Assembly (NCBI GenBank): GCA_963767735.1
Contig: CAVYES010000005.1
Span: 160,001-224,000, forward strand
Length of the DNA stretch: 64,000 nucleotides
From: Candidatus Bathyarchaeota archaeon
Lineage (GTDB): Archaea; Thermoproteota; Bathyarchaeia; Bathyarchaeales; Bathycorpusculaceae
Reading direction: 5' to 3'
Part shown: piece by piece, positions 1 to 64,000 of the stretch
Layout: each line of letters opens with the position of its first letter
Numbering within the stretch: position 1 is the first letter of the stretch
Position numbers and translations under genes: made by a program
Notes under the pieces: generated by a model
What the model was told of the DNA's origin: nothing
Databases searched by the model: none
Seen by the model: only the letters and a program-made list of their open reading frames with translations

Positions 1-638
1 AAAAAGGGAAATTTGAACTGATTATTGGTCAACGCAGATTTCTCGCTAGCAAAAAAACAGGTAAGACGTCAATTCCTGCAATTGTCAAGAAACCGATGGA
101 TACTGTGGATGCTTTAGCTTACTCATTCGCTGAAAATATACATAGAGTCGAATTAGATTGGAAGGACAAGGTAGAAGCAGCTTTGAGCCTTCTTAATGAA
201 CTGGGCAGTATACAAGCTGTTGCAAAGAAACTTGCGGTTTCAGAAAGCTCAGTAAGAAATTATTTGGGATGGGCAGCAGTTCCAGAACCATTAAAGGAAA
301 TGGTTGAGACAGGACAGCTTTCTAGACCTGTAGCAACTAGGATAGCAAAAGCTAATCCTGACGTACAAAAAGCGTTGAAAATAGCAAAACTGGTCAAAGA
401 AGCACCTAGAAGGAAAATACGCAAAGCGATACTCCAAACTAACATTGAAAACCCAACTTACACTCCTGACCAAGTTGCAGAAGAGGCACCAAAAATTAAA
501 TTTAAACATGTCACTATAGATTTAACAAACAAAGCTGCAACCGCATTACAAAAAGCATCTGACAAATATGAAATGGAACCTACAGAAATTGCGACACAAG
601 CACTCATTGACTATCTAAGGAACGAAGGTTTCTATTAA
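1..638 (+). CDS. ParB/Srx-family protein with HTH and C-terminal RHH-like region (5' truncated by window edge)
   Basis: Frame is open from base 3: KGKFELIIGQRRFLASKKTGKTSIPAIV (ParB GxRR motif), then ENIHRVELD (ENxxRxxL) and HTH IQAVAKKLAVSESSVRNYL. Confidence 0.9.
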   Translation, partial: KGKFELIIGQRRFLASKKTGKTSIPAIVKKPMDTVDALAYSFAENIHRVELDWKDKVEAALSLLNELGSIQAVAKKLAVSESSVRNYLGWAAVPEPLKEMVETGQLSRPVATRIAKANPDVQKALKIAKLVKEAPRRKIRKAILQTNIENPTYTPDQVAEEAPKIKFKHVTIDLTNKAATALQKASDKYEMEPTEIATQALIDYLRNEGFY

Positions 639-648
639 GCGAGCTGGG

Positions 649-1221
649 ATGCTGAAAATGGATGAAGAAACTGCGCTAGCGACAATATTTGCAAACACCA
701 GAAGACACAAGCGTCTCGTAGACCTTCTCACTTTAGCAGAATGTTTTGACTTCTTAAGAACTATCTATCCTACTCAAGAAGCTATTGCGAAAAAAGTTGA
801 CCTATCGAGAGAGATGGTTCGAGAGTTCCTACAAGTTATTAACTTACCTGAATATGTAAAAGAATTAATTCAATGTAGAAAAATCGACAGCATAGATATT
901 GCCTACAGACTTTCAAAAATTAGGGACGAAAACACATTAAGAAACATGGTTGATAAAATATTGGATGTTCAAGCACACGATGTTCGAGATATTGTCAGCA
1001 CCATGAAAGAAAACGCAGGATTATCGAGTGATACAGCAAGAGAAATCATTCTGAAAACTAAACTACATAACATTCACTTCTTTATCATCGATTTTGATGA
1101 GAAAGACTATCACAAACTACTCTTTCTCACTAAGGACAGCGATAACTCACCAGCAGAATTGATCAAAAAAGTAGTTGAAGAGTGGCTTAGCAAAAATGAT
1201 GGAGATAGCGCCAAAAAATGA
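649..1221 (+). CDS. ParB-like HTH protein lacking the N-terminal nucleotide-binding motif
   Basis: ANTRRHKR followed by TQEAIAKKVDLSREMVREFLQVINLPEYVKELI (ParB/KorB HTH); no GxRR motif; 10 bp after previous stop. Confidence 0.7.
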   Translation: MLKMDEETALATIFANTRRHKRLVDLLTLAECFDFLRTIYPTQEAIAKKVDLSREMVREFLQVINLPEYVKELIQCRKIDSIDIAYRLSKIRDENTLRNMVDKILDVQAHDVRDIVSTMKENAGLSSDTAREIILKTKLHNIHFFIIDFDEKDYHKLLFLTKDSDNSPAELIKKVVEEWLSKNDGDSAKK

Positions 1222-2165
1222 GTACGTGCCGAACAATAAGGGAAAGCATTAAAGACGTAACATCGTACATCGCAAAGTATCCTGTTCCTCAACAGAGTGC
1301 AGCGCTAGAACTGCTTTTCTCCAAAGCAATGAGCCTAATATTCCATCTAACTTTCTTTACTTCTGCCACTGACAATGCAGCGGTAACTCATAAGGTAGTT
1401 TGGTTAGGCAAGAATGAAACAAATCCATCGAATGCGCCAGCATCAAGTTCGGACACCATCATATATGCGAGGCATTTCGATGTCTTAATGGAAGTTACGC
1501 AAAACACAGGTACAAAACAATGGGATAGAGAGTTTTGTCGAGCTGTAAGACACAGGGATGCATACATAAAGAATTTCAAAAATGAACCCGACGATGTTTT
1601 TCTTGTGTTAATTGTTCGAGAAATTAATGTTGACACTTACGAATCGATAAGACAAAAAATCCATGAAGGCTCTCACATTGTACTTTTGCGTTTTAGTGAT
1701 ATAGAACGAATACTGCAAGTATGCGACATTTCCATAGGTTTGAGGCATTTTGACCTAAAACAACTGTTTAGTACTTTGGCAAGAGACGTGAAAGATACTG
1801 CGAGTCTATCAGGGTATAATCGAAAAGCAACACATACAATTTCTGATTGGCGAAAAGCATTTTTGAAACATGACCAACTTGCCTATGTCGGAATTAAAAG
1901 CTATAACTTAGTTAAGACCATGAATATGAACCACTTGACCGCTTCATACATTGCTACGGAACTTTATACTCAGAAAGAAGTCAAAGCTTATTTCAAGATT
2001 TTGGACGAACCATTAAGAAAAGAATACGTTTCTAGTGGCATGTTAACTTTCGGTTTTGCCTGTGAGACAGGTATCCCTCAACTCGACCCGATTCTTACAA
2101 TAGTGAGCAAAATGGAAATTGAAGAAAGAATTAAAGAAATCTTAGCAAACATTGAAAAAGACTAA
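1218..2165 (+). CDS. Putative PD-(D/E)xK endonuclease resembling the AlwI/BspD6I-type catalytic domain
   Basis: NAPASSSDTIIY...LMEVTQNTGTKQWDREFCRAVRH resembles the P..PD..EVT...Q...E....RH pattern; ATGA overlap with upstream gene. Confidence 0.55.
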   Translation: MSTCRTIRESIKDVTSYIAKYPVPQQSAALELLFSKAMSLIFHLTFFTSATDNAAVTHKVVWLGKNETNPSNAPASSSDTIIYARHFDVLMEVTQNTGTKQWDREFCRAVRHRDAYIKNFKNEPDDVFLVLIVREINVDTYESIRQKIHEGSHIVLLRFSDIERILQVCDISIGLRHFDLKQLFSTLARDVKDTASLSGYNRKATHTISDWRKAFLKHDQLAYVGIKSYNLVKTMNMNHLTASYIATELYTQKEVKAYFKILDEPLRKEYVSSGMLTFGFACETGIPQLDPILTIVSKMEIEERIKEILANIEKD

Positions 2166-2969
2166 TCAAATTAGGCACTCGCTACTACAAAGCCTCTTGA
2201 CTTGAATCTCTGGGATGCATTCGTTATTTTCCAGTTTTTCTTGGAGACCTCTGAGTGTTAACTTCATTAATCTTTGTTTCGGGAAATGTTTCGAGTTTTC
2301 TTCCAGTGCCATTGCTCTCATGTAAAAGTCTCTATGTTTTTCATATAGTTCTTTCCACCTCGAAAGCGAGTTGAATGGACAGAAGAAACAACCGCTTCTA
2401 ACGGGCATTGAGAAATCGTAATCATTTGCCAAAATAATATCAACACAATCTTGTCGTGAAAATCTTTCATCTATTAGAGGAAAAGTGTTAGTGACATATT
2501 CAACACCACTTTCACGCTTTCTGTCTCTTTCTTCATAAGCGATGCCTAGATACTGGTTGACATGCGCTTTTAAAGAACGATAATATGAATATATTGGAGT
2601 AATCTTGAAGTCTCTAGTAGACCATCGCCAAAGTTGGGAAGGTATGACCCTTCGACTCATACACTTATCATACAATGTTTTTCCACTTTTCGATCTAACG
2701 ACTATTAGGGGTACGTCATGTTTCGACAAATACTTATCAACATTTTTCAGATGCGAGTAGGTTTCAGGCACTTCCCCGCCTGTGTCTGCGAAAACTACTT
2801 CATCTAATGGGTAGTCGTTATCAACTAAATAAACGAGTAAAGCAGTTGAATTTAGACCAGCGCCGAAACTGAGTACATACTTTTCTTCTGGTGCGTTATT
2901 AAAGTTACTATGTTTTGGCTCCAAGATTAGCTTCTCCTGCATGCAGGAGAACTTATTGTTCGTTTCCAA
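2166..2969 (-). CDS. PAPS-reductase-family (adenine nucleotide alpha-hydrolase) protein, mobile-element type
   Basis: PP-loop SFGAGLNSTA, FADTGGEVPETY, RSGCFFCPF. Confidence 0.85.
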   Translation of the reverse strand: METNNKFSCMQEKLILEPKHSNFNNAPEEKYVLSFGAGLNSTALLVYLVDNDYPLDEVVFADTGGEVPETYSHLKNVDKYLSKHDVPLIVVRSKSGKTLYDKCMSRRVIPSQLWRWSTRDFKITPIYSYYRSLKAHVNQYLGIAYEERDRKRESGVEYVTNTFPLIDERFSRQDCVDIILANDYDFSMPVRSGCFFCPFNSLSRWKELYEKHRDFYMRAMALEENSKHFPKQRLMKLTLRGLQEKLENNECIPEIQVKRLCSSECLI

Positions 2970-2996
2970 TAAAAAGTTTGCGATTGCATTTTTACA

Positions 2997-3449
2997 CTAC
3001 AGAGTGAAAGCGATGCCGTTAGGGTAATAGAAGAAAATTACTTGAAATATTATGAAAAGGGATAGAAGCACTATAAAGGCTATTGGAAGACAATATACAA
3101 GCTTACGCATTTCAATCCCTTTTATTGTTTTAGGGTACAATTCTGGTATCTTAGTATCTTTTGAAAGGATATTGGCTTGATTTTTGTAATATTCGATATA
3201 TTGACTGCTTCTATATTGGATTAGGAGCCACACAATGCCTAGAAAGACTCCTGCTCCTGAAATCATGATTTTATAGAATGTTAGTTGTGTTAAGTTACTA
3301 ACAGGATTTTGAGTGTATGCCAAAGTTAAAAGACTGAGCACCACCAAAAAGTAACTGTTGCGACTCCAATTTAGAGTTGCTTCAGATTCTTGTCTACATT
3401 TAATGAGCTCTAGTGTTTTTTGTTTATCTGCTTGTAGCTGGTTAGACAT
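2997..3449 (-). CDS. Small membrane protein with about 3 TM segments (RipA-like)
   Basis: WSRNSYF followed by hydrophobic helices; low-GC context. Confidence 0.6.
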   Translation of the reverse strand: MSNQLQADKQKTLELIKCRQESEATLNWSRNSYFLVVLSLLTLAYTQNPVSNLTQLTFYKIMISGAGVFLGIVWLLIQYRSSQYIEYYKNQANILSKDTKIPELYPKTIKGIEMRKLVYCLPIAFIVLLSLFIIFQVIFFYYPNGIAFTL

Positions 3450-3567
3450 AACCGTTTATATAATGGGGTTTTGTTTATTTGACTTTCTGTAGATAGTTAG
3501 CTCTAAACTGACCTATTCAAGAATTTATTTTTGAGTCTTTTATGCTCATACTATACGATTTTCATTT

Positions 3568-3969
3568 TCATTTTCGTATTCGCAGCTTCTTGCGTTTACA
3601 CCGTCAAATTCTTTGTCGCTGCCGACGACTAGTTTGGTTTTGTAGGCTTTGACTGTTGCAACTGCGAAGGCGTCTGCAAGTGACATCGGGTGCTGGGCTT
3701 TGATTTTTGCTGCATTACGCCATAAGTCATCGTTTTCAACTGGGAGGACGGTTAAGCCGAGGCTGGTTAGTGCGCGGCAGCTTTCATGCCAACACGGGAT
3801 TCAAGCGGTATAGGATGTAGTAGACTTCGGCTAGGTTGATTACGTTGAAGAAGCCTTGTGCTTCTTTGTTTTGGATTTTAGACAGGTAGTCCCTGACGGT
3901 TTCTGCGCCGGGCTCGCCAAGGAAGAAGGCTAAGATAGGTTCAGAATCAAATGTTAGAAGTTCTGGCAT
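3568..3969 (-). pseudogene. vapC: Disrupted VapC/PIN toxin, paralog of 4344-4748
   Basis: MPELLTFDSEPILAF...INLAEVYYIL stops at 3784; downstream DNA still matches the 3' end of the intact copy (SLADAFA...VVGSDKEF). Confidence 0.85.
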
Positions 3970-3974
3970 GTTTC

Positions 3975-4347
3975 ATCAGTTTTTTTCTTTGGCGAATTCT
4001 TCTTTTCGGGCTTCTTCTAACAGTTGGCGGGCTGTCTTGCCTTTAGCGAACGGTTTGAATGAACCAAATAAGTCGTCTGGAGACGGCATTGACGGGTTCG
4101 CCCAAAAGCCGACTCTCCGGCGGGTGTCTTTGATTAACTCCACGCTGGAAACACTGTCAGGTCAAACGTCCTTAGCTAAGCCTTTGAGTTCGCATACTGT
4201 CTCTTTCGTTCTTGGCTCGACAGATAGCCTTTCTGTTTTGGGCAGAAGTTTAGCCTTTGATTTTTCAGAGAGGCCATGCTTTTTTCTCAGGTTTTTACGC
4301 ATTGCGTCTCGCCTTCTTTCGTACATCAACTGGATTTTCAGTTTCAT
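3975..4347 (-). pseudogene. Decayed AbrB-type antitoxin remnants
   Basis: PSPDDLFGSFKPFAKGKTARQLLEEARKEEF (about 3975-4090) matches the C-terminus of the intact antitoxin; ORF 4162-4347 has an LRKKHGL AbrB-like segment. Confidence 0.6.
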
Positions 4348-4748
4348 TTTCGTATTCGCAGAAGACTTGCGTTTACACCGACAAATTCACTGTCGCTGCC
4401 GACGACTAGCTTTGCTTTGTAGGCCTTGGCGGTGGCTGCTGCGAAGGCGTCCGCTAAAGACATCGAATGTTTAGATTTAAGAAGAGCAGCTTCTCGCCAC
4501 AACTCGTCATCTTCTACTGGAACGATCTTCAGACCCATTTGTCGTAGCTTCTTCTCTTTTTCTTCCGCTAATTTCGGGTCTTTCCGACTGAGGATATAAT
4601 AGATCTCGGCTAGGTTGATTATGCTTATGTTGCCATCGGCTGAGCCGTCACCAATCTGTTCAAGAATATTTTGAACAACTTCTGCTCCTTCTTCATTCAA
4701 ATAGAAGGCAAGTAAAGCTTCTGCATCAAACGTGTAGTTTTCGGGCAC
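4344..4748 (-). CDS. vapC: VapC PIN-domain toxin
   Basis: TFDAEALLAF, INLAEIYY, SLADAFAAA, GSDSEF; probable GTG start at 4748 by alignment to the paralog. Confidence 0.9.
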   Translation of the reverse strand: MPENYTFDAEALLAFYLNEEGAEVVQNILEQIGDGSADGNISIINLAEIYYILSRKDPKLAEEKEKKLRQMGLKIVPVEDDELWREAALLKSKHSMSLADAFAAATAKAYKAKLVVGSDSEFVGVNASLLRIRK

Positions 4749-4995
4749 GACGTTCAAGCTTCCCCTCTTCCGCATATTCTTCTTTTCGCGCTTCTTCAAG
4801 AAGCTGCCTCGCGGTTTTTCCTGTGAAAATCTCTTTTAACGAGCCCCGTTCCTGGCTGGGTAAAGGTGCTGGTCTGAGAATGATTCCGCATTCGTTCTCT
4901 TCAAAGACGACCTTGTTCGTTATGCCATATTTCTGTCTTAGTTTTTTGGGGATGGTCGCTTGCCCCTTTTTTGTTACGGAAACGACTTCAACCAT
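4726..4995 (-). CDS. AbrB/MazE-family antitoxin
   Basis: MVEVVSVTKKGQATIPKKLRQKYGI; overlaps the vapC start. Confidence 0.9.
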   Translation of the reverse strand: MVEVVSVTKKGQATIPKKLRQKYGITNKVVFEENECGIILRPAPLPSQERGSLKEIFTGKTARQLLEEARKEEYAEEGKLERRARKLHV

Positions 4996-5007
4996 TGCTG
5001 ATCCCAG

Positions 5008-5035
5008 AAGTAATACTTGTACCGAAGTAATACTT
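5008..5035. promoter_or_regulatory. Tandem near-palindromic operator of the TA operon
   Basis: AAGTAATACTT at 5008-5018 and 5025-5035, directly upstream of the antitoxin ATG. Confidence 0.6.
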
Positions 5036-5151
5036 AAGGATGATGGAAATACTCTTAAAGATTTAAGGGACAAAACTTGCGTCCGTTGCAGTATGGCAAT
5101 ATTAAAAGGGAACCGCTGACACACTAGCTAATCAGTCGAAGTTGAGATGTT

Positions 5152-5523
5152 ATGAGCAAACCCGAAGTCGCCGTCACATATAGTCCCTTTAAACAAATTA
5201 TTATTATGGAGAAGACTTTTTTTGGCTCGCCTGAAGACATGGCGAGGTTTACCTCTGTGATTGCAGGCGGCAAACTAGCTGGGCTGTATTGGGTTGAGGG
5301 TGTTGTCTTCTTGTATTTTCCGCTTCCTGCTTCAACAGCCGTGGTGGCTAAAGAACTGTTGGAGGAGGGCAAAGTTTACTGGACTTTTGTCGGTTATGCG
5401 TTGATGCCGAAGTATGCGCCGGTTATTGAAACTAAAGAAAAAATGATTGTGCCAGTCGTTGACATATCATCTGATCCTATTCTTAGAAAAGTTGCCCAAT
5501 GGCTAAAAGAACAAAAACCATAA
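5152..5523 (+). CDS. Hypothetical protein
   Basis: Clean 123-aa ORF with ATG start, same strand as ribK. Confidence 0.75.
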   Translation: MSKPEVAVTYSPFKQIIIMEKTFFGSPEDMARFTSVIAGGKLAGLYWVEGVVFLYFPLPASTAVVAKELLEEGKVYWTFVGYALMPKYAPVIETKEKMIVPVVDISSDPILRKVAQWLKEQKP

Positions 5524-5544
5524 GCCTGCCTTGAAGGCTGCCTT

Positions 5545-5931
5545 TTGGGTGAAATAGTATTCAAGGGGTCAGTTTTTTCGGGCAACGGTGAAGGACGAAA
5601 GTTTATTGAGTTACCCTGGGTTAAACGGCAAATACAGGAAAAGCTTGGTTTTACACCTTACTCAGGAACATTAAACATCCGTTTAACAAGAGAAAGCGTT
5701 TTGCAGAAAAATAAGCTTGAAAAAGCCGAAAAATTCGAGATAAAACCGCAGGAAGGCTACTGCACTGGAACCATAATCAAAGCCAGAATAGATGGGTTGA
5801 TTTGCGGGGTTGTTTCTCCCAATGTGCCCAACTACCCAAAAGATGAGTTGGAGGTTGTCGCCCCGTGGAATTTGCGGGAACGTCTCAAACTGGCGGACGG
5901 CAGCGAAGTCGGCGTCTCGGTTACTGTGTGA
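5545..5931 (+). CDS. ribK: CTP-dependent riboflavin kinase
   Basis: GSVFSGNGEGRKF, LGFTPYSGTLN, LEVVAPWNLRERLKLADG. Confidence 0.93.
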   Translation: MGEIVFKGSVFSGNGEGRKFIELPWVKRQIQEKLGFTPYSGTLNIRLTRESVLQKNKLEKAEKFEIKPQEGYCTGTIIKARIDGLICGVVSPNVPNYPKDELEVVAPWNLRERLKLADGSEVGVSVTV

Positions 5932-7423
5932 CTACGTTGCAGTTCTTTTTTACGAATGCGATGCGTTCGTCTGCAGCGCCATACTTCGTGAGGTATTCGC
6001 CGTAGGTCACCAGCGCCTTCATCGCTCGGGCAGCAGCCTCAGGCGAAGAGTATGCTGGAACGCTGAGCCTGTCGAACCTTGAGCGGGTGTAGAGCGCCAT
6101 TTCTGTTTCTCCGATGTCGCACATTACAATGGGTTTGCAATATCTCGATGCGATTAGGACGATGCCGTCAATGTACTTCTCACGCAGTCCAGGCATGTGG
6201 TGGAGCCCAAGCAAGATTATGCCGTTAATTTCTGGGTCCCGAAACATAACGTCCGCTGAGATTACGAATTGGTCGTCGGTCACTGAGCCAGTGAGGTCAA
6301 CGGGGTTTGTTGTCGCTGAGATTTTGAGGATTTGGTTTGTGTCTTTGAGCTGCTGGAACTCCTCAAGTATGTCGGGAGTAAATTTGTTGACAGTTAAGCC
6401 GAGGAATTCACATTCGTCAACGGTCATGACGCCTGGTCCACCTGCGTCAGTGAGTATGCCTATGTTTCTGCCGACTGCGGGGGGCTGCATGGCAAGGGCT
6501 TTTCCTATGCCGAAGAACTCATCCATGTCTGTTGCCCTTATGACTCCGGTCTGCTCGAAGGCAGCATCATAAATCTTGTCTGACCCAGCGATGGCGCCTG
6601 TGTGAGACGCCGCTGCTCGTGCGCCCGCGGAACTCCTGCCAGTTTTGATGACGACAACGGGTTTTTTAAGAGTCACTTTTTTAGCTATTTCAAGAAACTC
6701 CCGCCCATTCTTAACGTCCTCCAAGTACATGAGCGTCACATGGGTTTCTTCATCGTAAAGAAGGTAGTGAAGAATATCTGATTCGTCTACGTCGCATTTG
6801 TTGCCAAAGCTTACGAATTTGCTTACCCCCATCTGACGCCCTGTCAAGAAGTCAAGGGCAGCTGACCCGAAGGCTCCGCTCTGGGTAATCATAGCGATGT
6901 TGCCGGGCATCGGTCTAGGCGTTGCAACAACTTCGTCTCCTGTGGTGAGAGTTTTGGTTTCGGGAAGGAAAAGGCTGTCAACACCTGTTTTTGAGTAGAA
7001 AACTCCGAGGCAGTTGGGTCCTAAGACGCGTATTCCGCCTTTTTTGGCGATGGCGACCACTTGCTCTTCAAGCTCTACGTTTCCAACTTCTTTGAAGCCG
7101 GCGGTGATTATGATGCAGGCTTTGACCTTTTTTGCGGCGGCTTCCTCCAACACGCCCGGAACGGCTACTGCTGGAATAATGATAACTATTAAATCTACTT
7201 CGCCGGGAACCTCAGTTAAAGTTTTGTAGCACTTAAAACCCAAAATTGAATCTTCATTTGGGTTAACAGGGTAGATTTCTCCTTTGAAAACTCCATGCAA
7301 CTTGTTTTGGGAAAAATTTTTGAAAATTACGTGCCCTGCTTTATCAACTTTTTTGGTGGCTCCGATTATTGCAACTGAGCTAGGATTAAAGAATGCGTCC
7401 AATTTCTTTAATGCTTCTTCCAT
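5921..7423 (-). CDS. acdA: Acetate-CoA ligase (ADP-forming) alpha subunit
   Basis: FFNPSSVAIIGA, LGPNCLG, TQSGAFG, AASHTGAIAG, NPVDLTG. Confidence 0.92.
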   Translation of the reverse strand: MEEALKKLDAFFNPSSVAIIGATKKVDKAGHVIFKNFSQNKLHGVFKGEIYPVNPNEDSILGFKCYKTLTEVPGEVDLIVIIIPAVAVPGVLEEAAAKKVKACIIITAGFKEVGNVELEEQVVAIAKKGGIRVLGPNCLGVFYSKTGVDSLFLPETKTLTTGDEVVATPRPMPGNIAMITQSGAFGSAALDFLTGRQMGVSKFVSFGNKCDVDESDILHYLLYDEETHVTLMYLEDVKNGREFLEIAKKVTLKKPVVVIKTGRSSAGARAAASHTGAIAGSDKIYDAAFEQTGVIRATDMDEFFGIGKALAMQPPAVGRNIGILTDAGGPGVMTVDECEFLGLTVNKFTPDILEEFQQLKDTNQILKISATTNPVDLTGSVTDDQFVISADVMFRDPEINGIILLGLHHMPGLREKYIDGIVLIASRYCKPIVMCDIGETEMALYTRSRFDRLSVPAYSSPEAAARAMKALVTYGEYLTKYGAADERIAFVKKNCNVVTQ

Positions 7424-7530
7424 ACCTAATTCACCTGTTCAGGTATCTGGCTTTAGAGTCTTGTTTTTATGTGTTATCCTTCAAAAGTTCTTTTTTGATT
7501 AAATGATTATTTGCTTCTTCCGTATTAACT

Positions 7531-8376
7531 TTAACGTGCATTTTTTCTAACGATGACTAATGGTCTATGCTTGATTTTAGACAGCATTTCCCAGCTTACG
7601 CCGTTAACTTCCACTTGAAACCTCGCCGCCATATCCCAAACCGTAGCACCTGAACCGGGTCCTCTAGCTTTGTCGGCTATGTTAGTAATTGTTAATGCTT
7701 CGCCAGCGTGAAGATTGCAGCCTGCAGCCGCCAGAGGCGTTGAACTTTTTTTGAGTTTCAGCATTCTGCCTATGATGTAGGTGGGGTGTCCTCCGAAGGA
7801 ATGTATGCCCCTCATCGGGTTTGGTCTTGGCGTAAAGTAGAAGTTTCTGAACTTGTAGGTTTTATCCGTGTCGGCAATTATTACGCAAACGTTTCTTTTC
7901 AATTTAACGAATATCTTCTCACGAATTTCCTGCGCCACTTCATGTGCATTATTCAATGGCAAGCTTACATACGAGTAAGGTAGGTTGGAGCCGTCGATTC
8001 CTCCTTCAGAACCAAACATCAGCGCCTGCAAAAAACCCGCATATTGCAACGCTACTTGCTTGTGGCGACTGCCAGACTCCAACGGGTACTGCCTTAACCT
8101 GCGTAGCAATCGTGGTCCAAAATGGCATAAAATTCCCAGAGGGTATCCCCAGAAAATTCGCATCCAGAAACTTGCAATAACTTTTGCATTAAAGCTTGGC
8201 GCCACGGTGCTCTCGTCAATCATGTTGCCTTTCGCCGTTGAAATTGCCTTTTCCGAAACGACAACGAAATCTCCATTTTCAATTTTGCCACCTAAAGCGG
8301 TGATTACCTTGTCGGTATAGTTGTCGCCGGGTTTCCAGTAACTGGTAGTTAACGCCAACGCATAATACTTAGCCAT
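7531..8376 (-). CDS. CofE-like F420-0:gamma-glutamyl ligase family protein
   Basis: VVVSEKAISTAKG, GGIDGSN, VIIADTD. Confidence 0.75.
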   Translation of the reverse strand: MAKYYALALTTSYWKPGDNYTDKVITALGGKIENGDFVVVSEKAISTAKGNMIDESTVAPSFNAKVIASFWMRIFWGYPLGILCHFGPRLLRRLRQYPLESGSRHKQVALQYAGFLQALMFGSEGGIDGSNLPYSYVSLPLNNAHEVAQEIREKIFVKLKRNVCVIIADTDKTYKFRNFYFTPRPNPMRGIHSFGGHPTYIIGRMLKLKKSSTPLAAAGCNLHAGEALTITNIADKARGPGSGATVWDMAARFQVEVNGVSWEMLSKIKHRPLVIVRKNAR

Positions 8377-8488
8377 TGAAGCTGCACTTTCACACGAATG
8401 CAGTTTACACTCTATCCTAATAAGACTTATAATTTCTTCAAGGAAACCTGAAAATCTAAATCTAAAAAGGCGAATTCAACGACTGCTA

Positions 8489-9814
8489 TTAAGGTCGGTA
8501 TCCGGGTTCTGAATAATTTTGAATAACCGCTCCTCCGCCCTGAATAAGTACCGCGTTGCCTTGCGAGAGCGAAGGTAATCCCCCAGAATTTGGTATAAGC
8601 AAAGCTCCCGATGGTGGAGAAAGATTGGTTGCTGACCCAACTCCTGATCCTACCGCGTATCCTGTTTGTCCCGTGATTTGGCCAGCTCCGTTTACCCTAA
8701 CCGCTATGACACCGCTTTTTTGTAAATAGGAAGTCTCAAGGCTAATCATGCCATATCCGACTGTTGACGCCGCCAGAATCAGTATCAAAGTCAACGCTAT
8801 AACTGTGCCTTTTTTAGTTGGTTTTGGCGCATTTTTTGATGCAACCACATTAATGTTACGTACTCTATGCGCTATCTGGGGATGGGCGGCAAGAATTTCA
8901 GACCTGCGAGCTATCGGCGATACAAGAAACAAGCTTGCTGAAAGCCTATCTGCGAAACGCTCTTTAGGAAACATCTGAAGAACCCCTTCAAGCTTAGCTA
9001 GCACGTCTGACATGACCCTGGGCTGGCTTAGCAACGATGCACCCTTCTCGTCGGCAAGCAACTCCCTTTCTTTTTGAGCTGAAGCTGCGGCGAAATAGGA
9101 TAGAGGATTAAAAAAGGAAAGAATGTTCATGGTGTACGATAGGCTTCTAAACAGGTAATCTCTTGATTTGACATGAGCGAGTTCATGAGAAACGACCGCG
9201 GTTAATTCATCAATATTAAGCATCTTCAAAATCCCCAGTGAGAAAACTATCACCGCGTTCTTCCCATAGCCCATAGTAAAAGCGTTGGGTCTTAAATCGT
9301 CAATTAAGCCGACCCTGGGCGCTGGAGTTCCAATTTTCTGAGAAATTTCCTTCACTTTTTCTTGAAGAGACACGTATTCTTCAGGATACATCATAGTCAC
9401 GTGAAATGCCCTCATTGCTATCCTCTGCCCGAAAACAATCGTTAAAATTAGATAGCTCGCAGCCGCGATTGCTCCCCCCAGACACAATAGACCCGTGACT
9501 GAAAAAACACTGTCTGGAGTGAATCTTCCGATAACAATACCTGAAGTTGTCACACCTGTAGCGTAAACAGAGATTTCTGGAGGTAGTTTAGGTATCCCCA
9601 TTGATATCAGGGTCTGAGGATGAAAGAAAATCATCACAGAAATCGGAATAAAAAGGGGAATCAGCCATATTGTGCTCTGGATTCTTCGGCTTATGAACGG
9701 ATTGAGTTTCAAGAAAACTTTGATGCAGATAAAGGATAATGAGAGAAAAACTACTGAGTAGAAGAAATAAGGTTGAAGGATCTGCGTTAGAAAATCGTTC
9801 AAGCTCAGCATCAT
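8489..9814 (-). CDS. Membrane zinc metalloprotease, M48/M56 (BlaR1/HtpX-like)
   Basis: N-terminal TMs, PNAFT, HELAH, ERELLAD, AHP; overlaps the blaI-like stop; no penicillin-binding sensor domain. Confidence 0.88.
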   Translation of the reverse strand: MMLSLNDFLTQILQPYFFYSVVFLSLSFICIKVFLKLNPFISRRIQSTIWLIPLFIPISVMIFFHPQTLISMGIPKLPPEISVYATGVTTSGIVIGRFTPDSVFSVTGLLCLGGAIAAASYLILTIVFGQRIAMRAFHVTMMYPEEYVSLQEKVKEISQKIGTPAPRVGLIDDLRPNAFTMGYGKNAVIVFSLGILKMLNIDELTAVVSHELAHVKSRDYLFRSLSYTMNILSFFNPLSYFAAASAQKERELLADEKGASLLSQPRVMSDVLAKLEGVLQMFPKERFADRLSASLFLVSPIARRSEILAAHPQIAHRVRNINVVASKNAPKPTKKGTVIALTLILILAASTVGYGMISLETSYLQKSGVIAVRVNGAGQITGQTGYAVGSGVGSATNLSPPSGALLIPNSGGLPSLSQGNAVLIQGGGAVIQNYSEPGYRP

Positions 9815-10278
9815 AATTGGTCACTTCTCTTTTCCTTTTCTTTGAGGGTTTTTTCTAATTGCACCTTCAAATTTTTCAGTTGTTCGTCGTTGTCTGCGGC
9901 TTTTTCGACAAGACACGCAGTAACGAGGTCGCCAAAGTTTTCAATAAGACTGCTTAGTACTTCCCGGACAGCGGCTTCTTTGAAGTTTTGTTCTTCAAGT
10001 TTTGGCCAGTAAACGTAGTAGACGCCGCCTTTGCCTTTTTCTATGCGCCGATCAAGAATGCCCTTTTCATGCAATCTGTCCATTGTGTTCATTACTGTGG
10101 TATAGGCGATTTTCTTATTCTTCTGGAGCGTTTCTAGCACTTCTCTTACTGTTATGGGTCTTTTTTTGGAGGACCATATGGTTTCGATGATGTTTGCTTC
10201 CAGCGGACCCAGAAATGCTTCTAGTTGCTTTCCATCGATGTTGTACTGTGGGGAAGCGGTTTTTTTGTTTGATGACAT
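9811..10278 (-). CDS. BlaI/MecI/CopY-family repressor
   Basis: LGPLEANIIETIW, TVREV, IAYTTVMNTMDRLHEKGILDR. Confidence 0.92.
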   Translation of the reverse strand: MSSNKKTASPQYNIDGKQLEAFLGPLEANIIETIWSSKKRPITVREVLETLQKNKKIAYTTVMNTMDRLHEKGILDRRIEKGKGGVYYVYWPKLEEQNFKEAAVREVLSSLIENFGDLVTACLVEKAADNDEQLKNLKVQLEKTLKEKEKRSDQL

Positions 10279-10294
10279 GTAATATTTCCTGCCG

Positions 10295-10311
10295 TACCAT
10301 TGGCGATAGTA
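10295..10311. promoter_or_regulatory. Putative BlaI operator (autoregulatory)
   Basis: TACCAT-TGGCG-ATAGTA, 16 bp upstream of the repressor start. Confidence 0.6.
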
Positions 10312-10384
10312 GCTTTTTAACGTTTTGTTCTGACACTATTAAGGGCATGGTTGCGGGGCGTTTTAGGTTCTTGCTTTTGTTTGT

Positions 10385-10481
10385 TCGTTATGTCATATTT
10401 CGGAGCTACCATTATTAATCGTAAACATTTATAAATGCTACTACATACGTTAGTAGCTGAAATTAAGGTGAAAAAATGAGT
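10385..10481 (+). repeat. Duplicated promoter, copy 1 (two operators, TATA box, RBS, ATGAGT)
   Basis: Near-identical to 11463-11559; TACCAT-N5-ATCGTA, TTTATAAA, TACTAC-N5-TTAGTA, AAGGTGA. Confidence 0.9.
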
Positions 10482-10793
10482 GAAGATGATGTACAAAAGA
10501 AAGCACTCAGGGAAAAATACCTACAGGATATAGCTGAAGAATTAGATGCTGAATTGAAAAAGAATACATCTAAATCTCAATCGCTTAGATCTATAAAATT
10601 TGATGAAAAAGGCGACATATGGTACACTCCTCTTGAGTCAAATCCAGCGCCTTTTGCTGGATGTTTTGAAGACTCGGTACAACTTATCAACTATTTAGCT
10701 GGCGAATTGGCAAATACAAAAATAGAATTATATCTTCTAAAACAAAAAACAGAATTATTGTTTCAAACTTTGTCAACTAAAGAATCACACTAA
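10476..10793 (+). CDS. Hypothetical protein (low GC) behind the duplicated promoter
   Basis: 105-aa ORF with RBS AAGGTGA. Confidence 0.65.
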   Translation: MSEDDVQKKALREKYLQDIAEELDAELKKNTSKSQSLRSIKFDEKGDIWYTPLESNPAPFAGCFEDSVQLINYLAGELANTKIELYLLKQKTELLFQTLSTKESH

Positions 10794-10979
10794 AGTAAGT
10801 TTCTTTCTATTCTGCAAAACACATTAAACGGTTAGGGCTATTAACGAGTACATTCTAGGATTAGATGTGTGGAGTCTTTTATCACAATTTATTAAATTCT
10901 TAATTTTTGTGTCTAATTTTTAAATAATTTCAGAGTATAAGCTTTAATTCTCACAATGCTTTTAATGCATTGGGTTAAA

Positions 10980-11265
10980 ATACCAATTAGTAATGAGGAA
11001 TGGAGTAGTGGAAGAACAGCGGGTACACTTGAAGGTCGAATTCTTGCATTTCTAAAGCGAAATCAGAATGCTTTCACACCGAGCGAGATTTTCAGTGTTT
11101 AGGATAAAGTAATGACGTAAATCTGAATAGCATCTTTGCAGTTTTTGCTATTCAAAGCGCATTGGACAAATTAGTTAAGGAAGGAACCGTAGAAGCAAAA
11201 ACAATTAAACAGCTAATTGGAGTGCAAGTTTACTATAAGGCTATTGTTGGTAAAGTCCTCTTTTA
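10980..11265 (+). pseudogene. Decayed winged-helix protein
   Basis: Fragments PISNEEWSSGRTAGTLEGRILAFLKRNQNAFTPSEIF and IQSALDKLVKEGTVEAKTIKQLIGVQVYYKA, separated by stops; ATA where a start is expected. Confidence 0.5.
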
Positions 11266-11462
11266 AGATACTCCAGAAACTTAGAATTATGGCCTTATTT
11301 TTCATGAAGATAAGTCTTAAATCTGCATAGCGTAGAATAGCCTAAATGTGGCAAAAATAAGAATTTGTAGTTAAGCTACTTCTTTGGCAACTTTATCTTT
11401 AGCAAACAAGTATTCGACATATTCTCTTATTGTGCGGTTGGCTTCTTCAGCTCTTATTTTGA

Positions 11463-11559
11463 TCGTTAGGTCATATTTCGGAGCTACCATTATTGATGGT
11501 AACATTTATAAATGCTACTACATACGTTAGTAGCTGAAATTAAGGTGAAACAAATGAGT
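11463..11559 (+). repeat. Duplicated promoter, copy 2, upstream of the ABC operon
   Basis: Perfect TACCAT-TATTG-ATGGTA (11485-11501), TTTATAAA, TACTAC-ATACG-TTAGTA (11516-11532). Confidence 0.9.
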
Positions 11560-13023
11560 CTAACAACAAGAGCATTAAGAAATCTTTCAAGACGAAAAAT
11601 ACGCGCGCTAATAGTAGTCATCGCACTTGCTTTCTCTATGGCTATACTGATCGTCATTCCAGCAGGCATAGCTGCCAACCAAAAAGCCACACAAAACGAA
11701 ACCAACGGACTATCAGGCATCATTAATCAAACTTCAGCAGCAACCAACCTGACAGCAACAGAAATACAATGTGGACTCTCGTCATCCGCTTCAGGATTCG
11801 GTTTAAGCCAAACACCTGTTACTATTGCAGGAGGCGCTCCAGTCAGTGGCAGTGGTGGTCAGGTGACTAGCGGTTCAGTGGGCGGAGGCGCACTGGGCGG
11901 TGGATTCACTGAACCTATGAATGAAAGCCTGTACAATGATGTCGCCAACATTGCTGACGTAGCAACCGTTGAGCCAATTTTACAGGTAACAGAAGGACAT
12001 AACGAAACAATCACTCCGCCTGCCGGCAGCGCTGAGCACATCAGCCCTAACGGAGTTGTAAGTACAACTACAGCGCCAAGCTTCACCGTCACAGTGCCTT
12101 ATTACATCATCGAAGGCGTGCCTTTGGATTCCTCGTTACTCAATAATTATCCAATATTACCCACAAACATTACCGCTGGAAGAAATCTGCAGGCTGGAGA
12201 CACCGACGATGTACTGTTGAGCGAGAACAACTCTGCTTACTTTGGAGTAGGAGTAGGCGGCACAGTTGACATTTTAGGCACAAACTTCACGGTTGTAGGC
12301 ATCTACAGCCCGTCAGGAGCGGATATTCAGGATCTTTACATGAGTCTTCCAGAAGCTCAATCTATAACAAACCAGCCAGATACCATAACTCAGCTTAACG
12401 TTTTCGCTGACAACACAGCAGACGTAACCTCAGTATCCAACGCCATTAGCGCAGCCCACCCAGAACTCGACGTTTCAACTGCACAGGACCAATTAAGCCA
12501 GCTTCAGAGCGTCGAGTCATTGTACAATACTCAGTTAGCAGATGCTAAGGCAACCATGAACCAGACGCAAAACCAGGCTTATGCAGAAATCATTCTTGCA
12601 GTCGCGGCTACAAGTCTCATAGTTCTGTTCGTTATGCAGTACACTGTGCGTGAGCGAACTAAAGAAATCGGCACCCTCAAAGCCATAGGTTTTAGCAGTG
12701 GAAACGTGATGGGCCAATTCCTATTCGAAGGCATCATGCTCAGTTTGATCGCTGCCTTAGTTGGAGTCGGCATAGGCGCCGTTGGTGCACCATTTCTATC
12801 AAAAGTGCTACTTCCTGCAGTTGGGAACTCGCTTGGAGTCCCCAAAGGAGCAGTATTGATCGGGTCTGGAGGAGCAGCATCGGCATCTTTAGCTGTCACG
12901 GTGAGTCCTGAGTTGATGCTGATTGCGTTCGGTGCAGCTGTGGTCCTTGGTGCACTTGGCAGTCTATATCCGGCTTGGCGCGCTTCCAAAACGAACCCTG
13001 CGGAGGCTATGCGATATGAGTGA
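11554..13023 (+). CDS. MacB/FtsX-family ABC permease
   Basis: ALRNLSRRKIRALIV, VRERTKEIGTLKAIG, YPAWRASKTNPAEAMRYE; start at 11554 follows the RBS. Confidence 0.93.
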   Translation: MSLTTRALRNLSRRKIRALIVVIALAFSMAILIVIPAGIAANQKATQNETNGLSGIINQTSAATNLTATEIQCGLSSSASGFGLSQTPVTIAGGAPVSGSGGQVTSGSVGGGALGGGFTEPMNESLYNDVANIADVATVEPILQVTEGHNETITPPAGSAEHISPNGVVSTTTAPSFTVTVPYYIIEGVPLDSSLLNNYPILPTNITAGRNLQAGDTDDVLLSENNSAYFGVGVGGTVDILGTNFTVVGIYSPSGADIQDLYMSLPEAQSITNQPDTITQLNVFADNTADVTSVSNAISAAHPELDVSTAQDQLSQLQSVESLYNTQLADAKATMNQTQNQAYAEIILAVAATSLIVLFVMQYTVRERTKEIGTLKAIGFSSGNVMGQFLFEGIMLSLIAALVGVGIGAVGAPFLSKVLLPAVGNSLGVPKGAVLIGSGGAASASLAVTVSPELMLIAFGAAVVLGALGSLYPAWRASKTNPAEAMRYE

Positions 13024-13825
13024 GTCAGTATTGAACTTAGAGAAAGTGTCCAGAACCTATATGCTGGGCAAACGCAGCGTTCAAGCTCTCAACAACCTGA
13101 ATTTACAGGTTAAGAAAGGAGAGTTTGCGGCGATCATGGGTCCGTCTGGCTCGGGCAAAACGACATTGCTAAACGTGATAGGCTGCATCGACAAACCAAC
13201 TAAAGGCAAAGTACTCTTAGACAACGTTGACGTAGCAAACCTGCCTGAGTCTGAGCTCTACAAGATTCGCAGGGACAAAATAGGCTTTGTCTTCCAAAGC
13301 TTCAACCTGCTGCCATACTTGAATGCTAGGGAAAACGTGGAGTTGCCGATGGCTGCGGCTGGAAAATCTAAAGCGGAAAGAAGTGTCAGGGCAAAAGAGC
13401 TCCTCGACACGGTTGGGTTGTCAGGTAGGGAAGACCATAGACCACAACGCCTCAGCTCTGGAGAGCAGCAACGTGTAGCTATTGCGCGTGCTTTAGCAAA
13501 TAATCCTGCTATTATTCTTGCTGATGAGCCAACAGGAAACCTCGATAGCGAGAATAAGCAGGGAATCATTAAGCTGCTTGCAAACCTCAACCTGACGCAA
13601 GGCACGACAATAATTATGGTCACGCATGACAGTCAAGCCGCACGCAACACAGAGCGAATGCTTCTGCTCAAAGACGGAAAAATAGTTAAAGAAATGCAAG
13701 GCCTGCACGCAAATAAAAAGAACCAGAAATGCCCACACTGCGGAGCCAGTATTCAAATCAATGAAGATGAATGCCCTGTCTGCAAAAAACCTCTCTATGC
13801 AAGCGACGACCTCTTCTCATCCTAA
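13016..13825 (+). CDS. ABC ATP-binding protein (LolD/MacB type) with C-terminal zinc ribbon
   Basis: GPSGSGKT, LSSGEQQR, ILADEPTGNLD, CPHC...CPVC tail. Confidence 0.95.
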   Translation: MSESVLNLEKVSRTYMLGKRSVQALNNLNLQVKKGEFAAIMGPSGSGKTTLLNVIGCIDKPTKGKVLLDNVDVANLPESELYKIRRDKIGFVFQSFNLLPYLNARENVELPMAAAGKSKAERSVRAKELLDTVGLSGREDHRPQRLSSGEQQRVAIARALANNPAIILADEPTGNLDSENKQGIIKLLANLNLTQGTTIIMVTHDSQAARNTERMLLLKDGKIVKEMQGLHANKKNQKCPHCGASIQINEDECPVCKKPLYASDDLFSS

Positions 13826-13878
13826 AATGAAAAACAACAGGCCCTCCCAAAACTTTTTTTAAATTTTGAGGCTTTTTT

Positions 13879-15138
13879 ATGGAAACTCCTACCAACTCAA
13901 CTCCCGAAACTCCTGCCGGCACACCTACTTCTCCATTTCCGAGGACTCAAAAAACTCCAAAAACCATGCGTTTTTCAGTTTTTATTATTGCGTTTCTTTT
14001 GGTTGTAGGTTTGGTTGCAGGAGGTTTAATCGGGTACGCAGTTACTTATTCAGATTTCAATGGGAAACTCAATAGTGTGCAAGCTCAACTGAATGGTTAT
14101 TCAGAAAATGCGACGTATTATCCAAACGCAACATTCGATTTAGGCTCTAATGTTTCGCTTTCGAATTTGTATCAGCAAGTTCAAAACTCAGTGGTTGTAA
14201 TTCAAGATGTCGTGCCCGAATATGGCGGTTTCTTTAATACATTGATAGGTTACGAGGAACAGCAGGGTTCAGGATTCATAGCTTCGGTGGATAATCAATT
14301 GGTCATTGTAACCAATGACCACGTGGTAGCAGATGCAAATAATATAACTGTAAGTTTTGCAGATGGAGACAGTTACCCCGCAACTGTATTAGGTTCAGAT
14401 GCTCTATCTGATCTTGCAGTGATTTCGATAACGCCTATGCCGAGCGGTTTGGTTCCTTTGACGCTTGTTAGCTCCAGTACCTTGCAGGTTGGACAACCTG
14501 TTGTTGCGGTAGGATCACCTTACGGATTATCAGGCACACTGACCACAGGCGTTATCAGCGCCTTGGGAAGAACAATCACTGAATCAAGTGAAACAGGAAG
14601 TACGGGCCCAACAATTTCGGATATAATTCAAACAAGCACCGCCATTAACCCAGGCAATTCTGGCGGTCCACTTCTAAATTATGCAGGCGAAGTCGTTGGT
14701 ATAACTACTGCAGCCGTGACCAGTTCTACGGGTTTAGGTTTTGCAATTCCATCAGATACTATAATACGGGAACTTAGCTCGCTGGTTACAACTGGCTCAT
14801 ATAATCAGCAACCCTCCATTGACGCCACGCTGACAGACATGAACTATCAGATTGCTCAAGCCATGGGAACCAACGTTACTTACGGATCGCTCGTTGAAAG
14901 CGTTTCGACACAGAACGGGCTCAAAGGCGGCTCAACTCAAATCTCAATATTAGGCTCAACCGTAACAATCGGCGGCGACATAATCATAGGTATCAACGGC
15001 ACAACAATAACAAACACGAACTCATTGCTTAGCTATCTTGAAGAGAACACTTTGCCGGGACAAACTGTTAACTTCACTATAATACGTAACGGGCAAACAC
15101 AGATTGTTCCAGTTACGATAGGAAAACTATCCGAGTAA
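13879..15138 (+). CDS. htrA: HtrA/DegP serine protease with PDZ domain
   Basis: TM anchor, GSGF, VTNDHV, DLAV, INPGNSGGPL. Confidence 0.93.
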   Translation: METPTNSTPETPAGTPTSPFPRTQKTPKTMRFSVFIIAFLLVVGLVAGGLIGYAVTYSDFNGKLNSVQAQLNGYSENATYYPNATFDLGSNVSLSNLYQQVQNSVVVIQDVVPEYGGFFNTLIGYEEQQGSGFIASVDNQLVIVTNDHVVADANNITVSFADGDSYPATVLGSDALSDLAVISITPMPSGLVPLTLVSSSTLQVGQPVVAVGSPYGLSGTLTTGVISALGRTITESSETGSTGPTISDIIQTSTAINPGNSGGPLLNYAGEVVGITTAAVTSSTGLGFAIPSDTIIRELSSLVTTGSYNQQPSIDATLTDMNYQIAQAMGTNVTYGSLVESVSTQNGLKGGSTQISILGSTVTIGGDIIIGINGTTITNTNSLLSYLEENTLPGQTVNFTIIRNGQTQIVPVTIGKLSE

Positions 15139-15631
15139 CTGCTCTATCAACTCCTTTTTTTGAATATTTGAAAAAAGGTTCAAAGAGTGAACAATAACAA
15201 GAAAGAATGCATTTACGGTTGCAAAATAGAAACAGACGAACGTCAGCTATTCCATACAACTATATTTTTTCAGCGAAAATTTGACACAAGCAATTTGGTT
15301 TTTGTTAAGCCAAGCGGAAAAGGGGCAGGGGCAAGCAGCAGCACAAGAAGCAAAAACTGCAACAGGAACTTAGAACGTTCCATTTTCCTCTTCTTTTTTT
15401 TAAATAAGTAGAATCACAGGTTTTAAAAAACAGAGCTGATAGAATGCTCGCCTAGAAGTTTTTTTTTCATATGTCCATAAGTAACATACAAATTCGTTTT
15501 ACTGTTTTAGTTGATCCTATTTGCTTAATGGCTGATAGCACTTCTTCATAGCCAGGATGCTTCTGAGCCATTTTTACATTTGGTACACAAATAGGTACCG
15601 TTTGTGTGCTGATTATGGATATATGATTTTT

Positions 15632-16687
15632 TTAAAACAGTGAGTATGGAAAGCGCAGGTTGTTTTGGTATACTTTGCCTTTTATCGGGATTTGTTGTCC
15701 GCACACTGGGCACCGCATGTCAGGGGTTAGTTTCCACTGGGTTATTTCAAAACTGTTCCTTTTGATTATTGCTTCGTTGCAGTTTGGGCAGTACGTGTTT
15801 TCAGATGGGTGGCCAGGAACGTTGCCCATGTAAACGTAGTTTAATCCTTCGTGTTTAGCGGTCATGTATGCTCTCTCCATGTCCACGACTGGAGTTGCTG
15901 GGATTGTCGTCATTTTGTAGTCAGGGTGAAAACGCAGCAGGTGAAACGGCGTATCCTTCCCCAAATAATCTCTAATCCACGCAGCCATCTGCTTTATTTT
16001 ATCCATTGAATCACCCACTTTGGGCACAACCAGATTGGTTATCTCTATGTGGACACCGCCAAGCTTGAGTTCTTTTAGGGTTTCGTAGATGTGCTCAACG
16101 TTTGGAACCGCCATAACGGATTTGTAGAAGTCTGGGTCGCCGCCGCCCTTAAAATCAACGGTTGCCGCATCCAAAAAAGGCGCAATGGTTCTGACGGCTT
16201 CTGGAGTCATGTACCCGTTCGTGACAAAAGTGTTAAACAATCCTGCTTCACGGGCAAGCTTGGCGGTGTCATAAGCGTACTCCATGAAAATGGTGGGTTC
16301 AGTATAGGTGTAGCTTATTCCCTGGCAATTGGCGTTTAACGCTGACTTCACTATTTCCTCAGGCGGAAATGGTCTGCCGGCAATTTCTTTGTCTTGACTT
16401 ATCATCCAGTTGTCGCAGAATTGACAGCGGAAGTTGCAGCCAGCAGCCGCGATGGACATCACCAAAGCTCCAGGGTTAAAATGCGACAGCGGCTTTTTGC
16501 TAATCGGATCAACGCCAGCCGACACGGCTTTACCATAATTTAAAGCGTAGAGGGTGCCGCCTTGATTCTTCCTCACCAAACAGAAGCCTGATCCTTCATC
16601 ACTTATCAGGCAACGGCGGGAACATAAGCAACAACTTACTTTGTTCTCATCTTTCTTTTCGTAAAGCATGGCTTCGTGAAGGGACAT
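15632..16687 (-). CDS. amrS: AmmeMemoRadiSam radical SAM enzyme
   Basis: GCNFRCQFCDNWMIS, YTYTEPTI, YVYMGNVPG, TYCPNC. Confidence 0.9.
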   Translation of the reverse strand: MSLHEAMLYEKKDENKVSCCLCSRRCLISDEGSGFCLVRKNQGGTLYALNYGKAVSAGVDPISKKPLSHFNPGALVMSIAAAGCNFRCQFCDNWMISQDKEIAGRPFPPEEIVKSALNANCQGISYTYTEPTIFMEYAYDTAKLAREAGLFNTFVTNGYMTPEAVRTIAPFLDAATVDFKGGGDPDFYKSVMAVPNVEHIYETLKELKLGGVHIEITNLVVPKVGDSMDKIKQMAAWIRDYLGKDTPFHLLRFHPDYKMTTIPATPVVDMERAYMTAKHEGLNYVYMGNVPGHPSENTYCPNCNEAIIKRNSFEITQWKLTPDMRCPVCGQQIPIKGKVYQNNLRFPYSLF

Positions 16688-16741
16688 TTTTTCTCACTAT
16701 TCCTAAATAATAGAAAGAACGTTTTTCTTTAAAAGGATTAA

Positions 16742-17101
16742 CTACAAATGCTTGCTTGAAGTATTGTTAAGGTCTTCTAGTATTTTCTGTACCTGTTTCC
16801 TGAACAGAGGTAAGTCTTTTTTAATCGTTTCCCAAACTAAAGGCAGATTCACACCAAAATAAGTATGAATTAATTTATCCCGCATTCCGGCAATATTTTT
16901 CCAATCCATCTCAGGACTTTTTGCCTTCAGCTCACCGCTCAAATTCTTGGTTGCCTCACCAATTATCTCAAGAGCACGCAAAACAGCGTACTGTTTCTCC
17001 TTGTTCCTGAAAAATCCCTCTTCAGATACAGTATGCATGAACTTTTCTATATCTGAAATTGCATCCAAAATATGCTTTAGGTATACTTTATCGTCTTTCA
17101 T
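16742..17101 (-). CDS. HepT-like HEPN ribonuclease (DUF86)
   Basis: LEIIGEA, GMRDKLIHTYFGV (Rx4H). Confidence 0.92.
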   Translation of the reverse strand: MKDDKVYLKHILDAISDIEKFMHTVSEEGFFRNKEKQYAVLRALEIIGEATKNLSGELKAKSPEMDWKNIAGMRDKLIHTYFGVNLPLVWETIKKDLPLFRKQVQKILEDLNNTSSKHL

Positions 17102-17417
17102 AAATTACGCGCATCTCTCCCTTTACATCTTCCACTACGTAAGGGTGTAAACTGCTAAAAATTCCAAGATCCACTTTTCTCTTAAACACCTTACTTAATT
17201 CATCTTCAAGACGAACCAAATCCAAGAGAGTTTTATGTTTGCTTTTATCAAATTCAATTGCAATATCAACGTCGCTTTTCTTGTTTTGTTCGCCTCTAAC
17301 AAAAGACCCAAACACCGCCAAGAAAATAACATCGTTTCTTTTGCAAATCTCTTCTAACTTAACCTCTATGCCCTTCTTTCGCAGAGCTTTTGGCAACTTT
17401 TGAACTTGAATCTCCAT
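17088..17417 (-). CDS. MntA-like minimal nucleotidyltransferase antitoxin
   Basis: VFGSFVRGEQ..SDVDI, RKVDL. Confidence 0.92.
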   Translation of the reverse strand: MEIQVQKLPKALRKKGIEVKLEEICKRNDVIFLAVFGSFVRGEQNKKSDVDIAIEFDKSKHKTLLDLVRLEDELSKVFKRKVDLGIFSSLHPYVVEDVKGEMRVIYERR

Positions 17418-17531
17418 AATTCAATATTAGAGAACTATGCAAACTTAAGCCTTTTCTGATTCTGAATGAATTATTTGGATAAAACATTTAGGGTTATTTG
17501 AACAAATATGCTTGAGGTCGGGCGTTTAAAT

Positions 17532-17756
17532 TTGGGTAAGTTTACTTCAATTTCGGTTCCCACTGAAGTTAAAAAACAATTAGAAATTGCTAAGGGCAAT
17601 AAGACTTGGGGTGAATTTCTCCTCGAAACATGCACCGAGTGGCAGCAGCTTAAAGGTGAAAGAGCTTTCAAGGAACTCAAGGCTTCTTTCTGAAGAAGAC
17701 CTGAAAGCAATACACGAATCAAGTGAAGAATTTAGAAAAAATTTTGTTCTCCGATA
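17532..17756 (+). pseudogene. Frameshifted orphan VapB-like antitoxin
   Basis: FTSISVPTEVKKQLEIAKGNKTWGEFL continues in another frame as LSEEDLKAIHESSEEFRKNFVLR; no toxin follows. Confidence 0.5.
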
Positions 17757-17761
17757 ATCAC

Positions 17762-18112
17762 TTATTTCTTCTGTTTACTCTGCAAAAGTACATTGAAGAA
17801 GCAGCTGTATTGGCCTGTATGGCATGCGGGACCTGTTTGCTCTACCATGTATAGAAGTGTGTCGTAGTCGCAGTCGGTTGAGACAGAGATGATTTTTTGA
17901 GTGTGCCCTGAAGTTTCGCCTTTGACCCAGAGTTCGTTTCTGCTGCGACTCCAATATGTGCCTTTGCCAGTGCTTAGTGTGTGTTCAATGGCTTGCCTGT
18001 TCGCGTAGGCGAGCATCAGCACTTCTTTGGTTTTTGCGTCTTGTACAACTACGGGGATGAGTCCGTTGCCTTTTTTGAAATCTAAGTTTTCGAGCAGTTC
18101 TGCTGTTGTCAT
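17762..18112 (-). CDS. hisI: Phosphoribosyl-AMP cyclohydrolase
   Basis: [32 protein letters not shown]. Confidence 0.96.
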
Positions 18113-18912
18113 TGTCTGATAGTCACCCCCATCTTGCGCAGGTAATCTTTCACAACTGGAATTGGGTACTGGTTGTAGTGGAAAATTGAAGCCGCCAACG
18201 CCGCATCTGCCTTACCCTCGGTAAACACTTCAAAGAGGTGCTTTGGCGTTCCAGCGCCGCCGCTTGCGATTATCGGAACGTTAACGCGCTCGGAAATCGT
18301 GCGGGTTAACTCGATGTCGTAGCCGTCTTTTGTGCCATCTCGGTCCATTGAGGTTACAAGGAACTCGCCTGCCCCAAGCTTCTCAGCCTGCAGCGCCCAC
18401 GCTATCGCGTCGATTCCTGTGGGTTTTCTGCCTCCGTAAGTGACCACTTCAAACCAGACTTTGCCTTCTCCAGTCTCAATCATGATTTTGCCTTCGCCAG
18501 GCGTTCGGTTTCTTTTTGCGTCTATGGCGCACACGACGCATTGCCTGCCAAAAACGTCAGCTAATTCCGTGATTACCTTTGGGTTTTCAACCGCCGCCGT
18601 GTTAACTGAAACCTTGTCTGCTCCGCTGCATAGAACCAGCCTTGCATCTGCAACGTTGCGTATTCCGCCGCCGACTGTGAATGGAATGCTGATAGCTTTA
18701 GCTACACCCTCAACAACGCCCCGTAGTATATCCCGCTTCTCGGAGGACGCGGTGATGTCGAGAAAAACCAGTTCATCTGCGCCGTCGTCTGAGTAGCGTT
18801 TCGCCATTTCAACTGGGTCGCCCGCACGTTTGGGATTGAGGAAATTTATGCACTTTACTACTTTCCCATGGTCCACATCGAGGCATGGAATAACACGTTT
18901 TGCGAGTGGCAT
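18109..18912 (-). CDS. hisF: Imidazole glycerol phosphate synthase, cyclase subunit
   Basis: [32 protein letters not shown]. Confidence 0.97.
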
Positions 18913-18915
18913 CTT

Positions 18916-19641
18916 CTATGCTCCTATCTTTTGTATGGCTTCCTTTAGGGTGAATTTGCCTTCATAAAGTGCTTTGCCGATGACTGCGCCTTCCACACCG
19001 ATTTCTTTGAGAGCCGCTAAATCGGCTATGCTTCCGATTCCGCCTGCCGCAATAATTTTGGCGTTTGGACATAGGGTAGCTTGGCTGAGCGTGTGCAAGT
19101 CTGGACCATTAAGCATGCCATCTTGGGCGATAGAGGTTATAAGAAATTGACGAACGCCAATAGCGGTGTATTTTTCAAGTGCTTCATCTACAGTCATGGC
19201 GGTTGCGGTTTTCCAGCCCTCAACCATGATTTGCCCATCCTTATTGTCTAAGGCAACGATTACTGAGTCGAAGCCAAATTTTCTTTGGATTTTGCCGATG
19301 GCTGAGGGGTCGCTGAATGCTAAGGCGCCGAGGATTACCTGGGTTATGCCTGTTTGGAAGAGTTTTTCTGCTGTTTCATAGCTGCGTATTCCGCCGCCGA
19401 CTTGAATGGGTAATTTGATGTTTTCTGCAACGTCTGCGATGACTGAGTGGTTATTGCCTGTGCCAAAGGCTGCATCCAAATCGATAATGTGCAATTTGCC
19501 AGCGCCCTCGTCCCGCCACCGTTTCGCAGCTTCAACGGGCGTGCCAAATTGGGTTTCATAGAATTTGGCGGTTTTTGCTTCTCCGCGGGATAACCTTACG
19601 ATTTTGCCGTTCATGAGGTCTATGGCTGGGATTAACTGCAT
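18916..19641 (-). CDS. hisA: ProFAR isomerase
   Basis: LIPAIDLMNGKIVRL, QVGGGIRS, IGKALYEG. Confidence 0.96.
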   Translation of the reverse strand: MQLIPAIDLMNGKIVRLSRGEAKTAKFYETQFGTPVEAAKRWRDEGAGKLHIIDLDAAFGTGNNHSVIADVAENIKLPIQVGGGIRSYETAEKLFQTGITQVILGALAFSDPSAIGKIQRKFGFDSVIVALDNKDGQIMVEGWKTATAMTVDEALEKYTAIGVRQFLITSIAQDGMLNGPDLHTLSQATLCPNAKIIAAGGIGSIADLAALKEIGVEGAVIGKALYEGKFTLKEAIQKIGA

Positions 19642-19648
19642 CTTAAAG

Positions 19649-20254
19649 TCACCTAGTCACGATTTTGGCGAAGTTTTTCAGGATTTTTAAGCCTATATCG
19701 CCTGATTTTTCTGGGTGAAACTGTGTGCCGTAGATGTTTTTGCATGCTATTGCCGAGGTGAAGGTTGTGCCGTATTCGGTTTCTGTGCAAACTATCGTTT
19801 TGTCAACGGGCACAGGGTAGAGCGAGTGGACAAAGTAAACGTATGAGTCCTCCGCCACGTCGTCGAAGAGCTCGTTTTGTTTAACGATGCTTAGTGTGTT
19901 CCAACCCATGTGCGGCACCTTAACAGTGCATGGAAGGCGGACCGTTTTGCCCTTGAAGAGTGCTAAGCCGTTTCCTGGTCCTTCTTCACTTTTATCAAAG
20001 AAAAGCTGCAGCCCCAAGCATACACCGAGTAGAGGCGTACCTTCTTGGACCTTTTGTGTGAGAGTTTCTTTGACCGAATTGAGTTTCTCGGCGGCTGGGC
20101 TAAAGGCTCCGACGCCTGGCAAAGCAATCGCGTCTGCCTCTGTTAAGTCTTGGGCTGAAGTGCCTATTGATGCTTCTAAGCCTACTTTTTCCAGCGCGGT
20201 TTTTAGGCTGAGCAGGTTGCCGACGCCGTAGTCGAAGATGACTGCTTTTGGCAT
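19649..20254 (-). CDS. hisH: Imidazole glycerol phosphate synthase, glutaminase subunit
   Basis: DYGVGNL, LGVCLGLQ, PHMGWN, QFHPEKS. Confidence 0.97.
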   Translation of the reverse strand: MPKAVIFDYGVGNLLSLKTALEKVGLEASIGTSAQDLTEADAIALPGVGAFSPAAEKLNSVKETLTQKVQEGTPLLGVCLGLQLFFDKSEEGPGNGLALFKGKTVRLPCTVKVPHMGWNTLSIVKQNELFDDVAEDSYVYFVHSLYPVPVDKTIVCTETEYGTTFTSAIACKNIYGTQFHPEKSGDIGLKILKNFAKIVTR

Positions 20255-20838
20255 TACATGGCTCCTTTTGAGCTTGGCACGCCTTTGCGTCTTGGGTCCA
20301 GGGTGACTGCTTGCCTTAGTGATAAGGCGAGGGCTTTCACTGCCGCTTCTGCCTTGTGGTGGTCGTTGCTGCCGTACTCAACGAAAACGTGGACGTTTGA
20401 CCCAAGCGAGGTGGCGAAGGACTCGAAGAAGTGCACTATGTCTTCGGTGGGCATGTTCTCTACTTTTTTGCCTCTCAGTTTAAGGTCAATTTTGAAATAT
20501 GGGCGTTTCACCAGATCTACGGCTGCAAAGGCTAACGAGCAATCCATCGGGGCAGCTGCGTTGCCGAAGCGTGCAATGCCTTCTCGGGTGCCCAACGCTT
20601 TGTTTAGTGCTTCACCTAAGCCTATGGCTAAATCTTCTACAGAGTGGTGCACCAAATCGCCCTTCACAGAAGCGGTTATGTCGATTAGGCTGTGGGTTGC
20701 TAAGGAAGTTATCATGTGGTCAAGAAAAGGCACGCCTGTGGCTACGCTGACTTTTCCTTCTCCGTCAAGGTTCACTTTTACTTGAACTTCGGTTTCTTTG
20801 GTTTTACGGTAAACTTCTTCGGTTCTCATCTTATTCAC
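20254..20838 (-). CDS. hisB: Imidazoleglycerol-phosphate dehydratase
   Basis: RKTKET, FLDHM, HHSVED, NDHHKAEA, PSSKG. Confidence 0.97.
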   Translation of the reverse strand: MNKMRTEEVYRKTKETEVQVKVNLDGEGKVSVATGVPFLDHMITSLATHSLIDITASVKGDLVHHSVEDLAIGLGEALNKALGTREGIARFGNAAAPMDCSLAFAAVDLVKRPYFKIDLKLRGKKVENMPTEDIVHFFESFATSLGSNVHVFVEYGSNDHHKAEAAVKALALSLRQAVTLDPRRKGVPSSKGAM

Positions 20839-21949
20839 CCTGAATCTGCTTTAATGCTTCAACTAGTTTAGCATTCATTTCTGGCAAGCCAACGGTCACG
20901 CGGAAGCAATTTTCGTACTGGAGGATTTTGCCCCATTTCTTGAGCATTATGCCACGTTTCAACAGTTTCTCGTTAACTTCGTCAGCTGGCTTCCTCGTAT
21001 TGACGAGAAGGAAGTTTGCTTGTGAATCAAATGCTTGCACGCCATCTATTTCGTTGAGTTCCTTTATCAATTTTCCTCGTTCACTCTTCACCTGCAATAC
21101 AGAATTCTTCATCAACTCGGTGTTGTCGAGCATCTTAGAACCCATTCTTAAAGTGAAAGAGCTTACTGGATAGGGTAACGGAGCTTTTTCTCTTAAAATT
21201 TTTGCCAACTCGGGATTTGCAACTGCGTAGCCAAGCCTAAGTGCGGCTAAACCGAATGCTTTGGAGAATGTTCTGAGAATAATCATGTTCTGGAACTCGC
21301 TTATTCGCGGCACCAGCGTGTAGTCAGCGAATTCACCATAAGCTTCGTCTAAGATTACAATTCCTGGAAAAGCTTTGGCTATAGTTTCAACGTCTTCCAC
21401 TTTAAACTGAGTGGACGTCGGATTATTAGGTGAACAGATGTAGAGTAATCTGGTTTTGTCTGAAAACTTGGACAGCATCCCTTTAACGTCTAGCTGCAAG
21501 TTGCTTTGAAGCGGCACCAATATGTATTCGCCTTCTTGCCGTTTAACGCAAAGTTTTGGAATACTAAATGTCGGTGCAAACGAAACAGCGGCTTCGCCTT
21601 TCTCAACAAAAAGCCTGATAATTCGGTCGATTAATTCGTCGCTTGCGTTTCCAATTACGATATGATCTTTTGGTGCCCCAATGTAACCTGTTAGCTTTTC
21701 GCGCAATTTGGATTCTTCATCTTCAGGGTACAGTCGCAGGTCAATATCGTCAGCTACCTCTTTAACAAGTTTAACTTGCTTAACTCTTGGCATGAAGAGG
21801 TTCTCGTTGAAATTTAGCTTGATCACTTGTTTTGTAGGGATGCCTATTTGCTTCGCTACCATTTCGGGTGAGGCTCCGGCAGTGTAGCAATCTATCGCCT
21901 GAAGTTTCACAAGTTTTCCGTTTAACCATTTTCTGTATGATGCGCTCAT
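20831..21949 (-). CDS. hisC: Histidinol-phosphate aminotransferase
   Basis: KLNFNEN, CSPNNP, DEAYGEF, RTFSKAFGLAALRLGY. Confidence 0.95.
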   Translation of the reverse strand: MSASYRKWLNGKLVKLQAIDCYTAGASPEMVAKQIGIPTKQVIKLNFNENLFMPRVKQVKLVKEVADDIDLRLYPEDEESKLREKLTGYIGAPKDHIVIGNASDELIDRIIRLFVEKGEAAVSFAPTFSIPKLCVKRQEGEYILVPLQSNLQLDVKGMLSKFSDKTRLLYICSPNNPTSTQFKVEDVETIAKAFPGIVILDEAYGEFADYTLVPRISEFQNMIILRTFSKAFGLAALRLGYAVANPELAKILREKAPLPYPVSSFTLRMGSKMLDNTELMKNSVLQVKSERGKLIKELNEIDGVQAFDSQANFLLVNTRKPADEVNEKLLKRGIMLKKWGKILQYENCFRVTVGLPEMNAKLVEALKQIQGE

Positions 21950-23244
21950 TTTTCAAACCTTGCCTCTATTGCTTTGTAGTGGTTGGGAAGATTTTCTGCT
22001 TTCGCCATAACTTTGATGGTGTCTTTTGCTCTTTCTAGACCTGTTCTGGAGCTTTCAACTATGTTTACTCGCCTCATAAAATCCAACGCAGATAAGCCTG
22101 AAAATGAATGCGCGAACCCGCCTGTTGGAAGTACATGGTTGGTTCCGCTGCCGTAATCGCTAAGCGCAACTGGACTATATGGACCTAAAAGTATGAGGCC
22201 AGCGGTTAGTTTCTCTGCAATCTCCTGGGGCTTAGCGGTCATGACTTCTAAGTGTTCAGGCGCAAATTGATTAACCAAATTGACCGCCTCATCCATGCTT
22301 TTGCAGACTATTATGAAGCCGTATTTGGATAGTGCCTCTGACACTTTTTCGCACCTTTCCGCCGATGCAGCAACAGTCTCGAGATTTTCTCGCACTTTCT
22401 GGGCAACATTTTCAGAGGTTGTTATAAGTCCAGCAACGCTGTCTCCACCATGCTCAGCTTGCGAAACCATGTCAAAAGCTATGAAGCGTTCATCAGCCGA
22501 CTCATCAGCCAAAACGAGAACTTCGCTTGGGCCAGCCGGCATATCTATTGCCACATCCTTTGAAACCAAAATTTTAGCGGCAGTCACGTATTTGCTTCCT
22601 GGACCCACAATTTTTCGTACAGGCTTTATGGTTTTTGTACCATAAGCTAATGCAGCGATTGCTTGGGCTCCGCCAACCTTGTAAACTTCATCGACCCCGC
22701 AGATGTCTGCAGCGACAAGTACAAGCGGGTTAACTTTGCCCTTTGTGTCTGACGGTGAACAAACAACGATTCTTGGGACGCCCGCAACTTTAGCAGGAAC
22801 CGCAGTCATGATGAGGGTGCTTGGGTAGGCGGCTTGTCCTCCTGGAACGTAGCAGCCGACACTTTCGATGGGACGCAGAACTGTCTGAACCCAAACGCCG
22901 TCGCTCAAAGTTTTGATTTCAGGGGTGAGCATTTGCTTTTGGAAGGCGTTGACTTTTTCTTTCATGAATTTTAAGGCACAGACTTGTTCGAGGCTGCATT
23001 TATTGTAAGCTTCCTTGATTTCTTCTTTCCTGACTTTGAGGTTTCGCAGGGTTAATTCGGTTTTGTCAAATTTTAGGGCAAGCTCAACCAACGCATCATT
23101 GCCTTTATCTTTAACTCGGTCAATGATAGTTTTTACGCTGTTTTCTACTTCTTGAGTTGACTTTTCGTCTGCCTTCTGCCGCATGAACCAGTTTGCAGGG
23201 AGCTCTTCTGATTTGTAGACTTTCACTTTGACTTGCTTTTGCAC
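21946..23244 (-). CDS. hisD: Histidinol dehydrogenase
   Basis: GCYVPGG, IDMPAGPSE, QAEH, GTNHVLPT. Confidence 0.97.
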   Translation of the reverse strand: MQKQVKVKVYKSEELPANWFMRQKADEKSTQEVENSVKTIIDRVKDKGNDALVELALKFDKTELTLRNLKVRKEEIKEAYNKCSLEQVCALKFMKEKVNAFQKQMLTPEIKTLSDGVWVQTVLRPIESVGCYVPGGQAAYPSTLIMTAVPAKVAGVPRIVVCSPSDTKGKVNPLVLVAADICGVDEVYKVGGAQAIAALAYGTKTIKPVRKIVGPGSKYVTAAKILVSKDVAIDMPAGPSEVLVLADESADERFIAFDMVSQAEHGGDSVAGLITTSENVAQKVRENLETVAASAERCEKVSEALSKYGFIIVCKSMDEAVNLVNQFAPEHLEVMTAKPQEIAEKLTAGLILLGPYSPVALSDYGSGTNHVLPTGGFAHSFSGLSALDFMRRVNIVESSRTGLERAKDTIKVMAKAENLPNHYKAIEARFEK

Positions 23245-24221
23245 GGGTTCTCCTCTCTTTTACCAATCTCGTCAAGTGCCAGAACCTGACGAGGTTCATA
23301 AACAACTAAACCCTGAGCTAACTTACGGATTTTTGGCAACAGCTCGATTAAAATGTCTTTCTCGATGACCGTGTTGACGCTGACCCATGCGTCATCTGCC
23401 AACGGCGATATAGTCGGGTTCTTCAACGCTGGTAACTCCGTTAAGAGCTTTTGCAGATTTGACCTTTTAACGTTGACAAATATGTGGATTCTTTTTGAAC
23501 CGTCAACAACTCCTTTGAGCAACGCTAATATGTCGTGGATTTTCTCTCGTTTCTCTGGATCTTCCATTGCCTTTTTGTTGGCGATAAGGATTGCCGAAGA
23601 CTTCAAGACGGTGTCTATGATTTTTAGGTTGTTTGCTTCAATTGTTGTTCCCGTTTCCGTTACATCCATTATGGCGTCGGAGTTTTCCGGCGGTTTCGCC
23701 TCGGTTGCACCGAATGATAAAAAGATTTTGGCTCTTGGGTTATCGCCTTTTTTCCACCAAGGGGTAACAAGCATAGGGTCGGCGTCGCCGAAACGCTTCT
23801 TGTATTGAGGTGTGCTTTTCAGATACTCGGAAGCTATGTTAAGGTATTCGGTGCTGATTCGGAAGTTTTTGCCTTGGCTCCAGATTGATTCCATGAACTC
23901 GCCCATCGTGTAGTTTTCGCAGGTTTTTGGGACGGCTATTACAAGCCTGATTTTTCCGTATTCCAAGTTCTGTAGGATTTCAACATCTGCACGGTTTTCT
24001 TTTACCCAATCTTCGCCTGTGATTCCCAGGTCCTGTAAGCCTTCGCTGACAAAGACGGGGATTTCTTGGGGTCTGAGAACCTTAAGTTCGATTTGGGGGT
24101 CGTTTATGCTTGGGCGATATGTTCGTTCTGTTCCGCCGATTTTAAAGCCTGATTTAGAGAAGAATTCCGCTGTAGCTTTTTCTAGGGAGCCTTTTGGGAT
24201 GGCAAATTTTATTTTATCCAT
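23223..24221 (-). CDS. hisG: ATP phosphoribosyltransferase (long form)
   Basis: AIPKGSLE, RPQEIP, SFGATEAK, DVTETGTTIEANNL, C-terminal PTISPL regulatory domain. Confidence 0.96.
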   Translation of the reverse strand: MDKIKFAIPKGSLEKATAEFFSKSGFKIGGTERTYRPSINDPQIELKVLRPQEIPVFVSEGLQDLGITGEDWVKENRADVEILQNLEYGKIRLVIAVPKTCENYTMGEFMESIWSQGKNFRISTEYLNIASEYLKSTPQYKKRFGDADPMLVTPWWKKGDNPRAKIFLSFGATEAKPPENSDAIMDVTETGTTIEANNLKIIDTVLKSSAILIANKKAMEDPEKREKIHDILALLKGVVDGSKRIHIFVNVKRSNLQKLLTELPALKNPTISPLADDAWVSVNTVIEKDILIELLPKIRKLAQGLVVYEPRQVLALDEIGKREENPCKSKSK

Positions 24222-24478
24222 AATTTTTCACCTAAATTTTTAGAGAAACCACTGAGGGTTTTTTGTTTTGCTAAAACGGTAATTCGAAGGAACGCGCCTA
24301 ATAACAAGTAGCTTTTCGTTTTGACACTTAGACAGTTTGGATTGCTTTTAATGAACGCAATCGCCTTGTATGAACGCAATCCCTCATCATATACCACTGA
24401 AAGACACCTGAACGCCTGACTTCTTAATAAACTGTTTTCCTAATATTTAACTGTCGGAAAGCTAAAAAGGCGTTAAAC

Positions 24479-25060
24479 TTAAGGTGGCATGCGTTTTTTA
24501 ATTTCAAAAACCAGCGGCGGCGCCGAATTTCGGGTTTCTAACTCTACGCTTAACAGTCCTTCCATGATGCCCTTCCAAATTTCACAATCATTAATAAACG
24601 GGGTTTTCAGGAGCAAAAACTTGTCTTTTAAATAGAAATCTCCGAATCCTTGCACTTTTAGCCGTTCAAAAATCTTTTCCCAGTTTTTCTGTTCGCTTGC
24701 TTCAATTCCTAGCGTTGATTGGATAGAAACTTTTAGTGCATTACCCATCCTTTCACCTGTCTCACGCCAGCTTTCTTTAGGTATCTGCTGAGTCAGTATG
24801 TTGAATAATTCAACATTCACAAGTGCTATGCGGCTTATTCCACAATAGTATTCTCCGGGAAAACGCCAATCATCAATCATCATGCTTTTGTAAATTTCAA
24901 GCATTTTGGAGAAGAGAGGTTTAATTCCAGGCTCTTTCCCATCTTTAATTAATGCTTCAATGAATTCTCTTTCGCCCTTTTCAAGGATAATTGTTGTCCT
25001 TTTTGTTTCTTCACTTTTCTCTTTTGGTAGATCAAGTCTTTTTGGGCGGGTTTCTTGCAT
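24479..25060 (-). CDS. Hypothetical protein, possible DNA-binding N-terminus with V4R-like domain
   Basis: KRTTIILEKGERE N-terminus; GFGDF and KGIMEGLL patterns. Confidence 0.6.
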   Translation of the reverse strand: MQETRPKRLDLPKEKSEETKRTTIILEKGEREFIEALIKDGKEPGIKPLFSKMLEIYKSMMIDDWRFPGEYYCGISRIALVNVELFNILTQQIPKESWRETGERMGNALKVSIQSTLGIEASEQKNWEKIFERLKVQGFGDFYLKDKFLLLKTPFINDCEIWKGIMEGLLSVELETRNSAPPLVFEIKKRMPP

Positions 25061-25239
25061 ACAAACTATTTCTACGTTAATATCTAATATGACTTATGTA
25101 TTCAGAAAGCATATTCGTGGTCAGGTTCTTTTTGGAACTTCAAAGAACAGTTAAATAAAACAGGCTATGTCTCTAGAAGTCGCCGATGAAGAATCTAAAC
25201 TGCTGATTGATGATGCACCCTGGGGTATCTGAGGCAAAC

Positions 25240-25476
25240 TTAGATGGTTATTAGCTTCTTTCTGATAAGGAACACCATGAGCGCCATACCAACTACAAAA
25301 GAGATAATGCCTATGCCTATTGAGACGAAATAGTGTACTTTAGCGACCCGCACCAGGGCGTATGTGCCGTAAGTTGGACCCACGAAGATTAGAAGCATCG
25401 ATACAACTACAAGTGTGATTCTCCAAAATTTCGAGTATATTCCCGTGACGTTAACGTTTTCTTCATTTTCAGTCAT
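25240..25476 (-). CDS. Small two-TM membrane protein
   Basis: Two hydrophobic helices; 12 bp downstream of the PAC2 gene. Confidence 0.7.
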   Translation of the reverse strand: MTENEENVNVTGIYSKFWRITLVVVSMLLIFVGPTYGTYALVRVAKVHYFVSIGIGIISFVVGMALMVFLIRKKLITI

Positions 25477-25488
25477 GTGACACCCAAC

Positions 25489-26160
25489 TTACTGTTCTTC
25501 TGGTGCATTGTTTTCTACTAAACCTTCTTTTATCTCTTTTCCTAAAGCTTTCATCAAAAACTTGAAAACGAGAAATCCAGCTTCGCGGTCTGCTTTAAAA
25601 CCCGTTGTTGTTCCAAGCAAACTTACTCCTTCAAGTTTCCTTTCTTTCGCCATCGCCAATAAAAGACCTGTTCCACCAACGATTCTGCCTTTACTGTAAA
25701 TAACCGCGCCTTTTTCCATAAACTCGGCTGCCAACCTATTTGAGGTAGCGGCGATGTAAACCTGCGCTTTATCTTCACCAATCGGTATCCCGCCCATGGT
25801 TACGATGAAATGGCAACCTAACGTTTCAACAAAATCAAGAACTTCTTCACAAACCTCATAATGAGCAACCACATCATCAAACGACGGCTGAATTTCACCC
25901 GTCATAATAACCAAATTGTTTTTCACCATAGGAGCATAATAAAACTCGTACCTCGGCAAATGAGCTATGCCCTTCGCATTTATAGAAACGTAATCTGGAA
26001 AAGTAGGAGAATACAACTCGGCAAAAGGCTTAGCGTCACAGAACTTGATGAGAAGATGCGCCGCAATTCTACCAACATTCCCAAATCCAGGCAACCCCTG
26101 AATAAAAAACGGGTTCTCAAGAGTCGGGTTTGAAAGCTTGCGCAAATAAGCCTTATCCAT
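25489..26160 (-). CDS. PAC2-family proteasome assembly chaperone
   Basis: QGLPGFGNVGRIAA, IVGGTGLLL. Confidence 0.9.
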   Translation of the reverse strand: MDKAYLRKLSNPTLENPFFIQGLPGFGNVGRIAAHLLIKFCDAKPFAELYSPTFPDYVSINAKGIAHLPRYEFYYAPMVKNNLVIMTGEIQPSFDDVVAHYEVCEEVLDFVETLGCHFIVTMGGIPIGEDKAQVYIAATSNRLAAEFMEKGAVIYSKGRIVGGTGLLLAMAKERKLEGVSLLGTTTGFKADREAGFLVFKFLMKALGKEIKEGLVENNAPEEQ

Positions 26161-26287
26161 CTGTAAACATCCTTCCCCATAGAATATTAGTCGCCACTAA
26201 AATGCTTTGCCACCATAGGAAAAAGAAACTATTAATATTCGACTAAGAACCTAATAGGATGCTAAAACTAAATTATTAGCAGCATTT

Positions 26288-26389
26288 AGCGGGGTGGGGT
26301 AGCCAGGATTAACCCGCTGGGCTCATAACGGCACAATTGTGCTGTGAGACACCCAGAGATCACTAGTTCAAATCTAGTCCCCGCTACCA
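26288..26389 (+). tRNA. tRNA-Met(CAT), initiator type, with a 23-nt canonical intron (26328-26350)
   Basis: A1:T72 pair, GGG/CCC anticodon stem, BHB motif CTCA-TAA / TGAG-ACA, encoded CCA. Confidence 0.95.
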
Positions 26390-26530
26390 ACAATTTTCTT
26401 TTACATTATTCCGTTCAAGTCTGATCTTTCAAGAGAGTCTTTTGCAAGTTTTTCTGATTATGTCTTGCAATTAACGGGAAAAGTTAAGAGAAGCATAAAT
26501 CCATTAACAGCAAAAGAGAGAGGCTTAAAA

Positions 26531-26839
26531 TTGCAAACCAAAACTGAACATCCCTATATCCAAGTTGACTCAAAGATTTGCAATGGTTCCCCCGTGATCG
26601 CAGGTACACGCATAAGGGTTGTTGACATAGCCATCGAGTACGAATACATGAACTGCTCGCCTGATGACATAATTACCGCTCACCCTCATCTAAGACTCGA
26701 GCAAGTGCATGATGTCCTGTCTTATTACTATGAGCATCAACCTGAAATTGATAAGAAAATAAAGGAAGATCAAGATTTCATCGGTAAACTGCGGCAAGCG
26801 CAAAAGGCAGATGACAATTCATCGCTTCAAAAAACCTAA
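26531..26839 (+). CDS. DUF433-family antitoxin
   Basis: ICNGSPVIAGTRIRV, HPHLRLEQVHDVLSYY. Confidence 0.88.
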   Translation: MQTKTEHPYIQVDSKICNGSPVIAGTRIRVVDIAIEYEYMNCSPDDIITAHPHLRLEQVHDVLSYYYEHQPEIDKKIKEDQDFIGKLRQAQKADDNSSLQKT

Positions 26840-26886
26840 ACATTTACGTTGACGAAAGCATCGATGTGCCTATTTGGTTCACCTAG
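26836..26886 (+). pseudogene. N-terminal stub of a DUF5615-type PIN toxin
   Basis: LNIYVDESIDVP immediately after DUF433, then truncated. Confidence 0.5.
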
Positions 26887-26929
26887 AATACCGGGCAGGT
26901 AGGCTGTGAGAGCAAAAGAAGTTCTCTGT

Positions 26930-27343
26930 TTATGGGTTCGTTTGTCTGGTGGCTATAACGAACAGTCCGCCGACGATGCCTAGTAACGCTCCTATGAAGA
27001 AGCCCCCCATGCCTACAAAGCTGACGGCTGAGAACATGATGATAACTGCTGCCCAAATAATGCGTTGTTGCGGGTTAAGTCTCAGATTGATAGAGCTCAT
27101 CACCACGATTACGCCGCAGATCACTGCTAGCAACGAGATTCCTGCTAGAAAACCATCAGAACTGGCGCTGCCCATGAAATTGTGGTATCCACCCATTATT
27201 CCACTTATGAAACTGCCGTATCCGCCAAAGTTTGGAGTGCCTGAACTGTACCAGACCACGTTTATTATGCTGGTCATCAGTACGATTAAGCCTCCAACCA
27301 ACGAGACGATATACGCGAATGTTATTCCCTGATTTGTCGCCAT
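26930..27343 (-). CDS. Gly-rich membrane protein
   Basis: Four hydrophobic segments, GGFFIGALLGIVGG. Confidence 0.75.
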   Translation of the reverse strand: MATNQGITFAYIVSLVGGLIVLMTSIINVVWYSSGTPNFGGYGSFISGIMGGYHNFMGSASSDGFLAGISLLAVICGVIVVMSSINLRLNPQQRIIWAAVIIMFSAVSFVGMGGFFIGALLGIVGGLFVIATRQTNP

Positions 27344-27353
27344 GATTTTCACC

Positions 27354-29111
27354 TCACAAAAATCTCCTGGGGTCAGTATCAATATCCACTATCGAAGGTT
27401 TAGAAGAAGAAAGCGCCTTGTCAACGGCCTCTTCAAGGTCGTTTGGTTCAGTAACCTTAATTCCCATGCCTCCTGAATGCTCAGCAAAATCAGCAAAATT
27501 ATAGTTGTATAGGTCGGTTTGCCAGTTCTCTAAGCCTTCAACTTTTTGCTCCTGCATAATCATTGCCAAATGCTTATTGTTCATCACAAAAACCTTAATC
27601 TGCAAATTGTACTTCAAAGCCGTTAAAAAGTCTCCCAAAACCATCGTTAACCCGCCATCGCCAGTCAAACAAACAATCTGCCTATCCGGGTAAGCCAACG
27701 CCGCGGCCAAAGCGCCTGGCAAACCAAACCCCATCGTAGCCAGAGTGCCGGTCATCACCATCTTCTGGGATTTACGCATCATAAAGTTCCTTCCAAACCA
27801 CCAGCAGTTTTCACCGACATCTAAAGAAATCACTGCGTTATCGGCTATTTTCTGGTTTAAAACTTTGATAATGAATTGGGGTCTAATCGGTTTCCTGCTG
27901 GAATCGGCTTCTTTTTCCAGCTGGTTTAGCCATTCCTGCTTTAACCTTGCAATCTCAGCCAGATAGTCAGCGTTTTGTTTCTGCTGAACTTTCTCTGTTA
28001 ACTTGGGAATGAGCACTGCGCTGTTTCCAAGCAACCCCGCCTCCACAGGATACCTGCGCGCAATCATAAGCGGATTAATATCAATCTGCACAGTTTTTTT
28101 CTGTGGAATCTGCGACAGGTCAGCGAATGAAGATCCGATCGCTATTAGCAAGTCAGCTTTCTGCATAAGTTCGGCTGAGGCAGTTGAACCGATACCGCCG
28201 TGGCATCCAACATAGAGAGATTCATTTTCATCAACAACGCCTTTCGACCTGAAAGTTGCCATAATCGGCGCAGAAATTTTAGAAGCCAACTTTAACAGCT
28301 TGTTGCCTTGGCCCCTCGCCCCAAAACCCGCGAGAATTACTGGTCTAACCGCTTGGTCAACAAGCTTTGCTGCCTTTTCAATCAGCCATTCTTCCTGTCC
28401 ATAAGCAAGATTAGGCATTCTTCCTTCAAACGGCAAAATCTGTGCTTCATAAGGCAACTTTTGCACGTCATTGGGAATTCCAATGTGAGAGACGCCTTGG
28501 TCTAAAAGCGCATGCTTAATCGCCAAAGTAGCCAAAGTAGTTGTTTGGTCTTCGGACATCAAAATCTTGTTAAAAACGCAAATTGGCTCAAAAAAGGCGG
28601 CTTGATCAATCTCTTGGGTTGAACCTGGTCCCATCAGTTGTCTAGCTACCAAACCAGTCAACGCTAAAACCGGTGCATGATCGAGTTTAGCGTCGTATAA
28701 GCCCGTGGCCAAATTTGTTGCGCCTGGACCAGAAATTGCGAGGCAAGCAGCTACGTGCCCTGTGAGTTTTCCGTAGGCTGAAGCCATGAACGCTGCTGTC
28801 TGCTCATGCCGTACCTGAATGTATTTTACTTTTCCGTTGGTTTTGCGTATAGCATCTACGACGCCTAACGTTGAAGTGCCTGGAATGCCGAAAACGTATT
28901 GAACTCCCCACTCGGCAATTTGGTTTATCAGAACTTGCGAAACTGTGTGTTCAACCTTTTTCTCTTCAACTTGCTCTGTCAACAACACGAAAACGGATTT
29001 GGGCGCTCCACAAACCGGGCACACCCATTCTTTAGGCAAATCGCTAAACTTCTTTCCTTCCTTTACTTCATCATAAACATAGTTGCAGACTGTGCACCTG
29101 TACCTTGCCAT
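27354..29111 (-). CDS. Rubredoxin-fused TPP-dependent enzyme (pyruvate oxidase/AHAS family)
   Basis: [11 protein letters not shown]...WVCPVCG, then VFGIPG, RHEQ, GPGATN, GDGG...NN. Confidence 0.92.
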
Positions 29112-29243
29112 AATTAACCCTCAAAAATATGTCTATTAGAATTAAATTGATTCGCCCTTATCTGTGTATTGGAGTTTGCCAAAAGGCAATCCGAACAATT
29201 CATAAATCGCCCAAACTATTATTCCTTAAAGAGATGCATACCT

Positions 29244-30176
29244 ATGGAAAACTGGGACGTAATAATAATCGGCGCGGGTTCGGCAGGTTTATCCGCGGGA
29301 ATTTACGCTGTGCGAAGCGGGTTGAAAACGTTGATTTTAGAGGAAAAACTAGCTGGAGGAACAATAGCTGACGCCTCAATTGTGGTGAATTACCCAGGAT
29401 TCGCCGAGATCAGCGGAGGAGAACTTGCTGAAAAAATGACTGCTCACTGCAAAAAGGTCGGTGCAAACATCCATGATTTGGAGCCAGTGACGGAACTAGA
29501 GCTTATGGGTGAAAAGAAAATTGTTAAGACTTCCAAAACGTCTTATGAAGCCTCAGCAATAATTTTTTCAACGGGTTCACACTACAAAGAAGTCAATGTC
29601 AAAGGCGAAAAAGAATTCCGCGGCAGAGGCGTAAGTTACTGTGGGGTCTGTGATGGACCATTCTTTAAAGGCAAACATGTGCTGGTTATCGGCGGCGGGA
29701 ATTCAGCTTGCATCACCACACTCTACCTTTCAGGCCTAGCTTCCCAAGTTACTGTGGTGCATAGAAAAAAAGCTTTCAGAGCAGAAGAATCTTTGGTAAC
29801 TGATATATCAGCAAAGAATAACGTGGTTGTGGTGTGGAACACTGAAGTTCAAGAAATCAAAGGAGACAAACAAGTCAAAGCAGTCGCTTTAATTGATAAC
29901 ACAACAGGCGAAACACGCGAACTTGGAGTTGACGCGGTTTTCGTTCAAGTCGGCGAAGCACCAAACAGTCAACATGCCAAAGCAGCCGGAATAGAAACAG
30001 ATGAGCATGGATACATCAAAGTCGACATGAGCCAACGCACAAACCTCGCGGGCGTTTTCGCGGCAGGCGACGTTACGAATCAGCCGATTAAGCAGGTTGG
30101 GACAGCCGTCGGACAAGGCATCACAGCTGCGCTTGAAGCTTACAGTTACATTAGACGACCTTATTACAAAAAATAG
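29244..30176 (+). CDS. trxB: Thioredoxin reductase
   Basis: IIGAGSAG, GVSYCGVCDG, IGGGNSA, FAAGDV. Confidence 0.95.
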   Translation: MENWDVIIIGAGSAGLSAGIYAVRSGLKTLILEEKLAGGTIADASIVVNYPGFAEISGGELAEKMTAHCKKVGANIHDLEPVTELELMGEKKIVKTSKTSYEASAIIFSTGSHYKEVNVKGEKEFRGRGVSYCGVCDGPFFKGKHVLVIGGGNSACITTLYLSGLASQVTVVHRKKAFRAEESLVTDISAKNNVVVVWNTEVQEIKGDKQVKAVALIDNTTGETRELGVDAVFVQVGEAPNSQHAKAAGIETDEHGYIKVDMSQRTNLAGVFAAGDVTNQPIKQVGTAVGQGITAALEAYSYIRRPYYKK

Positions 30177-30278
30177 AGAAAGCTCACGTCTACTTAAGGG
30201 AAGCCACGTCCGCAGCCGACTGTTTATTTTTGACTTGTTTGTCTTTATTTTACCCTGATTTGCGGAAGGCGTCACTGA

Positions 30279-30503
30279 TTAAATTTTGAGGTGGTCATGA
30301 AGGGTCTTCGCAGTTACGTCAGTCCACTCATGGCCACAGCTCTTGCACTTATAGGTGACCTTGAAGTTTTCGATGCGCATGTTAACGGTGCCTCCTCCCC
30401 TGCCCCCCGCTGGCACTTGGACCTCATATGGGTTTCCAAGCTGCTCACGCTTAATCTCCTTTGCCTGAAACAGCCGACCACACGATGAGCATCTCCTGAA
30501 CAT
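30279..30503 (-). CDS. Small zinc-ribbon protein
   Basis: CSSC and CKSCGHEW. Confidence 0.7.
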   Translation of the reverse strand: MFRRCSSCGRLFQAKEIKREQLGNPYEVQVPAGGRGGGTVNMRIENFKVTYKCKSCGHEWTDVTAKTLHDHLKI

Positions 30504-30704
30504 CTTTCAAACTCCCATTAGGTATTGGCGCTAGCTTGCCTTAAGTTTTTTTGCTCTAGCAATATGTGCGGTGCATTAAACGACTTTATTCTCAAAAATA
30601 GAGAGAAAAGATTATATGATTCTAAAACCCTTTTCATGCTTTCAACTAGCTTAAGCATGCTAGCTTGAGCTAAAGTAGCAGCGGTATAAAAAAGAGGTTT
30701 CAGA

Positions 30705-31931
30705 ATGAGTGAAAAATGTCTCGCTGTAGTAGAAATCGATCAAGACTTATGTAGCAGATGTTGTGTTTGCCACTCAATATGCCCCTATGACGCAATAAAA
30801 CGCGACTCATCTGGTAAAGTTGAAATTAACAATCAAGAATGCCAAGTTTGCGGTATATGCTACAGTGCTTGCCCGTCTTCAGCCATTAAAATGCAATATT
30901 ACACTTACGATAATTTATTAAATTATGTTAAACAGGCACGTGAAAAAGTCAAAAGTGACGTGGACACGCTTGTCTTAATGTGTCGGGGAAACTCGCCTTC
31001 AACAGGTGAAGTCCAAGATATCCTTAAAGAACAAGGATTAAAAGTTGACAATTATATTGCATTGCGTTTGCCCTGTTCAGGTAGAATTCCGACTGACTTT
31101 ATTTTTGAAACATTGAATTCGGGCGTGAAAAACATTGTTTCCGTTCAATGCGAAGACCCATTCTGCCGCTACAAAGAAGGCACAAAAATAAACACTCGCA
31201 GACTTGTCTTGGCCAAAGACATCCTCAAACAATTAGGCTACGACGAAAACACCGTCAGAATAGTAAAGTTCTCCCGCAAAGCAGTTTATGACGTCCAAGC
31301 ATGCGTAGGCTGCGACAAATGCATCTTCATCTGCCCGTATAAAGCGATTGAGTTTGAATCGTTTGCTACTCCAAAAATAATCGAGGAAAAATGCGTTGGC
31401 TGCGGTGCATGCCAGCTGGTTTGTCCACATCAAGCTATCGAAGTGAAGGGCTTTGAGTTTGAAAATGTAGTTGACCGTTACGGCGAATCAGCTGCAAAAT
31501 TGAAAGCTAAAAACCAAGGTCCAGCAGTTCTTGCATTCGTTTGTCAATGGTCAGAATTTACAGATCTAGACAACCCTAACAGCGCGTTTGCAGGTAAAAA
31601 CGTGTTAGCTCTTGAAGTTCCATGCTTCAAATCCTTAGATCCTGTCCATGTAATCAACGCGTTAAACTGCGGTTTCGATGGCGTAATGGCCGTAGTCTGC
31701 TCAGCACAAGACTGTAAGCTTCAAGAAGGCAGAGCCACCGCAGAACGCAACTTGGCGGTATTGTTTGACGTGTTGAGAAAGAACAATCTGCTTGACCGAT
31801 TCGAAATTTACGAGGAGTCACCCAGATGCGCTGATGAATTCAATCAGAAACTGGATGCTTTCTACAAAAAGATTTCCGCATTACCAAAACGTGAAATAAT
31901 CGTGGAGGCGAAAGCAAAACGTACAAAATAG
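30705..31931 (+). CDS. Tandem ferredoxin/MvhD-like Fe-S protein
   Basis: Four CxxCxxCxxxCP motifs in two pairs, each pair followed by an MvhD-like domain (RLPCSGRI...CEDPFCRYKEG; EVPC...CSAQDCKLQEG). Confidence 0.85.
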   Translation: MSEKCLAVVEIDQDLCSRCCVCHSICPYDAIKRDSSGKVEINNQECQVCGICYSACPSSAIKMQYYTYDNLLNYVKQAREKVKSDVDTLVLMCRGNSPSTGEVQDILKEQGLKVDNYIALRLPCSGRIPTDFIFETLNSGVKNIVSVQCEDPFCRYKEGTKINTRRLVLAKDILKQLGYDENTVRIVKFSRKAVYDVQACVGCDKCIFICPYKAIEFESFATPKIIEEKCVGCGACQLVCPHQAIEVKGFEFENVVDRYGESAAKLKAKNQGPAVLAFVCQWSEFTDLDNPNSAFAGKNVLALEVPCFKSLDPVHVINALNCGFDGVMAVVCSAQDCKLQEGRATAERNLAVLFDVLRKNNLLDRFEIYEESPRCADEFNQKLDAFYKKISALPKREIIVEAKAKRTK

Positions 31932-32758
31932 TAACTAAAAAAGAGCTTGCACCGAAAATAAAAATGTTCGAAGTTGAAGCTCCAGACATTGCAGCTAAAT
32001 CGCAAACTGGACAATTCCTGATAGTTATAAACGGCAAAGAAGGCGAAAGAGTACCCCTGACAATCGCTGGATATGACACAACGAAAGGAACGGTATCATT
32101 TGCTTTCCATGAGGTCGGCAAAACCACAAAAGCGCTTGGCTTACTACACGAAGGCGAAAGCATCGACAACGTTACGGGTCCACTTGGCAATCCATCTGAA
32201 GTTAAAAACTTCGGTAAAGTTCTCTGTATTGGCGGAAGCGTAATGATTGCGCCGTTGCTGTTGCAGGCTAAAGCCATGAAGGCAGCAGGTAACAACGTAA
32301 CCACGATTCTTGGTGCACGAACAAAAGAGTTCATAATGATGGAAAACGAAGCGAAACAGTACAGTGATAAGGTTTACATTGCGACTGACGATGGAACGGC
32401 AGGATACAAAGGCTTAGATTTCTTCAAAGACCTACTTACGAAGGAAAAGTTTGACCGCTGCGTGGTTATGGGTCCAGTAATCCTGATGAAGGATGTTAGT
32501 GAAATCACTAAGCCCTATGGCATACCAACGATTGTAACTACAACGCCCATAATGATTGACGGTATGGGTATGTGTGGAGTATGTCGAGTCACCGTTGACG
32601 GCAAAATGCAGTTTGGCTGCGTTGACGGACCAGAATTTGACGGTCACAAGGTTGATTTCGACCAGTTGATTTTGCGTCAGCGCACTATGTTGCCCGAAGA
32701 AAGGTTAAGTTCAGTTTTGTGGGAAATGCGTGGAGGTTGCAAGTGTGGCAGAAGTTAA
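31919..32758 (+). CDS. nfnA: NfnA/SudB transhydrogenase small subunit
   Basis: GERVPLTIA, GPLG, MIDGMGMCGVCRV, CVDGPEF; homology extends upstream of ATG 31964 to an ACG at 31919. Confidence 0.92.
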   Translation, partial: TYKIVTKKELAPKIKMFEVEAPDIAAKSQTGQFLIVINGKEGERVPLTIAGYDTTKGTVSFAFHEVGKTTKALGLLHEGESIDNVTGPLGNPSEVKNFGKVLCIGGSVMIAPLLLQAKAMKAAGNNVTTILGARTKEFIMMENEAKQYSDKVYIATDDGTAGYKGLDFFKDLLTKEKFDRCVVMGPVILMKDVSEITKPYGIPTIVTTTPIMIDGMGMCGVCRVTVDGKMQFGCVDGPEFDGHKVDFDQLILRQRTMLPEERLSSVLWEMRGGCKCGRS

Positions 32759-34154
32759 GCCTAAACCAAAATTAAACAAGAAAGCCGTTGAAATGGCTAA
32801 ACAAGAACCTAAAATACGCGCTGAAAACTTTAACGAAGTTGCTTTAGGTTACACCGAAGCTGAAACGCTTGAAGAAGCCAGCCGATGCTTACAGTGTCCA
32901 AAACCTCAATGTATGACTGGTTGCCCCGTTGAAGTTCCCATACCCGGCTTCATAAAACTGCTTAGAGAAAAGAAGTATGATGAAGCCATAGCTTTGATAA
33001 AAACAAAGAACGCGTTGCCAGCCGTATGCGGAAGAGTCTGTCCTCAAGAATCACAATGCCAAGCCAAATGCGTAGTCGGCAAGATGGGTGAGCCAATCAG
33101 CATCGGACGACTAGAGCGTTTTCTGGCAGATTGGGAGCGAACTAATGGTTCCAAGCTTCCGCCGAAAGCTCCACCAACAGGCAAGAAAGTGGCGATTGTA
33201 GGTGCTGGTCCAGCTGGATTGACTGCTGCAGCTGACTTAGTAAAGCTTGGCCACGATGTTACAATGTTTGAGGCGCTACATGTCGGCGGCGGAGTGCTGT
33301 CATATGGTATTCCAGAGTTCCGTTTACCAAAAGCGATAGTGCAAAACGAAGTGGCATACATTCAAAAGTTAGGTGTTGATTTGCGTCTTGGCAACTTGGT
33401 TGGCAGAATCCACACGATTCCAGAACTTATGAAGAATGGTTATGACGCAGTATTCATCGGCAGCGGCGCAGGCTTGCCCCAGTTCACTGGTTGCTCAGGA
33501 GAGAACCTTGGCGGAATCTACTCAGCTAACGAGTTTCTGATACGCGTTAACCTCATGAAAGCATTCCAGTTCCCAGACTATGATACTCCAATACGCATAG
33601 GCAAACACGTAGTCGTTATCGGCGGCGGAAACGTGGCTATGGACTGCGCAAGAAGCAGCATGCGTCTTGGCGCTGATGTTTGCTTGCTTTATCGGCGTTC
33701 ACGTGCAGAGTTGCCAGCGAGACATGAAGAGATAGAGAACGCTGAGGAAGAAGGCTTAGTCTGCAAGTTTCTTGGTGCGCCAGTCGAGTTTTACGGTGAC
33801 GAAAGCGGCTGGGTTAAAAGTATGAAATGCATCGCAATGGAGCTCACTGAACCTGACGCAAAGGGCAGACGTGGAGTAAAAGAAGTTCCAGGCTCCGAGT
33901 TCACTATGGACGTTGATACCGTAATCGTTGCAATCGGTCAAACACCAAACCCGATTATCCAAAGAACAACAGACGGCTTACAAAGCGACCCAAGACACGG
34001 AACAATATGCGTTAACGAAGTAGGCAAAACCAGCTTAGACGGAGTTTACGCAGGCGGAGACGTCGCAACAGGAGCAGCAACAGTCATCAGCGCAATGGGC
34101 GCAGGCAAACGCGCAGCAAAAGCAATGCACGAATACTTGATGAACAAGAAATAA
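32745..34154 (+). CDS. nfnB: NfnB/SudA (GltD-like) transhydrogenase large subunit
   Basis: RCLQCPKPQCMTGCPV, CGRVCPQESQC, GAGPAGL, GGGNVAMD. Confidence 0.93.
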   Translation: MAEVKPKPKLNKKAVEMAKQEPKIRAENFNEVALGYTEAETLEEASRCLQCPKPQCMTGCPVEVPIPGFIKLLREKKYDEAIALIKTKNALPAVCGRVCPQESQCQAKCVVGKMGEPISIGRLERFLADWERTNGSKLPPKAPPTGKKVAIVGAGPAGLTAAADLVKLGHDVTMFEALHVGGGVLSYGIPEFRLPKAIVQNEVAYIQKLGVDLRLGNLVGRIHTIPELMKNGYDAVFIGSGAGLPQFTGCSGENLGGIYSANEFLIRVNLMKAFQFPDYDTPIRIGKHVVVIGGGNVAMDCARSSMRLGADVCLLYRRSRAELPARHEEIENAEEEGLVCKFLGAPVEFYGDESGWVKSMKCIAMELTEPDAKGRRGVKEVPGSEFTMDVDTVIVAIGQTPNPIIQRTTDGLQSDPRHGTICVNEVGKTSLDGVYAGGDVATGAATVISAMGAGKRAAKAMHEYLMNKK

Positions 34155-34342
34155 CTTTGCTGAAGTAACTTAGTCTCTTTGAGACTCTCCATTCTTTATT
34201 TGATGAATCAACTCTTTTCTTTTAAACTTAAATGCTAAGTTCGGGCACTGAACTTTTTCTTCAACATTCTTGCAAATTACGAGTCACTTGCCATAAAGTA
34301 ATATAGCTTCAAAACGATTGAACCTGCCTAGAGCGATTAAGC

Positions 34343-35059
34343 ATGAGAAAGATGAAAGGGTCAAGCAACTATCTCAAGAACCAAGTTAGAAAAAACTTGG
34401 CAAAAGCGGTTCTCTGCATAGCCTTATTTGTCTTGATCCTTTTTGCCCTGAGCTTGAGAGCGCTCTTAACACTGAGTTTTAGCATTTTTGAGGCGGCTGG
34501 ATTGTTGGTTTCGCTGGTGCCCTTAGCCGCTTTCTACTTTTACCTGCGGAAGTACCGAATTTACAACGCCGGTTGGATGGGCGAAAAACAAGTAGCTAAA
34601 CTTCTAAGCGGCAAACTAAGCGACGACTATTTCCTAATAAACGACTTGTACCTGCATGGAGGTGGCGGCGACATTGACCACGTCGTTCTTGGTCCAAGCG
34701 GCATCTTTGTTTTAGAAACGAAGAACTGGAGCGGCGACATAACCTGCAATGGTGATGACTGGTTAAGAGCGGGTAAGCGCAAATTTAAGGGTAGTCCGAG
34801 TTTGCAAGTTAAGAGGAATGCCGCAAAAATAAAAAGCATAGTTGATTCTTCGCAGTCTTTTGGGTCCCTAAGAGTTTGGGTTGAAGGCATCGTGGTTTTT
34901 ACTAATAACCATGCCACTTTCCACTTAAACAATCCTACAGTTTCGATTCTTAAACTTCCACAAATGCCCGGCTACATAATCACGCACAGAAACACAAACA
35001 ACTTGTCCCGTCAGCAAATTGAAGCTATGGGAAAAGAGATTCTTAAACAAAAAAGTTAA
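34343..35059 (+). CDS. Membrane-anchored NERD nuclease-related protein
   Basis: Two TMs, GWMGE, DIDHVVLGPSGIFVLETKN. Confidence 0.88.
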   Translation: MRKMKGSSNYLKNQVRKNLAKAVLCIALFVLILFALSLRALLTLSFSIFEAAGLLVSLVPLAAFYFYLRKYRIYNAGWMGEKQVAKLLSGKLSDDYFLINDLYLHGGGGDIDHVVLGPSGIFVLETKNWSGDITCNGDDWLRAGKRKFKGSPSLQVKRNAAKIKSIVDSSQSFGSLRVWVEGIVVFTNNHATFHLNNPTVSILKLPQMPGYIITHRNTNNLSRQQIEAMGKEILKQKS

Positions 35060-35763
35060 TGTTGGCTCATTTCCTTTGGGGGAGTGATTTTGAGCCAGTC
35101 TTTTCTTTTTACGCAAGCAAACGAAGTGAGGCTAGTGATTAGCAATGTGCCCATTGTGAGGAAGTTTGCGGAGTTTACTTCTAAGTGATAAATGGAAAAG
35201 GATAAGATGGCGAGAAAAATGTAGAGTGTAACGGCACCTGTAATCAGTTGGAGGACATGGAAGCCTTTTCTTACTCGGCAAGCTTGCGATTTTATCTTAT
35301 TTAAGGTAGATTCAATTCTTTTTGAAACGTCTGGAAGATCGTCTAAGAATAAGGTTGCCCCTGTTAAGACAAAAAATCTTCCAGCGTTGATCTCAATGTT
35401 TCCTGTGTTCACAAGAAAAAGAGATACTAAAGAAACCGATGTAAAAAACATTACATAAATGGTGGAGAATACTAAAACAAAAAAGCCGTAAACGTAATGG
35501 TGAAACCAGAGTCGTCCCGTGTGGAGGGCACGCCCTATGCTTGCGCTGGGAAAAATATTAATGAGTGCGGCTATGGCCGCTACTAAAAAGAGGTCGCCGC
35601 TAATTAACCATGGCGTGTAAGGCTTCCACCCAGGCCAAGCGAAGTAAAAACCATACAGAATTCCAGCTATGGCAGTTAAGGTTATGAAAGCATTTAGGAT
35701 TAACGTTAAACTGAATATTTTTTTTATGTATGTGAATACAGAACAACCCATTTTATATCCCAA
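35056..35763 (-). CDS. Multi-pass membrane protein
   Basis: Hydrophobic ORF containing LWFHHYVYG and LFLDDLPD. Confidence 0.7.
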   Translation of the reverse strand: MGYKMGCSVFTYIKKIFSLTLILNAFITLTAIAGILYGFYFAWPGWKPYTPWLISGDLFLVAAIAALINIFPSASIGRALHTGRLWFHHYVYGFFVLVFSTIYVMFFTSVSLVSLFLVNTGNIEINAGRFFVLTGATLFLDDLPDVSKRIESTLNKIKSQACRVRKGFHVLQLITGAVTLYIFLAILSFSIYHLEVNSANFLTMGTLLITSLTSFACVKRKDWLKITPPKEMSQH

Positions 35764-36021
35764 AACTGTTTGTAGGTGCCCTTTTTCATTTTTTATTACA
35801 TACTAATAATCCGACTCATTTAAAATTAACGTATGTTAAAGATTAAGACTATGTAGTAAGTCGCTTGCATAAGCCATAATTGTGATGTAACGCCGCGATT
35901 TGGAACGTTGTTTTTTGTTTTTTAGTTCATTCATAAAGGATTATCTAATCACGACAGGATTTTCTTTGGCTAAAACTTATAGGCATTCAGGCTATCATTA
36001 ACTTGTAAGGTTGTGGTAAAT

Positions 36022-36386
36022 TTGGGTAGCATTTTGTTAGGTGCCTTTGTTGGATTTTTGGTTACGGTGGTTATTGCTTTTCTGTTTCCAGGAGTCGGTC
36101 ACTTGGTAGGTGGGTTCCTATGCGGTTTAGTGGCTGGGCTCGTGGCTAGAGTGTCGGTAAAGGTTTAATCGCTGGTTTTCTCGCAGGCATATTCGGTGGC
36201 ATAATAATAGCAATTTTAGCCTTCTTAAAACTCGCAATCATCGGAGGCATTCACGGTGGGCTTTCCGGTGCGTTGTTTGGAGGCTTACATGGTTTGGCAG
36301 TGGGCATGGTAGCGATAATACTGGCGGTATTTGCTGGCATAGTTGCAGCTGTCGGCGGCTTGATAGGTGGAGCAATTACGCGATAA
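36022..36386 (+). pseudogene. Frameshifted Gly-rich membrane protein (DUF5518-like)
   Basis: LGSILLGAFVG...PGVGHLVGGF shifts frame near 36150 into KGLIAGFLAGIFGG...VGGLIGGAITR. Confidence 0.55.
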
Positions 36387-36530
36387 ACCAAATTTTATCT
36401 TTTTGATATTTGAGTTAAGATTTCAGTGACAACTTGTGTTTGATTTTATTTGTTTGGCTGAGTGCACCGTTGAGTGGTTGCTATTTACTATGCGGTGTTG
36501 GTCGTAAATAGTAGGGAGGGACTCGGCGGT

Positions 36531-38075
36531 TTATCTGTCGAGCATGAACGATTTCTGTGGCGCAAGTCTCTCAGGTACGAGATCCAAAATCATCTTTTCC
36601 GCAGGCTTCTTTGTCAAAACGACCGGCGATAATTGCGTTGCAAGCTGTAACGCCGAAGCCAACTTGCTGCTTCGCTCAGCGTAGATTTCAAACAGGACAT
36701 CGCCTTTATGCACGGTTTCACCCAGCTTTGCATGCAACACCATGCCTGCGCCTTTTTCTTTAGGGGTTCCGGCTTCGCGTGCAATTCGAACGATGTCATC
36801 CGTGCTTATCCAAATAACCTTCCCAGAACATTCAGATCGAACTTCCGCCATTTTTGTGCCGACAGGCAAATCGTCAGGTTTAACTTTTGGGTTTCCGCCT
36901 TGAGCAGCAATTATTTGCCGCATTTTGGCTTCGGCTTTGCCTGAATCAAGCATTTCCTCTGCTTTGGCGCTTCCGTTTTCAACTCCGACCATTTCGAAGA
37001 GAATGCCTGCGAGGCTAACAGCTTTATCCCTCAGGTCAGGCGGTCCCTCGCCCATAAGAGTTGTTAATGCTTCACCCGCTTCAAGGGCAGGTCCGATGCA
37101 GCAGCCTAATGGTTGGTCCCCGAAAGTTAGGGCGCACTGAATGTTTAAGCCTAAACGTTTCCCCAGATCCACAAAATCCGAAGCCAAAGTGTACGCCTCG
37201 GTTCGTGTTTTAATTTTAGCAGCCATCCCCGTTGGAATATCAATCACTACGTGTGTGGCTCCGATGGCTTTTTTCTTGCTAAGAATAGACGGCAAAAGCA
37301 TAGGGTCAATTCCTAAGGGGTATTCAACTTGAATGAAAAGGTCATCGGCTGGCGCAAGCTCCAAAGAGCCGCCCCAAACCAAGCACCCGTTAGTTTTCGC
37401 TACAACCTCTTTTATCTCGTCGATGGCTAAGTTTACGGGGCAGAGAGTTTCCACGCGGTCTGCGGTTCCAGCAGGCGAGGTAATTGCTCGTGAAGAAGTT
37501 TTGGGGATGGTGAATCCTGCAGCCGCCACAATGGGCACAACAAGCATGGATGTTTTGTCGCCTGGTATGCCGCCTACGCTGTGCTTATCAAGGATGGGTC
37601 CTTCGCCGAAGCTGAGTGTTTTCCCCGTGGCAACCATAGCTCTTGATAAGGCTTCATTCTCGCTTGTGCTTAATCCGTGAATGCTGAGCGCCGTTAAGAA
37701 AGCGGCTACTTCAGCGTTACTCAAATGCCGCTCAACAACATCCTTCACTATGTTCACAAGGTCTTTCTCACGCAAACGTTCCCCATGCAGTTTAGCTCTG
37801 ACGTTGAAAAGCGACTCAGGAAGGGGGGCTAGCTGCACAGAAACAGTCTCATCCTCTTTTACGCCTAGCGCTTTGGCGGTTTCATCGTAGAGCCCGATGC
37901 TTTTTCTAGAAAAATATTCCGCGATGTTTGCAATGGCAATCATTTCCTTGTTGCCATATTTTATTCGTATTCTGTCTGAGCTATGCACGCCCAACGAGTT
38001 GGCGCTTTCTTCGCTGATTATGGCGATTCTGCTTCCGCCCGTAAGTATGGGCAAGAGTTCAACCTTTAACTCCAT
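36531..38075 (-). CDS. AMP phosphorylase
   Basis: DKHSVGGIPGDKT, PKTSSRAITSPAGTAD, N-terminal AMPpase extension. Confidence 0.95.
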   Translation of the reverse strand: MELKVELLPILTGGSRIAIISEESANSLGVHSSDRIRIKYGNKEMIAIANIAEYFSRKSIGLYDETAKALGVKEDETVSVQLAPLPESLFNVRAKLHGERLREKDLVNIVKDVVERHLSNAEVAAFLTALSIHGLSTSENEALSRAMVATGKTLSFGEGPILDKHSVGGIPGDKTSMLVVPIVAAAGFTIPKTSSRAITSPAGTADRVETLCPVNLAIDEIKEVVAKTNGCLVWGGSLELAPADDLFIQVEYPLGIDPMLLPSILSKKKAIGATHVVIDIPTGMAAKIKTRTEAYTLASDFVDLGKRLGLNIQCALTFGDQPLGCCIGPALEAGEALTTLMGEGPPDLRDKAVSLAGILFEMVGVENGSAKAEEMLDSGKAEAKMRQIIAAQGGNPKVKPDDLPVGTKMAEVRSECSGKVIWISTDDIVRIAREAGTPKEKGAGMVLHAKLGETVHKGDVLFEIYAERSSKLASALQLATQLSPVVLTKKPAEKMILDLVPERLAPQKSFMLDR

Positions 38076-38187
38076 AAATAGTCACGCTGTAAACTGAGTA
38101 CATTTAGGAATAGTTAAAGATTTCAAACTGTCAGAAAATCGTCAAACATTGACTGAGCTATGTCGAGGCTTCTTGATTTAATCAGTT

Positions 38188-38886
38188 TTGCTAGTAGGTG
38201 AGCAAGTGAATAGTATTAAATTTGAAATGAAATATATATCAGTCTATGACGGGTCTTGGGAAGGCTTGGCACGATTAAGCAGAAAAGGCAAGCTCCTAGT
38301 TTCAGCGGCCATACTGATAGTTTTGGTTCTGTTGTTGACTGAATTTTGGATTATCCCACAAATCTTTCCAGAATCGCCATCGGCTGTATCACCCACCATT
38401 GGAGCAATCCAACCAACTGCAGGTTATTACTTGCCTTTCAGGGGAAATGTTAGCAAGATTTTTGTAGTTTCTGTAAACGTTAGTTCTGGTGTCTACCCAT
38501 TTGACCCGCGAGCAAGCATGGGCAGTATAAATGGGAAGCCAGCGGGGAAAATAGTTGTCACAAAAGGGGAACCTTGCGTTGTCATCAACGTTACTCTCCG
38601 TAATGACTATTCAGCACAGAACCCGCCACCTAACCAGCTTATTTACGACCCCAAATATCCGGCACAAGCGTATATTTTCATGACCGCGAAAATATTCAAT
38701 GGGAACAACGAAATCAACTCAACTGATTTAATGCACTTAGACTTGCCCCCTGACGCTTGGTCTGAAACATGGCTAAATGGTGGAGGAACTGGAACAATCT
38801 CAATATATTTAGCCATTACAAGCCACAGGGAAATTACAGGTTTTCAGCTAAATACAATATGGATTGGCGGAGTCCCCCTGGCATAG
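38188..38886 (+). CDS. Hypothetical membrane-anchored exported protein (start uncertain)
   Basis: TM segment LLVSAAILIVLVLLL, beta-rich body with INVTLRNDY. Confidence 0.65.
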   Translation: MLVGEQVNSIKFEMKYISVYDGSWEGLARLSRKGKLLVSAAILIVLVLLLTEFWIIPQIFPESPSAVSPTIGAIQPTAGYYLPFRGNVSKIFVVSVNVSSGVYPFDPRASMGSINGKPAGKIVVTKGEPCVVINVTLRNDYSAQNPPPNQLIYDPKYPAQAYIFMTAKIFNGNNEINSTDLMHLDLPPDAWSETWLNGGGTGTISIYLAITSHREITGFQLNTIWIGGVPLA

Positions 38887-38983
38887 ATTGCATTCAACTG
38901 TTGACTCCTTAAGGTAGGGTTGAACAAGAATAGTTAAAGATTTTAAGGAAAAACAAGTTCTCACTATCCCTGAGAGGAACGCT

Positions 38984-40208
38984 TTGAAGTATCTTGACTT
39001 TGTAGATTTAACTTACGTGCCGAAAGAAACCGATTTAATCTGCACATTTTATTTGGAGCCCGAAGGCATCAGCCTCAAGGAAGCCGCAGGCGGCGTTGCC
39101 GCGGAAAGTTCCGTGGGTACGTGGACAGAACTCACAACAGAGAAGCCGTACGTGAGCAAGTTGGCAGCACACGTTTACAGCATCGATGGCAATGTAGCTA
39201 AAATCGCTTACCCGATTGAACTTTTTGAGCCAGCCAACATGCCTAACATTCTAAGCAGCGTTGCAGGAAACGTTTTCGGGCTTAAAGCACTCAAAAACCT
39301 GCGCCTCCTCGACATTCAAATGCCAAAAAGCTTAATCCACAGCTTTAAAGGTCCAAACTTTGGCATCGCTGGAATTCGCAAGCTCCTAAAAGTTCCTGAG
39401 CGCCCGCTTGTCGGTACAATAATTAAGCCCAAACTTGGACTAAAAACTAAAGACCACGCAAAAGTGGCTTATGAGGCTTGGAGCGGCGGCTGCGACATCG
39501 TAAAAGACGACGAGAACTTGAGCAGCCAAAAATTCAACCCCTTCGAAGAACGGCTCGTTCAGACTTTGGAGAGCCGCGACAAAGCGCAGCAGGAAACGGG
39601 TGAACGCAAAGTCTACATGGTTAACATCACCGCTGAAACCAACCTTATGCTAAAACGCGCAGAAGCCGTCATCGCTCAGGGCGGAGAATACGTGATGGTG
39701 GACATCTTAACCACTGGCTGGTCAGCACTCCAAACCCTCAGAGACCAAAACCTCAAACTTGTCATTCACGCTCACAGGGCAGGGCACGCTGCTTTCACAA
39801 AAAACCCGCAAACACGGCATAGCAATGCGTCCGATAGCAACAGTTGCAAGAGTAATTGGCGTTGACCAACTCCACGTGGGCACAGTAGTGGGCAAAATGT
39901 CAGAAACAAAAGCAGAAGTGCTTGAAAACATCGACGCATGCAAAGCCATGCTGGGCGGATTAAAGCCTGTTTTGCCCGTTGCTTCAGGAGGAATCCATCC
40001 ACGACTTGTGTCTGCACTTCTTGAAACTTTCGGTAACGATGTGGTTATTCAAGCTGGCGGCGGAATCCACGGGCATCCAAACGGAACCGTAGCGGGAGCA
40101 AAAGCCATGCGACAAGCCGTTGACGCCAAATTGAACGGTCAATCCGTGGAAAAATACGCTGAAACTCACAGAGAATTAAAAGCCGCCTTAGAGCATTGGA
40201 AAGTCTAA
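38984..40208 (+). pseudogene. rbcL: Form III RuBisCO with a single extra base near 39809 (pseudogene or sequencing error)
   Basis: AAESSVGTW, GTIIKPKLGL, KDDENL, HAHRAGH, then in the +1 frame HVGTVVGKM, PVASGG, QAGGGIHGHP. Confidence 0.92.
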
Positions 40209-41131
40209 GTTCGTTTAAGAACCCAAGGGTAACTTCGATGTACCGTTTCAACTATTGATTGAGGTGCGATTACTCCTTCTTCGCAGATTAAGCCGTGGAT
40301 GTAGCGGCTTGGGGTAACGTCAAAAGCGGGGTTGCGAACAGAAAGCTTCTCGGGAGCTTCATTCCAGACTTCTCTTGGGCTTCGCTGTTCAATGTGTTCG
40401 TATGTTCCGTTTAGGGTTTCTGGGTCGAACTTTAAGAGTTCCGAAACGACATAGAAGGGTTTTCGGGCTTCGTTGGCTAAGACGGCGATGCTGCTGGTGC
40501 CAATCTTGTTAACAACGTTGCCCTCCGAGGTGATGGCGTCTGCACCCACAACTACGAGGTCAACATCGCCCATATAGGAGCGTGCAGCGGAATCGACAAT
40601 GAACATGGTTTGGATGCCGAGCTCGACCATTTCCCTGGCGGTTATTCTTCCTTGGAATGCGGGTCGCGTTTCAGTGCAGATAACGCTGAATTCTTTGCCG
40701 TCAGCTTTGGCTTTGGCAATCATTCGTGTCACTGTTGACGAGTGGCAATGAGTAAAAACTAACATGCCATCGCGGATTCGGTTGGCGCCTATTTCCGCAA
40801 TGACTTCTCTTGAAGCCTCAAGATTCTGCAAAAACAAAGCTACGTTTGAACTAACCATCTCGCCCAGAACATCAACCTTTTCTTTGGTGCTGTCTTGGGT
40901 CTGAGTGATTACCCATCGGACGGCGTTTCTCATTAAGGGCTCAGTTTCTCTTGACGCAAAAAGTGCTGCCTGCGCTTCTTTAAGCTCCTCTAAGAAGGCT
41001 GTTTTGTTTTTAGCTTTTGTCTGCTCTGCTAAAGTTTGGATGGCTTTTACGGCGGCTATGGCAACGTTTCTTGCACCTTGAACTTCAAGTCTTCTTATCC
41101 TATCTGCCGTCGCGAGAACTGTTTCGTTCAC
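40205..41131 (-). CDS. Ribose-1,5-bisphosphate isomerase (eIF2B-like)
   Basis: VQGA, THCHSS, TETRP, VGADAI, NKIGT, NPAFDVTP; adjacent to RuBisCO. Confidence 0.92.
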   Translation of the reverse strand: MNETVLATADRIRRLEVQGARNVAIAAVKAIQTLAEQTKAKNKTAFLEELKEAQAALFASRETEPLMRNAVRWVITQTQDSTKEKVDVLGEMVSSNVALFLQNLEASREVIAEIGANRIRDGMLVFTHCHSSTVTRMIAKAKADGKEFSVICTETRPAFQGRITAREMVELGIQTMFIVDSAARSYMGDVDLVVVGADAITSEGNVVNKIGTSSIAVLANEARKPFYVVSELLKFDPETLNGTYEHIEQRSPREVWNEAPEKLSVRNPAFDVTPSRYIHGLICEEGVIAPQSIVETVHRSYPWVLKRT

Positions 41132-41211
41132 AATCTTTCAACCTCTAAAGAGCAACGTTTTTGGCTGTGTTATTTATCAAAAAAGAAGCATATAAGCCAA
41201 TTCATAACAAG

Positions 41212-41652
41212 TTATAGCTGAGTATTTGCCGGCGCCTTTTTAGGGTGGCTAATGAGGTGTCGAAAATATTTTTCCACGGGCGTATGAACATAGATGGCTC
41301 CGCTTATGATGATTGCGCCAATCATAATCAGCAGAAAAGCTATGTTTTGACCTGAAGTCGTTATGCGACTAGTTAAATCTAATGTAGCAAAAACGCCTAC
41401 TACAATGAGTATTAGACCGGCGATTAGATAATTAACTAAGCCATACTGGTTTTTATCGTGAATTTCCATGTTCGGCGGATTCTCATGGTTATCCCGCTTT
41501 TCTGGTTCCTCGCTCCCCGGTGCCACTTGACTTGACATTGAGTCTTTTAGTGCTGTCCCGCATTTTGGGCAGAAAGCCATTGTTTCATCGACGGTATTGC
41601 CGCATTTGAGGCAGTATGGCATGCGAACTCTCCTGTTTTCATATTTCATCAT
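41212..41652 (-). CDS. Zinc-ribbon membrane protein
   Basis: YCLKCG...FCPKCG plus two TMs. Confidence 0.8.
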   Translation of the reverse strand: MMKYENRRVRMPYCLKCGNTVDETMAFCPKCGTALKDSMSSQVAPGSEEPEKRDNHENPPNMEIHDKNQYGLVNYLIAGLILIVVGVFATLDLTSRITTSGQNIAFLLIMIGAIIISGAIYVHTPVEKYFRHLISHPKKAPANTQL

Positions 41653-41738
41653 CTCAAACTATTAAAACATGCACGCTCTTCTTTTGAGAGAAAGATATAT
41701 GTGGCGAAATGGCATAATCGGGTAAGGACAAATGCGCT

Positions 41739-42245
41739 TTGATTAAAGATTTAAACCCACAGGCCTTAGCTGATAAGAAAAAAGAAAACTTAATTACCAC
41801 TGTATATATTGGGCTTATTTTTATTCTGCTTGCAATAATTTACTTCATCAATCTTCATAACAACATTTGGAATAGCTTTGTTAATTTCCTTGGCTCTTTC
41901 GTTCTTACTCAAGTTCCAGGGACCAGCGTTTTTTTGCCTGCGCCTTTTACCCCGGGTGCTTATACGGTTCTCTATACTGCTGCTTTCGAGTTTTGCTTGG
42001 GCATAGGTATTTTAGAAATGTCAATATTGGCTTTAAGAATCAGGATGCATTCGTCTCTTCCAAGGAAAGCTGAAACTATCGAAAACGTTGTTTTTTGGCT
42101 TGGAGCAAGCTATTTAGCAATTACTTATCTTGTTAACATGGCAATAATGAGTGAGTGGTTCGTTTTTTGGGCTGGAATAATTGTGATTGGTGGTTTATCG
42201 CTGATTGCTAGGTCGTTTGTTCTTTTAGCTGGACGACCAAATTAG
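41739..42245 (+). CDS. Four-TM membrane protein
   Basis: Hydrophobic 168-aa ORF. Confidence 0.7.
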   Translation: MIKDLNPQALADKKKENLITTVYIGLIFILLAIIYFINLHNNIWNSFVNFLGSFVLTQVPGTSVFLPAPFTPGAYTVLYTAAFEFCLGIGILEMSILALRIRMHSSLPRKAETIENVVFWLGASYLAITYLVNMAIMSEWFVFWAGIIVIGGLSLIARSFVLLAGRPN

Positions 42246-42985
42246 CTGTCACGCTTTATTTTCAGTTGCCACCAGAGCTTCATTATCTGCGAAAACATGC
42301 TTGATGAATCTTTGATGAGGTTAACTTTTGTGTCCTTGCCGCTTTTCCACTCTACAGGAATCTCTTTGACCTTGTAGCCGTGACGATATGCTCTTACAAT
42401 TATTTCCGTGTCCCAAAACCAATGCGTCGCCTCCACTTCGTCAAGCAGCTTTAAAAGAGGTTCCCTTTTGAAGGCTTTAAAACCGCACTGGTGATCCCGA
42501 ACTTTGGACCCGAGCATGTGTCGAACCAGAAAGTTGTAGCTTTTTGAGCTGATGCTTCTGCGGAGGCTTCGTTCAACTTTGCTTTCAGGCAGCATCCTTG
42601 AACCAGTCGATAAGTCGTAGCCCTCAACAGTGATGGCGTCAACTAGAGGTTTAAGAGATTTAAGGTCTGTTGCTAAGTCCAAATCCATATAAACCAAAAC
42701 TTCGCCGCTGCACTGTCTAAACGCGTTGTTAAGTGCGGTTCCTCTTCCCAGACGCTTTTCACGGTGAATGTGCTTAACGTACGCGAACTTTTGCGCTAGC
42801 TCTTCAGCGCGTTCGGCGGTGCCGTCGGTGCTGCCGTCTTCAGCAATAACAATTTCGTAGGGGTAACCTGTCTCTTCTGCAGCTTGGCTTATTTTTGTTA
42901 CGGCGCCTTCCAATTTGTCCGCTTCGTTGTAAGCGGGAAGAACAACTGAAACCATGGGTTTGATGTTAGGCGCGGTTTTCTCCAT
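42242..42985 (-). CDS. GT2 dolichol-phosphate hexose synthase (AglD/DPG-like)
   Basis: SVVLPAYNE, EDGSTDGT, YMDLD, DHQCGFKAF, WFWDTE. Confidence 0.92.
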   Translation of the reverse strand: MEKTAPNIKPMVSVVLPAYNEADKLEGAVTKISQAAEETGYPYEIVIAEDGSTDGTAERAEELAQKFAYVKHIHREKRLGRGTALNNAFRQCSGEVLVYMDLDLATDLKSLKPLVDAITVEGYDLSTGSRMLPESKVERSLRRSISSKSYNFLVRHMLGSKVRDHQCGFKAFKREPLLKLLDEVEATHWFWDTEIIVRAYRHGYKVKEIPVEWKSGKDTKVNLIKDSSSMFSQIMKLWWQLKIKRDS

Positions 42986-42987
42986 TT

Positions 42988-44751
42988 TTAGAACACCCAG
43001 CTTTTGAACCAATGTAAACTGTTAATAAATGAGGTGGATGTGGGTGCTCCTGAAATGACGGGGTAGAAGAGGACGAATAGTCCAACTACAACTGCAAAGT
43101 AGGCTATTGATAAAATTTTTCCCCACCTGTTGTTCCAATACCTGTTTATAATAAAGGCTGAGCCTAGACAGAGCAATGGCACATTCACGTAGAAATGGTA
43201 GATGAAGGTTATTCTGGAAATAAAAATGTAAATCAGCCACTGGAAGAAGAAGATTACAAGGATAAATACGGCGGGCAAATTGTTTTTCAGGCTAAAGCTA
43301 ACTTTTTTCCTGAAGATTTTTGCAACTGTGAAGACCGTTAATCCGATTATGACGGCAAAACCGAGCCACCAAACAGCCGGGTTACCCAGCAGAACAATGG
43401 TGGATGTGGTGCCGTTAGGAAGGTACGATACTTGCAGCCAAAGTGGAACATGTATGTTGGGGTTGAAGGGGTTAAACAGGAGAGGCCAACTGTACCACGG
43501 AGACGCAAAAGGATGTGTTGCCTTCAAAGTTGCTTGGTAAATGTACATTTGTTCCTGCAGGTTTAAAACACCAATAAATGATCTGCCCGCAAGCATATCT
43601 GGAATATAAGTCAAAAAGTAAACTACAATCGCGAGCAACAGGAAACCAACAATTTGAGAATACGGGCGGTCAAGAAAAGCATAAAACTTCGTCGTTATGT
43701 TCCGCTTCAACTTTTTAACTTCACTAAGCCGAAGTGACAAAAGAATAGCTAATGCCCCCAGAAAACCGAATAGAACAAGCCATTTTGTCGAAATACCTAA
43801 AGCAGCAAACATAACGGCTAAAAATAGGGGTACAACGCTGGTTTTCCAGCCTTTATCAAGAACATTTTTCAGGTAAATCAAAAAGAACAGCTGCGAAGCC
43901 AGCGAGAAGAACACTACGTAGGTGTCGGCTGTACCCATCCGCGCCATGGTGAAATGCATGAAGTCAAAGGTTAACAGAAACGCGGATGCGAAACCGCCAA
44001 TCCATGTACCGAACAGCTTTTTGCCTAAAAGGTAAATGAGCGGAATCATAAGTGTGGCGAAGATGACGCCCATTATTCGCCATCCGAACGGGTTAAAGCC
44101 GAAGATGACGATGCCGGAAGCTTGGATTAGTTTCCCAAGAGGCGGATGCGTCCACTCATACGGTAACTGTAAATGCAAGTATTGCTGTGCGGTTCTGACA
44201 AAGTAGATTTCGTCAAAATACGTGTTCTGCGTGTAGTCTGAGGGGTACTGAACCAAGTTTTGCTGGTTAATGAGGCTATTGAAGTTAGGGTTTCCCGCGC
44301 CGGCATTGGTTATTGATTGAATATCGACTTGCACGCCATTTTGGTTAATAACTGCTATTTGAGCTATGTCCGTCTCGTAACCCGCTGGGCCAACATCGAC
44401 TTTTAAGTACTGTGTGATTTGGCCAATTGGGATGTCAGTCCATTTATAGTAGTCCTCTGACCACGTTGAACTTGAGTATGGCCAAGGATAATTGGTTACC
44501 TCTGTCCAGTTGCTTGGCGACCCACTAGATACGGTGAAGTTGTATGCGCCTACGTCCAGCAGAACAATCAAATATTTAACGTTGGTTGAGTTGCCCAAGT
44601 TAACGTAGAAGCTTTGCCCAGCAGTAAGCGTAGTCGAATTGGTGGGGATTTGGGTTGCGCCGAGATTCCAAGTGGCTATGGAGAAGAAAACTACTGCAAG
44701 TAAAACAATGGTTATCAAGTCTTTTTTGTTGATTTGCACTCCAAAGTTCAT
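42988..44751 (-). CDS. PMT/GT39-like protein O-mannosyltransferase
   Basis: FDEIYF, HPPLGKLI, FGWR, HPFASPWYSWPL, GNPAVWW, FIYHF. Confidence 0.9.
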   Translation of the reverse strand: MNFGVQINKKDLITIVLLAVVFFSIATWNLGATQIPTNSTTLTAGQSFYVNLGNSTNVKYLIVLLDVGAYNFTVSSGSPSNWTEVTNYPWPYSSSTWSEDYYKWTDIPIGQITQYLKVDVGPAGYETDIAQIAVINQNGVQVDIQSITNAGAGNPNFNSLINQQNLVQYPSDYTQNTYFDEIYFVRTAQQYLHLQLPYEWTHPPLGKLIQASGIVIFGFNPFGWRIMGVIFATLMIPLIYLLGKKLFGTWIGGFASAFLLTFDFMHFTMARMGTADTYVVFFSLASQLFFLIYLKNVLDKGWKTSVVPLFLAVMFAALGISTKWLVLFGFLGALAILLSLRLSEVKKLKRNITTKFYAFLDRPYSQIVGFLLLAIVVYFLTYIPDMLAGRSFIGVLNLQEQMYIYQATLKATHPFASPWYSWPLLFNPFNPNIHVPLWLQVSYLPNGTTSTIVLLGNPAVWWLGFAVIIGLTVFTVAKIFRKKVSFSLKNNLPAVFILVIFFFQWLIYIFISRITFIYHFYVNVPLLCLGSAFIINRYWNNRWGKILSIAYFAVVVGLFVLFYPVISGAPTSTSFINSLHWFKSWVF

Positions 44752-46037
44752 CGTGGTTCACCTCTCTCTTCGTTTTGGCTTAACTCGGACGGCGGTGGAG
44801 GTTCAGCTTTGAGCCATCCGTGCCCTCTAAGTTCACCCCACATTAATATTGAAGCATAGAAGAGCATTAATAAATTAATAGCGCTTACGGCGAGAACCAC
44901 AGGGTTTCCAGTTAAATTAGGACCAGCATTGGGATAATAATAATTAAGCCAATAGAGAACATAGGCTTGATTGATTAGAAGCGTCGCCGTCAAAACAACA
45001 TACAGCGGACGGGTTCTTTTGAGGAACGGAAACATCAGCGCCAAAACGCTTATAGCTGGAAACAGGTACCGCTCATGAATTCTGGTTGGAAGCATAAAAA
45101 ACGCAAAGAAAAGCATGAAAGCAGCGAAAATTGCGAGAAATTCATCTGAAGCATGAAACTGTTTATACAAAAAGTAGAGGGTGAAAACGGCAACAGCCCC
45201 AAACAGCGCCCAACCCACGATATAGAGGACGCCGTCAGGAATCCACAGGCCATACAGACCCCACAAGTTAAAGGCGTTCACCGAAGTTACCGCGTATTCC
45301 CCATAGGCTCCAAAGTAAATGTTACCTAAGAAAGTAAACGGATTACTCCATTGGAAAGGAAGAATAACCACGAAAACCGTCGCAACAAATGTTATCACTG
45401 AAAATAGCAGATTTTTCAATCCACTTTTCCTATAAATCAAGAAAGCGACAAGAGGCGCTAAAACTATTCCCTGCGGCTTAGTTAAAAGACCTATTGCGAA
45501 GGCTGCCGCGGCAAGTTTAGGTCTGGATTTAAGTGCAAGCATAAGCGAAAGTATCAGAAAGAAAGTGTAAATTGCGTCGTATTGACCCCATATTGCTGTG
45601 TTGTAAATTATAGCTGGGTTAAAAGTATAGAGCCCCGTTGCCAGAAGGGCGGATTTGAAACTTGCTTGTTTTCTAACAAAAACGAAAATCAGCACTGCAG
45701 TTGCTAAATCAAAAACGTTAGGAATCAACTTCACAATATTTGCAAGGCTTATCCCAACTGCTTTTCCGAAAGATCCGAACGCCCACCAAAGGTAAACGTT
45801 GAAAGGCGGATAATCAATAAATCCTGAAACATTCTTATTGTAAAACGGCCTTATCCCATGTACAGTGGCGGCATTAATCCAGTAACTAAAATCTCCTGTG
45901 TCAATCGGGTACCCCTTTAGCGGAAACAGGAGAACCCTGATTAGGAAGGAAACAGCAAGCAAGACCGCTAAAACAATAATCTCGCGTTTCGCAGACGAGA
46001 CGTTAACCGCGTTTCCCCTCCTGTTTATGCAAAACAC
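44748..46037 (-). CDS. GT-C fold membrane glycosyltransferase
   Basis: DYPP, WGQYD, TKPQ, NAFNLW, IHERYLFP. Confidence 0.85.
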   Translation of the reverse strand: MFCINRRGNAVNVSSAKREIIVLAVLLAVSFLIRVLLFPLKGYPIDTGDFSYWINAATVHGIRPFYNKNVSGFIDYPPFNVYLWWAFGSFGKAVGISLANIVKLIPNVFDLATAVLIFVFVRKQASFKSALLATGLYTFNPAIIYNTAIWGQYDAIYTFFLILSLMLALKSRPKLAAAAFAIGLLTKPQGIVLAPLVAFLIYRKSGLKNLLFSVITFVATVFVVILPFQWSNPFTFLGNIYFGAYGEYAVTSVNAFNLWGLYGLWIPDGVLYIVGWALFGAVAVFTLYFLYKQFHASDEFLAIFAAFMLFFAFFMLPTRIHERYLFPAISVLALMFPFLKRTRPLYVVLTATLLINQAYVLYWLNYYYPNAGPNLTGNPVVLAVSAINLLMLFYASILMWGELRGHGWLKAEPPPPSELSQNEERGEPR

Positions 46038-46241
46038 AGTTGCAACAATGGCATAAGAAGCTTTTCAAAAATCAACTATTTACTTATTCGAATAAAAGAG
46101 CACAAGACCCTAATTATCAGGTTTAATGGCAAACAAATGCCTTAAATTAATTGTGCGCTCTCTATGTACTGTTCTGGGTTTGAAACCCTCGAAAAAATTT
46201 GGATAAAGCAAAACTTAAAATCGATTTGATATAATTTATTT

Positions 46242-46988
46242 TTGGTTGAGCAAATGAAAATTCCAACTCCGTTAGCCACAGTCAACTTTTTTACTGAAAA
46301 ACTGGATCTCTACAGTTTCAGGGCAAGATTAGCTTCCTCGGTTTTAAGCAAAAAAGCAGTAAAATGCACAAAACCTTCCGACTACATAGATTTGTGTGAT
46401 GAAATTTTTCGCCACGTTCCTTTAAAATACATTGGTCGACAAATTATACTTTGGCAGGCAAAGCAGGAGATCCAAGCGTTACTCTCTATACTAAGCGAAC
46501 AAAGCGTACGTTCCATGCTTGAAATCGGCACATATGATGGAGGAACACTATTTTTATTCACTCGGATGATAGATTCAAACGCAAGAATAATCAGTTTAGA
46601 CATGCCAAAAGACGGATATGAAAACTACAAAATTCCCTTTTTCATCAACCTCGCTAAAAAAAATCAGCATATATCCTTAGTTAGGGCTAACTCGCGTTCG
46701 CACTCAAGCTTGGTAACGGTAAAATCAATCTTGAAAGGACAAAAGTTAGACTTTCTTTTCATAGATGGCGATCACACTTATGACGGCGTTAAAAGGGATT
46801 TCCAGATGTATAGCCCGCTTGTACGCAAAGGCGGCTTAATCGCCTTCCACGACATTTGTAAGCACCCACCACATCCGGTCTGTGAAGTTGACAGATTTTG
46901 GAATGAAATAAAGACCGCCCATTCATACCAAGAAATCATTGAAAACCCACACCAAAACTGGGCAGGCATAGGATTACTCTACATTTGA
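46242..46988 (+). CDS. Class I SAM-dependent methyltransferase
   Basis: LEIGTYDGGT, DFLFIDGDHTY, GGLIAFHDI. Confidence 0.9.
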   Translation: MVEQMKIPTPLATVNFFTEKLDLYSFRARLASSVLSKKAVKCTKPSDYIDLCDEIFRHVPLKYIGRQIILWQAKQEIQALLSILSEQSVRSMLEIGTYDGGTLFLFTRMIDSNARIISLDMPKDGYENYKIPFFINLAKKNQHISLVRANSRSHSSLVTVKSILKGQKLDFLFIDGDHTYDGVKRDFQMYSPLVRKGGLIAFHDICKHPPHPVCEVDRFWNEIKTAHSYQEIIENPHQNWAGIGLLYI

Positions 46989-47164
46989 AGTCCACAAACA
47001 CGCGCATCGATGGGTTAAAAAGGCTCGATTGACCCGCTTCTTTGGAAATCTCAACAGCAGCTAAATTTTGTTTGTGCGGGTTTCTTGATTGAGCAGCCGG
47101 ATAAAGGGTAGCCTTGTTTTGGTCGCGTTAACGAAAAAAATTAGGGGTTGGCTTTTTAGCCAAA

Positions 47165-49051
47165 TTAAAAGCCACGATGAGTTGTGGAGCTGACTGTTAC
47201 TGTTACCTTTGCAGTTTCAATGGGAATTCCGCCTGGACCTGGACCCGTTCCTGTTACTGTGATCGTGTATGTTCCGGTTGCAGTGCTGGCGGCTGTGACG
47301 GTCAATGTAGATGTAGCTGGGGTGACTACGGTGACGCCGCCTGGGACTGAAGTGGTGGTCGGAGATACGCTGGTGGGGCTGAGGCTTGCGGTTAATCCGC
47401 TTCCCGTCACTGTTGAAGTGAGTGAAACTTTGCCTGAGAATCCGCTAATGGGGGTTACGGTTATTGTTGAGGTCCCAGATGATCCGCTTTTGATGTTTAA
47501 AGATGTTGGTGAAGCTGAAATTGAGAAGTCTTGTACTTTCACCGCGAATGCTGTGCTTTGACTGAGTGTTCCCACTGTGCCCGTTACTGTGATTAGGTAT
47601 GTTCCGTGTGGAGTATTAGGGGGGACCGTGACAGTTAATCCGTCTGTGAGTGAAGCGCCGGGGGATAATGTTACGGAGGGTGAGGCGAGGGTTGCGGTGA
47701 AGCTTGGGTCTTCGCTTGGCGGTGCTGCTGTGATGTCAACTGTTCCTGAGAATGAACTAAAGGCTGTTACGGTTACTGGTGTTGTTGGTATTATTGTGGA
47801 TCCAGAGGATTGTACGTAAATGGTGGTTGGGACAGCTGCTGCTGAGATGCTGAAGTCTTGAGGTGTGAAGTTGGTGGTAACTGGGCTTCCTAAGCCTGTG
47901 TCGAGGTCATAGCCTGAGTTCGCTGGGTATCCGTTCGATCCGGTTGGGCTGTCTCGGAAGTAGTTGGAGGAGGGCGACGATCCGTCCGCGTAGAAGTTGC
48001 TGTGGCCAGCTGTTTGTCCAAGAGCTTGGACACCTGCCCAACATTGAGCTCCAACGCTTGTTCCGCCTACTTCCAACCATCCACTCTCTCCGAAGGTATC
48101 ATAAATGGAGATGCCTGTGTTTGGGTTTGCATCAAAAGAAACGTCAGGTGTAGAACGTCCGTTGAAGATTAACCCGTAGTTAATCTGCCATGTCGGTTCT
48201 GGTTCATATGCGCTTACTCCGCCTCCGCTATCGCTCCAAGCTGATTCAGAGGTTGGGGTTGTTGATGTTGCTAAGGTGAGGGTTGTTCCGCCGACGCTAA
48301 TCACGTTTGGTGAGGCAGAAGGCCAGATGACGCCCGCACCACTGTCGCCGCTAGATGCAAAGAAAACTATATTGAGTCCGTTGTGGCTGACTAAGTACTG
48401 CGTGTCGTAGCTGGTTTCGCCGGAGAATTCGTTGGCGCCCCAGCTCATTGAGACCGCCACTACTCCCGGTTGACTTGTAGCGTAGGATATGGCATTCGTA
48501 AGATCGCCTAGGCTGTTGGATTTAGCCTCTACCAGTAATATGTTTGCGTCGGGGGCTATGGCGTGTACCCATTCCACGTCTAAGGAAGTTTCAACTGCCC
48601 ATCCAGCGTTTGTGGTGCTTCCTGCCATATTATATATCGTCAAACTGCCGGTGCCAGTCACGCCTTGTTGGCTGTCGAAGTAAGCTAGGTTACTGGCTAT
48701 GTTTGGGTCGTAGTAGGCGTCGATGATTGCTACGGTTGTTCCTGCGCCGTAGGTTGTTGTTGGGGTGTAGAGATCATATGCACTTATGATTTGGGATGGG
48801 GAAAATCCGGGTGGGTCTCCGTTTTGTTTTTGAGAATATGCGAGTGATGTGGTTCCGTTTTGTTGTGAGGAATATCCGATTGATGGGGCTCCGGCTTGTG
48901 CTGAACGGATTTGATAAAGTGGTTGTGCTGTCAAGTCGTTGGATATTGTTGTTGCTTTCGCTGTTGATGCTATTGCGGGGAAGCTGATTACAAGAACAAG
49001 TATAGCTATAACGATGAAGGCGCTTGCCTTATTTTTATATTGTTTAGACAA
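47165..49051 (-). CDS. Secreted S53 (sedolisin-like) peptidase with Ser/Thr-rich Ig-like C-terminal repeats
   Basis: Signal peptide, ETSLDVEW, ASSGDSG, GGTS, GYDLDTGLGSP, two QDFSISA modules. Confidence 0.9.
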   Translation of the reverse strand: MSKQYKNKASAFIVIAILVLVISFPAIASTAKATTISNDLTAQPLYQIRSAQAGAPSIGYSSQQNGTTSLAYSQKQNGDPPGFSPSQIISAYDLYTPTTTYGAGTTVAIIDAYYDPNIASNLAYFDSQQGVTGTGSLTIYNMAGSTTNAGWAVETSLDVEWVHAIAPDANILLVEAKSNSLGDLTNAISYATSQPGVVAVSMSWGANEFSGETSYDTQYLVSHNGLNIVFFASSGDSGAGVIWPSASPNVISVGGTTLTLATSTTPTSESAWSDSGGGVSAYEPEPTWQINYGLIFNGRSTPDVSFDANPNTGISIYDTFGESGWLEVGGTSVGAQCWAGVQALGQTAGHSNFYADGSSPSSNYFRDSPTGSNGYPANSGYDLDTGLGSPVTTNFTPQDFSISAAAVPTTIYVQSSGSTIIPTTPVTVTAFSSFSGTVDITAAPPSEDPSFTATLASPSVTLSPGASLTDGLTVTVPPNTPHGTYLITVTGTVGTLSQSTAFAVKVQDFSISASPTSLNIKSGSSGTSTITVTPISGFSGKVSLTSTVTGSGLTASLSPTSVSPTTTSVPGGVTVVTPATSTLTVTAASTATGTYTITVTGTGPGPGGIPIETAKVTVTVSSTTHRGF

Positions 49052-49357
49052 ATAAGATACGCTCCTAATAATCGTAGCTTAATGTAATTATTTAAGCTAT
49101 TCCCAAAAATAACTCTCCAGAATTTGGGGTGTTAGCCGTATGTCCAAGGCTATTCTGAAGGAACATGCTTTTTCATCAAAAGCAGCAAGATGCGGACTAT
49201 CATCCAAAACGCCGCTGTTGAATCAAAACTAACAAAACTTCTCGTTGCAAAGAAGGGCAAAGGTGAGAACCCGTAAAAGAGGGCTGCAATTCGTGCGTTT
49301 TTATTAGTAATCGGTAAACAATCACTAAGATTAGAAGATCGCGTAAATTACAGGATT

Positions 49358-49666
49358 ATGAAGTTCCTTCCAATTATGCTCGCGTTTCTGAAAAAGGCAA
49401 TGGCTATGTCTTCAGCTGAGTGGATTGTAGAGTCGCCTTCAGTAAATGGACAAATAGCGTCGCTGGCGAACTTCGGCAAGGTATCTTTTAGTTCATGTAC
49501 TGCTTCAACAGCAAGTGGACTCATCAGCTTGACAGGTTCTTCGGTTTACGCAATAACAATAGTGGCGGAAACCAGAGCAGAAACTGCAATGGTAACACCA
49601 TCAGCATTGACCGTGGCTTCAAATGTGGGAAGCTTCACAGACACGTGGGTTAGCGCCGGTCCATAA
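49358..49666 (+). pseudogene. C-terminal fragment of a G1 glutamic peptidase
   Basis: SSAEWIVESP and LANFGKVSF; N-terminal half with the WxG and Q motifs is missing. Confidence 0.65.
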
Positions 49667-49749
49667 ACTAATAAGCCAACACTTTTTTCAACTACCCTTT
49701 TTTCTTTTTTTAAAATCATAAACAAAAACTACGTTTTTTTTGAAATTAA

Positions 49750-49796
49750 TTGGAGCCTTCGGCGGGATTTGGACCCGCGACCATTACCTTACCAAG
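49750..49796 (-). repeat. att site (duplicated 3' part of tRNA-Thr)
   Basis: TTGGAGCCTTCGGCGGGATTTGGACCCGCGACCATTACCTTACCAAG is identical to 55937-55983. Confidence 0.95.
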
Positions 49797-50656
49797 CCGC
49801 CCGATTCATTGAACCGATGAGCTTTAGAGCTTTTGATTGGGTTGAATTCAAAAAATTCGTCCAGGGAAAATACCGCAAAACCACCGCCAAAAGAGTCATG
49901 TGCTATGCCAAGCGCTACTACCCTGTGCCTGAATCTGGCAATGTCGGGCAACTCAATGTTGTCCCATCAACCGTTAAATCTGAAGTAATCAAAAGTCTAA
50001 TCGTGATCTCGAAGTACATCGGGTGCTATGAGCAGTTCAAGGCTTCACTGAAAAGCTACGGAATCAAATCAGCCCAGCCAGACGCGCTTGCCGCCTTCGT
50101 CAGAATATACAACAATAACAACAGCAATTTGGACGAGTGATTCGCCAAAGTCAAGCCAATACTCACGCCACAGGAGAATTTATTGCTGAAATTCTTGCAC
50201 CAGACAGGGCTACGATGCAGCGAGGGCATCGAAAGCTTCAACCTGATAATCGAGCTTTCGCAGAAGCAAAGATTGCACGAGTACCTAAGCACTGAAACCG
50301 GGATCCTATAGAATTTCAGGTACAAAGGCAAATTCCTGCGCGGCACCAAAAATGCCTTCATCAGCATTGTGCCCGAAAGCTTGATCGGCGAAATTACCGG
50401 CAGCCAATTTGTCACTTATGCAGCCATCACCAAAAAGCTTCAAAGGCGGAAAATTCCAACTCGAATCAGCGAGCTATGGGATTACTATGGCACCTTCATG
50501 ATCAGGCATGGACTCGTTGCCCAAGAAGCAGACTTGCTCTGTGGAAGGATTCCGTCAAGCATATTTGTCAGGCACTATTTTTCCCCAGCGATAAAGGACC
50601 TTAGAGATCGAACCTTGAAATCTCTTGAAGAAATGGACGTCAAAGGCCTTCAATAA
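49751..50656 (+). pseudogene. Tyrosine integrase C-terminal part (att-split, SSV-like), inactivated
   Basis: Single frame reading through att (WSLRRDLDPRPLPYQ); TGLRCSE, RGTKNAF, ELWDY, LCGR, FVRHY; in-frame stops at 50138 and 50309. Confidence 0.88.
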
Positions 50657-50771
50657 ATTAGGGGGTATAGAGGAAGGTCTTCCGTCTAAAAGCTAATCAT
50701 CAGAACCTATAAAAACAAACAAATAATATTCAAGAGGCTCGTCTCTATACCGCCCATTTCTCGAAAGGCCT
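50643..50771 (+). repeat. Cassette-boundary repeat A
   Basis: Core TAAAAGCTAAT-CATCAG-AACCTATAAAA at 50687-50714; AAGGCCT at both ends; overlaps the integrase stop. Confidence 0.85.
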
Positions 50772-50838
50772 ACGGAAAAAAAACGGTCTTAGATCAACAA
50801 AAAAGTTGGAGAATAAAACTCCCTATTGAATTCTTACC

Positions 50839-51129
50839 TTATGGCTTTGTGAGAGTTATCTCCATAGTTGAAACCATTCTTGACCTGTTTTCGCCTTCTC
50901 TTGGCGGCATCTCTACTGTTCCGATTGCTACATTGGTCACTTTGAGGTCTTTTATAAAGCGGTTTCTTGTAATTTCTGCGCAGTCAACTGCGGTCGTGAT
51001 TGCTTGTCCTCTTGCTTTTAGTGTTATTTCTTTTTCGGTGCCTGAAGAGAATGCTGTTATGATAGCGAGCACATAGCTCATTGGCGGTTTGTTTCCGACG
51101 AATATTACGTCATTAGGTTTTTGTGTCAT
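50839..51129 (-). CDS. albA: DNA/RNA-binding protein Alba
   Basis: IFVGNKPPMSYVLA, LKARGQAITTAVD, VSTMEITL. Confidence 0.95.
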   Translation of the reverse strand: MTQKPNDVIFVGNKPPMSYVLAIITAFSSGTEKEITLKARGQAITTAVDCAEITRNRFIKDLKVTNVAIGTVEMPPREGENRSRMVSTMEITLTKP

Positions 51130-51200
51130 ATTCTTGTCACTTCCCGATTTCATATGGTTCCGTCTGGTATATGGCTAGTGCCGTTTTAGATATGGTTGCC

Positions 51201-51337
51201 TAGGCCTTCCAAAATTTTACCCCCATAGAGAGAAAGACTTGTCAGGTTTTATCTAATCATCGCAACAAATAAAAATCAAATAAATTAAATCAAACTTATC
51301 TACTCTACGCCCGCCAGTTTCCGGAAGACCTTTGCCC
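51201..51337 (+). repeat. Cassette-boundary repeat B
   Basis: Core TTTTATCTAAT-CATCGC-AACAAATAAAA at 51247-51274. Confidence 0.85.
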
Positions 51338-51686
51338 TGATTGCGGCAGACAAGAACGGCCGAACCGGGCAAATCGAGACTTACAGATGCCGCGACTGCT
51401 GCCACAGGTTTTCATGATTAATCGTTTTTCTCTATTTTTTCATTTTGCTTATTGCTTAATTCGTAAGATATAATAAACTGAGTGCATTATGATCTGAAAG
51501 GCAAGTCTGAGTGGGGGTGGCGAACGTAGGTCAAGGCAAGGACGGCAGGTGCCGAGCAAAAGCCCGGGCAATCCTCGAGAGGCTCCAAAAAGATTGATGG
51601 CAGAATCCTTAGAGACTACTTTCACTTAAGTCTCCACTGCCACTTCACTCCTTTACTTCGTTATATTTTTAAGGAAAACCAGCAAA

Positions 51687-51878
51687 ATGTTTTGCGCTAT
51701 GTGCGATCAATGCCTGGTCAAGTGCTGCTATGCGTGCGGTCGCATGCCAATGGGCGGAGGCGGCAAGTGCTGCCCGAGATGTAAGATCCGCTTCTGCTAC
51801 ACCTGCACGCTCGAGCTCACGTATGCCCAAAAGAAGCTCCCGCTCGAATGCCCCATGTGCGGTGGAAAATTTGGGTAG
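51687..51878 (+). CDS. Small Cys-rich zinc-finger protein
   Basis: Five CxxC pairs in 63 aa. Confidence 0.65.
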   Translation: MFCAMCDQCLVKCCYACGRMPMGGGGKCCPRCKIRFCYTCTLELTYAQKKLPLECPMCGGKFG

Positions 51879-52237
51879 CGGAGAAGGTCGTAAAGTTGAA
51901 AAACACAAGTTATTAGAAAAAACTTCTAACGCCAAAAGTCTGAGCACAGCAGCCAAAGAAACGGCAAGCGAGACCGTAAAACTCAAACATACCGCTGCCA
52001 AGATTGCGCGCACAGGTTTACATAAGTGCATTCATTGCTTTTTCAATTCTGTCCCAAGCGATATCAGTCGATTAAGACATTCTATATCGTTTCTTCACAA
52101 TTTCATCATTTGGGTAAAGTAGAATCATTAAGTGATAAATTGCCTTTTCAACATCGTGAACATACGCATTTGCTTCCTCTGATGACTGGATCATATGTTT
52201 TGAAAAAGGTTTAGTAGGGCAGTCGTGCTCGCTTTAT

Positions 52238-52513
52238 TTACCTTTGAGATTCTTCTATGATAGGTAGCACTTGCGTGAGTTCTCGGAGTTGCTTAAGCAC
52301 AGTTATGCCTTGTTGTGTGACGGCGAAAACTGTGCTCCTTTTTTTAATAGTGCGTTCTTCGACCAGTCCCTGTTTGATAAGGAAGTCCAGATGGCCTCTA
52401 AGCATGCTGCCATTGACGTTAGCTTTGTACATGATGTGTGTCAGCTTTAAGGGACCTAACCGCGCCAACGTGTTGAGGATATCAATGTACGTTTCTAGTT
52501 TTGATCGTCTCAT
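52238..52513 (-). CDS. Winged-helix transcriptional regulator
   Basis: MRRSKLETYIDIL...THIMYKANVN...LIKQGLV...VTQQG. Confidence 0.88.
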   Translation of the reverse strand: MRRSKLETYIDILNTLARLGPLKLTHIMYKANVNGSMLRGHLDFLIKQGLVEERTIKKRSTVFAVTQQGITVLKQLRELTQVLPIIEESQR

Positions 52514-52794
52514 AGGTGTTGCCTCAAGACTCTCCAGTTTCACAGGTGGTCTTTCCACTGTATAAAAAAGTTTATTTTTTTTATAAGCTTTTGCTATTTT
52601 CATTTGCTTAATTCATTGTAAACTGTATTCGGAATCAAGAAATGAGTTTTAAAGCTAAATGATGAAGAGACTTATTGCCGTGCTGTTTCTGTGATTGCGC
52701 AAAGCCTATAACAACGTCTTATATGCGATGCGGGAGAAGTAGGAATCCCTTGCTCCTTTACCTATCAAAAGGGGGCAAGTCTGGAGTTAGAAAT

Positions 52795-53076
52795 ATGACA
52801 AGAAAAAGCACCCAAGAAATCAACTTCTCTTCTGGTCAAGACAGCAAAAGCAAATCTGCTGTTCGCAAAGAAAGGATGCCAATTGTCAGATGCTTGTGCG
52901 GCTCCGAAATTTTGGTGGTGCCCGATTTGAAAGCCATGAACCGTGCTATAAAAAATCATGTTGCCGAACACAAGCAAGCACGTGATGGTTCAGATAGGCT
53001 TGAGTCGTTGACGGAGTTCTTGATAGAGCAGGTTCTTACAGTGGCAAGCGAAATAAATCTGCCGAATGTAAAATAG
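52795..53076 (+). CDS. Small putative zinc-binding protein, paralog 1
   Basis: IVRCLCGSEILVVPDLKAMNRAIKNHVAEH (CxC...HxxxH). Confidence 0.75.
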   Translation: MTRKSTQEINFSSGQDSKSKSAVRKERMPIVRCLCGSEILVVPDLKAMNRAIKNHVAEHKQARDGSDRLESLTEFLIEQVLTVASEINLPNVK

Positions 53077-53092
53077 TCATGAACAATCTACC

Positions 53093-53230
53093 AAGGCTTC
53101 CAAAAATTCACCCCCATAGATGGAAGAAGGCTTTTCGGAAAATAGCTAATCATCAGAGCATATAAAATAATTTAATATAAATTATGGCTTCTCATCCTAT
53201 GGCGCCCAATTCGTGACAGGCCTTCTGCCC
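53093..53230 (+). repeat. Cassette-boundary repeat C
   Basis: Core AAATAGCTAAT-CATCAG-AGCATATAAAA at 53140-53167. Confidence 0.85.
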
Positions 53231-53360
53231 TCACAATATACGCTGAATCACCTTCCGGGCGGTTTAATTTTCGTGATGCACGTATAGTACTATTTTTTAA
53301 ACTAAAGTGACTAATAAGTACAAAGGAACAGTTCGAGAATCAATCTTGAAAGTGATAAAA

Positions 53361-53633
53361 ATGGGCGAAACAAAATCGCAAAAAAAGCAAACTGGACAAT
53401 TAATAATTCGCGGGATCACTCAAGATAACGCTACAAAACTTATCGAGTTTCTCACACAAGGAACATTGCTGTCAGAAGAGAAACTGTTTGAAACGGCTGA
53501 CTTCTGGCCTCAGAACGAAATGGATGACTATACCGATGCCGTGATCGCAGCGATGCTTATAGCAAAAAATACCGCGCACGCTAAAGACCACAAAAAGAGT
53601 CGCAGGCCACAAAATGTAATTCACTATGAGTGA
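53361..53633 (+). CDS. Hypothetical protein
   Basis: ORF with GTGA-type RBS before ATG 53361. Confidence 0.55.
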   Translation: MGETKSQKKQTGQLIIRGITQDNATKLIEFLTQGTLLSEEKLFETADFWPQNEMDDYTDAVIAAMLIAKNTAHAKDHKKSRRPQNVIHYE

Positions 53634-54379
53634 CGGTATTATTTTTTGGACTTAAACTGCCCGACACCCATTCCCTCGCAATGTGCATATCATCGATTTA
53701 TCCCGAAATTTTTTCCGGGAAATTTTTGACGCGCCCGAGCGAGTAAGCCTAGCCTTTGAACGGAAAAACATTTCTGCCTGAGTGGATTTTTGGTACTTTT
53801 TTGGAAGTTTGTCAGACCTTTCTAACGGACGGTGGCTATTCGTCCGTCTGAAGTATCTGTCATTTGCCATTCGAGCGTGTCGCCGGGTTGTAAATTCAAA
53901 AATTCAGCTATTCCTTCAGGCACCGTTGCTCTGGGGATTTCGATTTTGGTCTTGCTATCGATGTTTTTGATTTGAGGCGAGCCTCAAAATTGGTTTAAGC
54001 GGATTAAACAAAGGACCCAAAGCGGAGTCTAATTCGAATCTCTTGAGACGCGATGAATGTGGTGTAAAAGAGTTCAAATGCGGGGACCCGGGCATGTTGC
54101 GATGGACCGAAAACCGCTCATAACGCGGCGCCATAAAAGTTATTAAATTTTCGTCATTTTTTATCATCCTTCAATCCGTATAAAGTGTTTTGGGGACCTC
54201 GGTCGGGTCGTCCGCCGATTCCGGGAAGGGCTCCCAATTTACTTTATATGGATTAAATCATATTAGGCAAACAAGCAAGCACTCTCGTCCAGTTTGACAA
54301 GCAGTTTCGCGCTCAGTAAAGGCATGGATTTGTCGGAAGCTTCACGCCCACGCAGTGTACGCTGTTTCAGGGCACGCGT

Positions 54380-54513
54380 AAGGTCTTTCAAATTCTGAGG
54401 GGTATAGAGGGAGTAAGGCTTGCCGGGTTTTACCTTATCATAAGAACATATAAAAAATATAAAATAATTTTGGCTTGTCTTTCTCTAAGGTGTCCGATTC
54501 GGGAAAAGACCTT
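54380..54513 (+). repeat. Cassette-boundary repeat D
   Basis: Core TTTTACCTTAT-CATAAG-AACATATAAAA at 54428-54455. Confidence 0.88.
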
Positions 54514-54626
54514 TCTTAACTTCGCATCACTGTTTCCGTGATTGTGCCAAGCCTATCACAATTTCTTATATGCTTTGCAGACTAAATAGAACTTTACTAA
54601 TCTGGTAAAGTTAGGAATGTGAGGTC

Positions 54627-54911
54627 ATGACCAAAAAAAGCATTCAAGAAATTAACTTTACTTTTGATCAAGACCGCAAAAGCAAATTCGTTTCTCATAA
54701 GAAAGGCATACGTACTATCAGGTGCGCATGTGGTTTCGAAATTTTGGTGCTGCCCGATTTGAAAGCTATGGACCGAGCTATAGAAAATCATTTAGCCGAG
54801 CACAGGGCAGCAAGTGGTTGCTCAGAAAGTAATTTAGCGCTTGATTGGTTAAGACAGTTCTTGACCGCGCAGCTTTTAAGAGCGGCAAGCGAAATAATCT
54901 GCCAACCGTAA
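54627..54911 (+). CDS. Small putative zinc-binding protein, paralog 2
   Basis: TIRCACGFEILVLPDLKAMDRAIENHLAEH; clearly homologous to 52795-53076. Confidence 0.75.
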   Translation: MTKKSIQEINFTFDQDRKSKFVSHKKGIRTIRCACGFEILVLPDLKAMDRAIENHLAEHRAASGCSESNLALDWLRQFLTAQLLRAASEIICQP

Positions 54912-54931
54912 ATTAGCCTGAACAGTCAACC

Positions 54932-55070
54932 AAGGCATTCCAAAAATTTACCCCTATAGAGGGAAGATGTCTTTCGGGATTTACCTTATCATCAGAACAT
55001 ATAAAATACACTAAATAATTTTTGGGTTGACTTGTCCTATCCCCTCCAACCGGCGACAGTCCTTTGGCCC
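54932..55070 (+). repeat. Cassette-boundary repeat E
   Basis: Core ATTTACCTTAT-CATCAG-AACATATAAAA at 54979-55006. Confidence 0.88.
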
Positions 55071-55248
55071 CAAACAATGTACAGTGATCGGGCAAGTTTG
55101 CGCTCCGGCGATTTTTATGTATCTTGGATGCGCAAGGTTTAAAAAAAGTAAATCGTTTGCTTGATTGGGCAGGTTCAGAGGGAACTGCTGGATGGTTCGC
55201 CATCTTCACGCACTTCCGCAAACTCTAACCTCCCCGCTTGAATTCTTC

Positions 55249-55379
55249 AAGACCTTCCGAAATCTGGGGGTATAGAAGGAAAGGCTTGCACGATTTTACC
55301 TTATCATCAGAACATCTAAAATGAAAGAAATAGTTTTAGGATTGACTTATCCTATCCTGCCCAGATTTTGACATGCCTT
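55249..55379 (+). repeat. Cassette-boundary repeat F
   Basis: Core TTTTACCTTAT-CATCAG-AACATCTAAAA at 55294-55321. Confidence 0.88.
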
Positions 55380-55707
55380 AGGTGTCTATTAGTTGCAGTT
55401 CCGAAATTCTTTTCTGCACCGTCTCGGACAGCTGTTGTCGCAACGGTTCGTCTGGTGTTGTTTTATCTATTTCGTCTATTTTTTGGGCGAGTTCCTCGTC
55501 GCCGATTGTGGTTCTTAGCCACTTTTGGAAGTCGCGGCGTTCGAAGTGGAACCTGATTGATTGTATGTCCAAGTGCTTAAGGTCGCTTAAGAAAGAGCAA
55601 AGAGACGTGGCTGTCTCGCCTGAATAATGGCCATCTGGCGCAAAAAAGTGGAAACCTCGCTCGTAAGGAACTGGGCTAAGTATTTTCTGTGCCTTTTCAA
55701 CGCTCAT
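55378..55707 (-). CDS. DUF5752-like small protein
   Basis: ILSPVPYERGFHF, SIRFHFERRDFQKWLRTTIGDEELA. Confidence 0.8.
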   Translation of the reverse strand: MSVEKAQKILSPVPYERGFHFFAPDGHYSGETATSLCSFLSDLKHLDIQSIRFHFERRDFQKWLRTTIGDEELAQKIDEIDKTTPDEPLRQQLSETVQKRISELQLIDT

Positions 55708-55768
55708 TGACAAGGTAGTAATCTCCAGATGATAATGGAGACAAGATGCTAAAATGGTTTTTGCGCTT

Positions 55769-55904
55769 AAGGTCTCCAAAAACTGGGGGTATAGAGGGAT
55801 AAAGCCTTTCGGGTTTTATCTTATCATCAGAACATATAAAAATCAAATAAATAAATTCAAACTTACAAACTCTATACATGGCAGTTTTCGACAGGCCTTT
55901 GCCC
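55769..55904 (+). repeat. Cassette-boundary repeat G
   Basis: Core TTTTATCTTAT-CATCAG-AACATATAAAA at 55814-55841. Confidence 0.88.
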
Positions 55905-55937
55905 CAATCATGGCATGCAATGAATCAGGGGCAAAGT

Positions 55938-56014
55938 TGGAGCCTTCGGCGGGATTTGGACCCGCGACCATTACCTTACCAAGGTAACGCCCCACCGGGC
56001 TAGGCTACGAAGGC
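55938..56014 (-). tRNA. tRNA-Thr(GGT)
   Basis: GCCTTCG/CGAAGGC acceptor stem, TTACC-TTGGTAA-GGTAA anticodon arm, encoded CCA. Confidence 0.93.
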
Positions 56015-56188
56015 AAACATGTGTTCCCGTGAAAGAACTGTGTCTTGGCAATAAAATGCTTACGGTCAGAACCTGAGGCAAACTGCAACGTTCTCAACTC
56101 TCTTCATTTTCGCTGGTGGGAAAAGCTTCATATTAATTAGTTGGTACAGAGATTATCTCGGCTTGAGCAAAAAAGCTCGTGTAATGTT

Positions 56189-56273
56189 GCAGGGGTCTCC
56201 AAGCCTGGTCAACGGAGTAGGGCTTAGGACCCTATCGCGTAGGCGTTCGTGGGTTCAAATCCCACCCCCTGCA
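56189..56273 (+). tRNA. tRNA-Leu(TAG)
   Basis: GCAGGGG/CCCCTGC stem, TAGGG-CTTAGGA-CCCTA anticodon arm, long variable arm, GTTCAAAT. Confidence 0.95.
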
Positions 56274-56408
56274 CTTTTTTGGTTATTTTCTGCTTGCTTC
56301 TTGCTATTTTCTCGCTTTTTCGCAAAGAAATGGTAAGGAATATTCACTTTGATTGGAGTTCAAACCTCCAGATCATAATAGGGCTCAAATTCTGGAAAGG
56401 TCATTGCC

Positions 56409-57257
56409 TCAAATGAATCGACTAATGACAATAGCTATGACGGCGACTGTTAGAACGAGGTAGAGTTCGCGGATTCTCTTTCTTCCTTCTTGTGAGGTCT
56501 GGCTTGTCAGCAGCCTAAGAGAGAAGTATACGACGCCTAAATCCGAGGTTGCCATCACAGCAATATAGACGTTGCCTAGCCAACCTGCTAAGAAAGGAAG
56601 AAAGCTTAAACCTACAAATGCAGCGAACAGCAAACCAGAAACTCGCAAAGCGAATCTCCGTCCTTTAAGAATGCCTATGCTTCGGGCATGACGTGCCTTG
56701 TCGCCTTCAATGTCCATGGCACCACCGGCAATCTCCTCGCCCAAATCGAACAAAAACGCTAAACTGCCAAAAGTCCAAACAACACCGCTAAACAAACCAC
56801 CTACCACCAGCCCTCCGAAAACAAAAGTGCTGGCCACCGAAAAAGCAACCATCATATTTCCAAGCAGCCCCATTTCCTTAATCCGCCAATTGTAAAGCAG
56901 ACCCACTGTCCATATGACTAAAGCTGCAATGAGCATGGTTAAATTCAAGAATGCAGCTGCCAAAAGCCCCGCAAATGAAAACAAGCATGCAACCACGATT
57001 AGCTCAAAAATAGTGATTCGCCCCGATGGCAACGGCCTGTCAGGGTGGTTGATTTTGTCTACCGCTGAGTCGAAGTAATCATTAGTTATCATGGCTGTTC
57101 CTGCGATAAAGAAGCCTGTTAGAAAGCCCAGAAGTAGCATAGCAAATGTTGGCAAGTAACCGGACGCAATGATTTCGCCAGCTATCACACATATGCCCGC
57201 TGCTAATGGGAGCTCAGGTTTGAGCAAATCAGAAAACGCCTGCACTTTTCCCTTCAT
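56409..57257 (-). CDS. UbiA-family prenyltransferase (DGGGP synthase-like)
   Basis: NDYFDSAVDKINHPDRPLPSG, DIEGD. Confidence 0.88.
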   Translation of the reverse strand: MKGKVQAFSDLLKPELPLAAGICVIAGEIIASGYLPTFAMLLLGFLTGFFIAGTAMITNDYFDSAVDKINHPDRPLPSGRITIFELIVVACLFSFAGLLAAAFLNLTMLIAALVIWTVGLLYNWRIKEMGLLGNMMVAFSVASTFVFGGLVVGGLFSGVVWTFGSLAFLFDLGEEIAGGAMDIEGDKARHARSIGILKGRRFALRVSGLLFAAFVGLSFLPFLAGWLGNVYIAVMATSDLGVVYFSLRLLTSQTSQEGRKRIRELYLVLTVAVIAIVISRFI

Positions 57258-57550
57258 ATTCACGTAATTCAGCCTCAATTTAATTTACCCAAACTTGCTT
57301 TTTCAATTTTCCATTCGACATAGAAAAACTTCAAGTGGCGATTATCAGCCTTCTGATGGGTTTTGAAAAAAGGGGAAATGGTAATCCATTTGCGGCTTAG
57401 ACGATGAAAGCTTTAGTGGCCTTCCATCGCAAATTGGGCATTTAAGCGGAAGGTTCTTTTGCAGATATATTTGTTCAACCATACATGGGAAGCAAAAATA
57501 ATTATTGCATTTTAGGCAATGCACACGTTTTTCTTTTATTAATTAATTTT

Positions 57551-57769
57551 TTACTGAGCGGCTCGTTGGGTCGTCTGGCTGGATGAGCTAGTTTTTAGGG
57601 ATTTATAATCCAAGCTACCAGCGTAAATTCCCAGTCCTATAAGCAGCAAACCAATAATGAGGGCTGCAATACTGTATGGGCTTGATTCGCCTAGGAAAAG
57701 GATGCCGGTTAAAAAGGCGAGAAATATGCCTAAGCCTGAACCTAATAGTATTACTCCCCTGTATTTCAT
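57551..57769 (-). CDS. Small two-TM membrane protein
   Basis: Two hydrophobic helices. Confidence 0.55.
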   Translation of the reverse strand: MKYRGVILLGSGLGIFLAFLTGILFLGESSPYSIAALIIGLLLIGLGIYAGSLDYKSLKTSSSSQTTQRAAQ

Positions 57770-58446
57770 TGCTGTTGACCTGCCTATTCTCGTGGTGGTT
57801 TATCCTGTTTTGGGGCTTTCTTAAAGATTTTGGCTTTTGTTCGCCTTTGAAGCTGGTTTCTAGGCGCGCCGCCCATCGCCAACAGGTTGTTTTCCGCATG
57901 CGTTACGCGGTTTAGTTATCCATTAATTTGTATAACACAAGAATTACTGTTCAGCATAGTTAGTTCTACATTGCACCTAGTTTATAAAAAGCGTTTAAAG
58001 CGATTTAGTTGTAGCTGATTTAATGCCTACAATAAAGTTAACTTGGCGATGCAAAAGAGATCTTTTATCTTGCACTGTTTGCCGAGCTTTAGACGGTTAC
58101 ACTTGGATATTCGACGTTAAAAAAGAGAAGAAAACTTCCAGAGTACTGGTTCACCCGGTTTATGGTACTCTCGGGGGTCTAGATTGGTTACTTTAACAAT
58201 CACTATCACGGTTATGCTCCAGAGAATTGCCTTCAGCTTATTGAAAAACTGGGATTAATAACTGGAGAACAAAAGAGAGCGAAGGCTAAAAACACCGTTA
58301 AGCAATCACAATTAGGATCATTCTTTAGCTAAACTTTCCACTAAACATACAGCATTCAATGAAAGCTTATTCTGCGCTTAATTTACCTCGAGTTTACAAA
58401 GGTTAATATTGCTTTAAAAAATCAAATAGGATGTGGAGAAGTCGTT

Positions 58447-58668
58447 ATGACTGAATTAGAAATTGCAGTAGCTGCAATGCATAGATTATGTAAGAAAGCT
58501 GGTGCTGAAAGAGTGAGTGAAGCAGCAGCAAAGGAACTTGCAAAGGCGCTTGAAGAAATCGGCGTGAAGATTGCTAAAGAAGCACTTGACTTTTCAATGC
58601 ATGCTGGAAGGAAAACCATTAAAGTTGAAGATATTGAGATTGCTGCTAGAAAAGTTATGGGAAAATAG
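58447..58668 (+). CDS. Archaeal histone
   Basis: [31 protein letters not shown]. Confidence 0.95.
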
Positions 58669-59031
58669 TAATAACTTAAACTCGCTTTTCGGACTATTTA
58701 TAAAGAGAACTATACAGCGTGGGCTCTAACAAGTTATAAATACAAAGTACTACCATATCTAGAATCCCGAGGTTAAAGTAGTGGCTAAGAAACCAGTCAA
58801 GAAAGAAGAAAAGAAACCAGCAAAGAAAAAGTAAAACCCTCGGTATGAGCAGATTTACTTCTCTATTTTTTCTTTTTTTCTCATCAAAAAGAGAGCTTTC
58901 TCGCAAAGATTCTCATGGGAATAGAGAAGCCAAAGACACCCTGAAATTTCTCTGGCAATTAACGCTGAAGTATAATAGGCAAAGTTTTATCCGCTCATCA
59001 AGTCTGTTATCACATTAATGGAGGCGAAATT

Positions 59032-59193
59032 ATGGCAAAATGTCCCAAATGTGGAAAAGAAGTAGCTCCTAAAAAAACTTGGAAGATGGCTGGAAGACCT
59101 GACAAAACGGGAAAGAGAACAGAACTTACCATCGGTCTGTGCGAGTGCTGCGGCAAAACCTTTAGAACCACACTCAACAAACAGAAAATCTAA
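59032..59193 (+). CDS. Cren7-like zinc-binding chromatin protein (below ORF-track cutoff)
   Basis: MAKCPKCGKEVAPKKTWKMAGRPDKTGKRTELTIGLCECCGKTFRTTLNKQKI; GGAGG RBS; T-rich terminator. Confidence 0.75.
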   Translation: MAKCPKCGKEVAPKKTWKMAGRPDKTGKRTELTIGLCECCGKTFRTTLNKQKI

Positions 59194-59325
59194 CTTGCTG
59201 AAATATTAAAAATCACCTTTTCTTTTCTTTGTGATTAATCGATTTTACAATATTAGTCAATGCACATCTGGAGTTCAGAAGATTCTAATTGACTCCGCAA
59301 TATATTGGTTAAGAAGCGAGTGAAT

Positions 59326-59612
59326 ATGGTCAAGCTGACATTTTATTGAGGCGTAAACGAGATCGGCGGCAGCAAGATTCTTTTAGAGGATAACGGAACC
59401 AAAATATTTCTTGACTTCGGGCAATCTTTCACTTTTGGCTCAGGGTTTTTTACGAGCTGGCTTCAGCCAAAAGTCCTTAACGGTTTTGGCGATTACTTTG
59501 AGTTCAACCTGTTACCTAAGATAAGCAGCTCGGACTCTAAGGAAATGTTTGATCCCACGAACCTCGCGCCGAGGTTGACCGTGTGTTCCTGTCGCACGGC
59601 CACTTAGCCCAC
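59326..59612 (+). pseudogene. Truncated MBL-fold hydrolase (RNase J-like)
   Basis: MVKLTFY*GVNEIGGSKILLED...FLDFG, later VFLSHGHLAH; contains a stop and a frameshift and is truncated. Confidence 0.75.
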
Positions 59613-60040
59613 TTACAACGCTGCGCTCAAATAATGAAGAGATGCCAAAAAACTCTATAATTTATTTATACTTTTCCGATGCAACTGCGCGCTAGCAAAA
59701 GTCACGGCATCGGTACAGCTGAAGTTCTTCTGAGCTGATGGACCCTTGCCCCGTTCTTGGTTGCCCTTTGGCGTTTGAAGTTTTTTGTAATAACTTCAAT
59801 TTTTCAACTTTTCGGCAATTTCAGATTTAGGTTATTACATGAAGCATTTGCCTTTGCCATCGATTTGGTCGATGGTGCATTCGCTTTCCATCGGTTTGAT
59901 TGATTAGCGAAGCGCAATCGTCAGAATGTGGCTGTATCATTACAATCACATAAGTTTAAGTCTGAAAACGAGAGCCGTTCTGTTAGCGAGCTTGCTTTTG
60001 TATAAACTCGATGAATTTTTGAGAATGGAGGTGAAAATTA

Positions 60041-61273
60041 ATGGCAGATGTAATAGATATAGCTATTGAAGCTGGGGGTTTCAAAACATTTGTCGCAGCA
60101 GTACAAGCGGCAGGATTAGATGAAACATTAAAAGGTAAAGGACCGTTCACGATTTTTGTGCCAGATGATGCTGCATTTGCAATGCTTCCCGCGGGCACTG
60201 TCGATGAACTATTGAAAAATGTTCCAAAACTTAAGGCGATTCTGATGTACCATGTTCTTCCGGGAAAGTTTACGGTTGACGAAATAGCTCAAATGAAGAC
60301 CGCTAAAACTATTCAAGGTCAAGAAGTCAAGATTGACGCCGCCCATTGGTGGTCTCTTCACTTTAACCCAATAATCAATGATGAAGCACACATGATAAGT
60401 ACAGACATTATAACCGATAACGGCATAATACACGTTTTAAACAGAGTGCTTATGCCAAATATGGAACTTACCTGTCCAGTGTGCGGAATGGGCTTTATGA
60501 ACATGGAAGAAATGAACACTCATACCAAAACGGCTCACGTAATTGAGAAAACACCAGAGTCACCGCCGTCCAGTGGAGAGATGCCTATGGCTGAGAAAGC
60601 AGCCGAACCTATTCAAACCGCTGAGGTAATGCCGGTAGTTGAGAAAGCACCAGAACCGATGCTACCTGCCCAAGTACAGGAACCAATGCTACCTACCCCA
60701 GAACCGGAGCCAATGCTACCCACCGAAGTTACGCCAGTAGTTGAGAAAGTGCCAGAACCAATGCCTCCCACTGAACCTATGCCAATAGTTGAGAAAATGC
60801 CCGAGCCAACGACGACCGCAGAGGTAGTGCCAGAGCCAGTTTCTGCAACGGCTAAAGCGGTGGCAGGAGTTTTTGAGATCATACGAGACGCTGATAGAAA
60901 GTTCCGTTTCCACCTCAAAGCGACTAACGGACTGATAATTGCTGTAAGCCAATCTTATGGAACAAGAGAGGCAGCTGTAAAAGGCATTGCCTCAATTATG
61001 AAGAATGCTCCAATGGCTAAGGTTGTTGATCGCACATCGGCAGGAGGAGCTATGCCAGAGATAAAGCATGCTGGAATTGTACAAGACCCAGTGTTTGAGA
61101 TCATGTGCGATGTTGGCGGAAAGGTCCGTTTCCATCTGAAAGCTGCTAACGGACTGATAATTGCGGCAAGCCAATCATATGGAACAAGGGAATCAGCTGA
61201 AAAAGGCATCGCATCAATAAAGAAGAACGCTCCAATGGCTAAGGTTGTTGATCACACAATGGCAGCGACTTAA
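60041..61273 (+). CDS. Fusion protein: fasciclin (FAS1), C2H2 finger, Pro/Glu-rich linker, two YegP/DUF1508 domains
   Basis: GPFTIFVPDDAAF, NGIIHVLNRVL; CPVCGMGF...HTKTAH; EKxPEPM repeats; two copies of RFHLKAxNGLIIAxSQSY. Confidence 0.88.
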   Translation: MADVIDIAIEAGGFKTFVAAVQAAGLDETLKGKGPFTIFVPDDAAFAMLPAGTVDELLKNVPKLKAILMYHVLPGKFTVDEIAQMKTAKTIQGQEVKIDAAHWWSLHFNPIINDEAHMISTDIITDNGIIHVLNRVLMPNMELTCPVCGMGFMNMEEMNTHTKTAHVIEKTPESPPSSGEMPMAEKAAEPIQTAEVMPVVEKAPEPMLPAQVQEPMLPTPEPEPMLPTEVTPVVEKVPEPMPPTEPMPIVEKMPEPTTTAEVVPEPVSATAKAVAGVFEIIRDADRKFRFHLKATNGLIIAVSQSYGTREAAVKGIASIMKNAPMAKVVDRTSAGGAMPEIKHAGIVQDPVFEIMCDVGGKVRFHLKAANGLIIAASQSYGTRESAEKGIASIKKNAPMAKVVDHTMAAT

Positions 61274-61848
61274 GCCCAACCCCTTTCTTCTTTTTTTTAA
61301 GTTTGATCAACAAAGTTAGAGGTCTAATTAAAGAGAAGAGGATTTTTATGTAAAATCGAGGGCGGAGCGTAAGATCATGAAAACCCGTGGCACAGTCACG
61401 GCATCTGTAAGTCTGAATTTGCGCGGTTCGAATATACCTAATTCAGTTTTTTGGAGTTTCTTTGACTGCCGCAATCAGGGCAGCTATTTGTTCAATTTTG
61501 TTCGATTCCTTTTTCATTTCACGAAGAAAGAGGGAATTTGCGAGTGATACCTCAAGAACTTCAGGGGTTCAAATCCCACCCCCTGCACTTTTTGCTTATT
61601 TTTCTGCTTGTTTCTTGCTATTTTCTTGCATTTTCGCAAATAAAGGATAAGACATATTCACTTTAGCGGGGTTCAAACTCCAAGTCCATAATGCGGTTCG
61701 GACTCTAAAGGGTTTAAATCCCATAGAGCCTTGCACCGCTTTAGGCTCGAATTCATGCCTCTTCTAAATATCTAGCTTAACAATATCGCTTTTGCAAATA
61801 ACTTATATGATACTTTTGGTTTTATTTTAAGTTCGGGAGAAACGAACC

Positions 61849-62127
61849 ATGAAACGCTTCATAGTCAACTCGAAGGTACCTCAAATCCAGCTTAACAGGC
61901 TCACCTGCATTATAGGTACAACCAACATCTTCGAGAGAACAGGTATTAAAGATGTCTATTTGAAAACATGTTATTGTTGTTCTCCTGAGTCGAACGCTGA
62001 CGTGGAAAAAGCTATTATCGAGTTTGAAGCTCCATCCAAAGAGGCTCTGGAAGCGGCACTTCAGAAGATTGACTTCCCCGCTGAATCGATCGTTGAAGTC
62101 ACCAAACTCGAGGCTGGCAAGAACTAA
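61849..62127 (+). CDS. Hypothetical small protein (DUF4242-like)
   Basis: KAIIEFEAPSKEAL...FPAESIVEV. Confidence 0.55.
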   Translation: MKRFIVNSKVPQIQLNRLTCIIGTTNIFERTGIKDVYLKTCYCCSPESNADVEKAIIEFEAPSKEALEAALQKIDFPAESIVEVTKLEAGKN

Positions 62128-62623
62128 AATCGCTTCTGCTTTTTCACAGCCCATAACTTTTAGCGTACAAACGCCTCTTCTCCTTAGTAGTTCCCGATGA
62201 CTTCGGGAGTTAGTAGTGTTGGACTTGATATTAATCCTACCTACCAAAAGCTCGCCAAACTTTCCACATCAGACTACATGAAATCAAGGTTTCACTTCGC
62301 AAGATAAAAGATCAAGTATATAGCAAACACTGCGTCGCCAAATAAGTTTTTATATTTTAAATTTCTGATCATCTACAAGTAAGGTTATGGAAGGGCTTTT
62401 ACTCCCTCGTTTAAGCGAAATACAGCAACTTTTTGAGCAACATAGCAATTAGACAAATCAATCAAAATAAAGAACATTACAATAGCTACCCGATTTAGAA
62501 AGCCGTATGCAATTGGAACCACAAAGCCATTAGATTTATAAAACTCCTTCTATAAGTATGGCTCTTAATAAAAAAAATTTACGCTTTGCGAGTTTCCAAC
62601 GTCTCCCCAATTGAGTGACAAAA

Positions 62624-64000
62624 ATGCCCAGAGAAATAGTGCTTGGTAACGGTCGTTTAACAGTCGCTATTGACAAAAAAATGAATATTAGAGATTTCTC
62701 TTATCCGCAAGTAGGGTTAGAAAATCATGCCAAAGGGCACCCTTTTCGAATAGGCGTGTGGGTTGATGGAGCTTTCTCTTGGGTAGGAGATGAATGGGAA
62801 GTTTCATCAAACTATCTGTCAGATACTCAGGTGAGCAAATGCTCGGCAGTAAACCAAAAGCTAAAAATTGAACTGAAAATCAACGACGCTGTCTACAGTT
62901 TTCAGGACCTGTTTCTAAGAAAAGTTCGTGCCAATAATCTAACAGATGGTAACCGCGAGGTTAGAGTCTTTTTTTCACATGATTTTCACCTCTATGGCGA
63001 AGAATCCGGCGATACTGCTTTTTATGAACCATCGCACAAATCAATTATACATTACAAGCGTTGTCGATATTTCCTCGTCAACGGCATAACCAAGGCCAAC
63101 AATGGAATTTACGAGTTTTCTACTGGGCAGAAAGAAGCTTTCGGTAAAGAGGGCACTTGGAAGGACGCAGAAGATGGAAAATTAGAAATGAACCCTATCG
63201 CACAAGGGTCGGTTGATTCAGCAATATCTTTTAGACTTGAAATGAAACCAAAAGCCACAGAGACTCTTTACTATTGGATTGCTTGTGGAAAGAATATCAA
63301 GGAAGTAAAAGATCTAAATAGTTTCGTCAAAACTGAAAAAGTTGAACAACTATTGCTAAGAACTGAAGATTATTGGAGTGCGTGGACTAACAGGCGAAGC
63401 ATAGATATTTCAGTCTTACCAAGGGAGATATCGAGCTTAGTGAAAAGATCACTTCTAACTATGAGAAATCATGTCGGCGATAACGGAGCAATAATATCCT
63501 CTTGCGACTCCGATGTATTATACTTTAACAAAGATACTTACGCCTATGTTTGGCCAAGAGACGCGGCAATATGTGCTATGGCATTTGACATCTCAGGGTT
63601 TCAGGAAATCTCGCGATCGATCTTTAGCTTTTGTGATAGAATAATGTCTGATGATGGTTACTTCGCACACAAATACTGGTCTGATGGTTCTCCAGGAAGC
63701 AGCTGGCATGCCTTAATCGACGACGCGGGACAACAGCAATTACCCATCCAAATCGACGAGACCGCTCTTGTCTTGTATGCCCTTTGGAAACACTTCGAAA
63801 AATATCAGGATGTCGAATTTATCAGCAAAGTCTACCCAAAACTGGTTATAAAAACGGCAGATTTCTTAAAAAGTTATATTAGTCAAAAAACAGGACTCCC
63901 AAAACCCTCTTTTGACATCTGGGAAGAAAAGGGAGGAACTTTTACTGCTACTACTGCCTGCGTTTATGCGGCACTGTCTGCTGCAGCCAAGTTTGCAGAG
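62624..64000 (+). CDS. Glycoside hydrolase family 15 (glucoamylase-like), 3' truncated by window edge
   Basis: MPREIVLGNG...YPQVGLENH, YAYVWPRD, QIDETAL, PSFDIWEE. Confidence 0.92.
   Translation, partial: MPREIVLGNGRLTVAIDKKMNIRDFSYPQVGLENHAKGHPFRIGVWVDGAFSWVGDEWEVSSNYLSDTQVSKCSAVNQKLKIELKINDAVYSFQDLFLRKVRANNLTDGNREVRVFFSHDFHLYGEESGDTAFYEPSHKSIIHYKRCRYFLVNGITKANNGIYEFSTGQKEAFGKEGTWKDAEDGKLEMNPIAQGSVDSAISFRLEMKPKATETLYYWIACGKNIKEVKDLNSFVKTEKVEQLLLRTEDYWSAWTNRRSIDISVLPREISSLVKRSLLTMRNHVGDNGAIISSCDSDVLYFNKDTYAYVWPRDAAICAMAFDISGFQEISRSIFSFCDRIMSDDGYFAHKYWSDGSPGSSWHALIDDAGQQQLPIQIDETALVLYALWKHFEKYQDVEFISKVYPKLVIKTADFLKSYISQKTGLPKPSFDIWEEKGGTFTATTACVYAALSAAAKFAE

What the first reader, a model, noticed from the sequence alone, without database searches (positions are those of the whole stretch)
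50643..55904. Candidate archaeal gene-cassette array delimited by seven repeats with dif-like cores
Seen: seven directly oriented ~130-bp imperfect repeats start at 50643, 51201, 53093, 54380, 54932, 55249 and 55769, all inside one integrated element. I saw no copy elsewhere in the window. Each has a 28-bp core with imperfectly inverted 11-bp arms and a 6-bp spacer (consensus TTTTAYCTTAT-CATCAG-AACATATAAAA), nested within an inner TATAG/CTAT pair and outer AAGGCCTT-like ends. Core-to-core distances are 560, 1893, 1288, 551, 315 and 520 bp. The modules hold small genes in either orientation: alba, zinc finger + wHTH + Zn protein, a hypothetical, a Zn paralog, no clear ORF, and DUF5752. Known: 11-6-11 is the architecture of Xer/dif tyrosine-recombinase sites. 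These repeats lack attC GTTRRRY ends, and the integrase is not IntI-like. Inference: an integron-analogous system that captures and shuffles cassettes with a tyrosine recombinase.
Basis: partly seen in the sequence, partly recalled or inferred. Interest (0 to 1): 0.93.

Follow-up and report, generated by a model that had tools for sequence, protein, structure and literature searches.

The report
Repeat-punctuated gene modules in archaeal element
A small element inserted in a tRNA gene of a peat-soil archaeon (Bathyarchaeia) is built from an integrase plus small gene modules separated by a conserved ~135-base repeat, and related genomes show these modules being swapped at the repeats, though not by the dif-like mechanism first proposed.

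Summary
The seven direct ~135-bp repeats are real and lie at the stated coordinates. They sit in a 6.2-kb element integrated at tRNA-Thr(GGT), bounded by a perfect 47-bp att duplication. Its SSV-type "suicidal" integrase is split by integration and carries two in-frame stops.

The repeat is a genus-wide family:
- It occurs in 14 of 36 other same-genus genomes and in more than 120 peat or soil metagenome contigs.
- 114 of 116 neighbouring copies point the same way.
- The median module is 766 bp.
- Of 180 repeat pairs with a similar flank, 176 share one flank only and 4 share both, so almost every repeat is a mosaic junction.
- Ten elements at the same tRNA-Thr share only the integrase.

Cassette-like shuffling is therefore supported. 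The proposed mechanism is not:
- The 11-6-11 symmetry is weak (mean 5.5 of 11; the conserved inner positions are never complementary).
- The arms show no covariation.
- The genome holds no other core-like site and no XerA above the curated cut-off.
- Repeats occur in genomes without this integrase.
- Homology breakpoints are spread along the repeat rather than fixed at CATCAG.

Best reading: conserved intergenic "joint" repeats exchanged by homology-type recombination. This could be host-driven or integrase-driven, as published for Int-pTN3. A dedicated site-specific system is not excluded.

The parts
49750..49796 (.). attL: left copy of the 47-bp perfect direct repeat bounding the integrated element
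   Evidence: D9, 100% identity with 55937-55983
49769..50656 (+). Int(C): C-terminal, catalytic part of a split SSV-type (PF16795) integrase. It is a pseudogene with in-frame TGA at 50138-50140 and TAG at 50309-50311. Its stop codon lies inside the left arm of R1.
   Evidence: intact homologue L062 scores 33.6 bits on PF16795 against a cut-off of 27
50641..50776 (+). Repeat R1, of the integrase-proximal subtype that directly follows the integrase stop in relatives
50839..51153 (-). Module 1: Alba chromatin protein gene (PF01918, E 5.7e-19); 87% nucleotide identity to a chromosomal copy at C5:367401-367686
51200..51337 (+). Repeat R2 (most diverged core, spacer CATCGC)
51338..53091 (.). Module 2: decayed Zn-ribbon fragment (51333-51419), Zn-ribbon ORF 51687-51878(+), HTH_45/Sso10a-like wHTH 52238-52603(-) and Zn protein 52795-53076(+). 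The part 52185-53130 is 97.8% identical to C4:255714-256731.
53092..53228 (+). Repeat R3. It is identical to the C4 copy up to ...GAAGG (model position 41), then drops to family-level similarity, which marks a chimeric junction.
53307..53633 (+). Module 3: hypothetical 108-aa ORF (no Pfam or NCBIfam match) with about 750 bp of non-coding or uncertain sequence
54379..54515 (+). Repeat R4
54627..54911 (+). Module 4: Zn-protein paralogue (CxC...HxxxH). This is the commonest module family in the arrays (14 of 14 copies on the + strand) and is Bathyarchaeia-specific.
54930..55069 (+). Repeat R5
55070..55247 (.). Module 5: ORF-less 'empty' module, 94-99% conserved with different neighbours in loci L067, L094 and L099; modest excess of RNA structure
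55248..55383 (+). Repeat R6
55378..55779 (-). Module 6: DUF5752 protein (PF19027, E 1.6e-8). The same module lies between repeats in G019, G002 and metagenome contig L089.
55769..55904 (+). Repeat R7, the last copy, 16 bp upstream of the integrase start codon
55921..55983 (+). Int(N): N-terminal piece of the split integrase (MNQGQSW...), running into attR
   Evidence: same N-terminus in L059, L061 and intact L062
55937..55983 (.). attR: right copy of the 47-bp repeat, inside tRNA-Thr
55938..56014 (-). tRNA-Thr(GGT), the integration target

Best explanation
The window holds a decayed member of a Bathyarchaeia-specific family of small tRNA-integrating elements. Their only constant gene is a suicidal SSV-type integrase. 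Their cargo is a string of small modules, each separated from the next by one copy of a conserved, directionally fixed ~135-140-bp intergenic repeat.

The repeat has three parts: a left arm, a near-invariant asymmetric 21-nt block (CTWATCATCAGAACMTATAAA) with an AT-rich tail, and a right arm. Three AAGGCCTT-type palindromes are spread across it.

Shown: the repeats are the joints at which modules are exchanged, gained and lost between elements.

Inferred: exchange happens by homology-type recombination between repeat copies, which act as portable homology. Pairing of two direct copies loops out or takes in a circle carrying one hybrid repeat plus a module. The agent is either the host recombination machinery or the integrase. 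The integrase route is modelled on the published activity of the suicidal integrase Int-pTN3 on segments as short as 104 bp.

Also inferred: the near-invariant block is kept by selection as a protein-binding or promoter-like intergenic signal. The exchange is not a dif/Xer-type crossover at a fixed nucleotide.
For: Array and family:
- 7 copies in the window against 0 expected.
- 14 of 36 other same-genus genomes carry clustered copies; 0 of 24 genomes of other families in the order do (stricter filters).
77 of the 80 fetched loci have a repeat match.
- 35 of 35 multi-repeat contigs have uniform orientation. 114 of 116 adjacent pairs under 6 kb apart point the same way, and the median module is 766 bp.

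Junction role:
- Among 178 distinct full-length repeats, 176 pairs share one similar flank only and 4 share both.
- The wHTH+Zn module is 97.8% identical at two loci of this genome, and the homology ends inside the repeat.
- The ORF-less module and the DUF5752 module recur with different neighbours.
- 10 elements at tRNA-Thr share only the integrase cluster, present in 9 of 10.

Homology-type rather than fixed-site exchange:
- The 25 informative boundaries spread as follows: 5 at or below m9, 12 at m19-64, 3 at m79-94 and 5 at or above m105.
- One module has its right boundary at m19/20 and its left boundary between m20 and m56.

Not a folded site: pairing is 65.5% against 65.9 +/- 0.4% in shuffles.

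Not Xer/dif.

Precedent:
- Int-pTN3 gives homologous-recombination-like outcomes on segments of 104 bp or more (PMC5495485, abstract and passages).
- Suicidal integrases carry PF16795, and module exchange by homologous recombination between integrated elements is described (PMC8371274, passages).
Against: - The copies are only about 70% identical overall, so they are poor substrates for classical homologous recombination. The only long identical stretch is the 21-28-nt core.
- The near-invariance of an asymmetric core over more than 130 distinct copies, and the almost perfect directional uniformity, are what a dedicated site-specific system would need. Plain homology does not explain them.
- 12 of 25 boundaries fall in m19-64, about a third of the repeat's length. 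The pairs are not independent. Three sharp breaks lie at or near AAGG| (m36-42).
- The Int-pTN3-like activity is a literature analogy. This integrase has no detectable sequence match to phage, plasmid or PDB records.
- No transcript data bear on the promoter idea.
Confidence: 0.5

Rival explanations
1. This is a dedicated site-specific cassette system, an integron analogue. A recombinase recognises the conserved core and/or the AAGGCCTT palindromes and catalyses excision and insertion of module circles. The recombinase could be the element's integrase, another of the host's 16 tyrosine-recombinase homologues, or an unknown enzyme. The scattered boundaries would then be secondary: later gene conversion, divergence, or more than one cleavage site.
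For: - The 21-nt asymmetric block is near-invariant within otherwise ~70%-identical repeats.
- 114 of 116 adjacent copies are direct.
- Module sizes are integron-like, with a median of 766 bp.
- The integrase is flanked by repeats on both sides. A repeat starts within 11 bp of the integrase end in 11 of 22 integrase loci.
- The only backbone is integrase plus repeats.
- 9 of 25 boundaries are compatible with a crossover inside the invariant core.
- Sharp breaks, and half-repeats ending at AAGG| (m41/42), occur in R3 versus C4 and in L062.
Against: - 16 of 25 boundaries are incompatible with a crossover in the CATCAG spacer.
- One module has two different boundary positions.
- The core lacks the inner dyad symmetry of tyrosine-recombinase core sites.
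- There is no covariation for an attC-like fold.
- Repeats occur in 8 of 14 repeat-bearing same-genus genomes without a strong homologue of this integrase, and 7 genomes have the integrase without repeats.
- No XerA reaches the cut-off, and no chromosomal counterpart site exists.
Confidence: 0.27
2. The repeat is a MITE-like selfish element with AAGGCCTT-type terminal inverted repeats. It transposes preferentially into intergenic DNA of these mobile elements, and the modular look is a by-product.
For: - The size of ~135-140 bp, the similar inverted ends, and the solitary copies at C6:366468-366603 and C2:120525-120656 in this genome fit a MITE.
- Partial copies exist.
Against: - No target-site duplication is visible at the 7 window copies (read).
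- No empty site was found. In 176 of 180 similar-flank pairs the other flank is unrelated rather than continuous. A search with the solitary C6 locus in 40 same-genus genomes gave no hit spanning the insertion point.
- Uniform orientation within arrays is not expected for transposition.
- No IS with matching ends exists in the genome.
- The 'inverted' ends rest on motifs that are themselves palindromes.
Confidence: 0.08
3. The repeat is purely an expression or replication signal that each module needs: a promoter/terminator unit, an operator for the module-encoded wHTH or Zn proteins, a small-RNA gene, or an origin-like iteron. It has no role in recombination beyond accidental homology.
For: - The core ends in a TATA-like ATATAAAA followed by an AT-rich tract rich in hexamers that are enriched upstream of host genes.
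- R7 sits 16 bp before the integrase start.
- Small DNA-binding proteins dominate the cargo.
Against: - Repeat orientation is fixed while module genes lie on both strands (97 + and 84 - ORFs of at least 60 aa).
- Modules carry their own conserved upstream regions (D7).
- There is no Rfam family.
- The arm motif is absent from the rest of the genome, origin regions included.
- Seven origins in 6 kb is implausible.
- This reading does not explain why nearly every copy is a mosaic junction.
Confidence: 0.1

Closest known systems
Integron cassette arrays (IntI + attC), including the archaeal integrons of Ghaly et al. (10.1101/2022.02.06.479319, passages read)
   Same: Both are tandem arrays of short modules (here median 766 bp) separated by directly oriented, imperfectly conserved repeats of roughly 60-140 bp next to a tyrosine recombinase gene. 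Cargo is highly variable and mostly of unknown or accessory function.
   Different: - The integrase is a split suicidal PF16795 type, not IntI.
- There are no R/L boxes, and no conserved single-strand fold.
- Module genes lie on both strands and carry their own upstream regions.
- The integrase gene is itself flanked by the repeat.
- Junction positions are not fixed.
pdif/dif modules of Acinetobacter plasmids (PMC6449649, PMC13141974; abstracts seen in the search listing only)
   Same: Discrete accessory modules in small replicons are bounded by repeated short sites and found shuffled between relatives.
   Different: - pdif sites are 28-bp XerC/XerD sites resembling the chromosomal dif.
- Here the 11-6-11 symmetry is weak.
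- No chromosomal counterpart site exists.
- No XerA reaches the curated cut-off.
- The conserved unit is ~135 bp, and all copies are direct.
Suicidal (SSV / pTN3 / pT26-2-type) integrase elements and the homologous-recombination-like activity of Int-pTN3 (PMC5495485 abstract and passages; PMC8371274 passages)
   Same: The att site lies inside the integrase gene, which is split on integration into a tRNA gene. The Pfam family is PF16795. The literature describes recombination with homologous-recombination-like outcome on segments of 104 bp or more, and module exchange between related integrated elements.
   Different: - The host is a mesophilic peat or soil Bathyarchaeia lineage, not a hyperthermophile.
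- The element has no replication or virion genes, only an integrase plus repeat-delimited modules.
- No sequence-level match to phage, plasmid or PDB records was found.
- The dual activity is untested for this enzyme.
- The passages read do not describe arrays of a dedicated ~135-bp repeat.
MITEs
   Same: The size, the similar ends, and the multiple copies per genome, including solitary and partial ones.
   Different: There are no target-site duplications, no empty sites and no cognate IS. Orientation is fixed in arrays, and copies are confined to mobile-element contexts and module boundaries.

Membership tests
Integron (IntI/attC) | Integrase of the IntI type (PF00589 plus an IntI-specific extra domain) | tested here: not met
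   The element's integrase matches PF16795 (33.6 bits, cut-off 27). It gives no NCBIfam integron-integrase or Xer hit (0 families for L062 Int). The IntI-specific domain profile itself is not available here.
Integron (IntI/attC) | attC sites: a conserved single-strand hairpin (R''/L''-L'/R' pairing) with GTTRRRY/RYYYAAC ends | tested here: not met
   Folding z-scores of the 7 copies are -3.1, +1.1, -0.9, -0.2, +0.6, -0.1 and -1.7. On 139 distinct copies, 65.5% of cells pair against 65.9 +/- 0.4% in shuffles, so there is no covariation. The ends are AAGGCCTT-like, not GTTRRRY.
Integron (IntI/attC) | Tandem array of mobile cassettes that differ between relatives | tested here: met
   114 of 116 adjacent copies are direct, and the median module is 766 bp. 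176 similar-flank pairs share one flank and 4 share both. Cargo differs in 10 of 10 tRNA-Thr elements.
Xer/dif-type modules (dif, pdif, IMEX) | 28-bp site with two 11-bp inverted arms around a 6-bp spacer, most symmetric next to the spacer | tested here: not met
   Mean complementarity is 5.5 of 11 in 133 copies. The positions next to the spacer are conserved but complementary in only 2-5% of copies.
Xer/dif-type modules (dif, pdif, IMEX) | Sites mimic a chromosomal dif of the host | tested here: not met
   The core pattern with up to 3 mismatches occurs only inside the repeat copies of the 3.04-Mb, 95%-complete genome.
Xer/dif-type modules (dif, pdif, IMEX) | Host XerA (or XerC/D) present | tested here: not met
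   NCBIfam recomb_XerA_Arch: the best of 16 matches scores 90 bits against a cut-off of 220. The model passes the cut-off in 4 of the 14 control genomes. The genome is incomplete, so absence is not proven.
Suicidal SSV-type integrase element | The att site lies inside the integrase ORF, and the gene is split into Int(N) and Int(C) at the two ends of the integrated element | tested here: met
   The 47-bp att copies lie at both ends. Reading across the junction gives one continuous integrase collinear with the intact L062 protein.
Suicidal SSV-type integrase element | Pfam PF16795 catalytic domain | tested here: met
   Window copy: 29.9 bits over the cut-off in the genome search. Intact homologue: 33.6 bits.
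Int-pTN3-like dual-activity integrase | Catalyses homologous-recombination-like exchange between homologous segments of 104 bp or more that are not att sites | not testable with these tools
   Literature only (PMC5495485). There is no sequence match to plasmid or phage records that would place this integrase in the pTN3 family.
MITE | Terminal inverted repeats plus target-site duplications, and polymorphic empty sites | tested here: not met
   The ends are similar, but no target-site duplication is seen. No empty site was found. No IS with matching ends exists in the genome.

The most novel reading that the evidence does not exclude
The repeats are the recombination sites of a previously unknown, archaeal, non-IntI cassette platform. 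A recombinase recognises the near-invariant asymmetric core and/or the AAGGCCTT palindromes and inserts or excises module circles. Small suicidal-integrase elements of Bathyarchaeia would then work as integron analogues that collect chromatin proteins, regulators, defence-like genes and signalling genes.
Probability: 0.27. Interest if true: 0.9.

Novelty: new variant of a known kind. Interest (0 to 1): 0.66.

Why it matters
Bathyarchaeia are abundant and uncultured, and their mobile elements are barely described. This locus shows a simple platform: one integrase plus a portable ~135-bp joint. On it, unrelated small genes are assembled and reshuffled between species. The cargo includes Alba and Sso10a-like chromatin proteins, Zn proteins, a SIR2-like protein and a CheB-CheR-PAS-kinase fusion.

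This makes a concrete question testable: do archaea have a second way, besides IntI/attC integrons, to build cassette arrays? It also asks whether suicidal integrases drive that by homology-type recombination.

The repeat model built here can be used to find such arrays and their cargo in peat and soil metagenomes.

Tried and rejected
- Xer/dif reading: rejected for the reasons in the membership test.
- attC-like or hairpin reading: rejected.
- Origin (ORB-like) reading: the arm motifs GGGGGTATAG and CCCCCATAG occur 3 and 9 times in the genome. All 3 GGGGGTATAG hits and 4 of the 9 CCCCCATAG hits lie in repeat copies, and no origin-like cluster was seen.
- Restriction-site idea: AGGCCT is not avoided once GGCC is accounted for (O/E 1.04). 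GGCC itself is strongly avoided (O/E 0.35). No link to the junctions could be made.
- Similarity between the core and the 47-bp att, or the tRNA-Thr upstream region: noticed by eye and (D11). I judged it within chance and not conserved across elements with other att sites, so I dropped it.
- Rfam: no family for the repeats.
- Viral contigs: 0 matches to the core.
- Integrase against plasmid, phage and PDB collections: no match.
- Sequencing runs: no RNA holder was listed. Laying Logan contigs of 4 DNA runs gave only low-depth scraps of 150-600 nt. The two 'joints' reported (53130>54983 and 55321>52185) are explained by the paralogous C4 locus, so there is no evidence for or against circles.
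- Circular contigs: 0 of the 80 fetched metagenome loci had a terminal overlap.
- Host promoter consensus from 1993 upstream regions: only a weak AT-rich signal, not decisive.
- Empty-site search for the solitary C6 copy in 40 same-genus genomes: no spanning hit, inconclusive.
- Literature: searches for Bathyarchaeia + integrase + mobile elements, Sulfolobus conjugative plasmid 'recombination motif' (0 papers) and SSV-type integrase + Bathyarchaeota (0 papers) found no description of these repeats. I recalled from memory, and did not verify, 16-bp recombination motifs in Sulfolobus conjugative plasmids and the ~125-bp Vibrio chromosomal integron repeats.

Full report
**1. What is in the window**

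The repeat finder, a MAFFT alignment and a pattern scan all recover seven directly oriented copies of a ~135-140-bp repeat. Their model-based coordinates are 50641-50776, 51200-51337, 53092-53228, 54379-54515, 54930-55069, 55248-55383 and 55769-55904. The conserved block CTWATCATCAGAACMTATAAA, allowing up to 3 mismatches, occurs 7 times in the window. All seven are on the + strand, and none were expected in 100 shuffles.

The copies lie inside a 6.2-kb insertion bounded by a perfect 47-bp direct repeat at 49750-49796 and 55937-55983. That repeat is the 3' part of tRNA-Thr(GGT).

Reading across the att junction gives one integrase, collinear with intact homologues (start MNQGQSW..., ATG at 55921). 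In the window it is split into Int(N) and Int(C) and carries two in-frame stops. It belongs to Pfam PF16795, the family of 'suicidal' archaeal integrases (PMC8371274, passages). The integrase stop codon lies in the left arm of R1, and R7 ends 16 bp before the integrase start. In the circular form the integrase gene is therefore itself bracketed by repeats.

The six modules hold Alba; a Zn-ribbon ORF with an HTH_45/Sso10a-like wHTH and a Zn protein; a hypothetical protein; a Zn-protein paralogue; nothing obvious; and DUF5752.

**2. The repeat is a family, not a local oddity**

A profile of the seven copies finds six more full copies in the same 3.04-Mb genome, plus partial ones. The full copies are four on contig C4 (three of them clustered), one on C6 and one on C2.

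Record titles of integrase-bearing relatives name the organism group as Bathyarchaeia MAGs from bog, peat and soil.

A sequence-only covariance model finds the repeat in 14 of 36 other genomes of the same genus. It finds it in 0 of 24 genomes from other families of the order (stricter filters). Copies are typically clustered and point the same way.

Of the 80 loci fetched, 77 hold at least one repeat. All 35 contigs with two or more copies have uniform orientation, and none is circular by terminal overlap.

Over all loci, with three duplicate loci dropped, 114 of 116 adjacent copies less than 6 kb apart are co-oriented. The inter-repeat modules are 134-4610 bp long, with a median of 766 bp.

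**3. Architecture around the integrase**

In 22 loci encoding a relative of the integrase, a repeat begins within 11 bp of the end of the integrase match in 11, and within 61 bp in 13. Nine loci end at tRNA-Thr(GGT) on the opposite strand, with 0-4 repeats in between.

Ten elements at this tRNA (the window plus nine) share only the integrase cluster, which is found in 9 of 10. A second cluster in 3 of 10 is an antisense ORF inside the integrase gene. No other cluster occurs in more than two.

Cargo elsewhere includes a SIR2-like protein, DUF1643, DUF5131, a 1236-aa CheB-CheR-PAS-histidine-kinase fusion, a nitroreductase-like ORF (my reading of the translation; no family search was run on it), AsnC-like small proteins, and many Zn and wHTH proteins. 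No replication or virion genes were seen.

Arrays also occur next to tRNA-Cys and tRNA-His, and beside a different, Xer-like integrase.

**4. The repeats are module junctions**

I took 178 distinct full-length repeats with 100-bp flanks and compared flanks pairwise. 176 pairs share one similar flank (at least 80% identity) while the other is at background (about 50%). Only 4 pairs share both. The pairs are not independent, because the same modules recur.

Concrete cases:
- The wHTH+Zn module (52185-53130) is 97.8% identical to C4:255714-256731. Identity is 100% up to ...GAAGG inside R3 and then falls to family level.
- The ORF-less module between R5 and R6 is 94-99% identical in L067, L094 and L099. 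It has different modules on both sides there.
- The DUF5752 module recurs between repeats in three other genomes or contigs.

**5. Tests of the proposed mechanism**

(a) Symmetry.
- The 11-bp arms match at 3, 8, 4, 7, 6, 7 and 8 of 11 positions in R1-R7 (read). The mean is 5.5 of 11 in 133 distinct copies.
- The matches come from outer T/A runs that are themselves variable (59-71% T).
- The conserved positions next to the spacer are complementary in only 2-5% of copies.
- What is conserved is an asymmetric block, not a dyad.

(b) Fold.
- Only R1 folds better than shuffles (z = -3.1); the others range from -1.7 to +1.1.
- On 139 distinct copies the arm pairing is 65.5% against 65.9 +/- 0.4% in column shuffles, so there is no covariation.
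- The apparent inverted arms rest on motifs that are themselves palindromes (AAGGCCTT, TATA).

(c) Host Xer/dif.
- The core occurs nowhere else in the genome at up to 3 mismatches.
- None of the 16 tyrosine-recombinase matches reaches the XerA cut-off (best 90 bits against 220).

(d) This integrase.
- Among the 36 same-genus genomes, 6 have repeats and a strong integrase homologue, 8 have repeats only, 7 have the integrase only, and 15 have neither (weak hits to the tRNA-derived N-terminus were ignored).
- The repeat therefore does not depend on this integrase.

(e) Crossover position.
- For 25 pairs with one flank at least 93% identical, I estimated maximum-likelihood boundaries in model coordinates.
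- They fall at or below m9 (5 pairs), at m19-64 (12), at m79-94 (3) and at or above m105 (5).
- The invariant core hides the exact point, so I allowed for that.
- The sharpest breaks are at m41/42 (R3 versus C4; a half-repeat in L062) and at m19/20.
- One and the same module has different left and right boundary positions.

**6. Most likely mechanism**

Shown: a directionally fixed, conserved intergenic repeat marks the boundaries at which modules are exchanged among small integrase-only elements of this genus.

Inferred: exchange is by pairing of repeat copies with crossovers at variable positions, that is, with a homologous-recombination-like outcome. Two direct copies would loop out, or take up, a circle with one hybrid repeat.

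The agent is open.
- Classical homologous recombination is a poor fit for ~70%-identical 135-bp segments.
- A suicidal integrase of the same Pfam family, Int-pTN3, is reported to catalyse such reactions on segments as short as 104 bp (PMC5495485). That makes the element's own enzyme class a plausible driver, but this is an analogy, not a test.
- The near-invariant asymmetric core and the uniform polarity argue that some protein reads the repeat. A dedicated site-specific system therefore remains a live rival (about 0.27).
- A promoter-like role of the core and its AT-rich tail is possible but untested. No RNA run was listed.

**7. Comparison with known systems, and novelty**

The array works like an integron or a set of dif modules, as a platform of exchangeable accessory modules. 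It fails the defining tests of both families (membership table). It is a bona fide suicidal-integrase element.

My searches found no description of such repeat-punctuated arrays in Bathyarchaeia or in other archaeal integrase elements. The archaeal integrons in print are of the IntI/attC type.

I rate it a new variant of a known kind (modular integrative elements or cassette arrays). It would be upgraded if a dedicated recombinase were found.

**8. Limits**

- All genomes are MAGs or metagenome contigs, and short-read contigs often end in the repeats.
- The boundary analysis compares diverged lineages, so later conversion could blur the original crossovers.
- No read-level evidence on circles could be obtained.

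Noticed in passing
window 55070-55247: The ORF-less module between R5 and R6 is 94-99% identical in three other loci (L067, L094, L099) from different assemblies. It folds somewhat better than shuffles on both strands (z -2.2 and -2.5). It could encode a small RNA or a micro-protein.
   Followed up: partly
window 50846-51131 vs G000:C5:367401-367686 and C6:9650-9930: The element's Alba gene is 87% and 76% identical at nucleotide level to two chromosomal copies. Homology is limited to the coding region, so this is a module that duplicates a host chromatin gene.
   Followed up: no
window 51333-51419, 51987-52023 and 61374-61430; L001:5260-5346: Several decayed copies of a CPxCG...YRCxxC Zn-ribbon fragment start right at the right end of R2. 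A weak IS1/IS1595-type Zn-domain hit occurs at the N-terminus of a 436-aa tyrosine recombinase elsewhere in the genome (L206). The fragments may be remnants of another integrase's N-terminus.
   Followed up: partly
whole genome G000: The tetranucleotide GGCC is strongly under-represented (2871 observed against 8259 expected from trinucleotides, O/E 0.35), as if under restriction pressure. Each repeat carries one or two GGCC within its AAGGCCTT motifs.
   Followed up: partly
window 26288-26389: ARAGORN reports a 102-nt tRNA-like gene with an undetermined four-base anticodon (ataa). It may be an intron-containing tRNA.
   Followed up: no
L001 (G000:C4:250000-269000): A second mobile region of the same genome holds three repeats, three wHTH genes (two of them next to a Zn-protein gene), two IS-type transposases and a broken Xer-like integrase abutting the TrpRS gene. 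This is a larger composite island built from the same parts.
   Followed up: partly
L060, L065, L069, L073 (downstream of tRNA-Leu(TAG)): In four relatives a different, Xer-like integrase sits beside the neighbouring tRNA-Leu(TAG). The tRNA-Thr/tRNA-Leu pair is therefore a double integration hotspot in this genus.
   Followed up: no

Follow-up and report, generated by a model that had tools for sequence, protein, structure and literature searches.

Mosaic direct repeats as candidate composite recombination sites of a cassette array in a tRNA-Thr(GGT)-integrating element of Bathyarchaeia

The analyzed stretch of DNA (the window, 64 kb) contains a 6.2-kb element that occupies tRNA-Thr(GGT) and carries seven direct repeats, A to G, of ~131 bp each (table 1). 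An nhmmer search of the whole window returned these seven copies and none in the other ~57 kb. Repeat A lies to the left of the region covered by the initial annotation. The edge of attL falls in the anticodon loop, with tRNA positions 31/32-77 covered, and an internal att site splits the integrase gene into intN and intC: the att-encoded peptide forms the start of intC at attL and the end of intN at attR. Both the split gene and a tRNA-derived direct repeat of 40-50 bp (here 47 bp) with an anticodon-loop boundary characterize suicidal SSV1-type elements. An Rfam scan of the window at the gathering threshold identified two tRNAs only, and the repeats match no known structured RNA.

Table 1. 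Features of the element and its integration site (window positions)
Feature	Position	Strand	Basis or remark
attL, 47-bp copy of tRNA-Thr(GGT) 3' part	49750..49796	-	100% direct repeat of 55937-55983
intC, C-terminal part of split SSV1-type tyrosine integrase, pseudogene	49751..50656	+	PF16795
att-site arm, intC side	49787..49812	+	repeat-arm motif match, in register with anticodon loop
Repeat A (first site), G-type left	50642..50771	+	overlaps integrase stop codon
Cargo A-B: Alba gene	50839..51153	-	Pfam PF01918, E 6e-19
Repeat B, C-type left, B/G-type right	51200..51331	+	
Zn-ribbon fragment (CPxCG...CxxC), start-less, fused directly to B right end	51333..51418	+	six-frame reading
Cargo B-C: small Cys-rich Zn-finger ORF	51687..51878	+	weak PF14369 match, E 0.0016
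Cargo B-C: winged-HTH regulator	52238..52603	-	PF14947
Cargo B-C: Zn-binding protein, paralogue 1	52795..53076	+	
Repeat C, C-type left	53092..53223	+	
Cargo C-D: hypothetical protein, 108 aa	53307..53633	+	
Cargo C-D: start-less ORF remnant	53822..53985	-	six-frame reading
Repeat D, G-type left	54379..54512	+	
Cargo D-E: Zn-binding protein, paralogue 2	54627..54911	+	
Repeat E, C-type left	54931..55063	+	
Repeat F, G-type left	55248..55378	+	
Cargo F-G: DUF5752 protein	55378..55779	-	PF19027
Repeat G, G-type left, B/G-type right	55768..55898	+	
att-site arm, intN side	55916..55941	-	inverted copy of intC-side arm (shuffle p 0.002)
attR and intact tRNA-Thr(GGT) (integration target)	55937..56014	-	

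The integrase was assigned to its family by Pfam (PF16795) and PHROG (phrog_5127). Intact relatives of intC reach 90% identity and the catalytic R, K, R and Y residues are invariant across 33 relatives, whereas the window copy carries two premature stops and a catalytic Arg to Trp change (ELWD for ELRD). Because its integrase is broken, this copy of the element is probably a frozen relic. The right end of repeat G stands in place of most of intN, and the intN-side att arm sits within the ~35-bp remnant. A fold search placed tyrosine recombinases at the top 12 ranks (XerA and SSV1 Int among the neighbours), none of them at E<=0.001, and a comparison of the integrase profile with the sequences of solved structures found no relative. 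A search for full-length intN+intC proteins returned only two, of 163 and 182 aa, and three proteins of this integrase family had no match in NCBIfam, integrase_gron included.

In the repeat-bearing loci the cargo is varied, lies in both orientations and often comprises several genes with their own promoters. The Zn-ribbon fragment at repeat B resembles the N-terminus of tRNA-Leu-type integrases; the same junction recurs in the related locus L006, and an intact Zn-ribbon integrase is present in L010. The HTH and Zn module between B and C also occurs in L029 and L032, where it occupies the first cassette. The 108-aa protein between C and D has no match in Pfam or PHROG, and the neighbouring remnant resembles an AbrB-type antitoxin. 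The E-F interval (184 bp) contains no credible gene, and the stop codon of the DUF5752 gene coincides with the right end of repeat F.

In each repeat a centre of ~50 bp, which includes an almost invariant 24-bp block, separates two arms of ~40 bp in inverted orientation; the outer ends are sharp, several of them adjoining cargo stop codons. The centre also contains a TATA-like sequence (ATATAAAA). Sequence comparison shows that the repeat arms have a motif in common with the inverted arms of the element's own attP, and the match to these arms, which lie on either side of the att site, keeps register with the crossover in the anticodon loop. The match at the intC-side arm (per-position p 1e-5 to 7e-5) derives from one branch and falls in coding sequence; with a motif built from right arms alone, or from non-first left arms alone, the attL flank of the window still scored p 7e-5, in register. 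The all-arm motif separated the attL flanks of repeat-bearing elements (11 of 11 above -2.3 bits) from repeat-less attL flanks (11 of 11 below -6; 5 Thr, 6 Val); with the reduced motifs this separation was imperfect. Similarity between the core and the att crossover is modest (p about 5e-3; 3-10 of 12 matches).

Several other readings of the repeat were rejected. An attC-like hairpin was ruled out by folding scores (z < -2 for copy A only, of seven), by the absence of covariation (own-arm match within a site 0.50, other pairs 0.52) and by the absence of attC boxes (RYYYAAC / GTTRRRY missing from all 39 copies, both at their ends and elsewhere on the scanned strand). Matched terminal inverted repeats for each cassette were likewise discarded (right arm of one site against left arm of the next 0.49, others 0.52), and ORB-type origins and restriction sites were dropped because a C-run takes the place of the G-run in 13 of 39 copies.

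A scan covering the window and flanks of up to 10 kb found the repeats in 16 out of 37 related integrase loci, mostly in Bathyarchaeia. The alignment of full copies (n = 39) includes the seven of the window and excludes seven partial copies and one weak hit (E 0.048). All but two inverted copies (37/39) point in the direction of the integrase. In the window and in 13 of the 16 repeat loci the end of the integrase runs into the first copy, in some cases next to an integrase fragment. Direct-oriented sites with exchangeable cargo adjoin a recombinase, an arrangement that also defines integrons. Within one integrase branch (support 82/93), 15 of 16 members have repeats at most 1.6 kb downstream and the sixteenth has a copy at 2.7 kb, compared with 0 of 21 integrases off that branch within 1.6 kb; none of 500 label shuffles on the integrase tree was as clustered. 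Two copies in L010 lie inside a tRNA-Leu element with a different recombinase. One repeat copy queried against a plasmid and a phage collection gave no match, and no description of these repeats was found in a literature search at listing level.

The initial annotation had proposed that the left and right halves of the repeats assort independently, and the features on which it drew were all recovered. Left halves fall into two types, with a C-run in B, C and E and a G-run in A, D, F and G; the two runs are reverse complements of each other, and a local inversion is possible. The right halves of B and G are close (76-77% identity) despite their different left types, whereas other right-half pairs show 39-58% or 47-69% identity, depending on the column range. 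Repeats C and E both follow paralogous Zn-protein genes (76% DNA identity) and are 73-82% identical in their left halves but only 54-61% in their right halves. Across the seven copies, left- and right-half identities correlate with r = -0.26, a value equally low in 9 out of 2000 column-shuffled splits. Separate trees of left and right halves conflict.

The further claim that the crossover lies in the core held in part. Among the 39 copies the central conserved block is the best single breakpoint, its gain being highest over columns 60-84, at 294-322 (permuted columns: about 95), and secondary breakpoints occur in both arms. The curve of a Mantel boundary scan, with three variant-core copies included, was lowest at columns 83-88, immediately to the right of the core. 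A painting analysis placed switches along the whole repeat, with the highest bin at columns 127-132, and the linkage between inner-left and inner-right segments (r 0.25) exceeds that of a clean central split (0.09; 40 of 40 simulations lower). The left/right deficit relative to a single tree was reached in 0 of 40 simulations, and in 29 of 40 once the simulated divergence was doubled. One breakpoint and several were not separated by the simulations, and a mid-repeat peak is also expected from scattered crossovers. New junctions lie at AAGGCCTT motifs, and an inner AAGG motif forms the end of three out of five independent internal truncations. Overall, sequence comparison shows the sites to be mosaics with the central block as their main breakpoint.

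Such switch points, spread along the repeat, are also what homology-driven exchange would give, favouring the most conserved block of repeats kept for another role (an integrase-binding or regulatory site, a promoter, a replication or packaging signal, or the termini left by a stack of ancestral elements at a single tRNA). The agent could be host RadA or a pTN3-like low-specificity integrase activity: the available text of PMC5495485 reports that the related IntpTN3 recombines homologous segments down to about 100 bp. Several loci carry a duplicated integrase 3' end and first site, as stacking would produce, and the TATA-like ATATAAAA would suit a promoter. On the other hand, the mean identity of the copies is only about 63%, which counts against this reading because it is far below the identical stretches given in the same text (at least 104 bp for IntpTN3, at least 500 bp for host recombination; PMC5495485). 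The match of the repeat arms to the att arms, the sharp outer ends against cargo stop codons and a homology in L004 and L006 that ends at the core also speak against it. We regard homology-driven exchange as unlikely, but as a serious rival to an integrase-driven array, and site-specific exchange is what we infer.

The L004 and L006 case concerns a common cassette (81% identity overall) that runs from the upstream right half to the downstream left half; at the upstream sites the right-inner halves are alike (top 7% of pairs) and the left types opposite. More generally, the proposal that each half travels with its adjacent cassette stood for one side. Left halves follow their upstream neighbour, while right halves follow the downstream cassette in only two of five independent cases, and a pooled test of right halves against downstream cargo was not significant. 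At 14 integrase-adjacent sites the left segments are shared (0.96, 0.84, 0.79 and 0.57 against a background of 0.73, 0.46, 0.66 and 0.45), whereas the right segments on average are not (0.50, 0.56 and 0.64 against 0.49, 0.54 and 0.61). A first-site-like right half is nevertheless kept in 9 of 14 first sites (4.8 expected) although the cargo differs. In the window, repeat B has the left type of C and E, yet its preceding Alba gene is unrelated, and B and G have their right halves in common but not their cassettes, the downstream DNA being unrelated beyond a few common bases. By sequence comparison, cargo between the sites has been exchanged between genomes and array positions, and the distance between the right end and the same cargo gene varies among loci.

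This variable distance, the inverted arms with sharp ends, the two inverted copies and the truncation of intN by repeat ends at several different points would fit a miniature transposon that entered the islands as a unit, with the mosaics as later rearrangements. MITEs are short and non-coding and have terminal inverted repeats, as do the repeats (~40 bp). The repeats are however internally mosaic, their halves do not travel together, and inspection of flanks by eye showed no target duplication and no rejoinable ends (the terminal palindrome AAGGCCTT can itself be read as a duplication). Whole-repeat transposition, which the initial annotation had set against site-specific exchange, is disfavoured because the orientation is uniform (37/39) and the repeats, as far as the window and the flanks of up to 10 kb extend, are confined to islands (the remaining ~57 kb of the window contains no copy). 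We consider a MITE-like origin highly improbable.

Known cassette platforms are chiefly integrons and dif modules, and pdif sites alternate in orientation. Acinetobacter pdif/dif modules (PMC6449649) and archaeal XerA/dif (PMC2958812), as far as the available texts describe them, resemble the present array in having modules between short sites whose halves belong to the neighbours, and the central 11-6-11 register is common to both. The central 11-6-11 block could be a dif-like site of host XerA or of a recombinase acting in trans (e.g., the Zn-ribbon integrase of tRNA-Leu elements), with the arms accessory. No other register of the repeat centre is as symmetric as 11-6-11, true dif-like palindromes lie behind the integrase in the sister elements L012 and L018, and in L010, in L006 and at B the repeat arms adjoin the 5' end of a Zn-ribbon integrase. 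However, complementarity averages only 48% (39 copies), so the core makes a poor dif site; in Thermococcales, dif sites show at most a few mismatches (PMC2958812). The present sites are also 130 bp long, with long arms and a single orientation, and they follow one integrase branch, an association that would not be required if a host enzyme were at work; no second recombinase was found among 87 cargo and flanking ORFs except two in L010. A dif or trans-acting system is quite improbable.

Likeness to integrons, including archaeal ones (bioRxiv 10.1101/2022.02.06.479319), lies in a tyrosine recombinase beside a privileged first site and in direct-oriented degenerate sites between small, varied, exchangeable cargo that includes defence genes. 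Integrons have IntI (PF00589 plus an IntI-specific domain) and attC boxes, whereas here the integrase is of SSV1 type (PF16795), attC boxes and hairpin covariation are absent, the crossover would fall close to mid-site and not at one end, and cargo is in both orientations and often multi-gene with own promoters. Suicidal-integrase elements (SSV1, pTN3, pT26-2), as outlined in PMC8371274, agree in the att within the integrase gene, the intN/intC split, PF16795 and a 40-50-bp att from the tRNA 3' half starting at the anticodon loop; the available part of that account describes no internal secondary-site array or cassette exchange, and in the present element the inverted arms of attP recur in each repeat. 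Lambda-type attP, in the same outline (PMC8371274), is likewise extended, its 7-bp overlap being set between accessory arms, but it is used once for integration, whereas here many degenerate copies per element lie between cargo blocks.

We judge the chances about even that the repeats are an integrase-recognized cassette array, neither integron nor dif module. What is new is the in-register match to the att arms and the tracking of one integrase branch. The repeats would be composite recombination sites inside a tRNA-Thr(GGT)-integrating element of Bathyarchaeia. The SSV1-type integrase would be complete only in the circular form after excision, or would be provided in trans; it would bind the arms and exchange strands in the repeat centre, of which 5+7 bases resemble the att crossover. 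A cassette (right half, cargo and next left half) would excise as a circle and re-enter another site in direct orientation. More weakly, new cargo may be captured by less precise joining at AAGG/CCTT, at the outer ends and the inner left arm. It is possible, though we lean against it, that one suicidal SSV1-type integrase does all of this, inserting into tRNA-Thr, capturing genes at AAGGCCTT outer ends and shuffling at the core via ~130-bp attP-derived double-stranded sites, as a new gene-cassette platform. Captured genes would then be chromosomal as well as island genes, and the system would be an independently evolved archaeal integron analogue without IntI, attC hairpin or host Xer.

To our knowledge, how integron cassettes are first made is still an open question, and this system may show how cassettes first arise because the same cargo joins site ends at different points. 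If the reading is true, a lineage that is abundant and for the most part uncultured would have arrived independently at a cassette system of its own, driven by an archaeal suicidal integrase. The turnover of small genes (defence, toxin-antitoxin, regulatory and host-like) at a single tRNA locus would then be explained, and an integrase whose gene is destroyed when the element integrates would have a use, with the enzyme acting on the array only in the circular state. The repeats suggest an undescribed gene-shuffling platform, integron-like in its working and different in its parts.

The seven direct repeats A to G are real, as the initial annotation described, and all lie on the + strand of the window; a profile search of the 64-kb window found no additional copy (see table). 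The element that carries them is integrated at tRNA-Thr(GGT). At attL the att sequence encodes the first residues of a tyrosine integrase (PF16795; intC, the C-terminal part of the gene split by integration), and at attR the last residues of a short remnant of the N-terminal part (intN), most of which has been replaced by repeat G. The window integrase copy contains two stops and has lost a catalytic Arg. Its close relatives are mostly found in Bathyarchaeia, and integrase DNA is at most 88% identical between the window and the fetched loci, none of which is the window itself. Compared by fold, a predicted structural model (pLDDT 78) comes closest to XerA, to the integron integrase and to the catalytic domain of SSV1 Int, with no hit reaching E<=0.001. 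The split-gene layout is the same as that of suicidal archaeal integrases (available text of PMC8371274), and the window element belongs to this kind of element.

Coordinates of features in the window and in related integrase loci (L handles)
Feature	Locus	Position	Strand	Remarks
47-bp direct repeat	Window	49750-49796 / 55937-55983		3' part of tRNA-Thr(GGT), anticodon loop onward; encloses all seven sites
Repeats A-G	Window	50642-55898	+	130-134 bp
48-bp inverted repeat	Window	51889-51936 / 59767-59814		88%; connects both islands; both copies translate as decayed Zn-ribbon integrase N-terminal sequence
Non-coding stretch and remnant	Window	53670-53990		Remnant presumably AbrB-like; found again in L001 and, in two copies, in L004, at times directly after a repeat; possibly a backbone element
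Second island	Window	56189-61664		At tRNA-Leu(TAG); contains host-like genes; without 130-bp repeats
105-bp repeat of second island	Window	56246-56350 / 61560-61664
ORF in second island	Window	58447-58668		Presumably histone-like
410-aa ORF	Window	60041-61273		N-terminus presumably fasciclin-like; presumed linker of Pro/Glu repeats; C-terminal domain presumably duplicated
Integrase fragment in second island	Window	61393-61482	-	Zn-ribbon type, decayed
53-bp palindromic repeat	Window	10424-10476 / 11501-11553		Near-identical copies, each immediately 5' of a gene; probably a promoter/operator duplication
Atypical tRNA-like gene	Window	26288-26389		4-base anticodon (ARAGORN); not matched by Rfam at gathering score; perhaps a tRNA with an intron
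Plasmid-like tRNA-Leu element	L010	16550-20877		Zn-ribbon integrase, ATPase, SWIM-like ORF
Four short GTTAAC-N4-GTTAAC palindromes	L012	~6137-6175, 13795-13833, 14133-14164, 14250-14287		Two per orientation; the integrase immediately precedes the first; possibly an archaeal array of dif modules
Two near-perfect 11-6-11 palindromes	L018	10883-10946, 11459-11522		Dif-like; on either side of the cargo in a small element at tRNA-Val

The repeat is present in 16 of the 37 integrase loci fetched, which together contain 32 full copies and 7 partial ones (39 in all). The alignment, also of 39 copies, combines the 32 full copies with the seven of the window and excludes the 7 partial copies and one weak match. 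The orientation is that of the integrase in 37/39 copies, and in 13 loci and the window an integrase, or a fragment of one, ends within the first copy. Based on a tree of the 37 C-termini, a copy lies within 1.6 kb downstream of 15 out of 16 integrases of one branch (support 82/93) but of 0 out of 21 others; a single clade of repeat-associated integrases is not rejected (p-AU 0.36), which falls short of proof. An exception to the branch pattern is the tRNA-Leu element of L010, whose two copies, inverted and of a variant core type, accompany a different integrase; one adjoins the integrase 5' end and the other overlaps gene ends. Integrase 3'-end fragments with a first-type site were found in six loci (L003, L029, L031, L032, L033 and L035), some of them situated in other islands, as in L033 (tRNA-Leu); in L015 a longer fragment occupies a tRNA-Val island. 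Integrase end, site and cargo appear to be mobile as one unit. A different motif of ~40 bp, which may represent an analogous site family, is located downstream of the integrase in a tRNA-Gly/Thr(TGT) group (L017, L019, L021, L024 and L025) and is repeated inside some of these elements.

A survey of 87 ORFs in and around the elements revealed that cargo varies between arrays (SIR2, HEPN, NucS and PLD domains, a CheB/CheR kinase, regulators, Alba, transglutaminase and many unknowns), occurs in either orientation and in certain cases is found again at other array positions. Cargo stop codons fall at or close to the site end at F (0), L029 (0), L031 (-1) and L007 (+3 bases), while most ends have no such neighbour.

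Each site has three parts. The left arm begins with the palindrome AAGGCCTT, continues with a G/C-rich run and ATAG, and closes with AAGG as its inner motif. The centre contains CTWATCATCAGAACATATAAAA, a block that hardly varies, together with an AT-rich stretch, and the right arm is the left arm inverted. The two left types, correctly assigned in the initial annotation (C-run in B, C and E; G-run in A, D, F and G), are reverse complements across the G/C run and number 26 G-type and 13 C-type sites. Since the two arms of one site do not covary, nor do those at the two ends of a cassette, and among the window copies only A folds better than shuffles, the sites are best read as putative protein-binding dyads in double-stranded DNA, not as hairpins. 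No register is more symmetric than the proposed 11-6-11 core, whose symmetry nonetheless averages only 48%; Thermococcales dif sites are near-perfect in symmetry (PMC2958812, in the part available).

Left and right identities of the seven window copies are negatively correlated (r -0.26, as low in 9/2000 shuffles), and separate trees of the two halves are in conflict. The left-half tree sets C types apart from G types (97/98), whereas the right-half tree contains a supported clade (96/91) of B, G (76-77% identical in this half, a likeness already pointed out) and three other copies that includes both left types. The best single breakpoint forms a plateau across the central block. The earlier reading of crossover in the core stands for the mosaic halves and the main breakpoint, but secondary breakpoints lie in both arms (columns 36-48 and 114-130 of the alignment) and painting places switches all along the site. 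Simulation at the fitted scale puts left/right linkage below the single-tree expectation (0/40 as low), a deficit that is gone at doubled scale (29/40 as low); inner linkage exceeds the expectation for a clean split.

The 14 integrase-adjacent sites are alike in their left segments far above background and on average at background in their right segments, even in pairs with >90% identical upstream DNA. A cassette common to L004 and L006 at different array positions shows identity through its downstream left half that ends at the core start; the sites upstream of it share right-inner halves and have opposite left types. Right-inner halves are also alike in three kinase-adjacent sites (top 3-16% of pairs). 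That halves travel with the adjacent cassette holds for the L004/L006 cassette but not for 3 out of 5 independent shared-downstream cases, and 9/14 first sites retain a first-site-like right half despite changed cargo. Furthermore, the Zn-ribbon fragment junction of B recurs at the first site of L006 with an unrelated right half, and the inner AAGG motif marks the end of 3 out of 5 independent internal truncations. These misfits, junctions and truncations argue that DNA is also joined at AAGG/CCTT motifs, and B and G do not share a cassette.

Inside intC, the sequence flanking attL fits the arm motif, scoring 12.2 bits in the window (p 1e-5 per position); in this match the anticodon loop of 7 bases coincides with the 7 arm bases that end in CTAT. 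The match persists if the motif is derived solely from right arms or solely from left arms other than first ones (p 7e-5). On the intN side of attR there is an inverted arm copy, with a shuffle p of 0.002 in the window and of 0.001 in L006; p falls below 0.05 in 4 out of 6 repeat-bearing elements, compared with 0 among 6 other pairs and L010. Repeat-less elements have lower-scoring att flanks, separated cleanly under the all-arm motif and with some overlap under the reduced motifs. The likeness between the central core and the att crossover is modest (p about 5e-3). These resemblances, from one branch and in coding DNA, point to the element's own integrase as the enzyme acting on the sites but are not proof.

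The array works like an integron or a dif-module array yet differs from both in defining features: a search for IntI gave no match, attC boxes (as defined in the accessible part of 10.1101/2022.02.06.479319) are found in 0/39 copies, and dif symmetry is weak (pdif background from the available part of PMC6449649). One repeat copy compared with each of the plasmid and phage collections gave no match; the repeat is not described in the accessible text of a Bathyarchaeia virus paper (PMC10848311) and is absent from the literature listings and abstract openings screened. The element is of a known kind, and its cassette-like array is apparently undescribed.

Sequence comparison establishes mosaic sites with a main central breakpoint, cargo exchange and a shared arm motif. 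Homology-driven exchange between repeats retained for another purpose would be the main rival explanation; the related integrase IntpTN3 can recombine stretches that are identical over about 100 bp (PMC5495485, available part), but the repeat copies average only 63% identity, and this explanation is considered rather improbable. Cassette exchange run by the integrase, combined with cruder end joining, has about an even chance of being correct as a whole mechanism. The integrase would bind the arms and exchange strands in the core, cassettes would be excised and reinserted as circles, which would account for the direct orientation of the sites, and new cargo may be captured by cruder joining at the outer ends.
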